Sequence record: NC_101838.1
DNA: 64,000 nt
Direction: 5' to 3' (one strand)
DNA from: a phage
Shown here: piece after piece, positions 1 to 64,000 of the stretch
Layout: each line of letters opens with the position of its first letter
Position numbering within the stretch: the stretch's first letter is position 1
The notes under the pieces: generated by a model
What the model was told of the DNA's origin: nothing
Database searches by the model: none
Seen by the model: only the letters and a program-made list of their open reading frames with translations
Translations under genes and position numbers: made by a program

Positions 1-6
1 CTTAAG

Positions 7-252
7 ATGACTGAAGTAGTTGCTCGCGCAGGACAGAAAGTACGTTGTGTTGAAGTAGGTTTTGGTGGCAAAGGGTGTCAAAACTTGACTCAAGGTAAGG
101 AATACGCTGTTATTTCTGGTGGTGGCGACGAAAGTATTGTGTTCGAGGGCCACATCCTGGATGCTGAAAACTTTGAAATCTTTGACGACGATGGGGATCC
201 AATCACCTGCCTGCTGGACGGGAATTGGGGAACTTTCGAAGTGATTGGCTAA
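7..252 (+). CDS. hypothetical protein (81 aa)
   Basis: Six-frame ORF, first of a co-directional plus-strand array; no recognisable motif. Confidence 0.45.
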   Translation: MTEVVARAGQKVRCVEVGFGGKGCQNLTQGKEYAVISGGGDESIVFEGHILDAENFEIFDDDGDPITCLLDGNWGTFEVIG

Positions 253-335
253 CAAATACCTATTGTAATTTGCAGAAGGGGATGCTAAAATAGTGTCTCC
301 TTCTATGTTGTTCAAATAAAATCGGAGATTCCATA

Positions 336-701
336 ATGGAACAAATGAACGATCAAGCGTCGGTTGCGATGAACGAGCAAGAACAACCTCAAGAATTTTT
401 CTTAGGGTTAAGTAAAGATCAAGTGTCTCTTCTACTAGTGCTTTCTTCTTTCATGGGAAGACTTCAGGAGCTCACACAACAACCAGAGGCTGAACAATTA
501 TTTCAAGCTCTGCGTGAAGAAGAAAAATATCGTCGTTTGGACTATGCCTTAGGTTGGGTAGCTCAACAACGAGATATGCTGATGGCCCTCTCTGGGACCA
601 CAAGTTTTGCAATGGGGCTGTTGGCTCAAGTTCAGGACAAATTAATTCAAGCAGGGTTTGCACACACGGCAAACACTAACGAAGAACAAGGAGACAAATA
701 A
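336..701 (+). CDS. hypothetical protein (121 aa), Gln/Glu-rich
   Basis: ORF whose stop overlaps the next start (TAATG), suggesting translational coupling. Confidence 0.5.
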   Translation: MEQMNDQASVAMNEQEQPQEFFLGLSKDQVSLLLVLSSFMGRLQELTQQPEAEQLFQALREEEKYRRLDYALGWVAQQRDMLMALSGTTSFAMGLLAQVQDKLIQAGFAHTANTNEEQGDK

Positions 702-1927
702 TGAGCGTTATTCAACAATTCGCTAACCCGATGAATCCGCGTGAAACTGTTTTACTGGCTCACGGCATGATTAAACGTGTCAGCATCAAGCCTATCAAAG
801 GTGCTGATCCTACAACAGGTATTAAAACCACTGTGTGGCAAGGTAAGAAAATTGAATCCAGCCACACCATCTCTTTACTGATTTCTGAACTGGATTCCTC
901 TGATAACCTGCTTCAAGGTGGTGAAGAAGTTTGGATCAGCATGGGTGATAAGCTGCTTAAACCTGGTCATCAAGACTCTGTCTCTGTTAAAATTGATGAC
1001 AAGTGGGAAACCGTAACGCCGGGATGGATCGTAAATATCCCTTTGAAGGCAAACGAGCATAACGGTAAGACCTATTACAAAGGCTCACTGGCTAAGATGG
1101 TCAAGCTGGGTGCAGGAGAGGCTCCAGCAGCGACTCAGCAGCAAAAACAGCAACAAGGTGCACAATCACAAGGCCAGAAGCAGAAACCTCAGCAGAATGC
1201 CAATCAGGACGTTTTACGCATCTATGGCGATGTGACTCAGATTGTTGGCAACGTGGTTACTGTTAATGACCACAAGATTGGCGAAGGTGCTATGGTTGTA
1301 ACTGATGAGCAGCTTAAAGACCTGGTGGTAGGTGGTCGTGTTGCAGCCATTGTTGACAAAGACACCGGAAACATTATCAGTGGTTTCAAAGCCTATCCCC
1401 CTAAGGCAGAGAACGGCACTCAAGGCTCCGGTGGCAAGCGTAAATCCTCTTACGACCCTATCGGTGTGGAAACGGGGCATAGCATCAATGCGTTGCAGAT
1501 CATCCTGGATCGCGGGTTTAAGGTAGACGACCCACTGGGCGTGGCTAAAACACTGCACGTAGTCACCATTGAGCTTAAGAAAGAGTATGCTCAAGCCACC
1601 AACCGAACTGAAGATGAAGTAGGTGCCAGTGTCGGTAATGCGGTGTTGAACGCTTGTCGCCGTATTGACAAGAAAACGAAAGTTGATGATTTTGCAGCGG
1701 CAATTACTGCAGAAGCAAAAGATGTCTTGACTAATCTGGCTGAACCGTTGTACGATTGGATCAAGAACGGTGCTGGGTCAACTGACTATCAAGAACCCCA
1801 GGCTGCCAAACAGGAAGCAGCTCCACAGCAAAACACTGTAGACGCTCCTCCTGTAAATGATGAGGAAGATGACCCAATGGATCAGAATCCAGCACAGTAC
1901 ACCTTTGATGATGACATCCCTTTTTAA
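701..1927 (+). CDS. putative ssDNA-binding / SSB-interactome protein with canonical SSB C-terminal tail (408 aa)
   Basis: C-terminus ...PMDQNPAQYTFDDDIPF matches the E. coli SSB acidic tip (DDDIPF); Gln-rich linker (QQQKQQQGAQSQGQKQKPQQ) between two domains; N-terminal region not recognisably the canonical SSB OB-fold. Confidence 0.6.
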   Translation: MSVIQQFANPMNPRETVLLAHGMIKRVSIKPIKGADPTTGIKTTVWQGKKIESSHTISLLISELDSSDNLLQGGEEVWISMGDKLLKPGHQDSVSVKIDDKWETVTPGWIVNIPLKANEHNGKTYYKGSLAKMVKLGAGEAPAATQQQKQQQGAQSQGQKQKPQQNANQDVLRIYGDVTQIVGNVVTVNDHKIGEGAMVVTDEQLKDLVVGGRVAAIVDKDTGNIISGFKAYPPKAENGTQGSGGKRKSSYDPIGVETGHSINALQIILDRGFKVDDPLGVAKTLHVVTIELKKEYAQATNRTEDEVGASVGNAVLNACRRIDKKTKVDDFAAAITAEAKDVLTNLAEPLYDWIKNGAGSTDYQEPQAAKQEAAPQQNTVDAPPVNDEEDDPMDQNPAQYTFDDDIPF

Positions 1928-1942
1928 CATCTAGTTAACATA

Positions 1943-1970
1943 GCCCTGCCCGAAAGGGTGGGGCATTTTT
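1943..1970 (+). terminator. putative intrinsic terminator
   Basis: Imperfect GC hairpin (gccctgcccgaaagggtggggc) followed by cattttt just after the stop at 1927. Confidence 0.4.
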
Positions 1971-1989
1971 GTATAAGGAGATCTGAAAA

Positions 1990-2406
1990 ATGACATTAGA
2001 AGATATCATTGTTAAGCCTGAGAACTATGACCAATACAACCTGTCAACTCAATCTGTAGACCTTGGATGCGCCACGGTCAGTGCGTGGCTGGTTAACGGA
2101 AAAGAGCTGGATAAATGCTTAGAAGCTCACATGTCTATTAACAAGTTTCTGGATGAAAATACTCACTGGCTTGAGGGTGCAGGCGTATATGCTTCATGGT
2201 TGGATAGTATGGGATTCGACTACCAATCTGAAGAGGGGTGGTGGAGCTATTTAGCTATCTGTCCAGAGACGCTACAATGCTTCATGAAATATTCTGAAGA
2301 TTTGGAGTACCGGGCGGTGGTTGATAGTGCTATTGCCCGTTATAGCCGTAAACCTTTTTCCCACGACATTAAAACTGTGGAAGAATTTGTTGAAGTTTTC
2401 TGTTGA
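1990..2406 (+). CDS. hypothetical protein (138 aa)
   Basis: ORF preceded by aaggag SD-like motif; no recognisable domain. Confidence 0.5.
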   Translation: MTLEDIIVKPENYDQYNLSTQSVDLGCATVSAWLVNGKELDKCLEAHMSINKFLDENTHWLEGAGVYASWLDSMGFDYQSEEGWWSYLAICPETLQCFMKYSEDLEYRAVVDSAIARYSRKPFSHDIKTVEEFVEVFC

Positions 2407-2502
2407 CACAGATTGAAAGGTGTGCAATTATAACTTCATAGAACGGGAGGACGTGATGAACGAAGAAAACTGGGATGTATAACTAACAGGAGGCCACTGC
2501 CC

Positions 2503-2700
2503 ATGATTTATCGAATCCGTGTAAGAGAAGATGCACCAGGCTGTTACTTTGACTGGCGTGGGTGGTGGTTTATCCACCCAATGGATGGACTCACAGATAG
2601 AATGCTGGATGCTGCCCTTTACACAGATACCGACATAGAATATAATCTCTATCTGAAGGACGGTATAGATAACGGCCTGTTTGAAGCAATTCCTGTGTAA
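2503..2700 (+). CDS. hypothetical protein (65 aa)
   Basis: Short ORF preceded by aggagg SD-like motif. Confidence 0.4.
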   Translation: MIYRIRVREDAPGCYFDWRGWWFIHPMDGLTDRMLDAALYTDTDIEYNLYLKDGIDNGLFEAIPV

Positions 2701-2768
2701 GAGACTGTGATAGCTATGTTTTATGATCTTCCTGTAGCGCCACCACCTGTTGAACCAGGAGAACTAAG

Positions 2769-3194
2769 ATGATCTATGAAATGCCAAAACTGATTCGTGA
2801 CGATGCCCAAAACGCTCACACCATTATTATGGGCAAACGCATGGATATTATTTGTCATAAAGATTTCTGGGAAGGAAGTTACTTCACAGAGTATTTTGGT
2901 AAACTGGACAATGGTCTGCTGATCCAGTTCTACACCGATGCGGAAAACAACATTCCCTGGGAGTTCGAAACTGAAGATGTCCATAAACTTTTCACCTTCC
3001 TCGGTATTAAGGTTAAGGCCAAGTTTGAAGAAGGTGAGTGCGACGATTGTGGATTTTATGAGGTAACAGATTTCTACCTTCCTAGCGGTAAGAACCTTTA
3101 CTATGAAAGCCACTTCGGTAACTCCAATATGCCACAGTGCTGGACTGAGTTTTTTGAAATTGCGGAAGAGGAGCTGGCTTACCGTGATTATTGA
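2769..3194 (+). CDS. hypothetical protein (141 aa)
   Basis: ORF preceded by caggag; stop overlaps the probable GTG start of the next gene. Confidence 0.5.
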   Translation: MIYEMPKLIRDDAQNAHTIIMGKRMDIICHKDFWEGSYFTEYFGKLDNGLLIQFYTDAENNIPWEFETEDVHKLFTFLGIKVKAKFEEGECDDCGFYEVTDFYLPSGKNLYYESHFGNSNMPQCWTEFFEIAEEELAYRDY

Positions 3195-3642
3195 TACTGT
3201 AGAGGGAGATTTAATCTCCCTTTTTAAGAGCGGTGCTGGTCACCTGATCCACGGTTGTAACTGCTTCCACACAATGGGCAAGGGTATAGCAAAACAGATT
3301 GCCCGTGAGTTTCCTCAAGCACTGTCAGCCGACAAAGAGACTAGATACGGTTGCCTAAGTAAACTGGGTGCGTTCTCCCGATGGGAGCACTTATCTCCGG
3401 TAGGTATTGTCTACGGAATCAATCTATATACCCAGTTCTACCCAGGACCTAATGCTGAGTATTTCTCAATCCTGAAAGGCTTTGAGCTAGTCAATGAAGT
3501 ATTCAGCGGATCGACTTTACCATTCTACATCCCTAAGATCGGGTGCGGCATAGGCGGTTTGAAGTGGGAACACGTAGAGGACGTTATTAACCTTGCCACT
3601 TTCGACATAGATATTGTCGTGGTGGAGTACAAAAAGTGTTGA
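3184..3642 (+). CDS. macrodomain protein, TARG1/OARD1-like (O-acyl-ADP-ribose deacylase / ADP-ribosyl hydrolase family)
   Basis: Motifs GAGHLIHGCNCFHTMGKGIAKQI and IPKIGCGIGGLKWEHV resemble the TARG1/C6orf130 macrodomain signature as recalled (AHCISEDCRMGAGIA ... MPRIGCGLDRLQWENV). Probable GTG start at 3184 with gaagaggag upstream; the track ORF starts at an upstream ATG (3103) inside the previous gene. Confidence 0.6.
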   Translation: MIIDTVEGDLISLFKSGAGHLIHGCNCFHTMGKGIAKQIAREFPQALSADKETRYGCLSKLGAFSRWEHLSPVGIVYGINLYTQFYPGPNAEYFSILKGFELVNEVFSGSTLPFYIPKIGCGIGGLKWEHVEDVINLATFDIDIVVVEYKKC

Positions 3643-3667
3643 CGACCATCTTCTGAGGTGATATAGT
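3639..3667 (+). promoter_or_regulatory. sigma70-like promoter (TTGACG-17-TATAGT)
   Basis: -35/-10 hexamers with 17-bp spacer downstream of the macrodomain gene. Confidence 0.4.
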
Positions 3668-3893
3668 TTCCACGACAACTAAGAGAGGAGAGCACTGTGG
3701 AGACTAAAATCTTAATTCTTGCTGTGGTAGATACAACCGAAGGAGCTATATTCGAATCTGCAGGAGGGTATTTCTACCTACCATACGGAAAAAGAACTTC
3801 CGAGCCAGGTAAAGATTCAATCCTCAAAGTGTTCCCGTGTGCTTTCTGGCTGGAGATTTTGGTATAAGATTGCAGAGGATTTGGGAGAGAATT

Positions 3894-4088
3894 ATGAGAA
3901 ACAAGAAAGAACTTTACTCCGGTGAGTGGATCAACGATCAACAGGTGGGAGAGGTAACCTGCTTCCGATGTTTTACCAGGTACAATCTTAAAACTGCACC
4001 AAAAAGTGTTCCAAAGACTGACGGTTACTACATAAAAGAACCTCATTGCCCAAAATGTAAATGCCGATTGTACTGGAGCAATCTGTAA
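3894..4088 (+). CDS. small zinc-ribbon protein (about 64 aa)
   Basis: CxxC ... CPKCKC cysteine pairs; internal ATG of track ORF 3837..4088 chosen as start. Confidence 0.4.
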   Translation: MRNKKELYSGEWINDQQVGEVTCFRCFTRYNLKTAPKSVPKTDGYYIKEPHCPKCKCRLYWSNL

Positions 4089-4092
4089 GAGG

Positions 4093-4120
4093 TTGACATC
4101 TGAAAACTGCAGTGTATAAT
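4093..4120 (+). promoter_or_regulatory. sigma70-like promoter (TTGACA-16-TATAAT)
   Basis: Consensus hexamers upstream of the ORF at 4152. Confidence 0.55.
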
Positions 4121-4151
4121 ATACGCATAAACTAACAGAGGGTGATGTATT

Positions 4152-4343
4152 ATGGTAATTTTTAACCGGGATGGTATCATAGTTAGACAGCACCCGTTCC
4201 TTGAATACTATCAAATTGAGCAATGGTGCTACGGGGATTGCAGTCACTCCTATGGGCAAAGTTGGGGATATCGTACAGTTTTTGAATCCACAGACCTTGA
4301 CAAAGTAAAACAGAAAGTTTTAGAACTTCTTAACAACAAGTGA
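4152..4343 (+). CDS. hypothetical protein (63 aa)
   Basis: ORF downstream of a consensus promoter. Confidence 0.45.
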   Translation: MVIFNRDGIIVRQHPFLEYYQIEQWCYGDCSHSYGQSWGYRTVFESTDLDKVKQKVLELLNNK

Positions 4344-4353
4344 GTATCGTGCC

Positions 4354-4686
4354 ATGGTAACATTGGAAAGACGTAAAGCTATTGCCGCCACACTGGCAGA
4401 CATCTTTTGGGATTGTAATTTAAAATCTACCCGAAATTGTGGTGCATCTGTAGATGTATTATTCCCACGGCCTACTATTGTTGCAATGGGCAACCTGCTC
4501 GATGTGGTATATGGAGCATGGGACAAGGAAGGTGGATTCTATATCTGGCAACCTGACTACGGGACTTGGAAAGAGGTTAGTGGTTCTTCGGACTTCACTC
4601 CTGCAGTGGCTAAAATGGATGGCTGGAAAATCTATGTCGGTAACGACATGGAACTGAAAGGCGAAATTGTTTACTGGTTACCTTAA
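4354..4686 (+). CDS. hypothetical protein (110 aa)
   Basis: ORF in co-directional array. Confidence 0.5.
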   Translation: MVTLERRKAIAATLADIFWDCNLKSTRNCGASVDVLFPRPTIVAMGNLLDVVYGAWDKEGGFYIWQPDYGTWKEVSGSSDFTPAVAKMDGWKIYVGNDMELKGEIVYWLP

Positions 4687-4707
4687 GAAAGTCCAGGAGA
4701 TAAAGTT

Positions 4708-4953
4708 ATGAACAAAGGGTGGACATTTGTAGACGGCGTTAAAAACATGCCTCTAGGAAAGTATATTGTAGCCATGGCAGATGAGAATGGCAAGGTTGAT
4801 TTCGGAGTTTGCGAGGTTGTTCTTGCAGGATCTGGTGACTATGCTCACAAAACTGGGATAATTAACGGTCATTTCTACTTTGATTACAACCCTGTTGTGG
4901 CGTATATGGCTATGCCAGAGTTCGAGCTCCCAAAGGAAGGTGCAGATGTTTAA
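4708..4953 (+). CDS. hypothetical protein (81 aa)
   Basis: ORF preceded by ccaggag SD-like motif. Confidence 0.5.
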   Translation: MNKGWTFVDGVKNMPLGKYIVAMADENGKVDFGVCEVVLAGSGDYAHKTGIINGHFYFDYNPVVAYMAMPEFELPKEGADV

Positions 4954-5143
4954 GCTTAAATCTGCATGGAACATCGCTGTGGGGGACGAGATCCGTATCC
5001 CAGGTGGAAAGACCATTATGAAAATATCTCGTATCGAGTACGAAGGTGATCGTGTATTTCATATCTTTGCAGAAGATGGTCGAGAAATTTATATACAGGC
5101 AGGCTCTCACATCTATATTCGTAAGAAAGGGGAGGACAAATGA
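4946..5143 (+). CDS. hypothetical protein (65 aa)
   Basis: Internal ATG of track ORF 4880..5143, overlapping the upstream stop; aaggaagg SD-like motif. Confidence 0.45.
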   Translation: MFKLKSAWNIAVGDEIRIPGGKTIMKISRIEYEGDRVFHIFAEDGREIYIQAGSHIYIRKKGEDK

Positions 5144-5469
5144 CAGAGATCATCATTTCAACTGCAGGGTATGTATTCCTGACAATCATTGCGCTGGCTA
5201 TTCTGGTGGCGGTGTATGGATTTGTTATCCTTCCTATCCTTGAGACATTTAGTTTGTGTCGGTGTTGGAGAAAAGCTTACGGTCCACAACCATGGAAGGA
5301 CTGGCCCCACCTGGTGCGCTTAGCGTTCTCTTATGCTTACGATCACTCCAGTAGTGCATGCATAACCGGATACCACGCCCACAACTGGAGCTGGGAAGGG
5401 TTGAGGAAATGGAATGTTACAAAGACCATACCTCTGCGCATGTACAAACCTAAAAACAAAGACAACTGA
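5140..5469 (+). CDS. hypothetical membrane protein (109 aa)
   Basis: N-terminal hydrophobic helix (TAGYVFLTIIALAILVAVYGFVILPIL); aaaggggagg SD-like motif; start overlaps upstream stop. Confidence 0.5.
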   Translation: MTEIIISTAGYVFLTIIALAILVAVYGFVILPILETFSLCRCWRKAYGPQPWKDWPHLVRLAFSYAYDHSSSACITGYHAHNWSWEGLRKWNVTKTIPLRMYKPKNKDN

Positions 5470-5499
5470 TACTTGAAAATTCCTGGCATATCAAGTATA

Positions 5500-5960
5500 A
5501 GGGGGATTTCTAAAATGGATTTCCTCCTTTTGATATTTCACCGGGCTGGATATTTTAAAATTCTTAGAAAATCAGAAAATGGATCGAAAACTAAAATGGA
5601 TTTTTCAGAGTAGGCGCGACAAGCTGAATAACTCATCCTATCGTTTGCACCATATTCCAGGCCACCATTATAGATTTCCCACACATGCTAACCTCCCTCT
5701 ACTAGAACTTCCTCCACTTACCCTTGACCTTCTATGGTAACAATCTAACCGCTATCTTGAAGTTGCGGTGCAGCTTTCCAGGTACTCGATCTACTTTTCA
5801 TTTCAGGGCTTGGATTTTCTGAAAATTTTTCTCGATAAATTTCTCAGTACTCGATCTGTTTTTCGTTTTCTGAATCGGATTTTCTGGAAATCGTTCCGGC
5901 TCTCAACCTGAAATTTTTGGGGACGAAATCGATTTTTCGTTTTCAGAAATGGATTTTTAA
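5500..5960. repeat. iteron-like degenerate direct repeats (core GGATTTT) in ORF-free region
   Basis: At least 8 copies of (A)TGGATTTT(C)-like motifs and two copies of CAGTACTCGATCT about 65 bp apart. Confidence 0.6.
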
Positions 5961-6066
5961 AATTTCTATATGGGAATATTTTAGTGGATACTATTTTATA
6001 GTAAATTGTTACGGAGGGTAATTAGCGTGCTAATTAAATTTATTAAATGCGAGGAGTTCTCATTTA

Positions 6067-6285
6067 GAATCTTGAATGATAATCATTCTCGTTTGCAGAA
6101 TAACGGGCAGGCCCGGTGATTGTCTCCCGGCCCCTGTTGCCCCGGCTTGTTATTATAGTATCACACAGGACAAAGAAAGCAAGGATTTTTTGCATAAATT
6201 TTTAAATGATAATGATAACCGTTCTCATTTTATGCAGCGCTCATCCCTGGTGGTTGTCTCCCCCGTCACCGGTGCCTGCCGTCCT
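6067..6285. repeat. two copies of an approximately 75-bp direct repeat
   Basis: aatgataat..tctc.ttt..gcag...ggtgattgtctccc seen at about 6067-6140 and again at about 6208-6285. Confidence 0.5.
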
Positions 6286-6482
6286 TTCGATAGGTATATT
6301 GTGCCACCTGTCGGGGCCGCTGTCAACACTTTTCAAAAAATTTTTCTAACCTGATGCGCTAACCGCTGCAACCTGGCGGGGCCAGCCTGGCAGGACCTAA
6401 CTGACCAGGTGGGAGAGGGTGAAATCTTGCAAACCTGGTAGGCCCATGCTGTAGGGTAAACAATTGAAGAGGAGGTACAAAA

Positions 6483-6620
6483 ATGAAAGGTAATGCTACT
6501 CACCTGGGAAATGTAGTGATTAATGATACAGAAGCGCGGGAACATAAAGAAGAGTACGAAAAAATGGTGGTTAACCTGGCGGGGGGGCGGCAGGTGGATT
6601 CTATCATAAAAATAATTTAA
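6483..6620 (+). CDS. small hypothetical protein (45 aa)
   Basis: Short ORF with strong SD (gaagaggagg) 7 nt upstream of ATG; below the track length cutoff. Confidence 0.3.
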   Translation: MKGNATHLGNVVINDTEAREHKEEYEKMVVNLAGGRQVDSIIKII

Positions 6621-6628
6621 AATAATCG

Positions 6629-6656
6629 TTGACAACAAGGTTAATCATGGTATTAT
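6629..6656 (+). promoter_or_regulatory. sigma70-like promoter (TTGACA-16-TATTAT)
   Basis: Consensus-like hexamers upstream of the ORF at 6707. Confidence 0.5.
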
Positions 6657-6706
6657 TACCCTACAAGGTGAACAACACCGCACTAACCAGTAAAGAGGAT
6701 AAATTT

Positions 6707-6904
6707 ATGAACGCATACGGGATCAAAGTACGTCGCAACACTCGCCAGGTGGTCACCGATCAAATGGTTTGCCAGGTGGACGTAACCATCAACAACGGGC
6801 AAGGCCTTTATAAATTCCGTCGCGGTCAGAGCTATACCCGGCAACAGCTTAATCGTTGCGCCCTGACAAAAGGACAGATCAACCACTGGTTTAATAAAAA
6901 ATAA
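6707..6904 (+). CDS. hypothetical protein (65 aa)
   Basis: Internal ATG with aaagaggataaa SD-like leader, downstream of promoter. Confidence 0.45.
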   Translation: MNAYGIKVRRNTRQVVTDQMVCQVDVTINNGQGLYKFRRGQSYTRQQLNRCALTKGQINHWFNKK

Positions 6905-6968
6905 GTATTGACATATAGTCCGACACCAAATACACTAAAAGCACAAAAGACACTAAGAGGATAAAATC

Positions 6969-7367
6969 ATGAAAACCACTACCTTTAATTTTGATAATGC
7001 GGACTTTTCTTTTTCTGATGTCAAGAACTGCCGCCGTGATCGTGGATTTTACAAGGCTTATAATCTGGTGGGCCTGGACGATGACAATAATTTGCACGAA
7101 GTAGCTGAGATCCGGTATTATGCCGCCGTCAGCGGGAACACTCACTACTGCGTGTTTTGGATTCACGACAACAAGAACAATAAGTACGGTTATACTGGCG
7201 GCAAGGCGAGCGGTCACGGTTACGATAAAGCTAACGCAGCACTTGAGAGCGCATTAAATGCTATGGGGATCACTGCCGACGGCTGGATCTACGAAGAAGA
7301 GTTTTTGTCGGCACTTGCTGACCACCTGGGCTATAAAAAACACATTGTAACATGCGCCCACGAATAA
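6969..7367 (+). CDS. hypothetical protein (132 aa)
   Basis: ORF with ctaagaggataaaatc leader. Confidence 0.55.
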   Translation: MKTTTFNFDNADFSFSDVKNCRRDRGFYKAYNLVGLDDDNNLHEVAEIRYYAAVSGNTHYCVFWIHDNKNNKYGYTGGKASGHGYDKANAALESALNAMGITADGWIYEEEFLSALADHLGYKKHIVTCAHE

Positions 7368-7449
7368 AAATCATTGACACGCTGCAAAATTTAAGTAAAC
7401 TAGACACAAAAGGCGGGAATGTTTCCCGCCAGCACAAAGGAAAAAGATC

Positions 7450-7845
7450 ATGAATAAGAACGTACGCCGCATCATGAACGAACTGGCAAACGATGAAAAA
7501 ATTATTGATATGCATTTGGTCAACATTTGCCGCCGTTGTGTAACATATAACAACCGCGCCGCAAAAGCGCGTGAGATGAACGCAAAAGGCACCTTAAAGC
7601 CCTTTCAGGTGGTTGTAAAATCTATAACTAGCGCAGCAGGCCAGGCGCAGGACCACAACAACGAGAGCGCTAATATTGATCCGTCTTACGTAATGAAACG
7701 GATCCGGACTTGCAAGAATAAAGAGCAGGTATATAACGTCATAGATTGGCTGGACTCCCTGGGCGATGTGGTTTACAATAGGTTTTCTGCAGCTATCGAG
7801 ATCCAGCTTGACAGATTGGACGGGAAAGTACTAAAAACTTATTGA
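7450..7845 (+). CDS. hypothetical protein (131 aa)
   Basis: ORF preceded by a leader hairpin (ggcgggaatgtttcccgcc) and aaaggaaaaag SD-like motif. Confidence 0.55.
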   Translation: MNKNVRRIMNELANDEKIIDMHLVNICRRCVTYNNRAAKAREMNAKGTLKPFQVVVKSITSAAGQAQDHNNESANIDPSYVMKRIRTCKNKEQVYNVIDWLDSLGDVVYNRFSAAIEIQLDRLDGKVLKTY

Positions 7846-7846
7846 G

Positions 7847-7892
7847 TTTATTTTTAGATGGCCTTGACACCAGGGCCATCAATAAAGTAAAC
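7847..7892 (+). promoter_or_regulatory. repeated intergenic cassette: promoter -35 embedded in a stem-loop (copy 1)
   Basis: gtttatttttagatggccTTGACAccagggccatcaataaagtaaac; inverted repeat gatggcc/ggccatc encloses TTGACA. Confidence 0.5.
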
Positions 7893-7925
7893 TAACCACA
7901 GTTGAGCGGAAAAGGAGGCTTAAAG

Positions 7926-8045
7926 ATGAGCACTACACGCCAGCACACAAAGGTAACCATCATCGTTTGCATCATTGGGTACATCCTGGCGCAAATGTTG
8001 ATGGGTAGCGCCAACGGTGTCGCAAAATTTTTCTTAAACTTTTAA
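7926..8045 (+). CDS. small hydrophobic peptide (39 aa)
   Basis: Strong SD (aaaaggagg) before ATG; hydrophobic core IIVCIIGYILAQMLMG; below track cutoff. Confidence 0.35.
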   Translation: MSTTRQHTKVTIIVCIIGYILAQMLMGSANGVAKFFLNF

Positions 8046-8073
8046 TTGACAAGCTAACTTAAATCGATATAAT
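8046..8073 (+). promoter_or_regulatory. sigma70-like promoter (TTGACA-16-TATAAT)
   Basis: Perfect consensus hexamers upstream of the ORF at 8125. Confidence 0.6.
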
Positions 8074-8124
8074 AAGCACATAAACGGGAAAACTTCCCAG
8101 AACACACAAAAGGAGAAAAACACC

Positions 8125-8466
8125 ATGACTACTATGACCGCCTCAGAAAAAGCTATGCAGATCGCTGAACTGAAAAAACAGATCGCAGACCTTGAGAATA
8201 AGATCGATAACTTTGAAATCGACGAGGACAAGTACGACGAAAACTATGATGAATGGTTAGACGAGATCTACGGCGAAATTATGATCGGAAACATTTCTTT
8301 TCTTCCGTCGCGTATCCTCAAGGAGCTAGATCCTATCGCTTACCGCTGCGGATTTAGCGACTACATCGACAGCCTGGATATTGAGGACGATGAAGAATAC
8401 CAGGAATTACAGACAGAGTTAGAAGAAGCAAAAGAAGAGCTTGCGGAGCTGGAAGAAAACGAGTAA
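8125..8466 (+). CDS. hypothetical acidic coiled-coil protein (113 aa)
   Basis: ORF with aaaaggagaaaaac leader; highly acidic, heptad-like N-terminus. Confidence 0.55.
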   Translation: MTTMTASEKAMQIAELKKQIADLENKIDNFEIDEDKYDENYDEWLDEIYGEIMIGNISFLPSRILKELDPIAYRCGFSDYIDSLDIEDDEEYQELQTELEEAKEELAELEENE

Positions 8467-8513
8467 GCTTATTTTTAGATGGCCTTGACACCAGGGCCAT
8501 CAATAAAGTAAAC
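8467..8513 (+). promoter_or_regulatory. repeated intergenic cassette: promoter -35 embedded in a stem-loop (copy 2)
   Basis: Identical to the 7847 copy over about 45 nt. Confidence 0.5.
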
Positions 8514-8555
8514 TTTATACTGTTAACACTGAACTAATGCATAGGAGTTAAAACC

Positions 8556-8801
8556 ATGGCAGCACTAATCACCAAATATTATGCCCCTACCAACACCAAA
8601 AGCGCCCGTATCATGGTAAAAGGCTTCGGACGTAAAAAGGTGTACACCTGGGATTATGCCTTAGACATGGAAGACAACTACACCAACGCAATGACCGATT
8701 TTATTAATGAACTAAATAAGCAGATCTTGACAAGTTATAAAGTGACCGATATTGCTTATATAGGTGAAGGCGGGATCTGTTTTGTAGGCATTGTGAAATA
8801 G
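8556..8801 (+). CDS. hypothetical protein (81 aa)
   Basis: ORF preceded by taggagttaaaacc. Confidence 0.55.
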   Translation: MAALITKYYAPTNTKSARIMVKGFGRKKVYTWDYALDMEDNYTNAMTDFINELNKQILTSYKVTDIAYIGEGGICFVGIVK

Positions 8802-17466: not shown

Positions 17467-17527
17467 TATTGTGTCAAGTATTCCGATTGTGTCACCATTG
17501 TGTCTAAAGTGTCATATTGTGTCAGAC
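17467..17527. repeat. five tandem TTGTGTC(A) iterons
   Basis: tattgtgtcaag, gattgtgtcacc, cattgtgtctaa, agtgtcat, tattgtgtcagac at 12-17 bp spacing. Confidence 0.55.
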
Positions 17528-18099
17528 AAGTTTTTCTCCTCTTTGTCAAGTGCTGCATGAAAAATTTACAAACTGGTATGGTAGCATTTTTGCGGACCTG
17601 TTTACATTCAGGAGTGTATGTATAATCCTTGTTGTGTGGGCGTTTATACGTCTGGACGGTCAGAAGTCTGCAGGTTAATATCTAATCTATTGGCTGCTAA
17701 CTATATCCCACACAAATGATAAGAAATATAATTGTTATATGCGTAAACTGTAACTCATGTTATCAATCCCTGTATGGATCGCCAGTGGTGCGCATAATGG
17801 GTATTATGTTAAATTGCCCGTAATGATAAAGGTTCTCACAATGATAGGTATTCTCATTCACCCTCACAAAATAGATTGCAAATGTTGTGCCACTGTGTGA
17901 ACGGCCTCACCTATTAATTTGCCTCACTGCCTCGATATTTGAGAATTATTATAAGAATGAGAAGTATTCCCATTCCGTCCGCCTGGCAGCACTCCTGTAG
18001 GTCCTGCAAGGACTCTAGCTTTCAGCTAGACCCTTCGGGCCTCCCTGTAGGTCAGGTCAAAATCGGGGTAGAATTGGGCCTATTCAGATATTTCTGGCT

Positions 18100-18335
18100 G
18101 ACTCTTCAGGTCTGTGTGGGAAAAGCCAACCTCTCCGGCGGGGCAGGGGGATATCTGCGGGAAAATTGCAGGTCAATTAAAAAATTTACGTGGTATATGA
18201 AGCGCTCTTCAGGTAAGGCATGTATTATGGGATGAAACCCTCTTCAGGCAATGATATTTGTGGGTGTGATATTTGCTGGAAAGCCAGATATGACGGGACT
18301 CCCGGCGGGGCAGGGGTGGTACAGACAGGGAAAAT
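18100..18335. repeat. composite direct repeats (CTCTTCAGG ... CCGGCGGGGCAGGGG ... GGGAAAAT)
   Basis: Unit at 18100-18166 repeated at 18238-18335; extra CTCTTCAGG copies at about 18203 and 18654. Confidence 0.55.
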
Positions 18336-19014
18336 ATGAAGGATGTGGTTGGGTAGATTGATCAGACAGGTAGAGTATGGAATATGTTACAAGTATGTTA
18401 AATATGGAGGTTGAATATCTGTAGGATTTGTGTGTAAAATCAAAGACTTAAGTGGTGTTGTGGTATTTTCTATAAATAATTCAAGTTTAATAGGCAATAT
18501 TTGTCTCTATCCGCTTTGTGTGGTAAACAGATTCAGATTAGATTGGTTTACAAGTGTATACATAATATACAAATTAAAGATACAAGAAACCCCCCCTCCC
18601 CCCTTCGGCTACCATTCACCTTTTCCTCTGACTGGTACTTAAACACTTATTCAGACTCTTCAGGTTATCACCCATATATCATATGGCAGTGACTGGTGTC
18701 CTCCGGCCCCTCTTTCGTCACCCGTCCGCTTCGCCATGCTAATGCCATAGCTAATGGTTCGGTTGTTCACCCTGTTCACTCAGGTGTATCTCTATACCCC
18801 TTCAAACCGAAGAGAACAGAAAACCCGAATTACTCGGTAAAAGAAAAGAGAAGAACTTAATTTTATCAGGATAGGCAAGAATGTCAAGGTATGACTGCTC
18901 ACTAAACAAGCAAACAGTCATGTGTGGGAGGTAAGTGATTGTGGTGGTAGGAAATTTAGTTGAAAGATGTGTTATAGGTGCTTCCAGCACTTTAGCCGGG
19001 CAGCTAATTGTGTG

Positions 19015-19230
19015 TCAGTCCAGCGGTTCATCCTCTACTTCACTGAAATCAATGTTCATGGTCTCTTCCCAACCATCGATCTCAGCACAAGAGTGGAGTT
19101 CTTTAGGGTTTACTCCCAAAGCCTCAGCAACAGAGTCTATATTTAACACCTCTGGCAGGTATGATTCATCGAATTCAAGGTAAATCAGGCCACGAGTGTT
19201 GTCAGCTCCACCAAATATCTCTATCTTCAT
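19015..19230 (-). CDS. hypothetical acidic protein (71 aa)
   Basis: Last ORF of the minus-strand block; acidic. Confidence 0.5.
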   Translation of the reverse strand: MKIEIFGGADNTRGLIYLEFDESYLPEVLNIDSVAEALGVNPKELHSCAEIDGWEETMNIDFSEVEDEPLD

Positions 19231-19351
19231 AAAATCTCCTCTGGGAATGAAAGTGTGAACAGGGTTTTATACGTTCTAATGCACAGGAATTATACACGTT
19301 TGCCTCTTCAGGCCATGCTTTAGCATGAGGAACCTGTGTGGGCTCGGTGCT

Positions 19352-19564
19352 TCATAGTCTACCACCTCTGAACTCTTCGTGCTCAGGCATAATAGAGAAC
19401 CAGATATCTACGATGTCTTCCCACGTTAGGTCATCAGCCTCAGGATCTACCTGGAGCGAAGATGGAGAATCTTCAGAATCTAAGTTTTCCTCTTTCACTG
19501 GCTCAGCCAAGGGACATATAGTCACTCCTTTGGATGTCTCTTCAGATGCATGTGTGTTTATCAT
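19352..19564 (-). CDS. hypothetical acidic protein (70 aa)
   Basis: ORF in minus-strand array. Confidence 0.4.
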   Translation of the reverse strand: MINTHASEETSKGVTICPLAEPVKEENLDSEDSPSSLQVDPEADDLTWEDIVDIWFSIMPEHEEFRGGRL

Positions 19565-19888
19565 GTTCCACCCGTGAGTATTCCGGCAACAGCCGCTATG
19601 GACGTAATGATCATCAGGATCACCACTAAAACTTCGGACAATGTTCTCATTGTGTACTCCATATTCTACAAACTATGTGTGGATACTATCACTGGATCGG
19701 TAATGTGTCAACAGTCGGTAATGTGTCAACAGAAACGCCGCGAGGGTTTGGTTAAAATCCGAGCGTATGGTGATTTGGGTCAAAACGGACGTGCGTTCTC
19801 GCTACGCTCGAAATATGGAGTTGTTTGTAGGGAGCTCTTAAACGCTCTGTAATGAGATTAACTGCCCAAGGTATGCAATCGTGCACCA

Positions 19889-19918
19889 GATAAAGAAAAG
19901 GACGCCACAGAGCGTCCT
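19889..19918 (-). terminator. putative intrinsic terminator (minus strand)
   Basis: Hairpin aggacgc-cacag-agcgtcct with an adjacent A-run on the plus strand (T-run on minus). Confidence 0.45.
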
Positions 19919-19942
19919 AGGTGTCTTAAATTTGATATTTTG

Positions 19943-20254
19943 CTATACCCACGAGGGCTTATCAAGGTTGGAGTAGCTGAAAGGTGTCAAAAGGTGACTG
20001 TCAAAATCTCTCAAACTATCCAAATCTTTTTCCTCGTCCTGACACCATCTGTGCCTACATTTGTTGTTGTAGTGCATGGAATGCATAGCGTTCTGCAACT
20101 TAACAGGCACAAGTGATTCAGGAGTAGATAGTATTGTTGGGTATGCCAGAACCACCTCAAACAGTGGAAACACATCGAAACTAAAGTCTACCTCTGCAGA
20201 GGTTGATGGCATGTAGGAGTATTTAGCCGCCTTTGTAGACATAATCCACCTCAC
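19943..20254 (-). CDS. hypothetical protein (103 aa)
   Basis: ORF in minus-strand array. Confidence 0.45.
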   Translation of the reverse strand: MRWIMSTKAAKYSYMPSTSAEVDFSFDVFPLFEVVLAYPTILSTPESLVPVKLQNAMHSMHYNNKCRHRWCQDEEKDLDSLRDFDSHLLTPFSYSNLDKPSWV

Positions 20255-20583
20255 ACAGGTTTGATAATACCTTCACCGAATAGCTCTTCGTATCTAATCT
20301 TGTCCGGATCCCACTCCTGGATAATTTCGAAGACAATATCCAACCCAGGGACAATCACTTCTCCAGTGTCAAGCTTAGCAAGAACAAAACCGGAAGGTTG
20401 AATGGTTTCCCAGTTACGGCGATCAGAATAAAATACTTCGAAAATATCACCAACCTCAATCCGTTTCTGTTGCTCAAGATGCTCAAGGTTCTCTTTCATA
20501 CGGATGCAGCGTATTTTTCGTGCAGGCCATAGACCACCTGCATCACGTTCATTCAATTCTTTTACAGTGATCGGTATACCCAT
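20251..20583 (-). CDS. hypothetical protein (110 aa)
   Basis: ORF; start overlaps downstream gene stop. Confidence 0.55.
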   Translation of the reverse strand: MGIPITVKELNERDAGGLWPARKIRCIRMKENLEHLEQQKRIEVGDIFEVFYSDRRNWETIQPSGFVLAKLDTGEVIVPGLDIVFEIIQEWDPDKIRYEELFGEGIIKPV

Positions 20584-20604
20584 CTCAAATCTCCTTCATA
20601 GATA

Positions 20605-20630
20605 GTAAAAAGAGGGGCCCAAGCCCCTCT
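20605..20630 (-). terminator. intrinsic terminator (minus strand)
   Basis: Hairpin agaggggc-ccaa-gcccctct preceded on the plus strand by aaaaa (T-run after hairpin on minus). Confidence 0.6.
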
Positions 20631-20638
20631 ATTTGTCA

Positions 20639-20944
20639 TTATTCTACAGAGCGTTTGAACAGAATGTCTGCCTCGGACATGTGCTCAACCTCTTCTTCGA
20701 TTTTAGCTCGACGTTTTTCAGCCTCATAGCGAATATCGAACTCGGTAGCCACCAGAGATTTGATGAATTTAGGAGAATACAGGTGATCCTGCTTCTCAAC
20801 GAGAATGATATCCTTAATGGCATCTTTCAGATCTTTAATCTGAAGTTGGAGTTCCACCAGTTCTTCGATTGTCTTGCGAAGGCGATCACGCTCTGCAGTG
20901 TCAGAAGGAAGAGAGGTGAACAGTTCAACTTTAGATTTAGCCAT
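20639..20944 (-). CDS. hypothetical coiled-coil protein (101 aa)
   Basis: Charged, heptad-like sequence. Confidence 0.55.
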   Translation of the reverse strand: MAKSKVELFTSLPSDTAERDRLRKTIEELVELQLQIKDLKDAIKDIILVEKQDHLYSPKFIKSLVATEFDIRYEAEKRRAKIEEEVEHMSEADILFKRSVE

Positions 20945-20972
20945 AGTAAGAGTCTCCTTATGTTGTTTTAAA

Positions 20973-21224
20973 TTAACGTTCTACAAAAATACCGTTCAGT
21001 TCAATAACCAGGAATTTCTGGTCTTCACTGTCGTCTCGTGCCAGCACCTCACAGACGTATCGGTCATCTCCATCATCATCGCAGTCAAATACAAGACTGA
21101 GGACTTTATCATGATAAACCTTCGCCACTACCGCCTCGTAAGTATTGCCGATTGTGAATCCAAGATAATCTCCGATGCATTTGACAACAACATGGTCGCC
21201 AGCATTCAAGTCAATCTTCGTCAT
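20973..21224 (-). CDS. hypothetical acidic protein (about 83 aa)
   Basis: Internal ATG of track ORF 20973..21290 with aaggag SD upstream; Asp-rich (CDDDGDD). Confidence 0.45.
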   Translation of the reverse strand: MTKIDLNAGDHVVVKCIGDYLGFTIGNTYEAVVAKVYHDKVLSLVFDCDDDGDDRYVCEVLARDDSEDQKFLVIELNGIFVER

Positions 21225-21379
21225 TACTGCGCTCCTTGGGTAATAATACTGTATGTAAAACTTTAACCAGAGATGTGAATAACGCCCCAAAACACACCGA
21301 TAGCGCTAAAACAGACAAGGCCATCATTAAAGCTTCAGTAAAATCAGTCACTCCTCACCTCTTGTTAGTCACTATACTG

Positions 21380-21643
21380 TCATTTATCCTTGCCGTCAAG
21401 AACTTTTTTAAATCTTTCAGGGATATCGCCTGTTCTTAGATAGCTCATGACCTCACAAGGTTCCCACTTGAATTTCTTACAAAGCAGGGCGGCTGAGATT
21501 GTTTCATTGCGAAAAGAAAGGATATTAATATCCCATTCTGAGAACCCCAACTTCCGAAGGGTAGCTACAGAAATCCTCACCGCAACCCAGCAGCAAAAAC
21601 ATGCAACAAACGCCACTGCTATAACCCACATCAGGATGTTCAT
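21380..21643 (-). CDS. hypothetical membrane protein (87 aa)
   Basis: N-terminal transmembrane helix (ILMWVIAVAFVACFCCWVAV). Confidence 0.5.
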   Translation of the reverse strand: MNILMWVIAVAFVACFCCWVAVRISVATLRKLGFSEWDINILSFRNETISAALLCKKFKWEPCEVMSYLRTGDIPERFKKVLDGKDK

Positions 21644-21732
21644 ACAAGCACCTCACTGAAATACAAGACACAGTGTTAAGGTTACAGACCAGCAAATAAT
21701 TAACAGTGCCGTTGCAACCTTGGCAAGATTTA

Positions 21733-22020
21733 TCATAGTGCCTCTAAGATTTCATATCCTTCGGGTCGGAATACAAGCCACTCCGTGGCTCCGTTTGGTC
21801 GATACGCTTTATACAGAACAACCTGATCTCGGCACATGCACATAGCTACATAGTTTTCATCCACACCTGCAGCCTGCATTGCAGCTTCTTCTCCGGCAAC
21901 TGCTTTGCTTACAACCTCCTTAGTAGGCAGGTGTGCGATCAGCTCGTCACCATCATTAATTCCAAAATGGCTGAGTTCTCCATTGGTATCTTTAATCTTA
22001 ATCTTAACCAGATCTTTCAT
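21733..22020 (-). CDS. small acidic protein, MK-start/[YV]E[IV] C-terminus family (95 aa)
   Basis: Shares N-terminal MK..I.I and C-terminal EGYEILEAL pattern with neighbouring paralogs. Confidence 0.55.
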   Translation of the reverse strand: MKDLVKIKIKDTNGELSHFGINDGDELIAHLPTKEVVSKAVAGEEAAMQAAGVDENYVAMCMCRDQVVLYKAYRPNGATEWLVFRPEGYEILEAL

Positions 22021-22349
22021 TAGTCTTCCTCCAGGTTCAAAGGCCCTAAGATTTCATATGCCAGATTAGAAGTTACCAGAGGGTCTTCTGCATCTTTAGT
22101 ATTATACCACCCGTGAATAACCAGAGTCCCACTCTGTTTCATATCTAACTGGAACTGTTCTGCAGTTTCCTCATCCATCTCTAAGATCTCCATAAGGTAC
22201 TTGATGTTAGGAAGGTATGCAGCTGTTACAGTTCCCTCTACCAGACCTTCGGGCCAACCTACATCCGGATGACAAGTAGGAACCAGGTTGGTCAGCTTAA
22301 TGGTGTACGCTTTTTCTGCACGAGCCTTCAGTAACTGGTCAATCTTCAT
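22020..22349 (-). CDS. small acidic protein, paralog family (109 aa)
   Basis: MKIDQ... start, ...AYEILGPL end; stop/start overlap with neighbours. Confidence 0.55.
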   Translation of the reverse strand: MKIDQLLKARAEKAYTIKLTNLVPTCHPDVGWPEGLVEGTVTAAYLPNIKYLMEILEMDEETAEQFQLDMKQSGTLVIHGWYNTKDAEDPLVTSNLAYEILGPLNLEED

Positions 22350-22699
22350 TATTCGTCCTCCTCTTCGGTGCCTGCTTCCAGTAATAAGTTAAGAATATCT
22401 TCTGCACAAGGCTCATAGAACTCTTGGCCTTCATTATCGATGATTTTGTAGTCATCTCCGCGAATAATCAGAGGATCACTCTCAAAATTATCGAGACCTT
22501 TAACAACGACAACACGATCGATTGCCATCATTGTAAGAACTTTATCGACATCTTCCTCTGCTACACCATACTGCAGCAGAATGTCTTTGGTAGGAGGAAC
22601 AGCATCCACCACAACACCGTTACCAAAACCTTCCGGTAAGTTAGCTAAAATATCTTCCGGAACCACACTAACATCAAAACCAGTAATTTCTACTTTCAT
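22349..22699 (-). CDS. small acidic protein, paralog family (116 aa)
   Basis: MKVEITGFDV... start; very acidic C-terminus. Confidence 0.55.
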   Translation of the reverse strand: MKVEITGFDVSVVPEDILANLPEGFGNGVVVDAVPPTKDILLQYGVAEEDVDKVLTMMAIDRVVVVKGLDNFESDPLIIRGDDYKIIDNEGQEFYEPCAEDILNLLLEAGTEEEDE

Positions 22700-22960
22700 T
22701 TACAGCACCTCTTCGTCAACTACTTCATAAAAATGGCCTGGGATTGCAATAGCGTTCTCACCTTCACCTACAAACACAGTTCCGTCAAGAATCAACATCA
22801 TAAGAGTTTCTGGAATATCCTCTTCCTGAACGTTGCCAAAACCTTTAATCAGCTCGTAGGTTGGAAGATTTACCTCTAAGATGTCACCATCTTTAGAGCG
22901 GAAATCAACACCATCCTGAATCTCTGCCATTTCAAGGTTTTTCAGTTTAATCTTCATCAA
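22700..22960 (-). CDS. small acidic protein, paralog family (86 aa)
   Basis: MMKIKLKNLE... start, ...FYEVVDEEVL end. Confidence 0.55.
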   Translation of the reverse strand: MMKIKLKNLEMAEIQDGVDFRSKDGDILEVNLPTYELIKGFGNVQEEDIPETLMMLILDGTVFVGEGENAIAIPGHFYEVVDEEVL

Positions 22961-23036
22961 TCAGTCTCCCGTCTTGTTAAGATGAAGGTATTATTTCACA
23001 CAGGGTTGGCGTTGTCAACACCTGTGTGCAAGAAAA

Positions 23037-23432
23037 TTACTGAAACAGTGCGGATAAATTACCTTCTGGTGGGAACTTATCTGCCAAAAACGGTGTTAGC
23101 ACAGTAGCCTTCTGAAGATCTGGGGTCCACTCGTTGTTCAGAACATCCCAGTAGTACGCAATGTTGCTGTGTGGGTGCCGCATTACGAACTTTTTCCCTT
23201 CGTAGTCATCTGAAACCTCTACAGAAGAAATAACAACAGAATCTTCAAGGGTTTCTTCATAGAAAGATCCACCTTCAAATTTCCAACGAGATGCAAGAGC
23301 TCCTGCCTTGAACGCTGCAGATAACGGACTGTCGGCAAGAACATACATTTCTTGCACTCTGTCGCTGCGATCTTTGCTTCTTACGTTGTATACAGTATCT
23401 GAGCTATACTCAACACGGTATAGGCTTACCAT
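23037..23432 (-). CDS. hypothetical protein, paralog of 25239..25637 (131 aa)
   Basis: Shared ...V(M/I)xHP(H/D)S...YW(D/N)...WTP... pattern with the ORF at 25239. Confidence 0.55.
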   Translation of the reverse strand: MVSLYRVEYSSDTVYNVRSKDRSDRVQEMYVLADSPLSAAFKAGALASRWKFEGGSFYEETLEDSVVISSVEVSDDYEGKKFVMRHPHSNIAYYWDVLNNEWTPDLQKATVLTPFLADKFPPEGNLSALFQ

Positions 23433-23764
23433 TACCGCACCTCCTCAATAACTTCCACATCTGAGCCCACCACAAATGCAAAAGGACAGGTTTCATGAAA
23501 GACATCCGGATCGCCGCCAAGCTTGCTAACAATCTCTCCACCACTAATAAACACAAGCTCACCGATATTCATCAGATTGCTGAAATAGTACCCATAATGA
23601 TTAAAGAATGCAGCAGGGTCAGGTAGACTAGTAGCCTCAAGCACTACATCAGTTGAGGTTACTTTCTTATCATAACCTCTCGCCTTTTGAGATGCAAGAT
23701 CTGCAGAATCCTCAGGCGACCGGAGATGCACAGGAATTGTTTCACCAATAAAGCGTACTTTCAT
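23432..23764 (-). CDS. small acidic protein, MKV-start family (about 110 aa)
   Basis: Internal ATG (MKVRFIGE...) of the track ORF; ends ...GSDVEVIEEVR. Confidence 0.5.
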   Translation of the reverse strand: MKVRFIGETIPVHLRSPEDSADLASQKARGYDKKVTSTDVVLEATSLPDPAAFFNHYGYYFSNLMNIGELVFISGGEIVSKLGGDPDVFHETCPFAFVVGSDVEVIEEVR

Positions 23765-23768
23765 ATTA

Positions 23769-24032
23769 TCACCCAACAACCATAGCTTCAAAAGGGGTCA
23801 TGAACGAATAAACGGCATCATCATCTGCTTCAGGGAATGCTCCCAAAGACTTCATGTCTGAGCCCTTGACAAATACAAGGTTTTGATCAAAAGCTTCTTG
23901 AGGATCAATCCGATACATATTTCGTAGAATATCGCCTACCTCCTCATCAAGAGGTGAGTATGCTGTGCACGTTTTTCCGATCAAGCTTTGAGAATCAGGG
24001 TATCCACCTGAAGTTTTAAAATAAACAATCAT
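23769..24032 (-). CDS. small acidic protein, related family (87 aa)
   Basis: ...LVFVKGSDMKSLGAF... core resembles VKGxDLxAAGA of the paralogs. Confidence 0.5.
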   Translation of the reverse strand: MIVYFKTSGGYPDSQSLIGKTCTAYSPLDEEVGDILRNMYRIDPQEAFDQNLVFVKGSDMKSLGAFPEADDDAVYSFMTPFEAMVVG

Positions 24033-24123
24033 ATAGTATCACCTCTGGTAAGAGATTGGGATTCCTTTCCCACAAATAATTACAAACCTTCCTTATCGAG
24101 GAAGTATGCTAATCCAAGCAGGA

Positions 24124-24393
24124 TTATTCCTCTACAATCTCATACACATCCGGAGTTACAATCAACTCTTCTCCGTTACCCGGTGCAACAAACACCACCA
24201 TGCCTTCAGGTGTGTGCTTTTTAGCCATCTCGATAACATCTTCTCGCAGAGCTGGCTCCATCAGATCAAAACCTTCACCCAGGGCATCACGAACCACCTT
24301 CATATAGTCAACTGGTTGTGCTTCGACAATCATACCTTCAACCAGTCCACAGTTTTTGTCTGCCAGCTCAGTTTTGAATAATTTAATTTTCAT
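24124..24393 (-). CDS. small acidic protein, paralog family (89 aa)
   Basis: MKIKLFKTEL... start, ...PDVYEIVEE end. Confidence 0.55.
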   Translation of the reverse strand: MKIKLFKTELADKNCGLVEGMIVEAQPVDYMKVVRDALGEGFDLMEPALREDVIEMAKKHTPEGMVVFVAPGNGEELIVTPDVYEIVEE

Positions 24394-24530
24394 TTAGAGG
24401 TCTCCTCAATTATTTGATATTAATAGCCGTAACCTAACACATTAACTACAACTGCGATTGCAAACATAATTTCAAAGCATGCAATCTCTACATTTGGGAC
24501 TAATTTCTTGATCACACCCATTGTAGCACC

Positions 24531-24848
24531 TCATTCTCTAAAGTCAATCTTTACTTTGCCTTTCCCCTTACCTTTCTTTCCACCGCATTTAGCCAGTTGA
24601 CGTGCTGCAACATCTACCATACGGTCAGTTGCCTCGTAAGCATCACTGCCTTTAGCTTTGGCAATAACTTCTTTTCCAGAATTGTCAAAAATGAACGCCA
24701 TAACTTCCTGGTGATCATTTTCAACTTTTACACTCACACGTGCATAGTTGGCAGAGGGATGCAAACGCTCCAGCTTAGACATTTTGTGGGAAATGAAAGA
24801 CACCATACCTTCAGTGATTTCTACGTTGCCAGTGATTTCAATTTGCAT
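24531..24848 (-). CDS. hpf: ribosome hibernation promoting factor / RaiA (YfiA) family protein
   Basis: MQIEITGNVEITEGM...KLERL...VSVKVE...AKAKGSDAYEATDRMVDVAARQLAK aligns by eye with recalled E. coli HPF (MQLNITGNNVEITEAL...KLEQY...VVLKVEK...ASAEGQDMYAAIDGLIDKLARQLTKH); Lys/Gly-rich tail. Confidence 0.75.
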   Translation of the reverse strand: MQIEITGNVEITEGMVSFISHKMSKLERLHPSANYARVSVKVENDHQEVMAFIFDNSGKEVIAKAKGSDAYEATDRMVDVAARQLAKCGGKKGKGKGKVKIDFRE

Positions 24849-24930
24849 AACGTGTTCCTTTTAAAGAAGAGGGAACCAAACCCTCTTTGAAAACAATGAT
24901 ACTAAATCTGAAGCGTTGTGTCAACAGTTT

Positions 24931-25221
24931 TTACAGATTGTTGTCGATAGTTTTTAAAATATCCACAGCAAGATCTGCCATTTTTCGAACATACTCTGCA
25001 AACTCAACAGGATCCTTGATCAAAGAATTCACAGGGTCGTACCCTAGAGCGTTCAAAATGGCTGCAGCATCTACAACCTTCTCATCATTTGCGAAGATCT
25101 CTCCATCAAACTTGTAGGTCCATTTTGAGTCAATCTTGGCAGGGAATGATTGGTCAACGCTTGTTACACCATCCTTTTTAAACGCTCCGGTGTTATCAGT
25201 GTCTAGAACTAAATCCATCAT
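24931..25221 (-). CDS. hypothetical protein (96 aa)
   Basis: ORF in minus-strand array. Confidence 0.5.
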   Translation of the reverse strand: MMDLVLDTDNTGAFKKDGVTSVDQSFPAKIDSKWTYKFDGEIFANDEKVVDAAAILNALGYDPVNSLIKDPVEFAEYVRKMADLAVDILKTIDNNL

Positions 25222-25238
25222 GTTAGTACCTCACCGTT

Positions 25239-25637
25239 TCAGTTTAGCTTTTCTTCAACAACCCCATAGCTCGGGACAGAGTCAAGAGCTTTCTGGTTTA
25301 AAAGTGGTGTAGCAGAATCTGCAAACGGTGTCCAAGTTTTTGTTCTGGCATTCCAGTAATGCTTCACTCTGGAATCTGGATGCACTATAACAAAAACTTT
25401 TTCACTTGTCAACACATTAATTTCTTCTACACCCTTGCTGATAATTTCTCCGTCATAGCCACCAGTCTGGTATCCTTCGTACCAGGTTCTTGCATATGCA
25501 TAGCCAGCCTGCCAGCATGCAGCCTCCTCCGAGGTGGAGACTACGTAGAAGTCTTTCTCAAATTCTGGGATACGCCCTTGCTTTACGCTCCAAGCTCCGC
25601 GAATTTTCATTGTAACTTTGAACAGTTTATTTTTCAC
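25239..25637 (-). CDS. hypothetical protein, paralog of 23037..23432 (132 aa)
   Basis: Shared VIVHPDSRVKHYWNARTKTWTP pattern. Confidence 0.55.
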   Translation of the reverse strand: MKNKLFKVTMKIRGAWSVKQGRIPEFEKDFYVVSTSEEAACWQAGYAYARTWYEGYQTGGYDGEIISKGVEEINVLTSEKVFVIVHPDSRVKHYWNARTKTWTPFADSATPLLNQKALDSVPSYGVVEEKLN

Positions 25638-25649
25638 AACGGTTACCCA

Positions 25650-25904
25650 TCACAGCTCTACAATCTCTGCATCTGACCCTGCCCCAAAGGCATAATAGGA
25701 TTCTTCCCCGAAATAATATTCCGGTGCACCAGCAGCGATCAGGTCTGATCCCAAGATAAACACCACGTTGTGGCCTACATAACTGTGATGTTGCCGCACA
25801 GGATCATCCCACGGCAACCCTTCAAAGTATACCGCAGGAACGACCTTTCCCTTCAGGAAGGATTGTCCCAAGTAGACGTTAGAATCAAGAATTTTAACCT
25901 TCAT
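25650..25904 (-). CDS. small acidic protein, MKVK-start family (84 aa)
   Basis: MKVKILDSNVYLGQ...GKVVPA...GSDLIAAGA...AEIVEL. Confidence 0.55.
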   Translation of the reverse strand: MKVKILDSNVYLGQSFLKGKVVPAVYFEGLPWDDPVRQHHSYVGHNVVFILGSDLIAAGAPEYYFGEESYYAFGAGSDAEIVEL

Positions 25905-26121
25905 TCTCGTCCTCCACTATCTCTACATCCTCACCAAGGGCAAAGTTGTAGGTCCACTGGCTGTCAAAGCAGTCCTGAGATGCACCAGCGGAAATAAGAT
26001 CTGCACCTTTTATTTTTAAAAGGTCAGGATAATCTTCGTTAGGGATAGCGGTAAACACTTTCCCCACTAAGGGCTCCTGACCAATATAGAAGCTTGAATC
26101 TAAAACTTTAACTTTCATCAA
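25894..26121 (-). CDS. small acidic protein, MKVK-start family (75 aa)
   Basis: MMKVKVLDSSFYIGQ...GKVFTA...KGADLISAGA...VEIVED; tandem to the previous paralog. Confidence 0.55.
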   Translation of the reverse strand: MMKVKVLDSSFYIGQEPLVGKVFTAIPNEDYPDLLKIKGADLISAGASQDCFDSQWTYNFALGEDVEIVEDENEG

Positions 26122-26405
26122 CGGTCTCCCTCAGGCGGTTGTGGGACGTAAACACTGTTACGAATATCGTCAGCAGTGTAGTAATAAGTGGTTCCAACCC
26201 TATCTCGGGCTGCAATGTACTCTGCTATACCAATAAGTGCCATTGATTTGGTGGCGTATCTTCCCCACTCGTTAGCTCCCCAGTAGAATTTAGACCAGTA
26301 GGGAATAATACCGAACAAATATACCTTTTGACGAACTTCCCAGTAAGTGCCTTTTCCGACAAGTTTAAACTCTACTTCACTACTGTTAATCTTTTTCATT
26401 ATCAA
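26118..26405 (-). CDS. hypothetical protein (95 aa)
   Basis: ORF; Trp/Tyr-rich. Confidence 0.5.
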   Translation of the reverse strand: MIMKKINSSEVEFKLVGKGTYWEVRQKVYLFGIIPYWSKFYWGANEWGRYATKSMALIGIAEYIAARDRVGTTYYYTADDIRNSVYVPQPPEGDR

Positions 26406-26698
26406 TCTCCCTCTACCGTGGTCGGATTGTCAGTAAGAAATTGAGCATTGGCTGGAGGCACGCCTGACATTTTCCACACAACCATAAGTTTGTAACCAGG
26501 AACTCTATTAAGTGCAGATCGAGTAGAGTTTGTGCACGTATACTTTCGCTTTCCAAACCCGTTCTCCATCATAATCCAGTACCCAGTATCTTTGTCACCA
26601 GGTATCGGTAGACCACCTTCATCAACCCACTGAATGGACCACGGCACGATGGCTACAGCTTTATATTTAAACTTTTTAAACCACTCAAAAAGTTTCAT
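26402..26698 (-). CDS. hypothetical protein (98 aa)
   Basis: ORF; overlapping start/stop with neighbours. Confidence 0.5.
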   Translation of the reverse strand: MKLFEWFKKFKYKAVAIVPWSIQWVDEGGLPIPGDKDTGYWIMMENGFGKRKYTCTNSTRSALNRVPGYKLMVVWKMSGVPPANAQFLTDNPTTVEGD

Positions 26699-26793
26699 AA
26701 TTCAGCCTCGCATAGACATAATCACTATAAACAGGCAAACAATGAATCCGAATGCCACGCCACCCATAAACGTTAATATTGATGCAATCATAG

Positions 26794-26991
26794 TCAATCA
26801 GCCTCGCTTGGCAACTCTTCTACCTTAACATGCCGAAAAGTGTTACCGTAATGGTTGATCCATGACATCAGCTCGCTTTCTTGCTCTTCCTCTGGGATGA
26901 ACTCTCGAATGCTGACAAGTTTTAAGAAAACCCAATCACAATCTGCACCCATTCTACCAGACAGGCAATAGTGCTTCATAAAACCTCCCAC
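26794..26991 (-). CDS. hypothetical protein (65 aa)
   Basis: ORF in array. Confidence 0.45.
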   Translation of the reverse strand: MGGFMKHYCLSGRMGADCDWVFLKLVSIREFIPEEEQESELMSWINHYGNTFRHVKVEELPSEAD

Positions 26992-26996
26992 CTGGT

Positions 26997-27191
26997 TTAG
27001 AATATTGCTTCTTCCATTGCACCTGAGAGCAACAAAGAGGTGATCTGGCTAACATTCATCTCAGACTCTACTTCCTCCCCTTTGAAAGGTTCGCGGCAGA
27101 ATAGGACTGTTTCAGGACTTTTACTTCGAACAATATAATACAAATCATTCAATGTGTTGTAGTAATAAGTGTTAAAACGTAAGTTTTTCAT
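26997..27191 (-). CDS. hypothetical protein (64 aa)
   Basis: ORF in array. Confidence 0.45.
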   Translation of the reverse strand: MKNLRFNTYYYNTLNDLYYIVRSKSPETVLFCREPFKGEEVESEMNVSQITSLLLSGAMEEAIF

Positions 27192-27475
27192 TTTCTAGTC
27201 CCCTTCTTAGATTTTTGTGTAGAAACGCTTTCTGCAATACGAGACAAACGTTCTTCTGAAGCCTTGCCTATTCCAGGTTTTTTGAGTGGGTTATCTTTAT
27301 GACCACACTCCAATTGGATATTGGATACCTCTCCAACCTTGTAAGTCAATTCTAGCAAAAGGTTGTCGTCCTTGTCAAATGTTCTTACGATAAATTTTTT
27401 ATCGTTCTCCTGAACTTCGTATCGGGTACCCGCAGTATACAGCATGGTGCCATCCGCATAGGATATCCAGATCAT
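27188..27475 (-). CDS. hypothetical protein (95 aa)
   Basis: ORF in array. Confidence 0.5.
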   Translation of the reverse strand: MIWISYADGTMLYTAGTRYEVQENDKKFIVRTFDKDDNLLLELTYKVGEVSNIQLECGHKDNPLKKPGIGKASEERLSRIAESVSTQKSKKGTRK

Positions 27476-27819
27476 TGAACCTCCTTCTGCTGCAACAGCA
27501 TTAACTCTTTGTTGGAGATTTTTACTGCTGTTTTTATTGTTCCATCTTCACGAAACCACGACCAGAACTCTACAGTGTCCCCACTGTCAAGCAAAGCATA
27601 CCCGTGGTAGAAGTCTTTGTCCTTAGACAGTTTCTCATCTATGTCTGCATCGACACATTCGTGATCCATAGCATTTTGCCTGAATGCATCGGTTATACCA
27701 ATGCACGCCTTGCTCTCAAGACTGGTATATCCGATATCTTTTAATTCAGTTTCCCAAGTCCAGTACCCTATAAAAGCTAAAACAGCTACCCACATTAATA
27801 ACGTTTTAATCTTTGGCAT
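27472..27819 (-). CDS. hypothetical membrane-anchored protein (115 aa)
   Basis: N-terminal hydrophobic segment LLMWVAVLAFIGYW. Confidence 0.5.
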   Translation of the reverse strand: MPKIKTLLMWVAVLAFIGYWTWETELKDIGYTSLESKACIGITDAFRQNAMDHECVDADIDEKLSKDKDFYHGYALLDSGDTVEFWSWFREDGTIKTAVKISNKELMLLQQKEVQ

Positions 27820-27881
27820 TCTCTCTACCTCTTTCTTAGTTTATTTCACTATGGCACATCCTTTGTGCCATATCTCAACCA

Positions 27882-28343
27882 CTACTTAAATAGTAGTCCA
27901 AAATAGTGCAAAATTAACAGAAGTTGAACTACACCTAGTGCAACGGCGAGTATGTTAATCTTAGAATCGAAAAACTTCTTAACTTTTACTCTAAAAGGTT
28001 CCTTAATGTCCTTTACGATCCTATTTATAGATGATTTCATATCCCTGATTACCATCCTAAACATTAGAGACGGATCTTCCTTCTCTGTAATAGAATCGAA
28101 AACATACTCTCTTCGGTCATAAGGGCCTCCAGATCTGCGTATTAACCTCTCCACAGAGACCTCGTACGACACACCTGTAACGTAATCATCTATGATAAGT
28201 AGTGACGGGTCTTTATCGTCCAAGGGTATTAAAGTTATCTTTCCAGATTTTGTTAAAATTTCTCCTTTTTCAAGCAAGGTGTACCAATGCTCTCTACCAA
28301 GATTGTTGAGGCACGTTTTTACATATTTAACAAACATCGTCAC
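27882..28343 (-). CDS. hypothetical protein with C-terminal transmembrane helix (153 aa)
   Basis: C-terminal hydrophobic segment ILAVALGVVQLLLILHYFGLLF. Confidence 0.5.
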   Translation of the reverse strand: MTMFVKYVKTCLNNLGREHWYTLLEKGEILTKSGKITLIPLDDKDPSLLIIDDYVTGVSYEVSVERLIRRSGGPYDRREYVFDSITEKEDPSLMFRMVIRDMKSSINRIVKDIKEPFRVKVKKFFDSKINILAVALGVVQLLLILHYFGLLFK

Positions 28344-28525
28344 CCCTCATCGCACGTCTGATATAACCACTCTATGAAATCTTGATACCATTCGCCCTCT
28401 GAGCGCTCCGTAGGCCAATAATCTTCACCCTCTCGTGCATTAAAATCTGAGTATTCAACTTTCCACTCCTTTACCAGCTCGTGGAGAAGGTTTTCAGCCT
28501 GCTCTAAAGATTTATTTTTTGCCAT
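28340..28525 (-). CDS. hypothetical protein (about 61 aa)
   Basis: ATG with aaaaaggagacagca SD chosen over the track's upstream start. Confidence 0.45.
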   Translation of the reverse strand: MAKNKSLEQAENLLHELVKEWKVEYSDFNAREGEDYWPTERSEGEWYQDFIEWLYQTCDEG

Positions 28526-28744
28526 TGCTGTCTCCTTTTTCAAGATAGTTATACATCAGAACTGCACCACCTAAGATGGCTACCAGTAACAATATCCCAG
28601 ATAGCATCTCAATAAACATGGCTTGAAACACTGGAAGGTCTCCCTAAATTAACGCACCATTTTAAATACATGCTCTTTTCCCATAAAGGTGCCTGGCTAA
28701 GATCTGCGTAGAACGCAATCTCTTTAAGAACAGTATAGATAGTT

Positions 28745-29062
28745 TTAGGTGCGGTCTCCATCCCTACTCTCCTTCCTGATATTCTTGTAGTAATCAACTA
28801 GGCACATTATTACGATGAAGATAACAACAGGCCAAAAAGGTGCAGCAGTGATGATGGTGATAAAATCATCAAACTTCACCCTTCGTCTGGACACGATGCA
28901 TACACCTGTCAAGAATACCGCTGTTATAACGGACATTACCAGGTAACCTATTAGCACAACATTTATACTCATTGGTCCTCCCCTTTGTAGGTTAAATTGT
29001 ATACTACAAATGGTCGCTGAGGGTGTCAAGAAAATTATCCCGTTCTTTCTCAGAGTTTTCAT
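28745..29062 (-). CDS. hypothetical membrane protein (105 aa)
   Basis: Two hydrophobic segments. Confidence 0.45.
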   Translation of the reverse strand: MKTLRKNGIIFLTPSATICSIQFNLQRGGPMSINVVLIGYLVMSVITAVFLTGVCIVSRRRVKFDDFITIITAAPFWPVVIFIVIMCLVDYYKNIRKESRDGDRT

Positions 29063-29537
29063 GTGTGTAGCTGAAAAACATATCGAGAATAACCTTATTG
29101 ATATATTCCAGCTCCTCTGTGTTCAGATGCTTAGCAGGATCTACAATGACATCCCAAATATCATACAGACCACACTCATGATACCCATAACGCCACTCAA
29201 TTGTCAAGCTGAGCGGCAAATCTTTACCTTCACAAACAACCTTCCATCTACATATGTTGGTATCTGGTCGTACCTGTGCACGGTAAACCTGCACAAAATC
29301 CAATTTGAATTTGAGGTACTCGTCATACAATTTAAGCACAAAGCTCTCGATTTGTGGAGACACTTTTGCAGCAAACTGTGCGTATTTGTACTTGCACTGG
29401 ATGATCTTTCTGCGTTTTGCAGTTAAATTTTTTGCCGCCAGTTGTTCTTCAGTGTATCTCCACCTACGATCAACAAACGCAACAGGGTCTTTGTCCCCAT
29501 AGAGGTCTTCCCAGTTAATCAGAAGCATACCTGTCAC
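29004..29537 (-). CDS. hypothetical protein (177 aa)
   Basis: ORF in array. Confidence 0.5.
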   Translation of the reverse strand: MTGMLLINWEDLYGDKDPVAFVDRRWRYTEEQLAAKNLTAKRRKIIQCKYKYAQFAAKVSPQIESFVLKLYDEYLKFKLDFVQVYRAQVRPDTNICRWKVVCEGKDLPLSLTIEWRYGYHECGLYDIWDVIVDPAKHLNTEELEYINKVILDMFFSYTHENSEKERDNFLDTLSDHL

Positions 29538-29767
29538 TCCTCCACAACTTCAAGGCCTTTACCGCCTCGCTCTGGCAGATTACTTAAAGATAGGTAATAC
29601 ATATAATCAGGAGAGATCCTGCCAGACTCTGCACCTGCAGCTAGTAAATCCTTCCCTTTAACCAGGACAACATTCTCGTTTGCAGATAGCCGTTTTGCTT
29701 CCACAATTTTACCAACACAGTCAACCAAGGAAGGGTACCCTAAATCTGTAAGAAATTTAACTTTCAT
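29534..29767 (-). CDS. small acidic protein, MKVK-start family (77 aa)
   Basis: MKVKFLTDLGY...VGKIVEA...KGKDLLAAGA...LEVVEE. Confidence 0.55.
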   Translation of the reverse strand: MKVKFLTDLGYPSLVDCVGKIVEAKRLSANENVVLVKGKDLLAAGAESGRISPDYMYYLSLSNLPERGGKGLEVVEE

Positions 29768-29804
29768 GCTACCTCCTACCTACCGTCCCTGGTAAGATAA
29801 ATTA

Positions 29805-30203
29805 TTACTGAACAGAGCGCGGTGCTGGGAAGGATAACTCTTCTAAAGAGAAGATTTCATTTCCTACCACCCAAGTTGCTGGGTCATCTGGATCAACAGG
29901 TTGGATAATCATTACCTCATCCGCCTCGCACACACGTTTCCCACCCATAGTAGCGTCAGCCACTAACATACGCGGCTCTTCAGAAATGCACAGGTAGCCA
30001 CCTCGGCCCACTGTTCCTTCCACGGGATCCTGCCCTTTGACCACAATGAATACCTTCTCTCCTGTGGAGATATTACTTTTCACACTAACAGTTTGACCAA
30101 CTTTAGATGTACCGATCTTGGTGGCTTCAAACATTAAATCCCGAATTACTGTTGCATAGTTGCCGGACACTTTCTTACCTTCTTTAGTAATCTCAATCTT
30201 CAT
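29805..30203 (-). CDS. hypothetical protein, MKIEIT-start (132 aa)
   Basis: MKIEITKEGKK... start shared with other family members. Confidence 0.55.
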   Translation of the reverse strand: MKIEITKEGKKVSGNYATVIRDLMFEATKIGTSKVGQTVSVKSNISTGEKVFIVVKGQDPVEGTVGRGGYLCISEEPRMLVADATMGGKRVCEADEVMIIQPVDPDDPATWVVGNEIFSLEELSFPAPRSVQ

Positions 30204-30472
30204 AATCTAGGCTCCTTAAATGAATCTATGTAATCAATTAAATCCCAAGCATCCCTATGACCTGTCAGAGGGTATACTTCTCCAAGAGGGATCATAGCAA
30301 TAAGTCTATCAAAAACCCAATCTGGACGCAACATTTTATGGTGATACTCCCACTCACCTTCTACAGACTTTTTCTGAGTGATCAGGATCTCTGTGTAGTG
30401 TTTCGCCTGTCTTGAGTAGATTGAGAATGACTTGTACATAAATGGCCCCCTCTTGTTGAAAACAAAATACAC
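30200..30472 (-). CDS. hypothetical protein (90 aa)
   Basis: ORF in array. Confidence 0.5.
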   Translation of the reverse strand: MYFVFNKRGPFMYKSFSIYSRQAKHYTEILITQKKSVEGEWEYHHKMLRPDWVFDRLIAMIPLGEVYPLTGHRDAWDLIDYIDSFKEPRL

Positions 30473-30474
30473 TA

Positions 30475-30759
30475 CTACCAGGTCACTGTCAAGTAGGCAA
30501 CTGTGTTATTTTTCTCCGGAGAGATGCCAACAACATCCACCTGCAGACCTCCTGCCCTCAAATCCCCAACAATGTGTGGGAAGTAGTCTGAGAGGTGTGA
30601 TGGGAGATTTATCGAAAATCCACATCCCAGAAAGCCTGCTAACGCTTTATTTTGTATCTCCCCAACAATCGCATCATAAATAGAGTTAAGCTCGTCAGGA
30701 AGCGTTACAGGACGTTTTAGCGCTAACTGGTGTAATTTGTCCTTAGCACTCATTTTCAT
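30475..30759 (-). CDS. hypothetical protein (about 94 aa)
   Basis: Internal ATG overlapping the methyltransferase stop (ATGA); the track ORF extends further upstream. Confidence 0.45.
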   Translation of the reverse strand: MKMSAKDKLHQLALKRPVTLPDELNSIYDAIVGEIQNKALAGFLGCGFSINLPSHLSDYFPHIVGDLRAGGLQVDVVGISPEKNNTVAYLTVTW

Positions 30760-31289
30760 TTCAGGTCTACCTCTGGTGGTGCCAACCACATAAATGGCGG
30801 CAAGTCTAGACGGTTTTTCTTGTCCCATACAAAATATGCATATGCCTGCCCATCCGTTCTACCATTAGATTGGAATGACGGACGCTTAGATATTGTGATC
30901 ACAGTGGTAGGTGCATTATCAAGCCACCATTCAAATCTGGCCTTGCTTTCCAGAAAATTAAGACGCAAAAGCATAATAACTACGTCGGCATCTTTCAACG
31001 CCTTGTCCACAAACTCACGAGCCAGGCTGTACGGCGGGTTGGTGATAATACAGTCAACATGGTTGTATTCTGTATTCAGATAGTCAACACCTTCTTGGAT
31101 TTCTCCCCATGCAGATCCTAACGGCATACGGGAGTAGAACACACCTGAGGCACTATTCCTGCAAGGCTCTAAGTAGGTCCAGTCTTCTGGGAACGGAATA
31201 AGGTCATACAGCCCTTCTGCACACCACTCCGGTGTCACATACTCATCGTAGGCGTTACGTTGTTCATCAGGTTTTCTAGCACAAGTCAT
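30756..31289 (-). CDS. putative DNA N6-adenine methyltransferase (small phage Dam-like)
   Basis: Motif IV CIITNPPYS (NPPY); about 177 aa, the size of small phage Dam-like enzymes. Confidence 0.6.
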   Translation of the reverse strand: MTCARKPDEQRNAYDEYVTPEWCAEGLYDLIPFPEDWTYLEPCRNSASGVFYSRMPLGSAWGEIQEGVDYLNTEYNHVDCIITNPPYSLAREFVDKALKDADVVIMLLRLNFLESKARFEWWLDNAPTTVITISKRPSFQSNGRTDGQAYAYFVWDKKNRLDLPPFMWLAPPEVDLK

Positions 31290-31302
31290 GCAAATCTCCA
31301 GA

Positions 31303-31329
31303 TCATAAAAGCCCTCCGAAGAGGGCTTT
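31303..31329 (-). terminator. intrinsic terminator (minus strand)
   Basis: Hairpin aaagccctc-cgaa-gagggcttt with a T-run on the minus strand (plus-strand cataaaa). Confidence 0.6.
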
Positions 31330-31340
31330 AGAATTAATGT

Positions 31341-32390
31341 TTAAGCTTCTTCGACAATTCCTGCACCCAGGATTTTTTCATTGAGCTCTTTTGCTGTTTT
31401 AATAATATTGTCCACCAGACGCTTGCGAGTCTTATCTTTCACCTTAACCTCTTCACCTCCGTTCAGAGTAGTCTTCAATTGAGACAGAATATCCTGAAGT
31501 TCAACGACAGAGAATCTCTGCAGATCTTCTGAAGTAATCTCACTCAGGGCAATTCTGACGGTCTCGCCACTTTCCATCTGCAGATTCAGGAACACAGTGT
31601 GAACATCACCTTTCGAACCACCCGCTTTTGCAGATTCAACAGCATGAACTAACTCATCTAAAGATGTGCACTGGTGAATCTCCGGAAGACCTGCTTCACC
31701 TAACACGCCTTCTTCATCACCTTTTGCCAGAAGCTTTTTCGGTTTTTGTCCGTTCTGGATGCGTTGTATGTTGCCTTCATCCAGAATAATAGCTCCAGTG
31801 CGTGCTGCCAGCTCTTCTCCGTCCAACCACACTTCGCCACCAGCTGTGATGGATGCGATCTCATCTTCTGTCAGCACCCCACCGTAGTATTTTTCGATCA
31901 GGCGTTCAAAACGTTTTTTCCAGTAGCTGACCTGAGTATTCATGTTCACACCGTTACCATAAGTGCCACCTTGATAGTAGTGGAACATAAACTCTGTGTC
32001 CGGAGCCACAGTACGTTCTTTACAACCAAGCCATAAGATTGTTCCAGCAGAGCAGCACATCCCTTCAGCATGTGCAACAACGCTTGCCTGAGACTCTCGG
32101 AATGCCTGCAGATAAGCCATTGCAATGTGCACGCAACCCCCAGGGCTATTGATGATCACCCGAATGCTCTCTTCCGGCTGAGCCATACGGATCGTCTGCA
32201 GACGAGACATATGATCTTGTAAGTCTTCCAAATCGTCGATATAAAGAACGTGGTCAACAACAGGTGTTGGGTAGCTGTATGTTTCCATGATACCGCCCGG
32301 CATACCAAACATTTTATTACTCATAGGTTCGAAACCGTTCTGTTTTTCTTTCATGCCGTGTACCATGGTTCTGCGAGGTGTTAAATTCAT
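31341..32390 (-). CDS. ClpP/SppA-like serine protease with C-terminal extension (349 aa)
   Basis: INSPGGCVHIAMAYL and GMCCSAGTILWLG resemble ClpP-family oxyanion and active-site serine regions; the C-terminal 150 aa is charged and alpha-helical-looking. Confidence 0.6.
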   Translation of the reverse strand: MNLTPRRTMVHGMKEKQNGFEPMSNKMFGMPGGIMETYSYPTPVVDHVLYIDDLEDLQDHMSRLQTIRMAQPEESIRVIINSPGGCVHIAMAYLQAFRESQASVVAHAEGMCCSAGTILWLGCKERTVAPDTEFMFHYYQGGTYGNGVNMNTQVSYWKKRFERLIEKYYGGVLTEDEIASITAGGEVWLDGEELAARTGAIILDEGNIQRIQNGQKPKKLLAKGDEEGVLGEAGLPEIHQCTSLDELVHAVESAKAGGSKGDVHTVFLNLQMESGETVRIALSEITSEDLQRFSVVELQDILSQLKTTLNGGEEVKVKDKTRKRLVDNIIKTAKELNEKILGAGIVEEA

Positions 32391-32450
32391 GAGAAATCCT
32401 TAATATTGGAAGTTGAAAGCTATTTATTTAAACCTGATTCACATTTACCT

Positions 32451-32762
32451 TTATTTAGCAATCACTATGGAATACTTACGATTGTCAGAAGCATCACAAC
32501 TCAATGATTGCCAGTCTACCACATACCACGTATCATTGTCAACAATTACTTTATCGCCTGTTCTGTAGCAAGTGCTGCTTTCAATAATTCGAGACTCGAT
32601 AAAGAATCTGTGTCGGCGCTCACGTAGCAACGCTAAGTTAATTATATTACCACCGCTGTCCTTGGTCCACACATTCTTGGATCCCTTATTTGCCAAAATT
32701 GTCTCGCCGTTATAGACAAACAGGCAGTATATTTTATTCAGTTTCTCTTGTATTGTAGCCAT
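32451..32762 (-). CDS. hypothetical protein (about 103 aa)
   Basis: Internal ATG with agaagga SD; the track's upstream start would overlap phoH. Confidence 0.45.
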   Translation of the reverse strand: MATIQEKLNKIYCLFVYNGETILANKGSKNVWTKDSGGNIINLALLRERRHRFFIESRIIESSTCYRTGDKVIVDNDTWYVVDWQSLSCDASDNRKYSIVIAK

Positions 32763-32863
32763 ACTGTCCTTCTCTCTGTTTTGTCCGATAATAATATCTA
32801 AAGCTTGCCTATTTGTCAACAACTGTTTTAGATATTTAAGGGTGGAATAACCACCCTTCTGTA

Positions 32864-33652
32864 TTACTCGGAAACAGGGGTCCAAATATGATTTGCACGA
32901 TCCTCAATAAGATTGAGTGCGATTTGACGACCCAACCCGGAACGAACGACATCGTCTGGACTATCAAAGCTGATCATTCCAACCTCAGGATCTGGATGAC
33001 GAGTAAAGAAATCCGTCACCCATGCAAGGCCAGATTTACCAGGGATGTCACGTTGGCTATTATCACCCATAATTACAAGGGTGGCTTGATCAGAGATCCT
33101 TGTGATAATTGACAACATTTCTTCAGGGTTAGTTTGCTGTGCCTCGTCAATCAGGACAAAGCATCGCTCATCGAAACTACGACCACGAATGCTTTCAACT
33201 TCACAAATCTCGATACGACTGTTCTGACCGTCTCCCAGCATTGCGGCAAAAGCACCTTTGCCAACACGACGACAAATCGTGTCCATCATGCTTCGAAGAT
33301 AGGGCCACAGTTTCTGCATTGCATTTCCGGGTTTAAATCCTGAAGTCTTTCCTGTCTGGACGTAAGGACGTGCAACAATGATCTTATCAATCTCGTTCTT
33401 ACGCAGAAGATCACCTGCATATGCAGATGCCATAAATGTCTTACCGGATCCAAACACACCGTTTACAATAATAATCTTACGTGACCCTAGATAATCAAGA
33501 TACTTTTGCTGCTTCTTATTCATTGGTCGGAGAGCTGGAGCGGTGTGCTCTCTTTCGTCAGCAAATTTCTCAGCAGCCTTACGCAGGCGATCAGATTTGC
33601 GAGCCTCTCTAGCTTCATCACGCATGCGTTTTGTTTCTTTAGCTCGACCCAT
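32864..33652 (-). CDS. phoH: PhoH-like ATPase
   Basis: Walker A GVFGSGKTF, Walker B LIDEAQ, typical PhoH length (262 aa). Confidence 0.85.
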   Translation of the reverse strand: MGRAKETKRMRDEAREARKSDRLRKAAEKFADEREHTAPALRPMNKKQQKYLDYLGSRKIIIVNGVFGSGKTFMASAYAGDLLRKNEIDKIIVARPYVQTGKTSGFKPGNAMQKLWPYLRSMMDTICRRVGKGAFAAMLGDGQNSRIEICEVESIRGRSFDERCFVLIDEAQQTNPEEMLSIITRISDQATLVIMGDNSQRDIPGKSGLAWVTDFFTRHPDPEVGMISFDSPDDVVRSGLGRQIALNLIEDRANHIWTPVSE

Positions 33653-33690
33653 GTTGGGACTCCTTTCAGATTGAGATGTGCCAAGTACTT

Positions 33691-34041
33691 TTACTGCAAC
33701 AGTTTTTCAATAGCCGCTTCCATGCTGCTTGCAACAGCCTGAACTCGGATATTCATCTCTTCTTGGTGGATCAGCTCCTTAAGCTCTTTAATGGTAAATT
33801 CTTTAGAGAAACCTTCCACCATAATCTTGTGCAAGGCTTCTTGCGTGTCTACTTGCAAGAACTTTTCCAGTTTGTTGGCAGAGGCTTCTAAATCAGCCCG
33901 AATACGAGGGTCATCTGTGCGATTCAGCATTAGGCGTAAGCCATCAAGATTAGTAGAAATAGCATCTGCATGTTGAGTAACTAACCGTGGCAAAATGAGA
34001 TCTACAAACTTATTAGCCAAATCGATACGTTCTTGTGTCAC
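33691..34041 (-). CDS. hypothetical protein (116 aa)
   Basis: ORF; probable GTG start overlapping the stop of a tiny upstream ORF. Confidence 0.5.
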   Translation of the reverse strand: MTQERIDLANKFVDLILPRLVTQHADAISTNLDGLRLMLNRTDDPRIRADLEASANKLEKFLQVDTQEALHKIMVEGFSKEFTIKELKELIHQEEMNIRVQAVASSMEAAIEKLLQ

Positions 34042-34151
34042 TGTTGCACCCCCTCTTCATCTTCATGATGTTTCTTTTCACGCTTGTGTTTTTTCTTAAG
34101 CTCAAGCGCAATCTCTTTCTTGTACGCCTTCTTCAAGGCTTTTTTAGCCAT
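34038..34151 (-). CDS. small basic peptide (37 aa)
   Basis: ggaggtgccaa SD before ATG; MAKKALKKAYKKEIALELKKKHKREKKHHEDEEGVQQ; below track cutoff. Confidence 0.3.
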   Translation of the reverse strand: MAKKALKKAYKKEIALELKKKHKREKKHHEDEEGVQQ

Positions 34152-34213
34152 TTGGCACCTCCTCTGCTTTCATTACGACAATTATAACCGACTTAACAAA
34201 GCTTTGTCAACGA

Positions 34214-34687
34214 TTAGTCAACCTGAACCCAACCATCTGCTACCTTTTTAAACATTCTTTGGTTATCACTGCCTCTAAAGGGTTTTTTGGTGGGGTTATC
34301 TTTTTCGTACTTACCGTCCATAATGTAATCAACACTATCTTTAATGTAATCGGGGACTTCTTCAAACAAATACCCTGTGTACACCCAGATAGTTTTTGTG
34401 TTGCCGAAGTGTTCACGGATAGCGCGAATGATCGAGTACATACCATCAATATTGTAAGGCGCTAAAGGTTCGCCACCGCATAATGTAACGCCAGTAATGT
34501 GTTTCGGCTTTATAGAGTGAAGTATACTCTCAATAGTGTCATTTGTTAACGGTTCCCCTTTAGCTGGTGACCAAACACTTTTGTTTTGGCAACCGACGCA
34601 GTGATGTGGGCAACCAGAACAGAACACCGTTGTCCTAATGCCTGGGCCGTCAACCATGCTACACTCTATAATATTAACAACATTCAT
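34214..34687 (-). CDS. nrdG: anaerobic ribonucleotide reductase activating protein (radical SAM)
   Basis: Radical-SAM CxxxCxxC motif (CSGCPHHCVGC) plus a second Cys cluster; about 157 aa; located next to nrdD. Confidence 0.85.
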   Translation of the reverse strand: MNVVNIIECSMVDGPGIRTTVFCSGCPHHCVGCQNKSVWSPAKGEPLTNDTIESILHSIKPKHITGVTLCGGEPLAPYNIDGMYSIIRAIREHFGNTKTIWVYTGYLFEEVPDYIKDSVDYIMDGKYEKDNPTKKPFRGSDNQRMFKKVADGWVQVD

Positions 34688-34920
34688 TCCTTATCCTCTT
34701 TTAGGTAAGGATATTCAGGCCCACAATAAGCTCTATCCAAGAAAACAGCTTCTTCCCCTCTGGAATCAGTAGATCTATAATACCCATCACCATGGTAACT
34801 AACGAACCAGTGGCACCCATCATCGCTTTCTACTGTTGTGGCTCTGTCCGAATGAAAGATAATTTCGTAATCCTTACCGAATGTAAACCATCTGTTAGCT
34901 TTTACACAGACACCTATCAT
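34684..34920 (-). CDS. hypothetical protein (78 aa)
   Basis: ORF between the endonuclease-like gene and nrdG; stop overlaps nrdG start. Confidence 0.5.
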   Translation of the reverse strand: MIGVCVKANRWFTFGKDYEIIFHSDRATTVESDDGCHWFVSYHGDGYYRSTDSRGEEAVFLDRAYCGPEYPYLKEDKE

Positions 34921-35071
34921 AAGGAACCTCTCTTCTGTGATGTGCTTCTATTCAAGATAAACCTATAAAAGTCCATTTGATGAAGCCGTATAACTTTTTA
35001 TACTTACGCTTCAGTGCTAACAATTTTATCTTGATTTTCTTGATAGATTTCCGCATTTCGACCCCTTATGC

Positions 35072-35188
35072 TTATAAGTACTCCGCATCGCATTCAGGGC
35101 AATGCCAAATAAAATCGTCCAGTGCCTTGCACCAACGAAGATTGCAACGACAACCACACTTGCAAATTTTATAAATACCTGATGACAT
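35072..35188 (-). CDS. small zinc-ribbon peptide (38 aa)
   Basis: ggaggtgcagt SD before ATG; CKCGCRC...CPEC cysteine pairs; below track cutoff. Confidence 0.3.
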   Translation of the reverse strand: MSSGIYKICKCGCRCNLRWCKALDDFIWHCPECDAEYL

Positions 35189-35240
35189 ACTGCACCTCCT
35201 TAGTTAATAGCATGTTTAAGATATGCATATCTTTCTACAA

Positions 35241-36173
35241 TCATTTACCACAAATCTTCTTGTATACCTCTTCTACCGTGTCAAACACTTCAGGCCTGTA
35301 GTAGAAAAACTCAGTGCTACCGTCAAATTTTACAGGAAAGTTTATTTTATACTTGCTCAAGGCCTTATGCACAGATTTTTCTAAATCTACCATGTTTTGA
35401 GTTGATCCGCTCCATGTTTTTACTACGTGAAGAGTGTGGACACCTGCGCCAGATTTACGAGCACTGTTAAGCACCTCATTTTTCCTCCTGTGCATTTTAA
35501 CGCATACACCGATTTTCATAAGTGTTGGCACTTCTAAGTCATCAACCATAATGTAGAGTTTACCGTACTCATGAGATAAGAATCCATTTTGTGCGCATTT
35601 ACAGCAGCCACGACCACTTTTTAGGTTATTAGGTTTAGCAGACCACTTATACCCACAAATTTTGCACCTACATTGCACTTTTGTGTTATCATTGGCAATT
35701 TTCTCTAATATTTCTATGTCTGGGTTGGCTTTGTGGATAATTGCAGCGTGCTCCTTATGGGTTAACGCTTGACTTTGCCCACGTCTTAAGTCATAGCACT
35801 CTGGGCAGCCGTTTCTTTGGTATAAGTGGTTTTCAGGGTATTGTTCAAACACACCGTGTTCAGGGCAAACAATTTTTACAGGCGTTCTCATGTTCGCATA
35901 TTTGACTAATGAGTAATCGTACTTGTCCCCATGAACAGCCATAGCCTCTTTTATGAACTCTTCAGTGTTCTTTTTCGCTGACCCACCACACCTTGGACAA
36001 CCATGATTCTTGAAAGCATGTGCCACAGGGGTTTGCCAGAACTCACCGTGCTCAGGACAAATTATACACACAGGTGTCTTGTTGTTTTTATACTCCACTT
36101 TGAAGTAATCATATTTGTCACCATGTATAGTCTGAGCTTTTTCTATAAACTCTTCGGTTGTTAGTCTTCTCAT
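35241..36173 (-). CDS. T5orf172 (GIY-YIG-like) domain protein with three N-terminal zinc-ribbon repeats; homing-endonuclease-like
   Basis: Three repeats of FIEKA..IHGDKYDY..V.Y.N..TPV.I.CPEHG.F.Q.P..H...GCP.C; C-terminal KIGVCVKMHRRKNEV...DGSTEFF matches the T5orf172 domain pattern. Confidence 0.6.
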   Translation of the reverse strand: MRRLTTEEFIEKAQTIHGDKYDYFKVEYKNNKTPVCIICPEHGEFWQTPVAHAFKNHGCPRCGGSAKKNTEEFIKEAMAVHGDKYDYSLVKYANMRTPVKIVCPEHGVFEQYPENHLYQRNGCPECYDLRRGQSQALTHKEHAAIIHKANPDIEILEKIANDNTKVQCRCKICGYKWSAKPNNLKSGRGCCKCAQNGFLSHEYGKLYIMVDDLEVPTLMKIGVCVKMHRRKNEVLNSARKSGAGVHTLHVVKTWSGSTQNMVDLEKSVHKALSKYKINFPVKFDGSTEFFYYRPEVFDTVEEVYKKICGK

Positions 36174-36244
36174 TACCAGACCAGACCCTTCCGCTATTCA
36201 CTTTATATTGCATACTATAGAAAAGAGGAATAGAAGTCAATAAA

Positions 36245-36277
36245 AACAAAAAAAAAAATGAGAGCATCCTTGCTCTC
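36245..36277 (-). terminator. intrinsic terminator (minus strand)
   Basis: Hairpin gagagca-tcct-tgctctc next to an A-run of about 12 (T-run on minus) just downstream of the nrdD stop. Confidence 0.65.
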
Positions 36278-36288
36278 CACCTCTTTCC

Positions 36289-37512
36289 TTATTTACTCAA
36301 CGGACAACAGTCTACATTCCCAACATGTTTAACACGTTCGATAACCTCTGCTTGTTTACCTGTGTTATACGGCCTACTGTTCGGGCTGGAGAGATAGCCA
36401 GACACTCTTCGGATCACTGAGATATATTGTTCATCGTGGCATCCGCACGCAGGGCAGCAGAACCCTTTAGCTGTTGCACTGAACTCACCAGAGAAACCAC
36501 ACTTGAGACATTTATCCACAGGTTGGTTAATACCAAAATACATAATGTGTTTATACCCGAAGTCAACAAGAGCCTCTAAAGCATCAAGGTTGTTTTTCAG
36601 GTTAGGTGTCTCTACGTATCCGATGTTGCCACCGGAGGAGATCATAGCAAAACCTTCCTCATACTCCCACTTATCAAAAGGAGAGCTATTGATCCATACT
36701 GGCTGATGGAAACTGTTGGTGAGATATTCATGCTCGTGCTTTAACACTTCTGGATATTCACGATCCAGACAGGTTGCAGCTTTATAGCATAGACTCTCAG
36801 AAGGAGTGCCGTACAAGCTAAATGCTAGTCTACTTTCCTTCTTGTATCGCTCACAAGCATCTCTCATGTGCTGAAGGATTCCAAGAGCTAAAGCCTTGTC
36901 ACCTTCTCTGCCCAAAATCTGACAGGTTTCATACACACCAATGTACCCAATGCTGATGGAAGCGTACCCGTCATAGAAGAGTTTATCAATACTTTCTTCA
37001 GGATCCAGGCGAGCAAGAGCGCCTTCACACCACATGATGGGGTTCTGCCCTGCCTTTGTTCCTTTTAGACGGTTAACCCTTACAAGGTGAGCCTCGTATG
37101 CAAGATCCAAGTATTCGTCAAGAACTGCAAAGAAATCAACACCTTCCGTCTTAGCTTTTGCCGCAATCATTGGCAGGTTAAGGCTAACAACGCCTAAGTT
37201 AAATCTGCCAAGGTATTTCTCCTCGCCTGTTTCCAAGTCATTGTATTTGCTAAGAAAACTCCGGCAACCCATGCTCGTTACTTTGCCATCTGTCGAGCCT
37301 GTCACTTTTCTATTTAGTGGTACAGATACGAAGTCAGGATAGATACGTTCTGCACAGCATTCCAGAGCTAATCGTTTCAAATCATAGTTAGGATCTCCAG
37401 GGTTCATGTTGACACCCTCTTCTAGGAAGAACAGCACTTTAGGGAACACAGGTGTGATCCGTTCTTCACCAAGACCCATTTTGTGGACTTTCAAGTAATT
37501 TTTGGTAATCAT
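36289..37512 (-). CDS. nrdD: anaerobic ribonucleotide reductase NrdD, C-terminal part (candidate exon 2)
   Basis: Glycyl-radical motif RRVSGYLSS near the C-terminus; zinc ribbon CLKCGF...CCPACGC; GRFNLGVVSLNLPMIA resembles a conserved NrdD segment; no convincing SD before the first ATG. Confidence 0.8.
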   Translation of the reverse strand: MITKNYLKVHKMGLGEERITPVFPKVLFFLEEGVNMNPGDPNYDLKRLALECCAERIYPDFVSVPLNRKVTGSTDGKVTSMGCRSFLSKYNDLETGEEKYLGRFNLGVVSLNLPMIAAKAKTEGVDFFAVLDEYLDLAYEAHLVRVNRLKGTKAGQNPIMWCEGALARLDPEESIDKLFYDGYASISIGYIGVYETCQILGREGDKALALGILQHMRDACERYKKESRLAFSLYGTPSESLCYKAATCLDREYPEVLKHEHEYLTNSFHQPVWINSSPFDKWEYEEGFAMISSGGNIGYVETPNLKNNLDALEALVDFGYKHIMYFGINQPVDKCLKCGFSGEFSATAKGFCCPACGCHDEQYISVIRRVSGYLSSPNSRPYNTGKQAEVIERVKHVGNVDCCPLSK

Positions 37513-37605
37513 TCTACCAAAGACCGAGGTATCCAGTCCTAAACTTAATGTGATGAATGGAGTCTGCTGTCTCCTCCCTGTGTTTCCACAGGGCCAGACT
37601 ATCTC

Positions 37606-38139
37606 TTACTCTACTTCAATAAGATAATAACCCTTTATTGTGAGATGCTTACCTTCGGCATTTCCTTCGATAGCCCTATGAACGTTACCTACGTTCAAAT
37701 TTAAGGCTTTTGCACAGGCATAGAGTGAAGGATATTCACCCACCAAGGTTTTCCCTTTGTATGCCTGCACTTTCCTATAGCACTTACCTGGACAAAGTCC
37801 TGTTCGGAAAGCATGTCTCTTATTATCTTCCGGCAAAACCCACTCTAGGTTAGACGGATGATCATTCAATGTATTGCCATCTTTATGATTCACTTCCCAG
37901 TTTTCAGGGTCTTCTGGGACATCCGGCAAACAATACAAGGCAACAATCCTTGAGGTTTGGATTCGAATCTTTTTACCTTTGTGGTTGAAAGAGTACATAT
38001 AACGGCGTTTAACATGCTTGTTACCTTTTCCATAACCTCCCCACAATATTGGGTGTAGCATTCCACGTTTCCCGTATACGTTTCCAACCTCATCAATCAC
38101 ATAGTTTGATTCTTCACCATTAAGAATGATCTTTTTCAT
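37606..38139 (-). CDS. HNH homing endonuclease
   Basis: HNH motif EVNHKDGNTLNDHPSNLEWVLPEDNKRHA; own SD (ggagagg); sits between the two nrdD parts. Confidence 0.8.
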   Translation of the reverse strand: MKKIILNGEESNYVIDEVGNVYGKRGMLHPILWGGYGKGNKHVKRRYMYSFNHKGKKIRIQTSRIVALYCLPDVPEDPENWEVNHKDGNTLNDHPSNLEWVLPEDNKRHAFRTGLCPGKCYRKVQAYKGKTLVGEYPSLYACAKALNLNVGNVHRAIEGNAEGKHLTIKGYYLIEVE

Positions 38140-38360
38140 AGAGCCTCTCCATTTCGAAGTTAGTATTTCAACTAACCCCTACACTACTTGGTTCAGAAAT
38201 GTTTGTCAAGCATCTCTGCCTTTCGTTAGTCGTTACAACCGTTCCAACTCCTGTAAGAACTAGTCACGGGATTGGCATAGCTTTCGCCTTAGCGTTCCCC
38301 GTTAGCCGGATTTACCGACCCCTCTTATGAGGTTAGGAGAGTTTTACAACGGCCAGTTTG

Positions 38361-39224
38361 TTAACCGTTGACAGAAGTTAACGTATTGATTTGATAGAGC
38401 AAAGTCTGCATGCTGTCAAATACGTCTTTATCTGTCATTTGCATTGCAACAGTCTCAGCATCTGGCAACCAATGTTCCTGGCAAAATTTAAGGTTCTTCT
38501 CATAGGTCGCTTCAGCATACTGTGCCAGATAATGATCAATATGGCTCATAGTCTGACCCCCATATTGAGCACTAGCTACTGCACTAGAGATTTGGCTAAG
38601 GATTGTTGTTGCAACCCCTATTGACTTAGGCTTACTGACATGGGCGTTACCAATGTTGAATCCGTTTTCCAACATATCTGGATAATTTACCAAACAACAG
38701 TTTGTTAACGGACTGATCAAGTAGTCAAGATCATGCACATGGATGAAGCCTCTATTGTGCTCTTCTGAGACACGGTCTGGCAGGATCTGTGTTGATGCAA
38801 GGTGTTTGCTAAGAATGCCTGCAAGCAGGTCACGATGAGTGTGTACATGATTGGTAGGCTTATTTGCGTTTTCTTTTGTAAATTCATCACAAGTGCGATC
38901 CAAGAAGCCACTAATATCTGCAAGCAGTTTTCCACCTGCCTCTCTGTTATTATCTCTTGTCTGCCTATACTGGATGTATTCTCTGGCTGCACATTTTAAA
39001 CCCATATCCATAAGAGCGTCTTCAACAAGGATATGGATATTTTTTACAGAGATCGTGCACTGGTCGGTTGGTAGATTGTTAGCAACAACTTCATTAACCG
39101 CGCAGGCGATCCGGTAAGCTTCTTCTTCAGTATGTCCAGACTCAAGTAAGGCGGACTCTGCCGCCTTGATCACCTTAATTCCGTTATAGACCTCTTCTCT
39201 ACCGTCCCGTTTTACAACTTTCAC
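38361..39224 (-). CDS. nrdD: anaerobic ribonucleotide reductase NrdD, N-terminal part (candidate exon 1)
   Basis: ATP-cone-like N-terminus (MKVVKRDGREEVYNGIKV), GFIHVHDLDY motif typical of class III RNR; ORF stops after ...LTSVNG, 848 nt upstream of the C-terminal part. Confidence 0.8.
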   Translation of the reverse strand: MKVVKRDGREEVYNGIKVIKAAESALLESGHTEEEAYRIACAVNEVVANNLPTDQCTISVKNIHILVEDALMDMGLKCAAREYIQYRQTRDNNREAGGKLLADISGFLDRTCDEFTKENANKPTNHVHTHRDLLAGILSKHLASTQILPDRVSEEHNRGFIHVHDLDYLISPLTNCCLVNYPDMLENGFNIGNAHVSKPKSIGVATTILSQISSAVASAQYGGQTMSHIDHYLAQYAEATYEKNLKFCQEHWLPDAETVAMQMTDKDVFDSMQTLLYQINTLTSVNG

Positions 39225-39499
39225 TTTTTCTCTCCAAAACCATTCTTAACAAAAGAGATGAAATCGTCGGCACCGCCTATATGGACACTTTCAAGATTAC
39301 TTTCTAAGAAGATCTGCGGCAACGTTCTGGGTACGATTGGACTGCACTTCTCAATAAGCTCTTCTTTTGTGTAACCCTCGCCAAGTGTCTTATATACAAA
39401 AGGCAGACCTTTACTGACTGCAAATTCTTTTGCTCTTACACAATGTGGGCAGTTATCTTTACCGTAAATAATAAAGAAAAAAGATTTTTCACAGCTCAT
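39221..39499 (-). CDS. nrdC: glutaredoxin/thioredoxin-like protein (T4 NrdC-like)
   Basis: YGKDNCPHC active-site motif and C-terminal HIGGADDF; 92 aa; immediately downstream of nrdB. Confidence 0.7.
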   Translation of the reverse strand: MSCEKSFFFIIYGKDNCPHCVRAKEFAVSKGLPFVYKTLGEGYTKEELIEKCSPIVPRTLPQIFLESNLESVHIGGADDFISFVKNGFGEKK

Positions 39500-39502
39500 G
39501 TA

Positions 39503-40591
39503 TTAAAACTCCCAAATTTCTTCTTCAGCGTCATTAACAGTTGTGTTGACGCGGTAGTCAGTGTTCGACATTTCTTGGTTCGCCGTCTGTTGCAATGAAG
39601 GTTTCATCCACACCTGCATAAACGGTAGAGGGTCCTTTGTTGGCGGCACAAAGTCTTTGTCGATGCCGTAGTAATCATAAATCGGTGAGCAGTTATAGTC
39701 AACCCATTCTTTAAGCAACGGTGAGTTAAGACCTATAATCGCTCTTCCTTCGCTGAAAATATAGTCACTCCAACCGTACTCTTTGGTTCGTACTTCATCA
39801 AGAATCTCTTTTAACTCCCCCTTTATCTCAAGGAAGCTTTTCTCCCATGCGGGATCGTTAAGCAAGATATCAATGATGGCAAAATCACCTTTCGAATGTA
39901 GCATTTCGTCAAGCATGATTTTTTGAACAAGCTGCGCCACCTGAACAAAAATACCCTGTTCAGCTACTGCGAAAGTGCATGCAAAACTTGCAATAAACTC
40001 AATACTTTCCAGGGCTAAAAGTGCAAAAAGCGCTCTAAGAATGCATTTCCGCACAATATCTTCTTCAACACTAGAAGGATCCAGGCGGTATTTTGCACCA
40101 ATAACCTCAAGCTCTTGCATGTATTTGACAATAACGCCGGATCTGCTCAGAACGTTTTGGTTTTCCTGAATCTCTTCTATAATCTCACGGGCATTGGGGA
40201 GGCATTGTCTAACAATCTCTGAGTAAGTTAGTGCGTGAAGAACTTCAATCTCTGACTGTTTCATCAATAGAGTGAAAAGCTCACTATTAGTGATGAATGG
40301 TGAAAAGAGGCAGATGATCGATCTTGCCGCAACGCTATCAGCCTCCCATTGCCACATCAAGGTCTGCACCATCACGTCATAAGTTGACTTTGAGCATGTT
40401 ACAAAATCTGAAATAGATTGCGACAAATCCACTTCATCCTCTGCCCAATCTTGCTCTTTTTGTTTTTTGTATAGTTCAAACAGTTGTGGATATTTTTTGT
40501 TGATAGAGTCGTACATACCCATTTGCTGTCCCAGAAACAGCGGATAGTCACCAGTTTTATGAGCGGTGTTCTCAGCATTAAATACAGCCAT
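39503..40591 (-). CDS. nrdB: ribonucleotide reductase class Ia beta subunit
   Basis: Di-iron ligand ExxH-like motifs (EIEVLHA, DEMLHSK); acidic C-terminus ...EEEIWEF; adjacent to nrdA. Confidence 0.85.
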   Translation of the reverse strand: MAVFNAENTAHKTGDYPLFLGQQMGMYDSINKKYPQLFELYKKQKEQDWAEDEVDLSQSISDFVTCSKSTYDVMVQTLMWQWEADSVAARSIICLFSPFITNSELFTLLMKQSEIEVLHALTYSEIVRQCLPNAREIIEEIQENQNVLSRSGVIVKYMQELEVIGAKYRLDPSSVEEDIVRKCILRALFALLALESIEFIASFACTFAVAEQGIFVQVAQLVQKIMLDEMLHSKGDFAIIDILLNDPAWEKSFLEIKGELKEILDEVRTKEYGWSDYIFSEGRAIIGLNSPLLKEWVDYNCSPIYDYYGIDKDFVPPTKDPLPFMQVWMKPSLQQTANQEMSNTDYRVNTTVNDAEEEIWEF

Positions 40592-40602
40592 TATTCTAAC
40601 CT

Positions 40603-40626
40603 CTAAAATGGGGCCGAAGCCCCTTT
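40603..40626 (-). terminator. putative terminator / processing hairpin (minus strand)
   Basis: Hairpin ggggc-cgaa-gcccc flanked by A/T runs between nrdA and nrdB. Confidence 0.5.
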
Positions 40627-40630
40627 AAAA

Positions 40631-42946
40631 TTATAGTGCACAACTTTCGCAATACTGATCTTCAACTGAACTATCTGCATTCAAAGGATAGTTCTTTCTG
40701 GTTTCATCTTCAGCCTGTTTCTTGGCATGAAGTTCCTCTGCCAAGGAGTCGCCAGCACCAACCCTAGAGTTTAAATAATACCATGTCTTCATTCCGAATT
40801 TAGTGGCACGGATAAGGTACCCTAGCTGCTCCTTCATTGAAATTTTACCATCTTTCAACTTGGTGTAGTCTATGTACAAATCCGCGCTGATTGCCTGACC
40901 TGTGAATTTTTGAATCACAGCATACATATCGATCATGTCGTTAGTATCAACGTCCCAAGCCGAAGTGTAATACTCTTTCAACTCATCATAGTCAGGAACG
41001 ATAAACAGCACCTGCCCTTGTGGCGACTTTTTAAAGATAATGTGCTCACGGACAGGATAAACCCCGTTAGTGGTGTTTGTTGCCAGCGAAGAGCTTTCAT
41101 TAGGCATATATGCTTCAAGAACGCTATTACGTAGCCCACCATTCTCAATGATTTCTTTACGTAACCCTTCCCAATCCTGTTTAAGAGAAGGATCTTTCAC
41201 CACGCTATCGACCTCTTTGTTATAGGTGTCGATTGGTAACCAACCTTCTGGATATTTTGTTTTATGCATCCACTCGCAGACACCACGCTCTTTTGCCAAC
41301 CGTAAACTTGCCTTATGCAAGCTGTAGCTGTGAAGTTCTGCAAGATCGTGAACGAGCTGTTTACTTTCAGGAGACCCGTAAGTAACCTTGTGGCTGGCAA
41401 TAAAATGTGCAACATTGGTAAGGCCAACCCCGATGGATCTGCGTTTTTTAACTGTGCTTTCCATATTTTCATACGGATATGTCATGATTTCCATAACATT
41501 GTCAATCATAAGCACCGTATAGTATGCAACATCCTCATACTCCTCTGGAGTAACCCTCCCAGCTACAAGAGATGACAGGAAGCACAATGCAACCTCTCCA
41601 TCATCAGCATCGTACTTGAAGATATTACGCATATCTGAATAGCCTTTTGTCGGGAGGGCTATTTCTGCACACAGGTTGCTTGAATAGATCACATCTTTAA
41701 AAGGTGTATGTCTATTCATCTCATCTGTCCAGTATACGTACAGCCTTCCCACCTCAGTGCGCTGCGTGATCAGTTCAACAGCAAGATCTCTAGCTCGGAT
41801 CCATGTTTTAGGAATACTGTCATCTTTAGCAATACGATCAACCTCTGCATCAAACTCCTCCATAGACATGGTGAAGATACCCTCATGCAGTTGAGGCGCG
41901 TGCTTATAAGAAACAAGCATCCAATCTAAATTCTTAGCCACACGGTTGATAAACGACCTATTAATACCGATGGAGTAGTCCATGGTGTTGATTCTTTTTG
42001 AAGCAACAGTCATAGGGTTTCTCAAACGGATTAGCTCATCAATCTGCGGGTCCAGTGCAAGGAATGATACTGTTGCAGAACCACCACGTGATTGTTGTCT
42101 GTTCTCCTTAACCCCAGCATCAATACCTCGATAATATGGAATCTTACCCATATGTTTAATAGTGTTACCACGAACACCATCGCCTGCAGATCTTGAGGAT
42201 AAGTAGTAGCCGATACCTGCTTGGTTAACCGTCATTGTGTACGCAACTTCACGTGCCACACCAATAGATTTTGCTGTATCGTCAGCTTTTATTACACAAC
42301 AAGATGCATACCCTGTCTTACCTGTGCGCAGCCCGTTTAAGTACGGTGTTGGGGCATTGATCTTTAAGTCGGACAGATAAGTGTATAATTTTACAACATC
42401 GTTGATACGACGTTCTTTCGGCATATTCTTCATGACAGCCATTGCTATCCCCATAAACATCATCTGGGGAGATTCAAACAAGGTGTCTTTAAGAGTATCC
42501 TTGATCCCGTATTTGTCGCGAAACTGTTTAAGGACTGCATAGCCATAACCGAGATCTTTACTGTGGTCAATAACAGCGTCTAAAGTGTTTAGCTCGGTAA
42601 AGCTATAACCCATATCCTCCCAATAACCTTTCTCAACCATGTCATTGTAAAATGATGGTAAGGAAGGGATCTTTGTAAACCCTCCAAAAGCCTCTTTATA
42701 GATCTGACCAATAAGAACACGACCAGCCATACGGGAATGTGCTTCGTCTTTACGGCTAACACAAGAGTCTATAATAGCTTGGTTAACTTCTTTGGTTGTA
42801 CATCCATCATACAACCGCTTGTAGGCATCCAGTGCAATATGTGACCAATTGCCGTTACCATCGTCACCGAAAATAGCTGCCTTATTTAAACGTTCTGGAT
42901 CGAATGCCACTTCACATCCGTTGCTTTTAATTACCTTGGTGATCAA
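40631..42946 (-). CDS. nrdA: ribonucleotide reductase class Ia alpha subunit
   Basis: 771 aa; N-terminal ATP-cone-like VIKSNG; active-site SNLCAEI; C-terminal CESCAL Cys pair. Confidence 0.9.
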   Translation of the reverse strand: MITKVIKSNGCEVAFDPERLNKAAIFGDDGNGNWSHIALDAYKRLYDGCTTKEVNQAIIDSCVSRKDEAHSRMAGRVLIGQIYKEAFGGFTKIPSLPSFYNDMVEKGYWEDMGYSFTELNTLDAVIDHSKDLGYGYAVLKQFRDKYGIKDTLKDTLFESPQMMFMGIAMAVMKNMPKERRINDVVKLYTYLSDLKINAPTPYLNGLRTGKTGYASCCVIKADDTAKSIGVAREVAYTMTVNQAGIGYYLSSRSAGDGVRGNTIKHMGKIPYYRGIDAGVKENRQQSRGGSATVSFLALDPQIDELIRLRNPMTVASKRINTMDYSIGINRSFINRVAKNLDWMLVSYKHAPQLHEGIFTMSMEEFDAEVDRIAKDDSIPKTWIRARDLAVELITQRTEVGRLYVYWTDEMNRHTPFKDVIYSSNLCAEIALPTKGYSDMRNIFKYDADDGEVALCFLSSLVAGRVTPEEYEDVAYYTVLMIDNVMEIMTYPYENMESTVKKRRSIGVGLTNVAHFIASHKVTYGSPESKQLVHDLAELHSYSLHKASLRLAKERGVCEWMHKTKYPEGWLPIDTYNKEVDSVVKDPSLKQDWEGLRKEIIENGGLRNSVLEAYMPNESSSLATNTTNGVYPVREHIIFKKSPQGQVLFIVPDYDELKEYYTSAWDVDTNDMIDMYAVIQKFTGQAISADLYIDYTKLKDGKISMKEQLGYLIRATKFGMKTWYYLNSRVGAGDSLAEELHAKKQAEDETRKNYPLNADSSVEDQYCESCAL

Positions 42947-43173
42947 TTTGCTTCCTCCACTTCACTAACGTATTTATCAAGGCAGGTATCAGTATCTTGC
43001 TGGATAAAAGTATCCTCTTCTACAGAGATATTTATAATTTTACCTGTATACTCGTCATAATAGACATCATCATACATTTTAATATCGTTTGTCAGGCCAT
43101 TGAACCAAAGCCAACCAACATACTCTGCCCGACTTGCAAAACCAAGATCCTTCCACTTGGAGTTATGACTCAT
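42943..43173 (-). CDS. hypothetical protein (about 76 aa)
   Basis: Internal ATG (MSHNSKW...) with aggtgg SD; avoids overlap with the upstream gene. Confidence 0.45.
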   Translation of the reverse strand: MSHNSKWKDLGFASRAEYVGWLWFNGLTNDIKMYDDVYYDEYTGKIINISVEEDTFIQQDTDTCLDKYVSEVEEAN

Positions 43174-43183
43174 CTTCACCACC

Positions 43184-43684
43184 TTAGCTTTCAATACCGA
43201 ATAATTTTTCCAGGCGATGCAGATCTTCAAAATTGAAAGGTTCATCAACAATATGAATATCTTCAGCCTTTTCAGATTGTTTTGTATACTTTCTTACATT
43301 AACACGATCCTCTACAGGGATATCATACGGGAGATTTTGAACAAGCATTGCCTCACCAGGTGCTTTATCTACATCTAAAATATCTACACCGTTATACATT
43401 TGTGGGTATCTAAAGTCTGCACGCATGACACCAGCAAATACATCTGCCTTTCGATAATGTGTTGGCTTATTTTTGCATCGAACGTTTTTTCCACGAAGAA
43501 CATCAATACTTTTTAAATCAAACCCTACGGCAAAGAGTGCAGCTCGGAGACCGTTTCGTGTGCGAACGTTAAACCCGGGGACGGTAGATAGAAAATCTAA
43601 AGTAACTGAAATAAATGTCTTTTTAGGAATCATAACATTACTCATATCTGTCTCCATTTCTGGCTCACCAACAAAGTGAGCCAT
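43184..43684 (-). CDS. hypothetical protein (166 aa)
   Basis: ORF between thyX and nrdA; not recognisably DHFR. Confidence 0.5.
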   Translation of the reverse strand: MAHFVGEPEMETDMSNVMIPKKTFISVTLDFLSTVPGFNVRTRNGLRAALFAVGFDLKSIDVLRGKNVRCKNKPTHYRKADVFAGVMRADFRYPQMYNGVDILDVDKAPGEAMLVQNLPYDIPVEDRVNVRKYTKQSEKAEDIHIVDEPFNFEDLHRLEKLFGIES

Positions 43685-43743
43685 TATTATAGATTATCTA
43701 ATACTATTAGTCAACACAAAAGTTACCTATCGCTGTGATAGGA

Positions 43744-44727
43744 TTAACCTTTCACGAAGTGGTTATTAAGCAGTTGTCTGTGCTGAACCCACCCACAAAA
43801 GTTGGCAGACCAGAATTTACCATCACGGTCTTGATGGGTTACACCTTCCTGCCAAGTACTGATGTCTTGTGTGATTTCACATGAAGACAGGTAGTAGTTT
43901 AAACGTTCCATTGCGTTATCGTGATCCATAGGTGTTGCCTGGTGCTCGTAAGGGCTTGCATGAATACGATCCCCACCAATCAATTTTTTAGCCACACTAT
44001 CTGCCTTTTCAAACGTGCTGTCAATATTTCGATAAGATACTTGTGCACAGCAACTAGCACTGATAGACAGAGCTTCTTTAGTATCGAGAATGCAGAGCTT
44101 TCCTTCTGTGTCACGTACAGCGTAGTTAAACTCTCCGTCCAAATAAACGTGCTCTACATATGGGGTGTGCCATTGACCCGGTTTAAGGATTTCAGGAGTG
44201 CTATTCTCAAGAGCCTCCCACATACAATTAGCTAACATCTGAATCGTAGGATCCGCATCGTGCCAGCAACGGAGGTGGAAAAAATTATTCCACTCGGTGC
44301 TTGTTACAACTGTTTTCATGCGCTGGAACGGCTCCACTAAGCGGTTACATACTTGCTTATGGTAACCAGCAAGGGCGAACTTCTCTGCATGCCAAGCGGC
44401 GTTTTTTGCAGCTTCTTTCCAAAACTCTTCAGGAGTTAGCTCCATGTCAGTGTACTCTACACGGATCTTTTGATCGTGTTCCCCACCATCTTCCATTCCT
44501 CGCTTATTTACACCGAAGCGAACTGGCATTGCCGGATTCTCCACAATCTGTTGCAGCATCTTGCCGACAGGTACTGCACGGGAAGACATGGCGTTTCGGC
44601 TGAACACTCGGTGCGTCATAAGCTCTGAGTGAATAATTCGAGGATACTCTAGTTCAAAAGTGGTGATACGCTTACCTTTCTCGGAAATGCTGTCAGCAAT
44701 AATCTTTGCAGTGCACAGTTTTAGCAT
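43744..44727 (-). CDS. thyX: flavin-dependent thymidylate synthase
   Basis: ThyX-like motif THRVFSRNAMSSR (RHR...S signature with R to T change in first position); 327 aa; nucleotide-metabolism context. Confidence 0.75.
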   Translation of the reverse strand: MLKLCTAKIIADSISEKGKRITTFELEYPRIIHSELMTHRVFSRNAMSSRAVPVGKMLQQIVENPAMPVRFGVNKRGMEDGGEHDQKIRVEYTDMELTPEEFWKEAAKNAAWHAEKFALAGYHKQVCNRLVEPFQRMKTVVTSTEWNNFFHLRCWHDADPTIQMLANCMWEALENSTPEILKPGQWHTPYVEHVYLDGEFNYAVRDTEGKLCILDTKEALSISASCCAQVSYRNIDSTFEKADSVAKKLIGGDRIHASPYEHQATPMDHDNAMERLNYYLSSCEITQDISTWQEGVTHQDRDGKFWSANFCGWVQHRQLLNNHFVKG

Positions 44728-44927
44728 TATTTAGCTCTCCTTGTTTTAATTTTGGAAATTTCGTCTGGGTTTATGTTGGCCTTAAATGCAAGGTATCTGT
44801 TGAACATGTCAGAGCACATATCTTGGGTGATCCTAGAGGCATACACTAGCTTACCTCCTAGATCATACACCTCTAGCCAGTCACCGTATCTGACTACAGG
44901 ATCGCCACCTTTAGAACATCTGCCCAT
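44727..44927 (-). CDS. hypothetical protein (66 aa)
   Basis: Small ORF; start overlaps thyX stop. Confidence 0.45.
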   Translation of the reverse strand: MGRCSKGGDPVVRYGDWLEVYDLGGKLVYASRITQDMCSDMFNRYLAFKANINPDEISKIKTRRAK

Positions 44928-44928
44928 T

Positions 44929-45522
44929 TCAAATACCTTCTAAAAATTTTCCTATTTTATACCAGCTATTAGCGGTATAGTCAACACTGACCTTTAACTC
45001 CTCGAATTGCTCATAAGGCGTATCTTTTAGGATTTTAATAACTTCAGGTCGTGAAGCGAATTGGTTCAGGTATTCATGCCTGTCGTCAATTATAACATCT
45101 ACAGCCACATTCCCTTTGAAATGTATGGCGTAGAAGCCGTGGCCCTGGGTGTGATCGTCCAGATCCATAAAATCACTGGTCCAACGCTTTAAGAACCTTG
45201 ATTTAGATGCAAGGTGACCTTTCTTGCATACCGAGATAAATGCAAGCTTGTGACCACGAGCCACCAAATCTTTCATAACCTCAATAGCCCCCTCTTCAGG
45301 CTTAAGGAAGTCGTAGAGGAACGGATCACTCCAGAAATCAAAAGGTCCTATGATGTTTTCTTTGGGACGATCAGGCCAATACTTTGACAGATCGTAATAC
45401 ATTAGCCCATTAGAAGGTTTAGCTACTGTCTTACTGGCTGGACCATACAAACGCTCCAACCACTCCCACCATGCTGTTCCTGAATCTACCAGTGTCAGAT
45501 CTACATCAATTCCGATTAACAT
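44929..45522 (-). CDS. HAD-superfamily phosphatase (putative 5'-nucleotidase)
   Basis: HAD motif I IGIDVDLTLVD (DxDxT) at the N-terminus. Confidence 0.6.
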   Translation of the reverse strand: MLIGIDVDLTLVDSGTAWWEWLERLYGPASKTVAKPSNGLMYYDLSKYWPDRPKENIIGPFDFWSDPFLYDFLKPEEGAIEVMKDLVARGHKLAFISVCKKGHLASKSRFLKRWTSDFMDLDDHTQGHGFYAIHFKGNVAVDVIIDDRHEYLNQFASRPEVIKILKDTPYEQFEELKVSVDYTANSWYKIGKFLEGI

Positions 45523-46130
45523 TCTTCTTGGGCCTCTTTAGCATCAATATACTTGCACACAATCTCCGATGCACACTCCCAAGGTGCACCTTCAGGGTTT
45601 ACAACATCAAACTCAACCCCTTTTATTCCGTTCTTTTCCAGACTTAGATAGGTTCTGGAATCATTTCCCCAGTCATATCCTACACGGTGAATACGGAACA
45701 ACAACAGATCTCCACCTGTGCTGTATGCGTACTCGCTAAGGCATGCCAGTTCCTCTTTGAATCCACCATCGGAGTAAACAATAACCCCTTTACTTTCAGG
45801 AAAATCTTTCTTCAAAGATGCGACTGCGGCTTTACCGAAAGCATCTTCACCAAAGATAGGTTTAATCAGATTTTCACTACAATGGATCATCCATTCTCGC
45901 GGAGAAACATGCTTGCCGTCTATCATTAAGAAAGGGCAAGGCTCTTCTTTGTAGTGGCGGTCATAAAGTGCATTCCAGAGTTGAGGAGTTACACCAGCTG
46001 CCTTAATTGCCACGCTGAAGAGCATTTCCTTAACCTCGCGGTGGTGTGAGTTAGGAATAGCTTCCAACAAGAGATCTGCAATGTGATCCTTACCACTGCT
46101 GGGCGGGGCGTTAAGAACAATAATATCCAT
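45516..46130 (-). CDS. putative deoxynucleoside monophosphate kinase
   Basis: P-loop LNAPPSSGKDHIA resembles T4 gp1 dNMP kinase N-terminus; 204 aa. Confidence 0.55.
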   Translation of the reverse strand: MDIIVLNAPPSSGKDHIADLLLEAIPNSHHREVKEMLFSVAIKAAGVTPQLWNALYDRHYKEEPCPFLMIDGKHVSPREWMIHCSENLIKPIFGEDAFGKAAVASLKKDFPESKGVIVYSDGGFKEELACLSEYAYSTGGDLLLFRIHRVGYDWGNDSRTYLSLEKNGIKGVEFDVVNPEGAPWECASEIVCKYIDAKEAQEEC

Positions 46131-46333
46131 TAAAAACCTCCGTGGTATTCTTCAACTGCATCAATAATACTTTTACACTTATCTACCAGCTCGTTAGCCA
46201 CTACAGCATCGTCTTCCCAAACAGCCTCCTCAATCTGATCAAGCAATGATCGCATCTTACTCATCATTTCTGGGATAAAGTTTTCTGAAAAGCTGTCTGG
46301 AATTGTTAACTCTAGTGTCATTTCGGTCTCCAA
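46130..46333 (-). CDS. hypothetical acidic protein (67 aa)
   Basis: ORF in array. Confidence 0.45.
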   Translation of the reverse strand: METEMTLELTIPDSFSENFIPEMMSKMRSLLDQIEEAVWEDDAVVANELVDKCKSIIDAVEEYHGGF

Positions 46334-46348
46334 TCATACTATACGTTA

Positions 46349-46807
46349 TTAGAAGTTTGTTTTTACACGTCCCTTTTCATCAACCTCGTTGTTAGCTAAA
46401 AGCGTTACAAAGTCTGTGAAACGAACATGAAGAACCCTTTTCTTATCAAGGTATCCTAAAGCCACCCCTGAGAAATTTAGCATCAAAGGGGCTAAAGAAG
46501 CTCTGGCACTGAAATGCTGTTGTTCTACCCTTCCAACACCCTTAGTGTAGGATGGGTTAAGATTGTAAGTTCTGAATCCCAGTTTTGTTGGAGCTTTAGA
46601 ATTAAAAACGACTTTATAGCGTTTCTTACTCAACTTATGTTCCAGGATAAGCATTCCCTTATCACCTTTGATAAGTTGAAAATCTGTAAAGTGCTCTTTT
46701 AAGACGAAAGGTAGTGCCAGTCCCATCGCCTGTCCTCTTTGTACCGCTGTCTCACCAAAAGCTTTTGCATCAGTAAGTTCTTTGGTCAAGTCTATGCTTT
46801 TGATCAT
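46349..46807 (-). CDS. hypothetical protein (152 aa)
   Basis: ORF; overlaps the 3' end of the upstream methyltransferase ORF. Confidence 0.5.
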   Translation of the reverse strand: MIKSIDLTKELTDAKAFGETAVQRGQAMGLALPFVLKEHFTDFQLIKGDKGMLILEHKLSKKRYKVVFNSKAPTKLGFRTYNLNPSYTKGVGRVEQQHFSARASLAPLMLNFSGVALGYLDKKRVLHVRFTDFVTLLANNEVDEKGRVKTNF

Positions 46808-47618
46808 ACCTGGTCTCCAAAATGTATTGTAGTTCTTTCTTACCTATACTCTTCATTCCAGCAGTCTTACCTGCTTCTTCTTGAAAAGAAGAATAGCATT
46901 CAGCAAACACTCTGTCAACACCGTCAACTAAAGATTTTATGAAATATGTAGATTCTTCAGATTTTGGGTCATCCTCCCCCAATACTTTTCCAGCATTATA
47001 CCCAACACGTCTTACACAGAAGTCGTAGTCATCTGGTGTGCTAAAAGAAAATAACTTATTCTCTCCAATCTCTACAGGATCCCTATTGCACGCCTTTTTC
47101 TCCCAAATTTGGAAAACACATGGCACGTCATAAGGTTTGCCATTAAGTAAAAACGAGTTCTTAGGGCACCTTTCGCTGTAGACAAGGTGCATCGACATGT
47201 CCAATTTGTTTGCAAAAAATATTTTTTCAAATGTCCGTGGCAAGATGAAGGCTATAGCCCCTCCAAGCTCTAGCAATGATGCACAATGGTTAAAGAATTT
47301 GCAAGCTAAGGATGAATTCTTGCCAAATGGTGGGTTACCTATGAAGACATCTGCCTTGGGATGCACCTCTAAGAAGTTTGCCTGAATGCACGGTGTTGGT
47401 CCTTCAAATTCAGGATCTGGTACTAAATCGTACGACAGTATCTCTGAAAATAGTTTTGAAAAAGAACCCCTTCCAGCAGAAGGCTCAACGTATGCACAAT
47501 TCCCATACCTATCTTTTACTTTACCAACAAGATATTCTGCATACTCAGGGTTTGTGTAATATTTGTCGTTGGACTCTTTCTTGCTCAAAGTGCCTCCAAA
47601 AGGAAAAGGGAGGCGCAA
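46770..47618 (-). CDS. DNA N6-adenine methyltransferase (gamma-type motif order)
   Basis: AdoMet motif I VEPSAGRGSF followed by motif IV GNPPFG. Confidence 0.7.
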   Translation of the reverse strand: MRLPFPFGGTLSKKESNDKYYTNPEYAEYLVGKVKDRYGNCAYVEPSAGRGSFSKLFSEILSYDLVPDPEFEGPTPCIQANFLEVHPKADVFIGNPPFGKNSSLACKFFNHCASLLELGGAIAFILPRTFEKIFFANKLDMSMHLVYSERCPKNSFLLNGKPYDVPCVFQIWEKKACNRDPVEIGENKLFSFSTPDDYDFCVRRVGYNAGKVLGEDDPKSEESTYFIKSLVDGVDRVFAECYSSFQEEAGKTAGMKSIGKKELQYILETRYDQKHRLDQRTY

Positions 47619-47625
47619 GCCTCCC
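47598..47625 (-). terminator. intrinsic terminator (minus strand)
   Basis: Hairpin gggaggc-gcaa-gcctccc with an adjacent T-rich run on the minus strand. Confidence 0.55.
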
Positions 47626-47633
47626 TATAGTTG

Positions 47634-48617
47634 TTAGATTATCTGAATCAGGGTGTTTTTCATTTCTTCTCTGGTGCGGATGTTGTTACGGTCACGAACA
47701 ACAGATCCACAACCTTCGCAGCGGTATGTTTTAAATGCACTCAGTTGAGTATACGCCAAAGCTTCTTCCTCGTGAAGGTGTTCTCCACCACAGCGTGGAC
47801 AACGAACTTTTGGCTCCTCGTCTTGATAGTACAATGACATGTTTGGGTGCTGCTTAGCAAACGGGCGAGCCAGCAAATACAGGCCTTCCAGAGACAAGAT
47901 ATCACCAACATTGTACTCCCGCATCTGTTTAAACGCCTCAAGGTCACCGTGAACACACTTGATCCACATTTCAAATGTGTGGTCAATCAGTTTCTGTCGG
48001 GCAAGTTGGAAGTATTTGCATGCATACTCCAAAGTGTTTGCATTCAAACGGAATGCCTTCTTGATCATTTTAAGGGTGTCAACCTCTTTGTAGGGGCTTG
48101 TTGGAGGCAACCCGTGAAATGCAAATCGTTGGTTGGCCCACCCACAGTCAAAACCTGAATTGTGGGCTACTGCGACATCACATTTATCCAGATAATACCA
48201 CAAATCCTGAATCAATTCGAGATCATTGTGAATATCCTCATCCCACATTTTGTAATCGGGAAGAGCGCAGTCAACCACACTAGGACTGTCTAACCACTTA
48301 CCTGCGAAAGTTAGCATGTAGGGCATAATTTCAATACCGCAGGTTTGAATGTTGGTCTTATAGTGCCCAAAGAACCAGCCGTTTGTTGGAGATGTCTCTG
48401 TATCATACACCCAAACTTTAGCACCTTTGTGCTCTTCAAGGAAGCGCTCCGTTGCTTCTCCTACAATCTCTGACATATTCTCCTGTGCACGTTTAAGCTG
48501 TAGTCGGATCCAGCTCTCACGTGACTCACGGCCTAAAAATTCACGAGCAATTTGTCTATTAGTGTATCCCTGTTGCTTTAGTGTTAAAATTTGCTCAAGA
48601 GTTAACTTTGTCATCAT
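47634..48617 (-). CDS. DnaQ-like 3'-5' exonuclease with C-terminal zinc ribbon
   Basis: Exo I VWVYDTETSP (DxE), Exo II VAHNSGFD, Exo III-like YNVGD; C-terminal CPRCGG...CEGCG. Confidence 0.7.
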   Translation of the reverse strand: MMTKLTLEQILTLKQQGYTNRQIAREFLGRESRESWIRLQLKRAQENMSEIVGEATERFLEEHKGAKVWVYDTETSPTNGWFFGHYKTNIQTCGIEIMPYMLTFAGKWLDSPSVVDCALPDYKMWDEDIHNDLELIQDLWYYLDKCDVAVAHNSGFDCGWANQRFAFHGLPPTSPYKEVDTLKMIKKAFRLNANTLEYACKYFQLARQKLIDHTFEMWIKCVHGDLEAFKQMREYNVGDILSLEGLYLLARPFAKQHPNMSLYYQDEEPKVRCPRCGGEHLHEEEALAYTQLSAFKTYRCEGCGSVVRDRNNIRTREEMKNTLIQII

Positions 48618-48629
48618 CGTTAAGATTCC

Positions 48630-48851
48630 TTAGTAAAACTGAAGAATGTCTTTTAAAGCGAAGTCACGATATTCGCCCTTGTCTACATCGAAGGCACGCA
48701 TCAACCACTGCTCTTCTTTATGATACTCTGTAGAGCCAAACCATAAATTAGGCTCAGTAACGCAGCGATCTGCAACAACACCTTTCCAGTTACGGTATTT
48801 CATCCTGATCAGGACTGAGTCGCAAGGATTGAATACCTTTTTCATCCCCAT
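48630..48851 (-). CDS. hypothetical protein (73 aa)
   Basis: ORF in array. Confidence 0.45.
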   Translation of the reverse strand: MGMKKVFNPCDSVLIRMKYRNWKGVVADRCVTEPNLWFGSTEYHKEEQWLMRAFDVDKGEYRDFALKDILQFY

Positions 48852-49395
48852 AGAAATCTCTCTCCTCAGTTTTCTTTATAAACTCTTGCATGTAGAACTC
48901 AATAGCCTCATGCTTGGTGCACTCTGGATTAATGACAATATTGAGATCTGATTCTGCTCGTGCAATGATCGTAGCTTTAGAGCATCTCCTCAAGAACTTT
49001 GTCATATCATCTCTGTAGTTTTTGTGGAGCGGGAAGTCGCTGTAGTCTTTCTCCAAATAGTCAGCCATCCGGCGCAACGCCTCTGATAAACTGCAATCTG
49101 TATACTCGTTACAGTATTTCATCCAGTATTTAAGCACATACCCCTCAAAGGTATTAGTGCACTGAGACAAAACACCCCTGCAACGACCAGTCAGATGATC
49201 ATGATCTAAACAAGGCTTACGAAGTGGCTCGCACAAGATCGGATCAAGACCATCCTGCTCCTCTGACAATTCTTTTCGAAAGTTGGCTATGTCCTTAGAA
49301 TCTTTTAACCACCCGTTATGAACGGGGGCTTTGACAGCTTTCTTTCTTATTTTACGCTTTGCGATAATCCCTCCAGATGCGCCCTGCCTATCCAA
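48790..49395 (-). CDS. endonuclease VII-like Holliday junction resolvase
   Basis: CEPLRKPCLDHDHLTGRCRGVLSQCTN matches the Endo VII C..C..DHDH.TG..RG.L...CN signature. Confidence 0.7.
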   Translation of the reverse strand: MDRQGASGGIIAKRKIRKKAVKAPVHNGWLKDSKDIANFRKELSEEQDGLDPILCEPLRKPCLDHDHLTGRCRGVLSQCTNTFEGYVLKYWMKYCNEYTDCSLSEALRRMADYLEKDYSDFPLHKNYRDDMTKFLRRCSKATIIARAESDLNIVINPECTKHEAIEFYMQEFIKKTEERDFYGDEKGIQSLRLSPDQDEIP

Positions 49396-49976
49396 TAAGC
49401 ATCTGCGAGATCGGCCTTACCTTGTACCAAATTGATCCCATCTAGGAACCCAGGTTCAGATACTTCGCAGGCCTTAACCATCAACTTTTTATCCATCGTA
49501 ACAGGTTTCTTCACAGTATGCTCTTTACCTGTCTTTTTGTCAAGCTTTTTCTTCTCCTCGAAAGCAAGTTCCTCAGGAAGATGACCACGAGCAAACTTTT
49601 TGGCAGTTGTTGGTGTCACTGTGTGGACCTTAAACAGGCCGTCATTTTCACAATCAGCTAAGGCATCCCAAAGCATAACTTCAAGACCGTAAAACAACCC
49701 AGCCAGTTCACGTGTGGCATCCCCGCGTGATCCAAAGGAAAGCCCTTCCATAACTACAGTGTCAACGCCGTGCGTGTGGATATAATATCTGACCTGTTTG
49801 CAGATCCAGTCAATACGCTCAGCAGCTGTTGCAAAAGAAACCGTCCCTGGTTTCTTCTCTTTTGCAGATGAGCTTTGAGTTCGTAACACAACCTTATGAA
49901 CAGGCTTTCCATCGTCCCATACAACGCAAGCTGTGTGTGTCAACGACTGGTCTATGGATAATAGACGCTCTCTCAT
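49347..49976 (-). CDS. RuvC-like Holliday junction resolvase
   Basis: LLSIDQSLTHTACVVW (RuvC motif I-like), VVMEGLSFG, DLADAYWIG acidic-residue positions consistent with the RuvC fold. Confidence 0.6.
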   Translation of the reverse strand: MRERLLSIDQSLTHTACVVWDDGKPVHKVVLRTQSSSAKEKKPGTVSFATAAERIDWICKQVRYYIHTHGVDTVVMEGLSFGSRGDATRELAGLFYGLEVMLWDALADCENDGLFKVHTVTPTTAKKFARGHLPEELAFEEKKKLDKKTGKEHTVKKPVTMDKKLMVKACEVSEPGFLDGINLVQGKADLADAYWIGRAHLEGLSQSVK

Positions 49977-50308
49977 GCTTCCTCATCCTCCTCTCCTTCA
50001 TCAGGAGCATAAGCCTTATCTTTGAACAATACGAGAGAGCAAAGCTTAACATCTGTTTCCACACTGGTGAACATGCATAACCGCTCGCCCTCAATCAGCT
50101 CACAATCCTCTTTTAAAACAGCAGACCATACACGGTCATCTGCGTAATCATCCGTGTACAGGATGTATGAAATGGTGTCATCTTCATACAACCGCCACAT
50201 ACCTGTGGCAACAACGAATGTATTTTTTGTTTTAAGTGTCCCTGTTGTGTGATCATCCTCAAAAACAGCTTCCATAATTGCGTTATCTACAGAATTTTTA
50301 GTCATCAA
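49973..50308 (-). CDS. hypothetical protein (111 aa)
   Basis: ORF; overlapping start/stop with neighbours. Confidence 0.5.
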   Translation of the reverse strand: MMTKNSVDNAIMEAVFEDDHTTGTLKTKNTFVVATGMWRLYEDDTISYILYTDDYADDRVWSAVLKEDCELIEGERLCMFTSVETDVKLCSLVLFKDKAYAPDEGEEDEEA

Positions 50309-51444
50309 ATTGCTCCAACATTTCTAAGAACGTTAACAAGTTTTGTTTGATCATTGAATGTTCGCTTCATATACAAACAGTCAAAAATTATACTCATCCA
50401 TTGACCTACGGAGATTCTACGATCAATACCATTGAAGTCAGTATACTTAACAACACCTTTCGGGAACCACTTCTTGTACTGATCAATAATAGCCACCCAC
50501 ATCTCCTTTGGAGTGCTGCACTGAGACAGTAGGTAGAATGCTGAGGCATCTCCGAACTTACCCTTACCGATAAGTCCTTGATACGGCTTGATATTGTCAG
50601 CAGAGTCACCACACAGCATTTGGTATCCGAAGAACAGCATTCCGTAACCACCAACCTCTCCATTAGGCTTCATGAAGATGTTTCCCATACCGTTATCGAT
50701 CAGCATAGGGGTTTCCCTTACAAAATCTCCCTTATCGTTTCGCATGGGATCGAACACAAGCCCCGGTAGTGTTCTTTGGTCCTTATCAATAGAGATAATA
50801 AACTTGTTGAACTTACCTGTTTTTTGGTAGTGGTTCCAACCTTCAAATTGCTGGATAGCTAACCAGTCGTCAGCCTCGATACCGTTGATCACTTGAGCAT
50901 TATACTGCTTTTGGAGATACTGTCTTGCATCTCCAAGCAGCAGTGGTCGAAGAGTATTGTTACGGTTGGCTTTGTATCTTTCCGGCATGGGAAGATCTAG
51001 TCTGAAATTACCTGTGCCTCCAAGTACCCCCACGCACCGATCTTCCGGAATACCGAGATAATTAAGGACTGCATTAGCTTTACACTTAATTGTGTGCAAG
51101 CAGTTCTCTACAGGATCAGGGGTTTGGATATCCAAGACATCGAAATCTTCTCGTGTCCACGGAATAAACTCCTTGCCAGCCTTTTTACATGCAGCTTCAC
51201 GGTTGGTATTCTCAGCTTTTAACCAACCACCAACGGTGTTCTTCTGCCGCCCCCAGAACTCTGTTCGTGTTTTAAACATCTTCTTACGTCCGGAGGCTTT
51301 GTGTGTTACCTCAATTGTCCTTTTTTCACAACTTGCTGCAGCTTGATATGCAACCTGATCGAAGTCATAATAAACTATAGCGTCAGGTTCAAGAAGATCA
51401 GCCAGACAATCTATGGACTCAATAAGTGGATATTCTCTACTCAA
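50305..51444 (-). CDS. 5'-3' exonuclease / flap endonuclease (RNase H-like, FEN family)
   Basis: IEADDWLA and GDSADNIKP match the EADD and GD.SDNIPG motifs of Pol I-type 5' nucleases. Confidence 0.7.
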   Translation of the reverse strand: MSREYPLIESIDCLADLLEPDAIVYYDFDQVAYQAAASCEKRTIEVTHKASGRKKMFKTRTEFWGRQKNTVGGWLKAENTNREAACKKAGKEFIPWTREDFDVLDIQTPDPVENCLHTIKCKANAVLNYLGIPEDRCVGVLGGTGNFRLDLPMPERYKANRNNTLRPLLLGDARQYLQKQYNAQVINGIEADDWLAIQQFEGWNHYQKTGKFNKFIISIDKDQRTLPGLVFDPMRNDKGDFVRETPMLIDNGMGNIFMKPNGEVGGYGMLFFGYQMLCGDSADNIKPYQGLIGKGKFGDASAFYLLSQCSTPKEMWVAIIDQYKKWFPKGVVKYTDFNGIDRRISVGQWMSIIFDCLYMKRTFNDQTKLVNVLRNVGAI

Positions 51445-51745
51445 AGACCCTCCTGTTAGTTATTCTGCAAGATGGTTGGATGCTGTAATGGAAGGCATCA
51501 TCACTCTCTGCAATAAGTGACTCAACATCCCAATACTTTTCAAAAAGGAACGGATTAGACCCCCAGTGGTGGGTTATTTTCATCAAGGAGTCTGGTATCA
51601 TATAACCACAGATCTTAATTACATCGCCAGGTTGAATTGTGTTTTCATGAAGGTTGCTTGCCTTCTTCAGAATCATACCTTTATGATTCTCGTTTGCATA
51701 CAACTGGACAATATCTTTATCTTCAACAATAAAAATTTTAAGCAT
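51437..51745 (-). CDS. hypothetical protein (102 aa)
   Basis: ORF in array. Confidence 0.5.
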   Translation of the reverse strand: MLKIFIVEDKDIVQLYANENHKGMILKKASNLHENTIQPGDVIKICGYMIPDSLMKITHHWGSNPFLFEKYWDVESLIAESDDAFHYSIQPSCRITNRRVFE

Positions 51746-51804
51746 ATCTAGTTCTCCTAGTTTATAGATATCTTACCGATAATATCAGATTAATAACACT
51801 TTTG

Positions 51805-52098
51805 TCAAGACTCTTTAGTCTTTCTTGGAGAGCTTTTTGTTGATCTTTTCCTTTTGTGGTAGATTCCAAGTGCAGCGTTTTCTTGGGCGCACGTTTTAAC
51901 AGTTCTCAGACAAGAACTTTCAGCTTTAGGCAGGTTTAACTCCCACCAACCAAGCCAGTAAAGTTCTGATTCAGACAACTGCTCAGATTCAGCCTTCCGA
52001 TACAAGGCTTGCATACCTCTGATGATATCGTCCAGAGGTGTATCGAATACAAAAGCTGTCTTATCGAATTTCTCTTTTACAGGTTTCTTAGCCATCAA
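51805..52098 (-). CDS. hypothetical protein (97 aa)
   Basis: ORF; basic C-terminus. Confidence 0.5.
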   Translation of the reverse strand: MMAKKPVKEKFDKTAFVFDTPLDDIIRGMQALYRKAESEQLSESELYWLGWWELNLPKAESSCLRTVKTCAQENAALGIYHKRKRSTKSSPRKTKES

Positions 52099-52552
52099 GG
52101 TAACCCTCTATCCACGAAAAGTCAGTCTTCCACTCTGGAACTTTACTAAGCTCACGCCACTCTGCAAAGCAGTCTCGGTAATACGCCTCTGCCATACCTT
52201 TGGTGATCTTATTCACCTTAGCCAACTGATTAACTGCCTGAGCATACTTTCCACGAATATTTGCTAACCCAGGATGCACCGATGTGTGACAATCTGGGCA
52301 CAACGCTATCAGTCCGACAAGCCGGATCACTCCCTCTTCGAAAGTGTAAAGTTCATGACACTCCACTGGATGTTTGCTGCCTTTACCGCCGCACACCTCA
52401 CAGGTGTAGTTGGCTTCTCTATAGCACTTCTTGCGGATCTTATCCCACTCACTCTTCTTTACAGCGTTTCGGAGGTTATTATACCAAGCTGTTTCTGGGA
52501 TCAGTTGCACAATAAGCCTGCGTTCAGACTTCATTAAACGTCCGTCTTCCAC
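52088..52552 (-). CDS. putative HNH/zinc-finger nuclease-like protein (154 aa)
   Basis: Cys/His clusters CEVCGG...HPVECHEL and CPDCHTSVH resemble an HNH-type zinc finger. Confidence 0.45.
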   Translation of the reverse strand: MEDGRLMKSERRLIVQLIPETAWYNNLRNAVKKSEWDKIRKKCYREANYTCEVCGGKGSKHPVECHELYTFEEGVIRLVGLIALCPDCHTSVHPGLANIRGKYAQAVNQLAKVNKITKGMAEAYYRDCFAEWRELSKVPEWKTDFSWIEGYLDG

Positions 52553-52561
52553 GTATCCTCC

Positions 52562-52768
52562 TCATTCAAAGAAATGGGTGCGAGGGCAGGAACCTGCCTC
52601 TCCTTGTTTCACAAGTTCGTAGAGCTCACCTTGGCTTGTCTCATAAAGGCAAATACGTTTACCATTGTCCCGATATACATCGACAAGATACGCTGTTTCA
52701 CCTGCAAACACTACACCACAGGCCAGACATGCCGCCATGAACAAAATTGCCAACAGAAAATCTTTCAT
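52562..52768 (-). CDS. small exported/membrane-anchored protein next to the endolysin (68 aa)
   Basis: N-terminal hydrophobic segment LLAILFMAACLACGVVFAG; possible lysis accessory protein. Confidence 0.4.
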   Translation of the reverse strand: MKDFLLAILFMAACLACGVVFAGETAYLVDVYRDNGKRICLYETSQGELYELVKQGEAGSCPRTHFFE

Positions 52769-52831
52769 GGTTAAACCCTCTCAAACATTTTATGAGGTGA
52801 CAATACCACGTCCGTGTGGTTATGTCAATGA

Positions 52832-53302
52832 TCAATCCAGGGCAACACCGCCTGCCTTTTTAAACACCTCGATCAACTTCTCGATCTTCTGTTCATGCTG
52901 ACCATATCCAGCGCCGGGTAACGAAGCCCAGCGGGAACGGCATTTGCGGATAGCTTCGTGGATACGCCCTTCGTCAATGTCGGCGAGAGCCTTGCACTCA
53001 CGGATCAGTTGCAACGCAATCTTGTCCTGACTGGCAGGGCCAAAATCTGGTAATCCTAACTGTTTCATGTAGTGTTTAGCAAACTTCTCCAAAACCTGGT
53101 AACGACCAGCAGCGGAGGAGGTAAGTTTAGCATTTAGCTTAACGTAAACACCTGGATGCTTGCTGTAATCGCTGAACAGCTTGCCGCCGACTATGACATC
53201 GTACCCCCGATCCTTGGTAGGTTGTCTACCATTATCTGTTCCTTCCGAATATGCGATCATATCCAAGAAAGCTTTTCGTTGAACATTTTTATCAAGTTTC
53301 AT
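52832..53302 (-). CDS. endolysin, lambda R-like lytic transglycosylase
   Basis: Near-colinear match by eye to recalled lambda R (QRKAFLDMIAYSEGTDNGRQ...GYDVIVGG...AAGRYQ...WASLPGAGYGQ). Confidence 0.85.
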   Translation of the reverse strand: MKLDKNVQRKAFLDMIAYSEGTDNGRQPTKDRGYDVIVGGKLFSDYSKHPGVYVKLNAKLTSSAAGRYQVLEKFAKHYMKQLGLPDFGPASQDKIALQLIRECKALADIDEGRIHEAIRKCRSRWASLPGAGYGQHEQKIEKLIEVFKKAGGVALD

Positions 53303-53426
53303 TTTTCATACTCTCCAGTTTGCTCATAACTAACCCGATCAACAACACTGCATAGTGTGGTTATGTAGGTGCCAATTGAAAAACCATCATTCAATTGGCT
53401 ACCGTTACCTACTAAACCATCCTACA

Positions 53427-54710
53427 TCATTCCAGAACCTCCCAAGTGTCTGGGTTAACATTTCGGACGCAGATACCGACAGGGAATTGGTAGTTGTTGT
53501 CTTCTGTCCTTGCTTGATATTTGAAGGTGACAAACTTGCCGATCATTTCCTGCATCCTGTCATAGCTACGCTCCTCGTGCGTGCCTTTCATCTTCATTTT
53601 AACAACAACACCTTCCTTGTCAACACAGATAAGAACACCTTCATCATTCTTATCTTTCTCAACGTCAATAACTTTCACCTCTGCGTCGTTGAACTTTTTC
53701 CATTTCAATGCTTCAGATGTTCGCTGACCATACTCATATTTACCGCAGAAGTTACGCATAATGGTACCTTCATATCCTTCAGACATAAATATACCAACAG
53801 ACTCTTCGCACCGATCAACCGTATATGCAAGCTCTGCATCAACAACCTTAATATGATCAAGCATCAAAGAAGTAATAGCACCGTTTGCCTCCATAAGATC
53901 CTTACAGCGACCAGACTCTGTTTCAGGATCCCACCACACCTTATCGCTAGGGATATCGAAAATATGATACTCTAGGTCGTAGCTGCAGTACCCACCGTAA
54001 CGCAAATCATCACGAACAGGCTCAACATCGACAGGAATATCTACCTTGTTGAAGTTTTTGTATGTTGATAAGCCTGCCTTAATTGCTGCATGACGGCGTT
54101 TTTTATCTGCCTCATAGTCTTTATCGATCTCGGCCTGAATCTCTTCCTGTGTGCGCCACCGTTTAGCAAGAGACACTATTTTCTGCAAAGGAAGACCATG
54201 AATGTATAGTTCCCCATCAAGTTGTTTAATCCCAGTGGTAGAATGGAAAGAACGAAGTTGCTCTAAAAGCTTTCCTTGAATAGGGTAGGACTTATTACCA
54301 CGGGAAATAAATTTAGGCTCACCATTTTGGAAAACAACAAGCAGACGAAGGCCATCTAACTTACGCAAGATCCAGCAAGGTAATTTAAGTGCCTTGCCAC
54401 GCTTCAGGTAGTCATGCACCAGCATGGGTAAAAGATCAACACCCTGCTCGCAATCTTCCATGTTTTCAACATACCCCAGACGGACTTGTTTTTCCCACTT
54501 GCTGATAGCCTCAAGCTCGGCCTGTTGCTCAGCTGTAGTCTCGTTGGCACGACCTACGTTCTTAGGTGTGCATACCGTCTCTTTGTACTGCAGTTTACCA
54601 TCAAGCTTGCCAAACTCTACGATAACCTTATCACCATCCGTGAATACTTTCCACTGTTGGTAGCTGCCATCTTTATTCAGTGCGTACAGTGTTGTTTTGA
54701 TCTGATGCAT
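53427..54710 (-). CDS. ATP-dependent DNA ligase
   Basis: Nucleotidyltransferase motif I ILRKLDGLR (KxDG), motif IV EGYEGTIMR, motif V KWKK; 427 aa. Confidence 0.75.
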   Translation of the reverse strand: MHQIKTTLYALNKDGSYQQWKVFTDGDKVIVEFGKLDGKLQYKETVCTPKNVGRANETTAEQQAELEAISKWEKQVRLGYVENMEDCEQGVDLLPMLVHDYLKRGKALKLPCWILRKLDGLRLLVVFQNGEPKFISRGNKSYPIQGKLLEQLRSFHSTTGIKQLDGELYIHGLPLQKIVSLAKRWRTQEEIQAEIDKDYEADKKRRHAAIKAGLSTYKNFNKVDIPVDVEPVRDDLRYGGYCSYDLEYHIFDIPSDKVWWDPETESGRCKDLMEANGAITSLMLDHIKVVDAELAYTVDRCEESVGIFMSEGYEGTIMRNFCGKYEYGQRTSEALKWKKFNDAEVKVIDVEKDKNDEGVLICVDKEGVVVKMKMKGTHEERSYDRMQEMIGKFVTFKYQARTEDNNYQFPVGICVRNVNPDTWEVLE

Positions 54711-54979
54711 TACTCGGCCTCTTCCTTAAAAATTTTAAACATCTCTTCTTTACTCATTACCAACCAGTCTCCCATAAAGTCAACTAGCCAATCTCCCTGG
54801 TACAAGACAAGGTTACCAAAAGGCTCGACAAGCTCACACATGCGACGAAGATCTCTGGTCCGAACAGGTGACGATGTAAACACACCTGTATCAATCCACC
54901 GTTGCAGATCAGATACTGATGAAGAGCTTCCGTCAAACTGATGTGCTTCTACAGGTTTAGCAAGATTAAATAACGGCAT
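54710..54979 (-). CDS. hypothetical protein (89 aa)
   Basis: ORF; start codon overlaps ligase start region. Confidence 0.5.
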   Translation of the reverse strand: MPLFNLAKPVEAHQFDGSSSSVSDLQRWIDTGVFTSSPVRTRDLRRMCELVEPFGNLVLYQGDWLVDFMGDWLVMSKEEMFKIFKEEAE

Positions 54980-55274
54980 TGCAGTCCTCCTTCTGTAGTA
55001 GGTCTTTTATAGGATAAACAAGTAAGTGTGGGTCGTAATAACGTATAGTCCTATTCTGCCACACTATGAACTTTATTACAACCAAATTTACAATATCTTT
55101 ATCACCATGTAGCCCAACACACACATTTGTCCATATTTTGTGGTTGAAGACCTTGCTATCGATGTAGATTTTAGTGTCAAACTTATCTTCCATTCTACCT
55201 ATAAGTTTGATCAGCTCCTTCATCTGGTCGCCAAACACAGCATCTTTTTCAAGATCTCTGGAATGCTTGTACAT
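54966..55274 (-). CDS. hypothetical protein (102 aa)
   Basis: ORF in array. Confidence 0.5.
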   Translation of the reverse strand: MYKHSRDLEKDAVFGDQMKELIKLIGRMEDKFDTKIYIDSKVFNHKIWTNVCVGLHGDKDIVNLVVIKFIVWQNRTIRYYDPHLLVYPIKDLLQKEDCNAVI

Positions 55275-55302
55275 AACTAACTACCTCACTGCATACTTTC
55301 CA

Positions 55303-55330
55303 TAATAAGTAAAGCCGGGTAATCCCGGCT
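55303..55330 (-). terminator. putative terminator (minus strand)
   Basis: Hairpin agccggg-taat-cccggct with a T-rich tract on the minus strand. Confidence 0.45.
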
Positions 55331-55336
55331 ATGTTG

Positions 55337-56050
55337 TTAAATATACTCTGTTACATCCTTGAAGCTCGAAGGCTTCATAATCTTACCTTTACTGTCAAGG
55401 AATATAATAACTTTATTACCGTTGTAGAACTCCTCTTTAGCAACGAAACCTTCGTAGCGACCACCAAAACGACGCTCAAGATCTTCAATCTCTAACTCTA
55501 TGAGCAATTCAGTAGACATATCTGCACTGGCACCGTGAGAATATCGTAGATGGTTGATCCGTGCAAACTTGCTGTCATTAGATTTGAGAACCTTCCGCAT
55601 CATCCCACACACATCGCCGCGAAGCTGGAACAGCAAAGCTGTTGACAACTCCGCTAAGCGGTAAGCTGACGCTCTTTGCTTGGATGTGTTTTTCGCAGCG
55701 ATCAGTGTATCATAGAACTCACCGATCTTGAACTTAAGACCTCGTGGATTATCAAACAGGTTTGACCACTTTTCGTGATTATCATTAACAAGATAAGCGG
55801 CATAACTTGTGACAACGTGAAGATCGCAGGCCTCTTTTAGCAGGTGATCTCCACCATCACCTTTCTCCAGCTCTTCCAAAACCTCATTGAACTCTTCCTC
55901 AATGAAGCTAAGCTGTAATTCGAATGGTGTGTATGATTTTTTCACTTTAGCTGCCACACGGTTCCAGTTTTCCACCCAGTTGGCAGACCAAAGGTAGTTT
56001 TCAGGCTGAGACAGTTTTTCCAGGTTGTCGATCAGTTTAGTATTCAGCAT
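55337..56050 (-). CDS. hypothetical protein with MazG-like NTP pyrophosphohydrolase-type motif (237 aa)
   Basis: EEEFNEVLEELEKGDGGDHLLKEACDL resembles the MazG EE..E...E...D...ExxD.L signature; C-terminal half unassigned. Confidence 0.4.
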   Translation of the reverse strand: MLNTKLIDNLEKLSQPENYLWSANWVENWNRVAAKVKKSYTPFELQLSFIEEEFNEVLEELEKGDGGDHLLKEACDLHVVTSYAAYLVNDNHEKWSNLFDNPRGLKFKIGEFYDTLIAAKNTSKQRASAYRLAELSTALLFQLRGDVCGMMRKVLKSNDSKFARINHLRYSHGASADMSTELLIELEIEDLERRFGGRYEGFVAKEEFYNGNKVIIFLDSKGKIMKPSSFKDVTEYI

Positions 56051-56063
56051 TAAAGGTCTCCTT

Positions 56064-56825
56064 TTAAAGTTCCATAAAGTTTTCTACAGTTTCAATAAAT
56101 GCTTTATCAGAGAAAGCGTCAACAGCACCGTTAAACCATACAGGGATCCCGCGATCCTCATATTGATAAAGGTCGCTACGTGAAATGCCACTTCCATCTG
56201 CACTCTGCGAGTCATACTTGTTTACAATCAGCAGTTTTGTGCCTTTACAAGTAGCAGGAAACAATTCCCAGTTAAAATTAATAACTGTGTTAGAACAACC
56301 TACTAGGATCACCATATCATTGCTTGTGAGAGATGTCAACAGGTCATACATGTCTGTATACTTAGGAGCAACCTCACCGAAGAACACTACATTGGGCTTA
56401 ACCCAGGTATACTTGCCTGTATCTACCTCCGTGTATCCGATATTTTTAATTACATCATTACCTTCAGCATCTTCGTAGGTGATTTCAGGCAAATACCCGT
56501 GGACATGTAAAATATCTTCATGTTTTACACCAGCACGCTCCAGCAAATCATCTACATTGGTGGTAAGGTTGATCACACGACCAGACCAGCGGGAATACCA
56601 CTCAGCGATCCGAAGATGTGCAAGGTTAGGATCAACACTGCCCAGAGCTACACGACGTGCATTGTAAAAGTCATGCACCTTATAGTAATTCTTGGCAAAG
56701 GTGTGGATGTTGCACACCTCATCGATGCTGAAATTCTCCCACATTGCAGTGCTACCAGATCGGAAAGTGGGAATACCAGATTCAGCGCTCAAACCAGCAC
56801 CGGAGATAATAATCAGTCGTCGCAT
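56064..56825 (-). CDS. Sir2-family (sirtuin-like) NAD-dependent enzyme lacking an obvious zinc ribbon
   Basis: ISGAGLSAESGIPTFRS (Rossmann/NAD motif), TTNVDDL, HVHG (catalytic His), VVFFGE, ILVGCSNTV; no CxxC...CxxC pairs seen. Confidence 0.8.
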   Translation of the reverse strand: MRRLIIISGAGLSAESGIPTFRSGSTAMWENFSIDEVCNIHTFAKNYYKVHDFYNARRVALGSVDPNLAHLRIAEWYSRWSGRVINLTTNVDDLLERAGVKHEDILHVHGYLPEITYEDAEGNDVIKNIGYTEVDTGKYTWVKPNVVFFGEVAPKYTDMYDLLTSLTSNDMVILVGCSNTVINFNWELFPATCKGTKLLIVNKYDSQSADGSGISRSDLYQYEDRGIPVWFNGAVDAFSDKAFIETVENFMEL

Positions 56826-56833
56826 AAGTGTCC

Positions 56834-57184
56834 TCAGTAGATGTTTTGTTTAATCTCTATTCCAAACTTCTTGAATGAGTCAGCAGCAAGCATAAATTTA
56901 CGAGCTGCCGATGGATTAGAAGTATGCACGAAAATAATCACGTTGTCAATAAGTGGTGGCTTTCCGAATACAAGTTTCTCCTCTAGCGCAGAGAAGCAGT
57001 CGTACCCTTCAAGCACTTCACCTAGATCATTGTCAAAATACCACTCAGATACGCGTCTGTAGAGCTTTCTCTTATCATTAAGAAAATCCATAAACTCAGA
57101 AGAATTCTTTAGCCACAGAGCGTCTGGGAGTCCATAATCTGACGGATCTCTAAAATCATCAAGCCACACAATCCACTTCTTCAT
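56834..57184 (-). CDS. hypothetical protein (116 aa)
   Basis: ORF between the RNA ligase and Sir2 genes; overlapping stop/start on both sides. Confidence 0.5.
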   Translation of the reverse strand: MKKWIVWLDDFRDPSDYGLPDALWLKNSSEFMDFLNDKRKLYRRVSEWYFDNDLGEVLEGYDCFSALEEKLVFGKPPLIDNVIIFVHTSNPSAARKFMLAADSFKKFGIEIKQNIY

Positions 57185-58116
57185 TGCATATAGTCCTCGT
57201 TGTGGAAATAGTAGTCCAGTATCTCACGACGCTCCTGCTCTAATAAGCAATTCCACACATCTTCTGTATAGTTGCTACGAATAAATTTTACCATACCGTA
57301 AAACTCTTCGTCAACACGTTTAAAGATATCATCATCCCAAATCTTCCAAGCTTTACCCCTCATTACTGCCTTCCGTGCCAGATAGTATGGAGACTTGATC
57401 TTCAGCTGCAGATCATAAGGGTAGTAAGGCTTACGAATCATATACCCTTCACCTCTTGTTTCTGCAGCTAATTCTTTTGCATAGCTGAACGGAATTTCAC
57501 GCACAGTGTTAGGACGTTTTGCACCAAGGTATTTGGCAATCCCATCTAAAGCTGCTTCTGGTAGCATTATTCCAGAATCATTATATCTGCAACCTATCAA
57601 ATATGCGCCATGGTCTTCTTGAACAATATGCGGATCTGAAGGGTGACAAATTTCAAACATGAATGTCATGTTTTCATTGCCCATAACCTTCTTGATAAGA
57701 TCTAAATTACCACATTGCTCTTGGATGGTTTCCTTTGCAAGGTTACAATATGGAGAATCAAGAGACCCGGTTGTTGAGAACAATAGGTCACCTTTATGAG
57801 ATGATACCACACCAAGGAATCCGTTCTTTTTCTCTACCGCAGTCACAAGCTTATTGTCAGGCAGGTTGGTGGAGTTTTCTCCCAAGTTAAACACTTTTGT
57901 GAAGGGCCATGCCACAACATTTCCTTCATTACCTACAACAATGCCTCGGCACTCCAGTAAACGAGGGGACAAATGCCATAAATTGTTGTAAAATACTTTT
58001 CTAGCATATTTATAGATCTTTAACCCGAGATCTGGGTAATACCTACTGGTTGCAAGACCTTTGTCAACTAGGTCGTCTGCATTAAAATACTTCATTATAT
58101 GTTCCTCATTTGTCAT
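57181..58116 (-). CDS. rnlA: RNA ligase, T4 Rnl1 (RnlA)-like
   Basis: LSPRLLECRGIVV and KVFNLGENSTNLP match recalled T4 Rnl1 segments (LPDALECRGIMF, KFFNLNENP); motif I VEKKNG (KxDG/NG) near residue 97, motif IV EGYMIRK, motif V KIKSP. Confidence 0.7.
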   Translation of the reverse strand: MTNEEHIMKYFNADDLVDKGLATSRYYPDLGLKIYKYARKVFYNNLWHLSPRLLECRGIVVGNEGNVVAWPFTKVFNLGENSTNLPDNKLVTAVEKKNGFLGVVSSHKGDLLFSTTGSLDSPYCNLAKETIQEQCGNLDLIKKVMGNENMTFMFEICHPSDPHIVQEDHGAYLIGCRYNDSGIMLPEAALDGIAKYLGAKRPNTVREIPFSYAKELAAETRGEGYMIRKPYYPYDLQLKIKSPYYLARKAVMRGKAWKIWDDDIFKRVDEEFYGMVKFIRSNYTEDVWNCLLEQERREILDYYFHNEDYMQ

Positions 58117-58159
58117 TTTGTCAGTCTATCCTGCCACACAAATAACTTAGTGTCAACAC

Positions 58160-58188
58160 TTGAAATTAACAAAACAGTTAGGTATACT
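58160..58188 (+). promoter_or_regulatory. sigma70-like promoter (TTGAAA-17-TATACT) in divergent intergenic region
   Basis: Hexamers upstream of the kinase gene; the minus-strand block starts 45 nt to the left. Confidence 0.5.
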
Positions 58189-58216
58189 ACCGTTGAAATT
58201 AAAACGGAGGGTCGCT

Positions 58217-58627
58217 ATGTCTAAAATGCTATATATCGTGCGTGGTCTACCAGGGTCTGGCAAATCAACACTGGCAAATGCGCTATCTTTAGAGGGTCTG
58301 TATCCACATTTTGAGAACGACATGTTCTGGTATGACGATGACGGCAATTACAACTGGGATGCAAGTAAAGTAACACTCGCAGCAAAATGGTGCAAAGATA
58401 ACGTAGAAGATATGATGCGTATGGGATACGACCGTATCGTGGTAAGTAATACGTTTACAAAAGAAAAACATGTGCAGGAATATGTTGACATGGCAATCAC
58501 TCATGGGTATAGTTATACCGTGATCGTGGTTGAAAACCGCCACGGTAATAAAAGCATTCATGATGTTCCAGACAAGGTTGTGGATCGTATGGAACGCCAG
58601 CTTAAAAACTGCATTAAACTTAAATGA
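58217..58627 (+). CDS. P-loop kinase, polynucleotide 5'-kinase-like
   Basis: Walker A LYIVRGLPGSGKSTLA resembles the T4 Pnk kinase N-terminus (GCPGSGKSTWA); ggagg SD; 136 aa. Confidence 0.6.
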   Translation: MSKMLYIVRGLPGSGKSTLANALSLEGLYPHFENDMFWYDDDGNYNWDASKVTLAAKWCKDNVEDMMRMGYDRIVVSNTFTKEKHVQEYVDMAITHGYSYTVIVVENRHGNKSIHDVPDKVVDRMERQLKNCIKLK

Positions 58628-58634
58628 GGAATGT

Positions 58635-59189
58635 ATGAAATACTTTGTAACAAGCGACACACACTTTCTCCACCAGCGGGTCATGGAGTTTGATTCATGT
58701 CAAAAACACAGATCTCAGTATGATCACAATCTTGACAGTATGAATGCGGGAATCATCACCAAGTGGAACTCTGTTGTGTCACCTGCAGACACTGTGTTCC
58801 ACTTGGGAGATATTGCATGCACTAATGATAAGAATATCAACAAATTGCTCCCAGATATTCTAAATATGTTGAACGGACATATTATTCTTGTTCGTGGCAA
58901 CCATGACACAAGGACGACTGTCAAAATTATGAAAGAGTTCGGTCATGAGGTTGTAGATTATTACGAGCTTCGCCACAACAAGAATTTGATCTGTATGAGC
59001 CATTACCAGTTTGCAAAGTGGAACAGAAAGCCTCACGGATCAGTCCAACTGTTCGGTCATGCTCACGGAACCACACAACAGTTGTTTGGCAGGCAGCTTG
59101 ATGTCGGTTGGGATGTGTGGGGGAGACTCTTACCATTAGAAGAGGCATACCGTATTGCAATGAGTTTTGATATTGACAGCAGGGAGTAA
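58635..59189 (+). CDS. calcineurin-like metallophosphoesterase
   Basis: Metallophosphatase motifs SDTHF, GDI, GNHD, GHAH in canonical order; starts 8 nt after the kinase stop. Confidence 0.7.
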   Translation: MKYFVTSDTHFLHQRVMEFDSCQKHRSQYDHNLDSMNAGIITKWNSVVSPADTVFHLGDIACTNDKNINKLLPDILNMLNGHIILVRGNHDTRTTVKIMKEFGHEVVDYYELRHNKNLICMSHYQFAKWNRKPHGSVQLFGHAHGTTQQLFGRQLDVGWDVWGRLLPLEEAYRIAMSFDIDSRE

Positions 59190-59236
59190 TCCCTGCTATT
59201 TTAAAGAAAATTGCCACACAAGGAGAATCAGGAGAT

Positions 59237-59587
59237 ATGAAAGATGGGGATAAGCTGCTATATCTTAAAGTCCCCCTTGAAATACTATCTATGTCAAAAG
59301 TTTTGAATGACACAACTGGGGAGGTTGTTGTTCTTGACTTGTATGACAAGATCGTATACTGCTACCTGCACAACTGGTATAAGCTTGGAGGAAATTCACG
59401 CTTCACACCAAGCACAAGGAAAATTGCAGCAGATGTTGGGATAAAGAAAACAAAAGCAGCAGCGTGCGTTAAAACTTTAGAATGTGCAGGAGTGGTTGAA
59501 ACATCCACACAAGGGAGAGGTAAAAGATGCACATTTTCCAAAGTTTTGCCACCAGAAGAAGTTATTCGGATGTCAACAACTGGTTAG
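59237..59587 (+). CDS. putative winged-helix DNA-binding protein (116 aa)
   Basis: STRKIAADVGIKKTKAAACVKTLECAGVV has helix-turn-helix character; followed by an iteron array. Confidence 0.45.
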   Translation: MKDGDKLLYLKVPLEILSMSKVLNDTTGEVVVLDLYDKIVYCYLHNWYKLGGNSRFTPSTRKIAADVGIKKTKAAACVKTLECAGVVETSTQGRGKRCTFSKVLPPEEVIRMSTTG

Positions 59588-59661
59588 ACCAGTAAAAACT
59601 TAAATATCTGTACTATAAGGATTCGTATGTTTTATGTTCGCCATGGAACGGATACTATTAA

Positions 59662-59725
59662 CTGTCCGTGATACGGACACATCTGCCCGTAATACGGACA
59701 CTAACTGTCCGTGATACGGACACAT
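59662..59725. repeat. three tandem palindromic iterons (GTCCGTnnnACGGAC core), about 21-bp period
   Basis: ctgtccgtgatacggacaca, ctgcccgtaatacggacac, ctgtccgtgatacggacacat; followed by an AT-rich tract and further palindromes to about 59850. Confidence 0.65.
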
Positions 59726-59879
59726 AAAGAATATAACTAAAATAACTAAATAATAAAAAATAAAAGATCTAGTACTTATGGTACTAAGTACATATACTTA
59801 ACTTATGTAGAATATACTAGATCCTAAGTACCATGTTTTAAATTTATTACTTACTATGGGCAGTGTCGGCCCTTCATTG

Positions 59880-60160
59880 GCACTCGCCTACGAGGGGCGA
59901 GATGCCGGGCCTCCTTGGTGCACACAATAACAGAAGTTCATACATGCAGGTCTGTTAACATGTGTGGGAGCGAAGCGATAGCGCAGGCCAAAGGCCGAGC
60001 ACTGATGTGGACCACCGACGAAAGCTTGCCAGCGCCGTAAGGAGTCGGTTGAGAGTCTCCCGCGCGAGCTTGGATGAAGTTTATGTGTGGAAACTGACAA
60101 GAAGGCCCCTAAATCGCTCCACAGCTATATAAACTATACCAGGTAATGCAATCGCACCAG
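59880..60160 (+). ncRNA. candidate structured RNA / GC-rich ORF-free island
   Basis: About 280 nt, conspicuously GC-rich and stem-forming, with no credible ORF; strand not established. Confidence 0.2.
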
Positions 60161-60226
60161 TTTGATAGAAAAGCTCGTTACAAAGCGATACAGTGAGTTT
60201 TTCTATAACTTGAAGAGGAGGCAGCT

Positions 60227-60805
60227 ATGGGTTCACGCAAAGATGACCGTGAAAAGATTGCAAAACGTTATCAGAATGAAGAACAGATGGAGAAAACTTT
60301 CAAGTGGAAGCCCGGTTTCCAGCGTAATCATTCTAACGCTCGTGATCGTAAGCATCCGGATAAGTGGCTAACACCGCCAAATGATGGCATGCAGGTTGGG
60401 GATGAGAAGGAGATGTCGCCTGGAAAAGATGGCAACTACATTCGCACTAAGGACGCTGGTCCAAAGGATGACAGCTATCTTGTAGATAAGGTTCTTGATG
60501 GTATCAATGTAGATGTTGACACTGCACGAAACCTTTTTCTTGGGTGGTATCGCACAGGTTTTTTCGACATCAAGGCTATTCGTCGTGTTTGTGATATTAA
60601 AAAGTCTGCATATGATGACGACTCGTTACATCGCACCCTGAGACAATATTCAGAAAGATATGGTCATCCGGTTATCACTCTTGACGATGTTAACGAAGTG
60701 ATGTATCATGCAGAGGTTGTTGCAGGAAGATTTGGTGATGCATATCTTGATATCCTTTCTGCAAAGGATGAGGTAATGTTAAATAAGATTTACTATGAAC
60801 GCTGA
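60227..60805 (+). CDS. hypothetical protein (192 aa)
   Basis: ORF with gaagaggagg SD 7 nt upstream. Confidence 0.55.
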   Translation: MGSRKDDREKIAKRYQNEEQMEKTFKWKPGFQRNHSNARDRKHPDKWLTPPNDGMQVGDEKEMSPGKDGNYIRTKDAGPKDDSYLVDKVLDGINVDVDTARNLFLGWYRTGFFDIKAIRRVCDIKKSAYDDDSLHRTLRQYSERYGHPVITLDDVNEVMYHAEVVAGRFGDAYLDILSAKDEVMLNKIYYER

Positions 60806-60815
60806 GGAGCGCTTA

Positions 60816-61004
60816 ATGAACAACCCGGTAGCAAAGAACTGTAATAAGTTCAACAAGTCTGCAATTCACACTGACAGGAAAAAGAGCTGGTCTCCTGACA
60901 TTGACGAGGAGCTTGAGAGTTACTTTGAAGACCTGGTCACTAATGCAGATGAGGTTGCGATTAAAGAATACGCAGACAGGAAGTATAAGGCCGGGATCTG
61001 TTGA
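60816..61004 (+). CDS. hypothetical protein (62 aa)
   Basis: Internal ATG with gaggag SD; the track ORF starts 21 nt upstream. Confidence 0.45.
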   Translation: MNNPVAKNCNKFNKSAIHTDRKKSWSPDIDEELESYFEDLVTNADEVAIKEYADRKYKAGIC

Positions 61005-61029
61005 CAAAAATAGTGTTACCTGATAAGAT
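61001..61029 (+). promoter_or_regulatory. sigma70-like promoter (TTGACA-17-TAAGAT)
   Basis: Hexamers upstream of the ORF at 61081. Confidence 0.45.
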
Positions 61030-61080
61030 CTGCAATATGATGTGATGCAATTTTAACTTACGAGGTCTACAGGTAATGCT

Positions 61081-61323
61081 ATGTTTAAGGTTAAGCTCGT
61101 TTTTCGTTCCATGAATGAGGATTATTTAGAAGATGAAGGTGAATTTCGTGCACTGGATGATGCAATAGATTTTGCCAACGACTTAGCTTGTATGAATACG
61201 GGTTATGGGCTATGCTGTTGGGATGGTGGTGTTCAGATCGGTGATAGCAAGATCTTCTACTTCTACCCTGAGCCTGATAACAAACAAATTAAGTATGTTT
61301 TATTTATTTGTGCTTTACAATGA
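61081..61323 (+). CDS. hypothetical acidic protein (80 aa)
   Basis: ORF downstream of promoter. Confidence 0.45.
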   Translation: MFKVKLVFRSMNEDYLEDEGEFRALDDAIDFANDLACMNTGYGLCCWDGGVQIGDSKIFYFYPEPDNKQIKYVLFICALQ

Positions 61324-61379
61324 GGTTGTTTTCGTGTATCATGATGAATATCCAATTTAAAGATGAATTTGATGGCTTT

Positions 61380-61610
61380 ATCTCCGGATGCTTTGAAACA
61401 GGGTTCGGAGAAGGCTGAGTTCCCCTTAGAGGGCTTGATAGTGCACCACACTTAAAATGGTAGGGGCAGCCAGCACATGACGATGTGACCCCAGCCAACC
61501 TGTAATAAGGTCGAGCCAAAGTGCGGTAATGGGCTCTGGTAACCCACTTGTTGGGTCTTGCTGGTCCAGGACGCTGGACAAGTCGCAGGGAATACCACCC
61601 TGCGGCGAAC
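61380..61610 (+). ncRNA. candidate structured RNA / second GC-rich ORF-free island
   Basis: About 230 nt GC-rich segment where only overlapping minus-strand pseudo-ORFs appear; strand not established. Confidence 0.2.
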
Positions 61611-61639
61611 TTGACAATCAGTATTTGCTATGATAAAAT
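61611..61639 (+). promoter_or_regulatory. sigma70-like promoter (TTGACA-17-TAAAAT)
   Basis: Hexamers upstream of the ORF at 61668. Confidence 0.5.
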
Positions 61640-61667
61640 CCACCTATCACGTGATAATGGAGGAAAC

Positions 61668-62006
61668 ATGGCGGATACAACTAAAAAGCGTCGCCGTAGA
61701 GGCAGACCTCTGAAAGAGGAGTCCAACGCCATTCAGCTAGAGAAGAACATCCTTGATATGAAGGAATCTTTTATAGCGATGGTTCCAGAAGCTCACAAAG
61801 TTTTAAGAGAGCTGATGTTGGACCCGAAAACCAAACAAAATATTCGTCAAAGCATTGCAGAGTATGTTCTTGATAAGGCAGACCGAATGCAGGAAGAATA
61901 TGATGAGATGTTTGGTGAAGAGGAAGAGGTGGTAGTAGAAGAGGCTGAAAAACCAGCACCTTTTATGCCATTCACCACAGAAATACAGCCTGTTGGCAAT
62001 AGTTAA
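61668..62006 (+). CDS. hypothetical protein with basic AT-hook-like N-terminus (112 aa)
   Basis: Internal ATG with aatggaggaaac SD; KKRRRRGRPLKEE N-terminus, acidic C-terminus. Confidence 0.5.
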   Translation: MADTTKKRRRRGRPLKEESNAIQLEKNILDMKESFIAMVPEAHKVLRELMLDPKTKQNIRQSIAEYVLDKADRMQEEYDEMFGEEEEVVVEEAEKPAPFMPFTTEIQPVGNS

Positions 62007-62015
62007 AATATTTTC

Positions 62016-62044
62016 TTGACAAACTTTGCTTAACAGTGTAATAT
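62016..62044 (+). promoter_or_regulatory. sigma70-like promoter for the tRNA cluster (TTGACA-17-TAATAT)
   Basis: Consensus hexamers about 60 nt upstream of the first tRNA. Confidence 0.55.
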
Positions 62045-62102
62045 TGTAAACATGGTCTCCCACCTTTTCTGGCGGCTAAGGTGTAAAAGAAAGCCACCCA
62101 GT

Positions 62103-62177
62103 GCCCTGTTAGCTTAGTGGATAAAGCAGCGGCCTTCTAAGCCGTTGACACTGGTTCGAGTCCAGTACGGGGTGCCA
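62103..62177 (+). tRNA. tRNA-Arg (anticodon UCU)
   Basis: Manual cloverleaf fold: 7-bp acceptor, D-arm agtggata, anticodon loop cuUCUaa, T-loop ttcgagt, encoded CCA. Confidence 0.85.
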
Positions 62178-62181
62178 AATT

Positions 62182-62268
62182 GGGGAGTTATCCCGTAGAG
62201 GTAGCGGTGTAGACTGTAAATCTATTGTCATTGCGACTCGGGTGGTTCGACTCCACCACTCCCCACCA
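62182..62268 (+). tRNA. tRNA-Tyr (anticodon GUA)
   Basis: Perfect 7-bp acceptor (ggggagt/actcccc), anticodon loop cuGUAaa, long variable arm, T-loop ttcgact, encoded CCA. Confidence 0.8.
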
Positions 62269-62382
62269 AATTTATATTTTTAGATGCATAAATAATACAG
62301 ATAATGGCATTGATATTTATCGTCGTTTATACTAGTCACTAACTGCTCGAAAATCAGTGTCATTATCAGTATTATTTATAAA

Positions 62383-62473
62383 GGAGGGTAGGGAGCAATG
62401 GTGCTCAAGCGGTCTTGAAAACCGTCCCGTTGAGGATGACTCGATGATGGTTCGATTCCATTACTCTCCGCCA
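62383..62473 (+). tRNA. tRNA-Ser (anticodon UGA)
   Basis: Acceptor ggagggt/actctcc, anticodon loop cuUGAaa, long variable arm, T-loop ttcgatt, encoded CCA. Confidence 0.8.
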
Positions 62474-62571
62474 CATTGTTGACCTTGTAATTAAGCGAAA
62501 GTCGGAAGCAGAACCGGATTATCAAATGTTACAGTCGTCATCGCCGACTAGCAACATGGTCAACATACTGA

Positions 62572-62670
62572 GCTAGGTAAGCCCTTTGGCAAGGGCGAGG
62601 ATTTTTAATCCTGAAAATAGACGAGGTAGTCGTTGAATACATAGGTGGTTCGATTCCATCACCTAGCACC
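62572..62670 (+). ncRNA. aberrant tRNA-like element (about 97 nt) lacking a canonical anticodon arm
   Basis: Good acceptor (gctaggt/acctagc), D-arm and T-arm (ggtgg-ttcgatt-ccatc), but the region between holds two 5-bp/5-nt-loop hairpins instead of a 7-nt anticodon loop. Confidence 0.35.
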
Positions 62671-62675
62671 TTTTT

Positions 62676-62751
62676 GCTGATGTAGCACAATCGGTAGTGC
62701 AATTGATTTGTAATCAATAGGTTGTAGGTTCAAGTCCTGCCATCAGCACCA
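62676..62751 (+). tRNA. tRNA-Thr (anticodon UGU)
   Basis: Acceptor gctgatg/catcagc, anticodon stem attga/tcaat with loop uuUGUaa, encoded CCA. Confidence 0.8.
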
Positions 62752-62752
62752 A

Positions 62753-62827
62753 GGCCCTGTAGCTGGAAGGTTCAAGCAAGCGACTCATAATCGCCAGACG
62801 GTGGTTCAATTCCACCCAGGGCCACCA
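62753..62827 (+). tRNA. tRNA with CAU anticodon (Met or lysidine-Ile)
   Basis: Acceptor ggccctg/cagggcc, anticodon loop cuCAUaa, T-loop ttcaatt, encoded CCA. Confidence 0.75.
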
Positions 62828-62838
62828 AATAGTAAATA

Positions 62839-62915
62839 CTCCGCGTAGCTCAGCTTGGTAGAGCGCCTGATTTGGGATCAGGAGGTCGAGTGTTCGAATC
62901 ACTCCGTGGAGACCA
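62839..62915 (+). tRNA. tRNA-Pro (anticodon UGG)
   Basis: Acceptor ctccgcg/cgtggag, canonical D-arm agctcagcttggtagagc, anticodon loop uuUGGga, T-loop ttcgaat, encoded CCA. Confidence 0.85.
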
Positions 62916-62963
62916 CTTTCAGTTATACTTTAAACATATATATAAACAAAAGGAACCTTTAAA

Positions 62964-63233
62964 ATGTATACACTTAAAATTGTAGAGCGTGTAAATCCAA
63001 CTCATACCGTAGATTTTCGTGACGATTTCAATCCTCTGGCTGTAAATCTTCGAGAGTCATATCATGAACTCAGCTGCGATGCAGTGGTGGTCTTTTTTGA
63101 AGACAACTCTGAAGGGGCGGTAGCTTGTGTTGTTGATAGTGAGCAGAAGTTTTATATTTACAGAGATGTAGATGCATACTTGATGAATGAAAACGCAGTT
63201 ACTGTTAGAATCATCCACCGAGTGCCTCGATAA
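62964..63233 (+). CDS. hypothetical protein (89 aa)
   Basis: ORF after the tRNA cluster; followed by a terminator. Confidence 0.5.
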   Translation: MYTLKIVERVNPTHTVDFRDDFNPLAVNLRESYHELSCDAVVVFFEDNSEGAVACVVDSEQKFYIYRDVDAYLMNENAVTVRIIHRVPR

Positions 63234-63285
63234 GTATTAGTCTCCTTTTAGTTAGTTTCGATCTATTTAGGTTACTCAATTTTAA

Positions 63286-63320
63286 CCCGCCCCGTTAGCT
63301 GTATAGCTGCGGGGTTTTTT
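63286..63320 (+). terminator. intrinsic terminator
   Basis: Hairpin ccccgttagctgtatagctgcgggg followed by ttttttcgttt. Confidence 0.65.
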
Positions 63321-63338
63321 CGTTTCTGGAGCCTTAAA

Positions 63339-63737
63339 ATGATTTCAGGTTTAACATGGCTGAGTAGGTATAGAGGGATCATAAAAGGTTTAGTTTTTGC
63401 AGCGGCTATAGGTACAGCTTATCTTGGGGCCGTGTATTGGTTTAACTCTAAGCTTAATGAAGCCTACCAAGAAGGTGTGTTAGCAACAGAGTTGAAGTGG
63501 GAACGGATCCTTGATCAGCAACAAAAGCAGGCCGACAAAATTAAAATGGGCCACGCAGAGGAGGTTAAAAACCTTGAAAAATCTCTTTCTGATCTACAGG
63601 ATAAATTAAATATAGCTGAGAGGGCAGGTAGAGAAAAGCAGATTATCTACCTCCAATCACCTGAAGGTAAGAAGTCAACACTTCCTGATCAGCTTATAGA
63701 TATTTATAATGAGAGTATCAATCAGGAGGATCGATGA
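63339..63737 (+). CDS. putative i-spanin (Rz-like)
   Basis: N-terminal transmembrane helix (GLVFAAAIGTAYLGAVYWF) then charged coiled-coil region; stop overlaps next start (ATGA). Confidence 0.55.
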   Translation: MISGLTWLSRYRGIIKGLVFAAAIGTAYLGAVYWFNSKLNEAYQEGVLATELKWERILDQQQKQADKIKMGHAEEVKNLEKSLSDLQDKLNIAERAGREKQIIYLQSPEGKKSTLPDQLIDIYNESINQEDR

Positions 63738-64000
63738 GAGTTGCCGCACTGTTTATTGCGTGCTTGTTATTATGTGGGTGTGCAACCAGCGTTGAGAGAG
63801 AATACAAGATTGACCCTCCGGATGTAGGAAGGTTGATTGTTAAACCCCCAGAAGGTGCCATGAAACCACCTGCTAAGGCTATGCCTTTGAAGAAAGGTGC
63901 GCCAGATGCAGTGAATTCTGGCATTATGAGGGATAATAATCTGTCTTGTAGCAATGATAGAGCTAAATTGATCATTTTGCAAGACTATATTAGAACACTG
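63734..64000 (+). CDS. putative o-spanin (Rz1-like lipoprotein), 3' end beyond the window
   Basis: Lipoprotein signal with lipobox-like LLLCGCA, proline-rich mature region; ORF runs off the window end. Confidence 0.5.
   Translation, partial: MRVAALFIACLLLCGCATSVEREYKIDPPDVGRLIVKPPEGAMKPPAKAMPLKKGAPDAVNSGIMRDNNLSCSNDRAKLIILQDYIRTL

Follow-up and report, generated by a model that had tools for sequence, protein, structure and literature searches.

The rV5-like phages are among the most often isolated phages of E. coli, and their replication origin is still undefined. No published origin for rV5, PVP-SE1 or the Vequintavirinae was found in the literature, beyond an inconclusive skew analysis in the rV5 genome paper. 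The locus considered here raises the question of whether it might be that origin. It is situated in a 64,000-nt stretch of phage DNA (NC_101838.1), which was analysed as a whole and is referred to as the window. An earlier sequence-only reading had described a small gene followed by palindromic repeats and an AT-rich stretch, and had proposed either an initiator-plus-iteron origin or an autoregulated operator array. The present analysis supports that proposal and, on indirect computed evidence, favours the first of its two forms, for four reasons: the gene product is a homologue of the iteron-binding domain of a proven initiator (PLE RepA, 4RO3); the half-sites are under selection in an array that is unique in the genome; the flanking AT-rich tract is the genome-wide minimum of duplex stability; and the module recurs in other genera with different palindromes, in phage SSE-121 at the skew minimum. 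The locus is therefore most likely (a probability of roughly two in three) a theta-type, iteron-type replication origin of the rV5-like phages, whose minimal initiator would consist of a RepA_N-type N-terminal domain only.

Location and organization of the locus

The window derives from the genome of a Vequintavirus (an rV5-like E. coli myovirus). The 1.4 kb around the locus matched 118 phage records at 90-99.8% identity, all of them from Vequintavirus, with phage nomo the nearest. No relatives were found in an IMG/VR scan, and a metagenome scan returned four close relatives only. A Sir2-like gene and an RNA ligase 1 gene are situated on the minus strand; on the plus strand, genes for an AAA_33 kinase, a metallophosphoesterase and a 116-aa protein are followed by a 640-bp intergenic region, beyond which lie small ORFs, seven tRNAs, spanin, terminase and late genes. 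The replisome genes of the phage encode a PIF1-like SF1B helicase, a DnaB_C-type primase-helicase and a family-A polymerase. The features of the locus are listed in Table 1.

Table 1. Positions of the features of the locus, numbered as in the window
Feature	Position	Strand	Remarks
Sigma-70-like promoter of the 116-aa gene	59173-59202	+	TTGACA, 18-nt spacer, TATTTT, with TG
116-aa winged-helix gene	59237-59587	+	ORF with Shine-Dalgarno sequence
Hypervariable spacer, ~20 bp	59640-59660		Directly upstream of first repeat
Iteron A, TGTCCGTGATACGGACA	59663-59679		Ancestral copies 1 and 2 fused by 21-bp deletion
Iteron B, TGCCCGTAATACGGACA	59684-59700		Ancestral copy 3; one arm mismatch
Iteron C, TGTCCGTGATACGGACA	59706-59722		Ancestral copy 4; adjoins AT tract
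AT-rich tract, proposed DNA-unwinding element	59723-59769		Two tandem ATAACTAAA units
Nearly invariant block	59766-59835		Two GATC sites, interleaved inverted repeats, TAAGTAC half-site cluster
Inverted repeat A	59766-59774 and 59815-59823		GATCTAGTA with TACTAGATC
Inverted repeat B	59778-59788 and 59824-59834		ATGGTACTAAG with CTAAGTACCAT
GC-rich non-coding block	59861-60130		Borders AT tract; includes the genome's most GC-rich 200 bp (0.59)

The palindromic repeats

The repeat unit is a 17-bp palindrome, TGTCCG-N5-CGGACA, the first copy of which begins 75 bp past the stop codon of the 116-aa gene. Three 21-bp-spaced palindromes had been noted previously. The three copies were confirmed, at spacings of 21 and 22 bp, but the half-site given for them, GTCCGT-N3-ACGGAC, was wrong, since the half-site is of 6 bp and the 5-bp centre is variable. 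Tandem Repeats Finder reported a period of 21, 3.0 copies and a score of 102, making this the top array of the 64-kb window. With up to two mismatches, GTCCGTNNNACGGAC had four matches in 64 kb against 0.86 expected, and three of these fell within 58 bp. It is apparent that the array is far beyond chance. In the complete genome of nomo, the locus of which is 99.8% identical, a GTCCG-N5-CGGAC array was present at this locus only, with one isolated site elsewhere when up to one mismatch was allowed.

Conservation was assessed with an alignment of 17 relatives, the sequences of which came from phage records, Logan assemblies and metagenomes. Four copies made up the ancestral array, with starts at +0, +21, +42 and +64, and most relatives retain all four. 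Among the aligned sequences the three-copy form was found in the window, nomo and one metagenome contig; the short form was also present in 8 of the 30 best-matching records (of 118). The 21-bp deletion occurred at least twice, because the window keeps the centre of copy 1 while nomo and the metagenome contig keep that of copy 2. In every three-copy form the two copies proximal to the AT tract are kept. In lambda, two proximal iterons and the AT tract suffice (PMC7466680).

The 6-bp arms are essentially invariant, the exception being T/C at position 3 of a left arm, with no compensation in the right arm; iteron B has a left-arm change of this kind, from T to C, which is found in most relatives. 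The 5-bp centres vary between relatives. The mean pairwise difference was 0.024 in the array, compared with 0.12-0.15 at third codon positions of the flanking genes, and the half-sites show selection. The uncompensated arm change speaks for a protein-binding site rather than a hairpin. A distance of 11 bp separates the half-site centres, and successive sites are two helical turns apart, so that the repeats lie on one DNA face, a geometry suited to dimers bound there.

A different explanation for the palindromes is that they form RNA or single-stranded DNA hairpins in the 3' UTR of the gene, where they would stabilise the transcript, mark it for processing or terminate it. A transcript of 59650-59735 does fold at -28.7 kcal/mol (z=-5.6 versus shuffles), and conserved arms with variable centres would also fit stems and loops. 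An arm sequence identical in all copies is needless for a hairpin, however, and neither of the two independent T-to-C changes in the arms is compensated. The copies are spaced at strictly 21-22 bp, and there is neither a U-tract nor a terminator call. Furthermore, in SSE-121 and in the Mydovirus/GAP31/Henunavirus group (with Iguana_ER37 as representative) the repeats are upstream of the gene start, and hence outside a 3' UTR. Such hairpins are considered a very improbable explanation of the array.

The hypervariable spacer differs in almost every lineage, though its surroundings are conserved. It may represent a fifth repeat in decay, or a hotspot arising from repeat gain and loss.

The AT-rich tract and the adjoining blocks

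The AT-rich stretch with ataactaaa repeats that had been pointed out earlier is present, with an A+T content of 88% over 50 bp from 59724. Nearest-neighbour energies were calculated in 40-, 60-, 100- and 150-bp windows, and the least stable duplex of the 137.7-kb genome was located at 59724-59860, i.e. at the AT tract. The tract ends in GATCTTTTATTTT (59757-59769, minus strand), the sole exact match in 64 kb to GATCTnTTnTTTT, which is the oriC 13-mer consensus in published papers. No DnaA boxes (TTWTNCACA) were found at the locus, and none matched from 51330 to the end of the window.

Four of the 12 TWAGTAC sites of the window fall in 59772-59831, within the nearly invariant block. The AGTAC-containing palindromes claimed for this region are real to the extent that GTAC-containing inverted repeats occur at 59766-59834; these are interleaved (A B ... 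A' B'), so that formation of a single hairpin is impossible. The block is a candidate site for an auxiliary factor, or a candidate unconventional promoter.

On its far side, the GC-rich block may limit or direct unwinding. The predicted folding of 59855-60135 on the two strands was not significant for a structured RNA (z values of -1.6 and -1.4), and Rfam searches of the whole window at the gathering threshold, and of the locus at E values up to 10, returned tRNAs and chance matches only. The block was also considered as a coding region, ORF78 of rV5, and rejected: its substitutions show no codon periodicity, and the annotated ORF is therefore unsupported. One relative has an 18-nt deletion at 59927-59944 in this block. 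BLAST comparison with the whole genome revealed no second copy of the AT-rich or the GC-rich block. Neither a sigma-70-like promoter, on either strand, nor an intrinsic terminator was predicted in 59588-60226, the promoter scan being of the sigma-70 type only. A small hairpin at 60126-60140, upstream of the ORF at 60227, has pairing that is apparently kept by linked changes in relatives (CTATATAAACTATAC versus CTGTGTGAACTACAC); it may be a 5'-UTR element.

The 116-aa protein

A small gene for a putative winged-helix DNA-binding protein had been predicted upstream of the repeats, and this prediction was borne out by the ORF and by its structural model. The promoter of the gene corresponds to promoter P76 in the annotation of the rV5 record. 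Between its -35 and -10 elements, at 59178-59196, lies a hairpin, GCAGGGA-GTAA-TCCCTGC, with a 7-bp stem, followed by TATTTT. The loop of the hairpin holds the stop codon of the phosphoesterase gene, and the element may be an overlapping terminator and promoter.

In Pfam, HTH_36 and DUF6945 matched the protein, both slightly below their cut-offs, and there was no match to RepA_N (PF06970) or Phage_rep_O at E values up to 0.1. PHROGs assigned it to phrog_12838, 'replication initiation protein'. The GenBank label of the gene is mostly 'putative transcriptional regulator'; 'replication initiation protein' or 'repeat_region' labels already exist in some GenBank records, from automated annotation.

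A phmmer search of the PDB matched the protein to 4RO3, with an E value of 3e-6 for the single sequence and 5e-12 with the family profile. This structure is the N-terminal domain of RepA from the Vibrio cholerae PLE (PMC7145576). PLE RepA binds the PLE iterons in gel-shift assays, and in ICP1-infected cells RepA and the non-coding region of the PLE suffice for replication (PMC7145576; also PMC8263062). The 116-aa protein was modelled with AlphaFold using a 37-sequence alignment, which gave a pLDDT of 80 and a pTM of 0.78 (five near-identical sequences had given a pLDDT of 45). The modelled fold, an N-terminal beta pair, three helices and a beta wing, is the winged-helix fold of RepA_N and DnaD N-terminal domains. 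The protein stops approximately 15 residues past the wing and is without a C-terminal domain. These results suggest that it is a stand-alone homologue of the RepA_N-type N-terminal DNA-binding domain, and it is proposed here as a putative origin-binding initiator.

The family is narrow. A single-sequence HMMER search gave eight matches among 1.8 billion representatives, three of which are true distant homologues; three others were rejected as spurious, low-complexity matches. A profile search yielded 42 stand-alone members of 81-217 aa, with no extra enzymatic domain. No clear iteron array was seen beside the members of the 182-217-aa clade, the contigs of which are short or uninformative. The distant homologues of 194-217 aa are extended at the C terminus by an acidic stretch that finishes in ...D(E)APF and is similar to the tail of SSB proteins at that end. 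If that likeness is real, the tail could be a replisome-recruitment motif without a counterpart in the 116-aa protein.

Counterpart modules in other genera

Diverged homologues were found in three more lineages of the Vequintavirinae, beside different palindromes and the same AT/GATC core. The Mydovirus/GAP31/Henunavirus group, which includes Klebsiella phage Iguana_ER37, Cronobacter phage GAP31 and Erwinia phage pEp_SNUABM_01, has a 105-aa homologue at a divergent junction (33% identity over 48 aa; PHROG 8102, 'replication initiation protein', 7e-36). Beside it are two TCAAWWTGAGCAYAGGCT repeats 25 bp apart, an AT tract with GATC 13-mer-like elements, and a GC hairpin. The 'O-like' PHROGs were matched weakly, and by the Klebsiella-phage homologue alone.

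Salmonella phage SSE-121 encodes an unannotated 120-aa homologue (phrog_8453) that falls within the profile family. It adjoins ATTCCCAATCGGGAAT and ATTCCCAAAAAGGAAT, 24 bp apart, which are ATTCCC-N4-GGGAAT palindromes, and an AT tract with five GATC sites. That AT tract (139,022-139,123) is the genome-wide stability minimum of SSE-121 at all four window sizes, and the cumulative GC-skew minimum, at 139,008, is at the same spot. Both in SSE-121 and in the Mydovirus/GAP31/Henunavirus group, the repeats are directly upstream of the start codon of the homologue. The AT/GATC core (AAAGATCTT...TTTTATT) aligns in all five of five lineages, and the palindromes differ by protein clade. A common core with clade-specific palindromes is the pattern expected of cognate initiator-iteron pairs joined to a shared unwinding element. 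At the syntenic junction of the phi92-like phage VEcB, no recognisable homologue or module was found.

SSE-121 gp228 (positions 1213-1773 of piece L013), a protein of 186 aa, is encoded next to the SSE-121 module. Its N-terminal winged helix has weak matches to PHROGs annotated as 'replication initiation protein', and an endonuclease PHROG is matched by its C-terminal part (phrog_681, 3.6e-18). In this it is reminiscent of Odn, the origin-directed nuclease of ICP1, in which a RepA-like domain is fused to a nuclease.

The comparative data bear on the main rival to the origin interpretation, in which the protein functions purely as a transcription factor, has the palindromes for its operators and plays no part in replication. 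As such it could either block or attenuate transcripts that read through towards the downstream genes and the tRNA cluster, or activate an unconventional promoter within the conserved block at 59766-59835. The prevailing GenBank label agrees with a regulator, as does a conserved TAGAAT -10-like element, lacking a -35, downstream of the repeats. The position of the repeats at the start of the homologue in other genera makes autoregulation plausible there, so that autoregulation may coexist with an origin role; Rep proteins often do both, and a regulatory function is thus compatible with an origin. In the window, on the other hand, the array is downstream of its own gene, approximately 460 bp from the promoter of that gene, and no sigma-70-like promoter in the intergenic region overlaps the repeats. 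Moreover, the best match in both sequence and structure is a proven initiator domain, and regulation would leave unexplained the genome-wide melting minimum in two genera and the AT/GATC core shared across genera. A purely regulatory role, which would be an ordinary finding, is accordingly judged unlikely.

It was also considered that the locus might be the packaging (pac) site and the small protein a recognition factor resembling a terminase small subunit. The genome is circularly permuted, so that a pac site should exist; the gene for the terminase large subunit is approximately 4 kb downstream of the locus, and GATC-containing repeats are known at the pac site of phage P1. No terminase small-subunit match was obtained in Pfam or PHROGs, however, and the small gene is not adjacent to the large-subunit gene, which in SSE-121 is approximately 15 kb away. 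In view also of the homology of the protein to an initiator domain, the pac interpretation is given only a slight chance.

GC skew and a second non-coding region

In nomo, cumulative GC skew reaches its global minimum at 93,231 (~58,175 in the window), at a divergent transcription junction 1.5 kb upstream of the repeats. The same switch was seen in the rV5 genome paper, where it tracks the direction of transcription; an origin was sought there by skew, and none was defined. Because the skew follows the direction of transcription, and because its arms are very unequal (about 38 and 99 kb), this evidence is confounded. The skew is consistent with an origin at the locus, subject to that confounding.

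A large non-coding region at ~16470-18980 (the 'non-coding' box of the rV5 paper) is AT-rich and holds the cumulative GC-skew maximum of the genome. It also contains the second least stable duplex segment, at ~17014-17110, as well as many direct and inverted repeats, among them ATAGTTGCC, which is found at 17155-17346 in both orientations, and a perfect inverted repeat of 18 nt at 17204/17338. A terminus, a second origin or a packaging function might reside here. It is known that large virulent phages may replicate from more than one origin, or in a recombination-dependent manner. This, and the existence of the second AT-rich, repeat-rich non-coding region at ~16.5-19 kb, were counted against the origin interpretation of the locus described here.

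Comparison with characterised origins

The closest parallel is with the PLE. In both cases semi-palindromic iterons are situated in a non-coding region beside the gene, initiator and iteron sequences vary together between lineages, and a T7-type polymerase, a primase-helicase and an SF1B helicase are found alongside; PLE RepA uses an ICP1 replisome of this kind and needs the SF1B helicase. The PLE has three iterons of ~30 bp, as opposed to three or four 17-bp palindromes at 21-bp spacing here. It is, of course, a satellite that borrows the replisome of a helper phage, while the present locus is a candidate belonging to the virulent phage itself. PLE RepA, unlike the 116-aa protein, has a C-terminal domain in addition to the N-terminal one. 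In RepA_N proteins the C-terminal domain is thought to serve host- or replisome-specific functions (PMC7145576).

The staphylococcal RepA_N initiators (pSK41, pTZ2162; PDB 4PQL, 4PT7, 4PTA and 5KBJ) belong to Gram-positive plasmids and carry a C-terminal domain; they gave no significant sequence match (E about 0.8). PLE RepA itself has no evident BLASTP similarity to staphylococcal RepA_N proteins and was placed in the family by structure (PMC7145576). With respect to RepA_N-type initiators in general, the 116-aa protein thus has the N-terminal fold, homology to a characterised member and semi-palindromic repeats beside its gene, and lacks the Pfam RepA_N match and the C-terminal domain.

Like ori-lambda, the locus has inverted-repeat iterons abutting an AT-rich tract. 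Ori-lambda contains four imperfect inverted-repeat iterons of ~18-19 bp with short spacers and an AT tract of ~40 bp; there are four iterons in lambda and six in Stx phages, and transcription passes the lambda origin (PMC3349717, PMC7466680). The number of iterons differs among relatives in the present case as well. The lambda origin is within the O gene, whereas the array described here is intergenic; and the C-terminal domain of O recruits P-DnaB, whereas no such domain or loader is evident here, nor was there a match to Phage_rep_O. A possible resemblance to the unwinding element of E. coli oriC consists of one exact GATCTnTTnTTTT 13-mer at the edge of the AT tract, and of GATC sites conserved across genera. 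The locus differs from oriC in having one 13-mer, where oriC has three, and in the absence of nearby DnaA boxes. It would be speculative to assign a part to DnaA, SeqA or Dam, or a role to Dam methylation.

Iterons combined with an AT tract and a winged-helix Rep protein make up the canonical architecture; the distinguishing feature of this locus is its N-terminal-domain-only candidate initiator.

A possible course of initiation

If the locus is an origin, initiation might proceed as follows. The 116-aa protein would be expressed early, from the host-type promoter, and its dimers would bind the three (ancestrally four) phased palindromes on one face of the DNA. The nucleoprotein complex would strain and open the AT tract, which carries the oriC-like 13-mer with a GATC site, and the opened strand would then admit the T7-type primase-helicase and the family-A polymerase of the phage, perhaps aided by the PIF1-like SF1B helicase. 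Because neither a promoter nor a terminator is predicted ahead of the next ORF (60227), early transcripts would be expected to run on through the repeats and the AT tract, and such read-through would recall the transcriptional activation of the lambda origin.

Since the protein represents only the DNA-binding half of a RepA_N-type initiator, entry of the replisome would rely on DNA remodelling or on other phage factors, in place of a recruitment domain. The absent C-terminal domain is the main mechanistic gap and counts against the origin interpretation; the lack of a Pfam RepA_N or Phage_rep_O match, the lack of a DnaA box and the confounded skew were likewise counted against it.

A broader hypothesis joins these observations, and is put forward tentatively, as possible though somewhat less than probable. 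According to this hypothesis, the 116-aa domain, without a recruitment domain, would be the sole origin-specific initiator of a 137-kb virulent myovirus; Vequintavirinae origins would be modular, with a conserved AT/GATC core and an exchangeable initiator-palindrome cassette, with three or more swaps between genera; and the Vibrio PLE initiator would descend from a phage origin binder of this type. Variation in iteron copy number and the hypervariable flank could then represent escape from origin-directed nucleases.

Should the origin interpretation be correct, a concrete origin of ~200 bp and a 116-aa candidate initiator would offer a handle for marker-frequency and replication studies, and a basis for phage-dependent replicon engineering or genome rebooting. 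The locus would also provide a minimal system in which to ask how a RepA_N-type domain opens DNA without a recruitment domain, a question that applies equally to PLE RepA, and the initiator of a satellite would be linked to a family of phage-encoded proteins.

Other observations in the vicinity of the locus

The locus is embedded in an apparent RNA-repair and NAD-related set of genes (56064-59189: Sir2-like, T4 Rnl1-type RNA ligase, AAA_33 polynucleotide-kinase-like and metallophosphoesterase) just upstream of the tRNA cluster. The same genes are found beside the homologous module in other genera and in one distant metagenomic relative.

In 18 records (MG0656xx) labelled 'Campylobacter phage' (C11, C12, A141 and others), the locus is 98-100% identical to that of E. 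coli rV5-like phages, and the host labels of these records look doubtful.

A second GC-rich (0.52-0.55), seemingly non-coding stretch at 61324-61667 lies upstream of the ORF at 61668-62006 and is dissimilar to the first GC-rich block. The seven-tRNA cluster includes, at 62572-62670, an unusually long (97-99 nt) tRNA-like gene, to which ARAGORN assigned a four-base anticodon (atcc); its Rfam match is weak (35.5 bits), and in other records it is annotated as tRNA-Lys or 'OTHER'.

What the first reader, a model, noticed from the sequence alone, without database searches (positions are those of the whole stretch)
59880..61610. Two GC-rich ORF-free islands flanking small genes: candidate structured RNAs
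Segments of about 280 nt (59880-60160) and about 230 nt (61380-61610) are visibly GC-richer than their surroundings, full of short complementary stretches, and give only implausible low-complexity ORFs. They lie between a promoter-bearing origin-like region and the tRNA cluster, a typical location for phage stable RNAs.
Basis: seen in the sequence. Interest (0 to 1): 0.45.

Follow-up and report, generated by a model that had tools for sequence, protein, structure and literature searches.

The report
Two conserved structured phage RNAs
Both GC-rich gaps in this rV5-like coliphage are conserved folded non-coding elements absent from Rfam: one holds a small RNA motif also found in T4-like, N4-like and other phages, and the other sits beside a replication origin and is shared with small plasmid-like elements that carry phage structural genes.

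Summary
The window is an rV5-like phage (Vequintavirus, 99.8% identical to CarlMeissner and nimi). Both islands are real. They are among the GC-richest stretches of the 64 kb (0.58 and 0.56 against 0.426). Neither shows a coding substitution pattern, and neither matches any Rfam 15 family.

Island 2 (about 61419-61610, + strand) holds one copy of a 38-nt three-way-junction motif at 61495-61532. The closing stem covaries (five pair types, none unpaired). The motif occurs in 987 phage records: Vequintavirus, T4-like phages (denV/ip to vs.8 spacer), N4-like Pylas and siphoviruses. It often lies within 1 kb of tRNA genes on the same strand. It is absent from 5,426 E. coli genomes. A sister lineage has a near-consensus promoter directly upstream.

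Island 1 (59862 to about 60165, + strand) lies just after a replication-initiator-like gene, three iterons and an AT-rich spacer. Its hairpins keep pairing through compensatory and G-U changes. Its core survives where the initiator and iterons are swapped. It is the only strong DNA similarity to about 13-kb circular E. coli elements with capsid and tape-measure genes.

Function and expression are untested.

The parts
59237..59587 (+). Context: ORF79, a small winged-helix protein of the replication-initiator type
   Evidence: PHROG phrog_12838 'replication initiation protein' at E=5e-80, with weaker hits to phrog_8102 and phrog_428 of the same annotation. Pfam HTH_36 and DUF6945 score just under their cut-offs.
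59659..59725 (.). Three 21-22-bp iterons (TAACTGTCCGTGATACGGACAC), followed by an AT-rich spacer up to 59861
   Evidence: the repeat finder and TRF results. GC falls to 0.33 at 59600-59899.
59862..59915 (+). Island 1 block A: outer stem GGCCC/GGGCC enclosing the hairpin GGCA-CUCGCC / GGCGAG-A-UGCC
   Evidence: 15 pairs are 100% paired in 7 sequences. The satellite-like plasmid CP020521 shows two G-C to U-A double changes. Identity to the distant relative L017 is 91%, although the upstream region is unalignable.
59916..59961 (+). Island 1 variable hairpin (CACACAAUAACAG...CUGUUAACAUGUGUG)
   Evidence: An 18-nt deletion in rV5 and Pr121LW leaves a shorter hairpin. The segment is replaced by 185 nt of extra hairpin modules in plasmid CP020521.
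59962..60075 (+). Island 1 domain B: a multi-helix junction. It is closed by GUGUGGGAG (59962-59970) pairing with CUCCCGCGC (60057-60065). Stem B is ACCGAC (60014-60019) with GUCGGU (60044-60049), around the invariant loop GAAAGCUUGCCAGCGCCG(U/G)AAGGA.
   Evidence: RNAalifold and pair counts: 24 pairs, 98.7% paired in 13 sequences. Stem B has 3 compensatory pairs plus G-U in two phages. The GNRA loop GUAA becomes GGAA. Identity to five 13-kb plasmid-like elements is 84-87%.
60076..60165 (+). Island 1 3' tail: less conserved, with GCCCCUAAAU and a near-palindromic site GGTAATGCAATCGCACC (60141-60157)
   Evidence: 68% identity to L017. The same two short elements follow domain B in the plasmid-like elements. 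A similar site lies at about 19868-19887.
61308..61418 (+). Small ORF (36 aa), probably a real gene and not part of the RNA
   Evidence: Variable sites by codon position are 1/1/7. It is annotated in CarlMeissner and nimi. In the L008 lineage it is cut to 8 codons.
61419..61465 (+). Island 2 5' module (CCCCUUAGAGGGCUUGAUAGUGCACCACACUUAAAAUGGUAGG), specific to the Vequintavirinae
   Evidence: 100% identical in L017 and Aya and kept in the distant L008, L068, L071 and L075 lineage. There a TTGACA-17-TATACT promoter ends about 13 nt upstream.
61463..61492 (+). Island 2 variable hairpin P0 (GGGG...CACAU GACG AUGUG...CCCC)
   Evidence: Replaced by different hairpins in other lineages: GGAAC..CUACG GAC CGUAG..GUUCC in L008 and GGGAA..CCUCAU..AUGAGG..UUCCC in T4-like phages. 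Pairs 54-80 and 59-71 of A5 change on both sides.
61495..61532 (+). Island 2 core motif, a three-way junction. P1 is CCA/UGG. P2 is ACCU[GUAAUA]AGGU. The first junction is CGA. P3 is GC[CAAAGU]GC. The second junction is GGUAA.
   Evidence: The covariance model hits 61486-61541 at 71.8 bits (E about 7e-25) and nowhere else in the window. The P1 pair at columns 12-45 reads AU 19, UG 3, CG 2, GC 2, UA 1, with none unpaired. The P3 pair C-G becomes G-C in L017. The core is 95% identical in T4-like phages.
61533..61610 (+). Island 2 3' hairpins (CCCA-CUUGU-UGGG, GUCCAG-GACG-CUGGAC, CGCAGGG-AAUACCA-CCCUGCG)
   Evidence: MFE fold. Lineage-specific: different in L008 and partly deleted in phiWec189.
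61611..61639 (+). Sigma-70-type promoter of ORF74 (TTGACA-17-TAAAAT), which bounds island 2 on its 3' side
   Evidence: 11 of 12 consensus matches. Annotated as P74 in the rV5 record.

Best explanation
SHOWN. Both islands are non-coding, + strand, secondary-structure-constrained elements conserved well beyond their neighbours. They belong to no curated RNA family.

ISLAND 2 (inferred). It is a small RNA gene of about 170-190 nt. It is either transcribed from its own early promoter, as the sister lineage suggests, or cut out of the ORF75 transcript. Lineage-specific hairpins are built around a 38-nt three-way junction. P2 and the junction strands are almost invariant, while P1 and the upstream hairpin covary. 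The same core sits in unrelated virulent phages of Escherichia and Klebsiella (T4-like, rV5-like, N4-like, siphoviruses). It is often embedded in tRNA clusters and is absent from E. coli genomes. I therefore infer a trans-acting RNA whose junction is a specific binding surface for one conserved host or shared phage factor. That factor most likely belongs to tRNA, translation or RNA-processing biology, and the RNA may act as a decoy or modulator.

ISLAND 1 (inferred). It is an origin-coupled RNA. The order is initiator gene, iterons, AT-rich spacer, then the structured element. This order recurs with at least seven different iteron sets while domain B stays nearly constant. I infer that the initiator-iteron pair gives specificity and opens the AT-rich region. 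The transcript, or the displaced + strand, then folds into the constant structure. That structure would be used by a common downstream machine, either for primer formation or for replisome loading. On this reading the plasmid-like elements keep it in order to use the same machinery.
For: Identity of the window.

Not coding: no codon-position bias. The ORF78 frame is broken by a 1-nt indel in three satellite copies without loss of nucleotide conservation.

Not in Rfam.

Island 2:
- One covariance-model hit at 71.8 bits.
- P1 covariation with 0 of 27 sequences unpaired, plus a P3 compensatory change.
- 987 phage records in at least four unrelated lineages.
- Same-strand tRNA genes within 1 kb in rV5-like phages, the 46-kb IMG/VR phages, L063 and Pylas.
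- No match in 5,426 E. coli genomes.
- Promoter TTGACA-17-TATACT (11 of 12) directly upstream in L008, and a second promoter directly downstream, which bound a unit of about 170 nt.
- U-G pairs in P1 fit only the + strand.

Island 1:
- Helices kept by compensatory and G-U changes.
- UNCG and GNRA tetraloops: GUAA becomes GGAA, and UACG and UUCG loops occur in the satellite modules.
- Blocks are 89-93% identical in L017, where the initiator gene and iterons are unalignable at 45-47%.
- ORF79 matches the replication-initiator PHROG, and the satellite 303-aa protein weakly matches the same kind.
- Iterons.
- Domain B is the main nucleotide similarity between phage and satellite elements, while their tape-measure proteins are only about 25% identical and the capsid protein finds nothing.
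Against: No expression data exist. No terminator-like site follows either island.

In the window itself no good promoter precedes island 1, and only a moderate one (TTTACA-17-TATCAT, 61314-61342) precedes island 2. That one would start inside a probably real small ORF.

Most island 1 compensatory changes trace to a single split, phage versus plasmid-like elements, so they amount to few independent events. Fold z-scores are modest (-1.7, -2.7).

P2 invariance is partly an ascertainment effect, because members were retrieved by sequence patterns or BLAST.

No binding partner, cleavage or ligand was tested. Both functional assignments rest on context alone. Hairpins beside an origin could act as single-stranded DNA instead of RNA.
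Confidence: 0.55

Rival explanations
1. Island 1 acts as DNA, not RNA. One version: it is a single-strand initiation or primosome-loading signal, whose hairpins form on the displaced + strand once the initiator melts the AT-rich region. Another version: it is the packaging (pac) signal that plasmid-like elements would need in order to be packaged by a helper terminase.
For: It lies immediately next to the initiator gene, iterons and AT-rich spacer. It stays constant while the iterons are swapped. It is the main sequence shared by the phage and by elements that carry no annotated terminase or portal gene. From general knowledge, RSF1010-type origins place ssi hairpins next to iterons and an AT-rich segment.
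Against: The loops are of RNA-typical kinds: C(UACG)G, C(UUCG)G, and GNRA kept as GUAA to GGAA. G-U intermediates and a bulged A argue against recognition as a symmetric duplex site. The region lies in a co-directional transcription unit with no terminator. For pac specifically, the element is more than 4 kb from the terminase gene, and compensatory stem changes are not expected for a duplex site.
Confidence: 0.2
2. The island 2 motif is a cis-regulatory leader, either a riboswitch-like aptamer or a protein-binding translational operator, that controls the gene downstream of it.
For: In T4-like phages it always lies 60-100 nt upstream of vs.8 or an internal-protein gene. A three-way junction with conserved junction strands is a typical aptamer architecture. 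By eye, the 3' strand of P1 (UGGG or GGGG) could pair instead with a conserved downstream CCCA or CCCC in T4-like phages.
Against: The downstream genes are unrelated across lineages: vs.8, ORF74, tRNAs, or none. In the window and in L008 a strong promoter lies between the motif and the next gene. In Pylas it sits in a 1-kb ORF-free stretch. No terminator or obvious SD-sequestering helix was found. No Rfam riboswitch family matches at E up to 10.
Confidence: 0.12
3. The island 2 motif is a small self-cleaving ribozyme or an RNase processing signal that cuts polycistronic and tRNA-cluster transcripts.
For: It is small, with invariant junction nucleotides, covarying stems and a variable P3 loop. 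It is scattered across unrelated phages and often lies beside tRNA genes. From general knowledge, this is the distribution seen for hammerhead, twister and pistol ribozymes.
Against: No hit to any Rfam ribozyme model, even at E up to 10. The core sequences do not resemble the hammerhead core.
Confidence: 0.1
4. The islands encode small proteins: ORF78 (59962-60132) and the 31-aa and 56-aa ORFs annotated in some genomes.
For: The ORF78 frame is open in all Vequintavirus copies examined, and two indels are multiples of three. It is annotated in rV5, CarlMeissner and ECML-10.
Against: There is no third-position excess (14/17/14 and 7/8/5), unlike every neighbouring gene. The start would be GTG with no Shine-Dalgarno sequence. 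The frame is broken in three plasmid-like copies while the nucleotide sequence stays conserved. The product would be Arg/Ser-rich and of low complexity.
Confidence: 0.03

Closest known systems
Phage T4 stable RNAs species 1 and 2 (rnaC, rnaD)
   Same: They are small non-coding RNAs of unknown function, encoded with a phage tRNA cluster and co-transcribed with tRNAs.
   Different: The island 2 covariance model finds nothing in the T4 tRNA/rnaC/rnaD region. The T4 copy of the motif lies about 6 kb away, between denV and vs.8. By eye, rnaC ends in a tRNA-like T-arm, which the motif lacks.
Origin-coupled transcripts and priming signals: ColE1 RNA II, pAMbeta1-type rep-ori-ssiA, RSF1010 ssiA/ssiB, phage G4 complementary-strand origin (from general knowledge)
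   Same: A folded nucleic-acid element lies directly next to the place where an origin is opened and is needed for priming or replisome loading. In pAMbeta1 and RSF1010 it sits beside an initiator gene, iterons and an AT-rich segment.
   Different: No sequence relationship was tested or is known. Here the element is about 200-300 nt, modular and carries RNA-type tetraloops. Whether RNA or DNA is the active form is unknown.
Small three-way-junction RNAs: hammerhead ribozyme, purine riboswitch
   Same: About 40-70 nt, three helices, conserved junction strands, covarying closing stem.
   Different: No Rfam hit at E up to 10. The junction sequences (CGA and GGUAA) and the invariant hexaloop hairpin differ from both. 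There is no consistent downstream gene.
Pseudo-ToxI of the rV5-like Pectobacterium phage phiTE (PMC3475682)
   Same: A non-coding RNA of an rV5-like phage that works by mimicking a host RNA in order to escape a defence system.
   Different: ToxI-type antitoxins are tandem 36-nt repeats. The only tandem repeats in 59500-61700 are the iterons and two short AT-rich runs, all outside both islands. The motif is single-copy.
Unnamed candidate structured RNAs from IMG/VR (PMC10690425)
   Same: That survey lists thousands of covarying phage intergenic motifs, including tRNA-like ones. These two elements could be among them.
   Different: The main text names none of them and mentions no T4-like or rV5-like motif. 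The supplementary tables were not checked.

Membership tests
Any Rfam 15 family | Score at or above the family's gathering threshold | tested here: not met
   In the whole window only tRNAs pass. At E up to 10 over 59550-62120 the best match is rli43 at 22.5 bits against a threshold of 100, and it lies over the AT-rich region. The homologous loci also give nothing over the motif.
tRNA / tmRNA | Cloverleaf, or tRNA-like domain plus tag reading frame, as detected by ARAGORN | tested here: not met
   ARAGORN finds 7 tRNAs at 62103-62915 and no tmRNA. Nothing is found in either island.
T4 rnaC/rnaD stable RNAs | Sequence and structure similarity to T4 species 1 or species 2 RNA | tested here: not met
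   Model R1 has no hit in T4 69000-75500.
Type III antitoxin RNA (ToxI-like) or its phage mimic | Tandem array of 30-40-nt repeats | tested here: not met
   TRF finds only the 21-nt iterons and two AT-rich microrepeats, all outside the islands.
Riboswitch / cis-regulatory leader | Constant position in the 5' UTR of a related downstream gene, with an expression platform | tested here: not met
   Downstream genes differ between lineages. A promoter separates the motif from ORF74. No terminator-like site follows it.
Riboswitch / cis-regulatory leader | Ligand- or protein-dependent structural change | not testable with these tools
   Needs in-line probing or binding assays.
Self-cleaving ribozyme | Site-specific self-scission | not testable with these tools
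   Only the absence of matches to known ribozyme models could be shown.
Iteron-type replication origin (context of island 1) | Initiator gene next to three or more direct repeats and an AT-rich segment | tested here: met
   ORF79 matches the replication-initiator PHROG. Three 21-22-bp iterons lie at 59659-59725. GC is 0.33 next to them. The same layout occurs with other repeats in L017 and in the plasmid-like elements.
Iteron-type replication origin (context of island 1) | Replication actually starts there | not testable with these tools
   Needs origin mapping.
Protein-coding gene (ORF78 and neighbours) | Excess of third-position substitutions and a frame kept in all homologues | tested here: not met
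   14/17/14 and 7/8/5 against 36/19/90 for ORF77. The frame is broken in L025, L027 and L029.

The most novel reading that the evidence does not exclude
Island 2 would be the rV5 copy of an unrecognised RNA class carried by many virulent enterobacterial phages, including T4, where it would be hidden under a mis-drawn vs.8 start. Its invariant hairpin always presents UAA, UAG or UGA after CUG, resembling a stop codon or the tRNA-Tyr anticodon loop. It would act as a decoy or inhibitor for a host factor that reads such loops, such as an anticodon nuclease of a defence system, a release factor or the ribosome. Island 1 would be an origin RNA through which a new family of about 13-kb plasmid-like satellites, each with its own initiator and iterons, plugs into the replication machinery of rV5-like helper phages.
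Probability: 0.15. Interest if true: 0.85.

Novelty: new member of a known kind. Interest (0 to 1): 0.62.

Why it matters
If confirmed, T4 and roughly a thousand sequenced enterobacterial phages carry an unannotated, strongly constrained small RNA module. A core kept about 95% identical across phage families that share no other DNA points to a common host target. That would give a direct handle on a phage-host interaction, possibly in the tRNA and translation arms race.

Island 1 links a folded RNA (or single-stranded DNA) to an iteron origin whose specificity module is freely exchanged. It is the one element shared with small circular elements that carry capsid and tail genes. That could open up both rV5-type replication initiation and a possibly undescribed helper-satellite system.

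There is also a practical point. Several genome records annotate spurious ORFs over these elements: rV5 ORF78, bas48_0222 and bas48_0223, and the N-terminal extension of T4 vs.8.

Tried and rejected
- Rfam at gathering and at E up to 10, on the window and on seven homologous loci: nothing over either island.
- tmRNA or tRNA-like: none by ARAGORN. Weak sub-threshold permuted-tmRNA hits occur only in Pylas, about 400 nt from the motif.
- Mimicry or capture of E. coli chromosomal sequence: no chromosomal match for either island. Island 1 hits only four small plasmids.
- Relatives of ORF77 outside Vequintavirus, to trace island 1 by synteny: none in the phage collection and one in IMG/VR.
- Wider search for island 1. 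An exact 25-mer in viral contigs gave one hit. Two patterns in genome contigs gave 0 hits and then 3 chance hits inside GC-rich coding regions. A 17-mer in metagenomes gave 120 hits, of which only 2 were real (one Vequintavirus, one 13.9-kb element), and the pattern was too short.
- A 5-bp P3 model with an A-G mismatch was replaced by a 2-3-bp P3, which fits all variants, including L017, L040, L048 and L063.
- A promoter that I read by eye in front of GUGUGGG at 17603-17631 has a 14-nt spacer and was not found by the scan. Dropped.
- Resemblances recalled from memory and not tested, so not used as evidence: RNase P P12, the 23S H44 GUAAUA loop, the end of the tmRNA tag, the E. coli type I-E CRISPR repeat (GAGUUCCCCGCGC against island 1 GAGUCUCCCGCGC), and the d(GCGAAGC) mini-hairpin.
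- Literature searches for rV5 or Vequintavirus ncRNA, T4 RNAs near denV/vs.8, and rV5 satellites found nothing specific.
Full report
WHAT THE WINDOW IS

The 2.1 kb around the finding is 99.8% identical to Escherichia phages CarlMeissner and nimi (Vequintavirus, rV5-like). 117 phage records cover at least 80% of it at more than 90% identity.

All genes in this stretch are on the + strand. Their order is as follows:
- polynucleotide kinase-like ATPase
- metallophosphoesterase
- ORF79
- island 1
- ORF77, ORF76, ORF75
- island 2
- ORF74
- seven tRNA genes at 62103-62915

An RNA ligase gene lies just upstream on the opposite strand.

Window GC is 0.426, and 200-nt windows have sd 0.039. Island 1 contains the GC-richest 200 nt of the whole 64 kb (0.58). 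Island 2 reaches 0.555. Both exceed the 99th percentile.

Only short ORFs overlap the islands. I took the variable sites among nine Vequintavirus sequences and sorted them by codon position:
- The two ORFs inside island 1 give 7/8/5 and 14/17/14.
- ORF77, ORF76, ORF75 and ORF74 give 36/19/90, 14/11/26, 4/1/23 and 6/2/22.

The ORF78 frame is also broken by a 1-nt indel in three plasmid-borne copies whose nucleotide sequence stays conserved. Island 1 is therefore not coding.

The small ORF 61308-61418 has a coding-like pattern (1/1/7), so the non-coding part of island 2 begins at about 61419.

Fold energies are only modestly below those of shuffles: z = -1.74 and -2.65.

NO KNOWN FAMILY

Rfam 15 at gathering thresholds finds only tRNAs in the window. 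At E up to 10 nothing meaningful falls on either island. Seven homologous loci give nothing over the motif either. ARAGORN finds no tmRNA.

ISLAND 2

A sensitive BLAST of 61340-61660 found 987 phage records. 118 are full-length Vequintavirus matches. The rest match only a core of about 43 nt (61491-61533), at about 85-97% identity in the rows shown (95% in most T4-like phages). The other lineages are:
- T4-like phages (Tequatrovirus, Gaprivervirus, Jiaodavirus and others).
- The N4-like Klebsiella phage Pylas.
- The 44-kb Escherichia phage EcoPhCCP1.

In T4-like phages the core lies in the spacer between an internal-protein gene or denV and vs.8. In the T4 reference record it lies inside the annotated 5' end of vs.8, which is 117 nt longer there than in RB3. 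In Pylas it sits in a 1-kb ORF-free stretch after a tRNA cluster. In EcoPhCCP1 it follows the endolysin gene.

Pattern scans of IMG/VR added further lineages.

The anatomy comes from 27-32 distinct sequences:
- A variable upstream hairpin, P0.
- P1, a closing stem of 3-5 bp.
- P2, ACCU[GUARNA]AGGU.
- The junction CGA.
- P3, GC[4-6 nt]GC.
- The junction GGUAA, followed by the 3' strand of P1.

The innermost P1 pair reads AU 19, UG 3, CG 2, GC 2 and UA 1, with no unpaired case. The other P1 pairs are blurred by one-base register shifts, which I checked by eye (CGCG/CGCG, CCCU/AGGG, CUGGU/GCCAG, ACUCA/UGAGU). The P3 pair C-G becomes G-C in L017.

The overall covariation score is 0.137 against 0.046 in shuffles, with 0 of 500 shuffles reaching it. 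One of the six slid controls (+1) scores as high (0.146); the other five are lower. P2 never varies. That is partly an ascertainment effect, because the retrieval fixed its sequence.

The U-G pairs fit only the + strand.

A covariance model built from the alignment finds exactly one copy in the window (61486-61541, 71.8 bits). It finds none in the plasmid-like elements and none in the T4 tRNA/rnaC/rnaD region.

Context clues:
- The motif lies within 1 kb of same-strand tRNA genes in all rV5-like phages, in four 46-kb IMG/VR phages, in L063 and in Pylas. It does not in T4-like phages or the EcoPhCCP1 group.
- It is absent from 5,426 complete E. coli genomes.
- In a distant Vequintavirinae lineage (L008, L068, L071, L075) a TTGACA-17-TATACT promoter (11 of 12) ends about 13 nt before the conserved 5' module. 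The next promoter starts about 170 nt later. This is the best indication of an independent small RNA gene.
- In the window, a strong promoter for ORF74 (61611-61639) follows the island and a weaker candidate (61314-61342) precedes it. Because a promoter separates the motif from the next gene, a cis-regulatory leader is unlikely here.

ISLAND 1

Within Vequintavirus the core is nearly invariant.

In L017, the most distant full-length relative, the blocks are 89-93% identical. ORF77 is 83% identical at the DNA level. ORF79 and the iteron region do not align at all (45-47%). L017 has a different winged-helix gene and different repeats in that place.

ORF79 matches the PHROG family annotated 'replication initiation protein' at E = 5e-80. 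It is followed by three 21-22-bp iterons and an AT-rich spacer.

A search of E. coli genomes and of PLSDB gave an unexpected result. Blocks A (59862-59915) and B (60005-60072) match, at 84-87% identity, unannotated DNA in circular 'plasmids' of 13.2-13.7 kb, and in one 39.6-kb record that holds three matching places. A 13.9-kb metagenome contig matches as well. These elements carry a major capsid protein, a tape-measure protein, a baseplate-like protein and a weakly initiator-like 303-aa protein. No terminase or portal gene is annotated.

Each element has its own repeat set upstream, with at least six different kinds. Downstream of the repeats lies a variable number of small hairpin modules, many with C(UACG)G or C(UUCG)G loops, separated by (U)GUGUGGG. 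Then comes a nearly identical domain B.

Between phage and plasmid-like copies the helices are kept by double changes:
- Block A hairpin: GGCA-CUCGCC/GGCGAG-A-UGCC becomes GUCA-CUCUCC/GGAGAG-A-UGAC. It has 15 pairs, 100% paired, with 2 compensatory pairs.
- Stem B: ACCGAC/GUCGGU becomes GCUGCC/GGCAGC, with a G-U intermediate in Aya and L017.
- The enclosed GNRA loop changes from GUAA to GGAA.
- A long-range helix, GUGUGGGAG with CUCCCGCGC, closes the domain. The whole domain has 24 pairs, 98.7% paired.

Protein similarity between the phage and these elements is low. The tape-measure protein is about 25% identical, and the capsid protein finds no phage hit. Island 1 is therefore by far their best-conserved common feature.

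INTERPRETATION

Shown: both islands are conserved, non-coding, + strand elements under selection for base pairing, and neither belongs to a curated family.

Inferred for island 2: a small trans-acting RNA whose junction is a specific binding surface for a factor common to Escherichia and Klebsiella hosts or their virulent phages. The tRNA-cluster association points to tRNA, translation or RNA processing.

Inferred for island 1: a constant, folded element that works downstream of an exchangeable initiator-iteron module at a replication origin. It would serve either as a primer or R-loop RNA or as a loading signal. The plasmid-like elements would keep it in order to use the same machinery.

The main rival for island 1 is the same structure acting as single-stranded DNA, or as a packaging signal. 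RNA-type tetraloops, G-U intermediates and co-directional transcription favour RNA but do not prove it.

For island 2, a ribozyme, a processing signal or a riboswitch remain possible.

CAVEATS

- There are no expression data.
- The compensatory changes in island 1 reflect few independent events.
- The scans of public collections were pattern-limited.
- E-values from the home-made covariance model are rough.

Noticed in passing
L024 (NZ_CP020521.1, whole record), L025, L027, L028, L029, L145: Circular E. coli 'plasmids' of 13.2-13.9 kb, one of them a 39.6-kb record with three matching places. They encode a major capsid protein, a 706-aa tape-measure protein, a baseplate or tail-fibre-like protein and a weakly initiator-like protein. 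No terminase or portal gene is annotated. They also have about 2.9 kb of ORF-free structured DNA. Each has a different iteron set but the same island-1-like domain. They look like satellite-type elements. A link to rV5-like helpers is suggested only by island 1 and by 25% tape-measure identity.
   Followed up: partly
window 17400-19900: A second ORF-poor, locally GC-rich locus (0.56 at about 17961). It has five ATTGTGTCA repeats (17466-17525), two CGGTAATGTGTCAACAG repeats (about 19697-19735), and hairpin modules with UUCG loops that resemble those of the plasmid-like elements (for example 17996-18050). CUCUUCAGG and CCGGCGGGGCAGGGG are each repeated. It ends with a GGTATGCAATCGTGCACC site like the one after island 1. 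It may be a second copy of the same architecture.
   Followed up: partly
window, whole (14 sites; cluster at 15317-19342; 59961-59968): The octamer TGTGTGGG occurs 14 times against 2.2 expected, and the largest count in 100 shuffles was 6. Several copies form the 5' side of GGG...CCC hairpins in intergenic DNA. The same motif punctuates the hairpin modules of the plasmid-like elements and forms the 5' strand of the helix that closes island 1 domain B.
   Followed up: partly
L030 (T4 NC_000866) 3353-3413, minus strand: The annotated T4 vs.8 CDS (660 nt) starts 117 nt upstream of the start used in RB3 and VR25, and so runs through the conserved RNA motif. The long form is probably an annotation artefact.
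   Followed up: partly
L017 1319-2130: This rV5-like IMG/VR phage has replaced ORF79 and its iterons with an unrelated 143-aa winged-helix gene and ATTTGCATCAGAT-type repeats. Island 1 and the genes on both sides are kept. This is a clean swap of an origin-specificity module.
   Followed up: partly
window 60141-60157; satellites e.g. L027 about 850-870: The near-palindromic site GGTAATGCAATCGCACC (phage) or GTAGTGCAATTGCATTAC (plasmid-like elements) lies just after the structured element in both. It looks like an operator for a dimeric DNA-binding protein.
   Followed up: no
L013 (Pylas) 1335-1660; L006 about 5250-5600: In Pylas and in the 46-kb IMG/VR phages, the island 2 motif is flanked by long-stem modules (CACAACAGGUAAUGGCAUUG...CAGUGCCAUUAUCGUUGUGG). 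One of these encloses a tRNA-like D-arm and T-arm (GCGGUUCGAUUCCGC) with no anticodon arm. From memory this is reminiscent of Y-RNA-like (YrlA) architecture. Pylas also has weak, sub-threshold permuted-tmRNA hits at 1917-2052.
   Followed up: no
window 62572-62670: A 99-nt tRNA-like gene that ARAGORN reads with a four-base anticodon (atcc). Rfam tRNA scores it at 35.5 bits. Depositors call it tRNA-Lys, tRNA-OTHER, or leave it out.
   Followed up: no
window 61502-61507 and homologues: The second to fourth bases of the P2 hexaloop are UAA, UAG or UGA in every member seen, and never UGG. They always follow CUG. This fits a U-turn (UNR), a stop-codon-like triplet, or the tRNA-Tyr anticodon-loop sequence CUGUAA. 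The sample is too small and too biased to choose between them.
   Followed up: no

Follow-up and report, generated by a model that had tools for sequence, protein, structure and literature searches.

An apparently undescribed, non-canonical tRNA-like element in the tRNA cluster of rV5-type phages

Bacteriophage T4 produces two small stable RNAs, species 1 and 2 (rnaC and rnaD), that are not tRNAs and are co-transcribed and co-processed with the T4 tRNAs. In Escherichia coli, the identity set read by LysRS consists of UUU and A73, and tRNA-Lys normally has a short variable loop. Phage tRNAs have been found to neutralise PARIS, PrrC, retron-Eco7 and Septu, and it has been suggested that they serve as decoys (PMC11464382, PMC11555353, PMC13096335, PMC10264068); it is the tRNA-Lys of T5 that counters PARIS (PMC11464382). 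The Bacillus cereus tRNA-Other is a pseudo-tRNA with a regulatory role, reported to be inactive in translation (PMC3399842). Nematode nev-tRNAs (PMC3333845) and allo-tRNAs join a long-variable-arm scaffold to an anticodon mismatched to its usual identity; both keep a 7-nt anticodon loop and decode. Here, we describe an element of an rV5-type phage that shares features with each of these systems and also with class II tRNAs.

The analysis covered a stretch of 64,000 nucleotides of the phage record NC_101838.1 (the window), which belongs to Vequintavirus (rV5-like coliphages) and whose 1-kb tRNA region is 99.8% identical to those of phages isim, nimi and CarlMeissner. ARAGORN reported seven genes at 62103-62915 of this region, in the order Arg(UCU), Tyr(GUA), Ser(UGA), the element, Thr(UGU), Met/Ile2(CAU) and Pro(UGG). 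An earlier note had placed an aberrant 97-nt tRNA-like element at 62572-62670 inside the cluster. ARAGORN has a gene at exactly these positions, on the + strand between tRNA-Ser and tRNA-Thr, which it labels tRNA-??? with the anticodon (atcc), and the RF00005 alignment counts 97 nt from G1 to the discriminator. The distance to tRNA-Thr is 5 nt, and spacings to bona fide tRNAs in the clusters are 2-5 nt. A hairpin in the preceding spacer (62474-62571) is not significantly structured (z = -1.55). The ARAGORN tmRNA search found no tmRNA in the window, and the element had no tmRNA match in Rfam.

Two of the neighbouring genes deserve a comment in their own right. Some records call the CAU tRNA (62753-62827, +) tRNA-Met, those of BASEL tRNA-Ile (codon ATA); it is probably a lysidine-dependent tRNA-Ile2. 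The tRNA-Ser(UGA) gene (62383-62473, +) is atypical: it has A8, like the element, its best Rfam match is tRNA-Sec at 41.5 bits (cut-off, 47), and according to the rV5 genome paper it was missed by tRNAscan (PMC3606486).

Table 1. Parts of the element, and the predicted promoter of the tRNA cluster, in window coordinates.
Feature	Position	Strand	Evidence and remarks
Sigma-70-like promoter TTGACA-17-TAATAT, predicted; upstream of the tRNA cluster	62016-62044	+	Consensus scan, 10/12 matches
Acceptor stem, 5' strand GCUAGGU, pairs with 62661-62667	62572-62578	+	Rfam, MFE, covariation
Positions 8-9 (AA)	62579-62580	+	Alignment invariants; comparison with neighbouring tRNAs
D arm, stem GCCC/GGGC, loop UUUGGCAA	62581-62596	+	Rfam, MFE, covariation
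G26, between D stem and anticodon-like stem	62597-62597	+	Invariant in alignment
Anticodon-like arm, 5-bp stem AGGAU/AUCCU, 5-nt loop UUUUA	62598-62612	+	Rfam, MFE, covariation
Anticodon-like arm, alternative: 4-bp stem, 7-nt loop UUUUUAA	62598-62612	+	Rfam
5' junction strand GAAAAUA	62613-62619	+	G44 and AAA invariant, next A nearly invariant
Variable-arm hairpin GACGA-GGUAG-UCGUU	62620-62634	+	Pairing kept, sequence varies by lineage
3' junction strand GAAUACAUA	62635-62643	+	AUAC core conserved
T arm GGUGG-UUCGAUU-CCAUC	62644-62660	+	Rfam, MFE, covariation
Acceptor stem, 3' strand ACCUAGC	62661-62667	+	Rfam, covariation
Discriminator A73, then CC, then U: incomplete CCA	62668-62670	+	Comparison with lineages and neighbours

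The minimum free energy (MFE) structure of the element (-34.2 kcal/mol, z = -3.66; none of 200 shuffles equally stable) contains a 7-bp acceptor stem, a D arm, a T arm with the loop UUCGAUU and two extra hairpins, the first of which zips on to 6 bp with a UUU triloop. The Rfam tRNA model RF00005 matched 62572-62668 with 35.5 bits (E = 5.2e-05; gathering threshold, 29 bits), with one anticodon-stem position deleted, a U-A pair opened and an insertion of 26 nt accommodated in the variable region. In the RF00005 reading, the anticodon region is a 4-bp stem AGGA/UCCU carrying the loop UUUUUAA and the anticodon UUU. The canonical acceptor, D and T arms described in the earlier note were recovered by MFE, RF00005 and covariation alike. 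The two small hairpins that it saw are both present in the MFE structure, but they do not replace the anticodon region: the first occupies the place of the anticodon arm and the second is an oversized variable arm. Its suggestion of a tRNA carrying a small insertion holds insofar as RF00005 aligns the 26-nt insertion; this insertion is an ancient covarying arm, however, and the anticodon loop is abnormal as well.

Like class II tRNAs (Leu, Ser and Tyr; RF00005), the family to which the element belongs has a 7-bp acceptor stem, a 4-bp D stem, a 5-bp T stem with the loop UUCGAUU, covariation between positions 19 and 56, a helix in the variable region and a setting in polycistronic tRNA clusters. 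It differs from them by an unconserved anticodon loop of 5-6 nt, by a variable region of 31-41 nt and by invariant A8/U14 and G26/G44. The first of these pairs is swapped with respect to canonical tRNAs, which have U8/A14, and the second frames the anticodon-like stem, in the place of the normal 5-bp anticodon stem. In the variable region, the hairpin stands between conserved A-rich single strands, with 5-9 unpaired conserved nt on each side across the family. At 31 nt, the variable region of the element is larger than those of the two long-arm tRNAs of the window (Rfam alignment) and, to our knowledge, exceeds those of known bacterial long-arm tRNAs. The AUAC core of the 3' junction is kept even in the most diverged copies (ACGAAAUA in that of locus L061), a conservation that is partly owed to the search patterns. 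An antisense role of this conserved strand was rejected: its complement occurs seven times in the window at two mismatches or fewer, with 6.7 occurrences expected.

BLAST and pattern scans yielded 30 distinct full-length homologues after trimming, from Vequintavirinae (five genera), Stephanstirmvirinae, one N4-like podovirus and metagenomes. In Vequintavirus and Avunavirus, 128 records matched the element by sensitive BLAST. The element is at least 99% identical across 91 records, and the BLAST homology ends at its edges (query 13-108, corresponding to 62572-62667). Further carriers were found in Seunavirus, Mydovirus, Henunavirus and, within Stephanstirmvirinae, Justusliebigvirus, and IMG/VR and metagenome contigs also hold copies. 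Salmonella phage UTK0002 (Schitoviridae) has a copy with 88.5% identity to one from Henunavirus, a sign of horizontal transfer. A structure-anchored family pattern had no match in 185,579 bacterial and archaeal genomes, and we rejected a bacterial or prophage origin because this search came back empty-handed. Pairwise scores were 25-51 within the family and did not exceed 21.5 when its members were set against 305 canonical phage tRNAs or against tRNA-Lys and tRNA-Gly of E. coli; among these, none stands out as isotype of origin or closest canonical paralogue. The element is not mentioned in the rV5, BASEL, Certrevirus and other genome papers, nor in the papers on phage tRNAs and defence. Taken together, the family is apparently undescribed, conserved, horizontally mobile and of a non-canonical tRNA-like type.

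Gene finders and covariance models cope unevenly with this family. ARAGORN misses the seven non-rV5 loci scanned, and among the Rfam matches listed for the rV5 copy and five orthologue copies, the rV5 copy alone is above the RF00005 threshold. For the Av-05, GE_vB_MG and Erwinia copies, RF00005 was absent from the matches listed and the best match was a sub-threshold tRNA-Sec, and the FENT2 and L061 copies had no Rfam match at E <= 0.1. The element and the orthologues tested matched nothing in Rfam except tRNA and tRNA-Sec, so that no dedicated family was found. With tRNA-Sec (RF01852) the orthologues scored 29.3-37.6 bits (cut-off, 47), and ordinary long-arm tRNAs likewise draw sub-threshold tRNA-Sec matches. 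A tRNA-Sec identity was rejected: the acceptor and T stems have 7/5 pairs, not 8/5 or 9/4, and in place of UCA and G73 the window copy shows a UUU loop and A73. GenBank labels vary accordingly: the BASEL records have tRNA-Lys (codon AAA), other records tRNA-Stop(tta), tRNA-TERM, tRNA-OTHER or tRNA-???(atcc), with an ochre-type label (tta) in JLBYU08 and tRNA-sup(tca) in phage Hena1, and in some records, rV5 itself included, the element is unannotated. It is missing from the six tRNAs listed in the rV5 genome paper (PMC3606486).

Several observations were made on the surroundings of the element and on the records that carry it. In UTK0002, an unannotated long-variable-arm tRNA-like sequence ending in CCA (L064, ~2400-2496) lies a few nt upstream of the transferred element. 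In V18 (L005, 754-845) and O157 typing phage 4 (L006, 745-835), we found chimeras made of a 5' tRNA-Tyr part and a 3' part of the element, joined in the variable arm or the T loop, with tRNA-Tyr, tRNA-Ser and the element deleted; tRNA clusters thus recombine between paralogous arms. Eighteen "Campylobacter phage" records (GenBank MG0656xx) are 99-100% identical to E. coli rV5-like phages here; mislabelling or contamination of the assemblies is the probable cause. At 61668-62006 (+), immediately before the rV5 tRNA cluster, lies the gene of a 112-aa protein (phrog_3330) with an AT-hook-like N-terminus (KKRRRRGRP) and no Pfam match, named "putative regulatory protein" in one record. A clear homologue (L027, 2378-2737) is found inside the FENT2 tRNA cluster, and ORFs of similar size occupy the same place in Mydovirus, Seunavirus and Henunavirus clusters, a likeness of size and position alone. 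Conserved as phrog_3330 is beside or inside tRNA clusters, nothing in these data links it to the RNA of the element. All the neighbouring ORFs are PHROGs of unknown function without an informative Pfam match, and no linked protein partner emerged. Further upstream, a GC-rich non-coding stretch (61340-61665; GC 0.55, flanks ~0.40; fold z = -2.41), with a promoter-like site at 61314-61342, had no Rfam match. It contains a 43-nt core (61491-61533, CCAGCCAACCTGTAATAAGGTCGAGCCAAAGTGCGGTAATGGG) that is ~88-98% identical to unannotated sequence in hundreds of T4-like genomes; in T4 GT7 the counterpart lies between denV and vs.8 and reaches the downstream start codon. This core may represent a regulatory or mobile module, of RNA or DNA, that these phages share.

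We then examined covariation. Since the MAFFT alignment was wrong in the variable arm and in the anticodon-like stem, we worked with register-fixed concatenated alignments of the structural segments instead of a covariance model. In these segments, 99.1% of the cells are paired and 13 of 22 pairs have changed on both sides; the covariation score was 0.492, compared with 0.195 in shuffles (none of 500 reached it) and at most 0.105 in slid registers. All seven acceptor-stem pairs form in the 30 homologues, five of them with both sides changed, and such changes affect 3/4 pairs of the D stem, 3/5 of the anticodon-like stem and 1/5 of the T stem. The variable-arm stem, defined with no fitting by the five bases that adjoin the fixed flanks GAAAAUA and GAAUACAUA, covaries in all five pairs and is 93% paired, a score that none of 500 shuffles reached. 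The 19:56 pair, which joins the D-loop G (column 18) to the T-loop C, is G-C in 17 sequences and U-A in 4, and this covariation is consistent with the elbow contact between D loop and T loop in an L-shaped fold. Covariation in five helices and in the 19:56 pair therefore points to a selected, L-shaped RNA and speaks against the pseudogene that the earlier note had entertained, the element being kept in at least six genera and three phage groups with compensatory changes in these helices and the tertiary pair. We regard it as very probable that the element is a structured, selected, non-canonical tRNA-like RNA.

The loop at the anticodon position is not conserved. It reads UUUUA in Vequintavirus, UUAUA in Avunavirus, AUCAA in Henunavirus, Stephanstirmvirinae and UTK0002, and CAUCCA, CAGCCA, CCUCCA, CUUCCA or CCUCAA in Seunavirus and Mydovirus. 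Of 21 distinct sequences, 10 close the loop with U-A and 7 with C-G, the remaining 4 having no pair there, and the covariation-backed 5-bp stem leaves a loop of 5-6 nt in 17. The earlier note had found no 7-nt anticodon loop. In the closed form, favoured by covariation, the window copy has a 5-nt loop, as claimed; nevertheless, the 7-nt loop UUUUUAA can be drawn in it by opening the U-A closing pair, with a stem of 4 bp. The comparative data favour the closed 5-bp form over the open 7-nt loop. If a 7- or 8-nt loop is drawn nonetheless, A or C stands at position 33 in most lineages, which is at odds with the canonical combination of a 5-bp stem and a 7-nt loop with U33 and purine 37. The putative anticodon differs among orthologues (UUU, UAU, UCC, GCC and UCA), and relatives carrying the element also hold a normal tRNA-Lys(UUU) and tRNA-Gly(UCC). 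The unconserved "anticodon" and the covarying closing pair argue that the family is not a decoder, and these comparisons make a non-decoding tRNA mimic the likely nature of the element and its family. In this respect it departs from the nev-tRNAs and allo-tRNAs, since the family has no normal loop. A specific partner is suggested by the invariant AUCAA loop and by the strong conservation of the junction strands.

What else could such an RNA be? A recoding tRNA would be a UGA suppressor (Henunavirus-type loop CAUCAAA), an ochre suppressor (tta) or a quadruplet or frameshift decoder (8-nt loop CCAUCCAG), as the labels tRNA-sup(tca) and tta, the 4-base call of ARAGORN and the 7-8 nt loop obtained by opening the closing pair would have it. 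It is highly improbable: position 33 is A or C in those lineages, not the near-universal U, the orthologues share no consistent codon, and the closing pair covaries. The ARAGORN fold itself, with the stem AUUUU/AAAAU and the 4-base anticodon AUCC, was rejected, its pairing partners being absent from other lineages. Decay into a functionless tRNA pseudogene, at least in the rV5 lineage, would agree with the degenerate CCA, the variable hairpin shorter than in other lineages, the disagreement among annotation pipelines and the loss of the element from V18 and O157 typing phage 4 via deletions and Tyr-element chimeras. This loss indicates that the element is dispensable at least under some conditions. 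Against decay stand the strong covariation in the family, the near identity in the 91 records, the sharp limits of the homology and two fully compensatory changes between Vequintavirus and Avunavirus (acceptor A4:U69 to G:C and a variable-stem A:U to G:C), which together leave a pseudogene very unlikely. A third alternative starts from the acceptor end. In staphylococci, a non-proteinogenic tRNA-Gly serves cell-wall synthesis, and the GlyRS acceptor identity set resembles U73, G1:C72, C2:G71 and CCA. An aminoacyl carrier charged through such acceptor-end identity would donate its amino acid outside the ribosome. U73-CCA is encoded in all copies outside rV5 and Avunavirus, C2:G71 is invariant, G1:C72 occurs in 19 of 21 sequences, many loops contain UCC or GCC, and some relatives encode a CCA-adding enzyme (PMC7344957). 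Yet G1:C72 and C2:G71 are common among many tRNAs, no candidate transferase was found among the ORFs neighbouring the tRNA clusters, and the window copy has lost U73 and the full CCA. We hold such a carrier to be quite improbable and the family's resemblance to tRNA-Gly (U73, C2:G71, UCC or GCC in the loop) to be a lead only.

The main alternative is a genuine, architecturally aberrant tRNA-Lys(UUU), in which the loop UUUUUAA would open, LysRS would charge the RNA through U34-U36 and A73, and the host CCA enzyme would finish the 3' end; it would supply AAA/AAG decoding and might resist nucleases, as T5 tRNA-Lys does against PARIS. RF00005 passes its threshold with the anticodon UUU. The distal 11 nt, GA-UUUUUAA-UC, agree with the stem-loop of E. 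coli and phage tRNA-Lys (NNUGA-CUUUUAA-UCANN) at 10 of 11 positions. UUUUUAA and A73 occur together in the rV5 lineage only, the LysRS set of UUU and A73 thus being confined to it, and rV5-type phages have no other tRNA-Lys, which the relatives with non-Lys loops do have. Like the tRNA-Lys(UUU) of T5, the element is phage-encoded in a tRNA cluster, and phage tRNA-Lys is a proven counter-defence (PMC11464382). The BASEL records carry the label, and the methods of the BASEL paper name tRNAscan-SE (PMC8594841). The standard tRNA call that the earlier note had set against its own reading is therefore on record nominally, but it needs the 4-bp stem, and the orthologue loops are non-canonical. UUU stands at positions 34-36 solely in the open-loop reading, where keeping five pairs would bring a G-G mismatch and leave no nucleotide 26. 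Only 3-5 nt of loop remain in the MFE structure, and covariation of the closing pair extends across the family. In phage tRNA-Lys genes the anticodon arm is a normal 5-bp stem with a 7-nt loop and the variable loop is short, whereas the element has a 31-nt variable region and a non-canonical A8/U14 core. Its tRNA body shows no kinship to E. coli tRNA-Lys (score 10.5-11.5, versus 25-51 within the family). The rV5 copy ends in A73-CC-U and leaves CCA unencoded, as opposed to all six canonical tRNAs of the window. In the sister lineage Avunavirus, the corresponding triplet is UAU with U or C at position 73, and the other orthologues are not Lys-like either. A working tRNA-Lys is, on balance, unlikely.

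The Lys-like stem-loop, A73 and the lack of any other tRNA-Lys indicate that the rV5 lineage has moved towards likeness to tRNA-Lys, be it as a real tRNA or as a mimic. Since the Lys-like loop is confined to Vequintavirus (Avunavirus has UUAUA, others AUC(A/C)A), a Lys-directed role cannot be ancestral. We favour, with a probability of roughly 45%, the reading that the element is the rV5-lineage member of a phage-specific tRNA-like family and acts as a tRNA-processed mimic or decoy, possibly against defences that target tRNA-Lys. The element and the tRNAs would be included in one polycistronic transcript from the predicted promoter. RNase P and 3' trimming would excise the element like its neighbours, giving a stable RNA of ~97-100 nt; such tRNA-like processing is suggested by its embedding 2-5 nt from bona fide tRNAs and by the preserved acceptor/T-arm module. 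The RNA would decode no codons; as a tRNA mimic, it would take up some tRNA-binding factor or draw it away. The anticodon-position hairpin of the rV5 lineage would have been reshaped into a near copy of the tRNA-Lys anticodon stem-loop, and the discriminator changed to A73. This near copy makes host factors that recognise tRNA-Lys the likeliest targets there, for example the anticodon nucleases PrrC and RloC or the PARIS nuclease AriB, to which the RNA could be a bait or decoy or a spare, uncleavable ligand. A decoy role against tRNA-targeting defence, drawn from the likeness to the tRNA-Lys stem-loop and from literature precedent, is put forward tentatively. UUU, A73, the position in a tRNA operon and the lack of another tRNA-Lys suit a working tRNA-Lys equally well.

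Among the options raised in the earlier note, a tRNA-like stable RNA comparable to those of T4 is best supported, as an analogy. T4 species 1 and 2 have a similar setting in a phage tRNA cluster, whereas the element is a complete cloverleaf, and sensitive BLAST gave no sequence relation to T4: no T4-like or Tequatrovirus record was among the 128 matched. The Bacillus cereus tRNA-Other is likewise tRNA-shaped and labelled "tRNA-Other" by gene finders (PMC3399842); it is bacterial and chromosomal, unlike a family whose pattern has no match in prokaryotic genomes. A wider form of the mimic reading, which we find possible and somewhat doubtful, is that these are mobile phage tRNA mimics, matured as tRNAs and never decoding, which may serve as RNA decoys for, or inhibitors of, tRNA-binding factors of host immunity or regulation. 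The anticodon hairpin would then be an exchangeable bait, Lys-like in rV5-type coliphages facing PrrC, RloC and PARIS and AUC(A/C)A elsewhere, and the conserved A-rich junction and variable arm would form a recognition module specific to the family.

Sequenced phages that carry the family number well over 200; therapy candidates are among them, as are phages of the tractable BASEL collection. The family has been transferred between unrelated phage families, and pipelines overlook it or enter it as Lys, stop-suppressor, "other" or "???". Such annotations need correcting, as "tRNA-Lys" or "suppressor tRNA" is misleading in therapeutic phage genomes. The family would also bear on how far a tRNA scaffold can be remodelled, given the A8:U14 swap, the U19:A56 elbow, the 5-nt anticodon loop and the variable region of 31-41 nt. 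Counter-defence through phage tRNA genes has been recognised only recently, and this family would add a purely structural tRNA mimic; at best, it would allow RNA-level mimicry in the conflict between phage and host to be tested directly.
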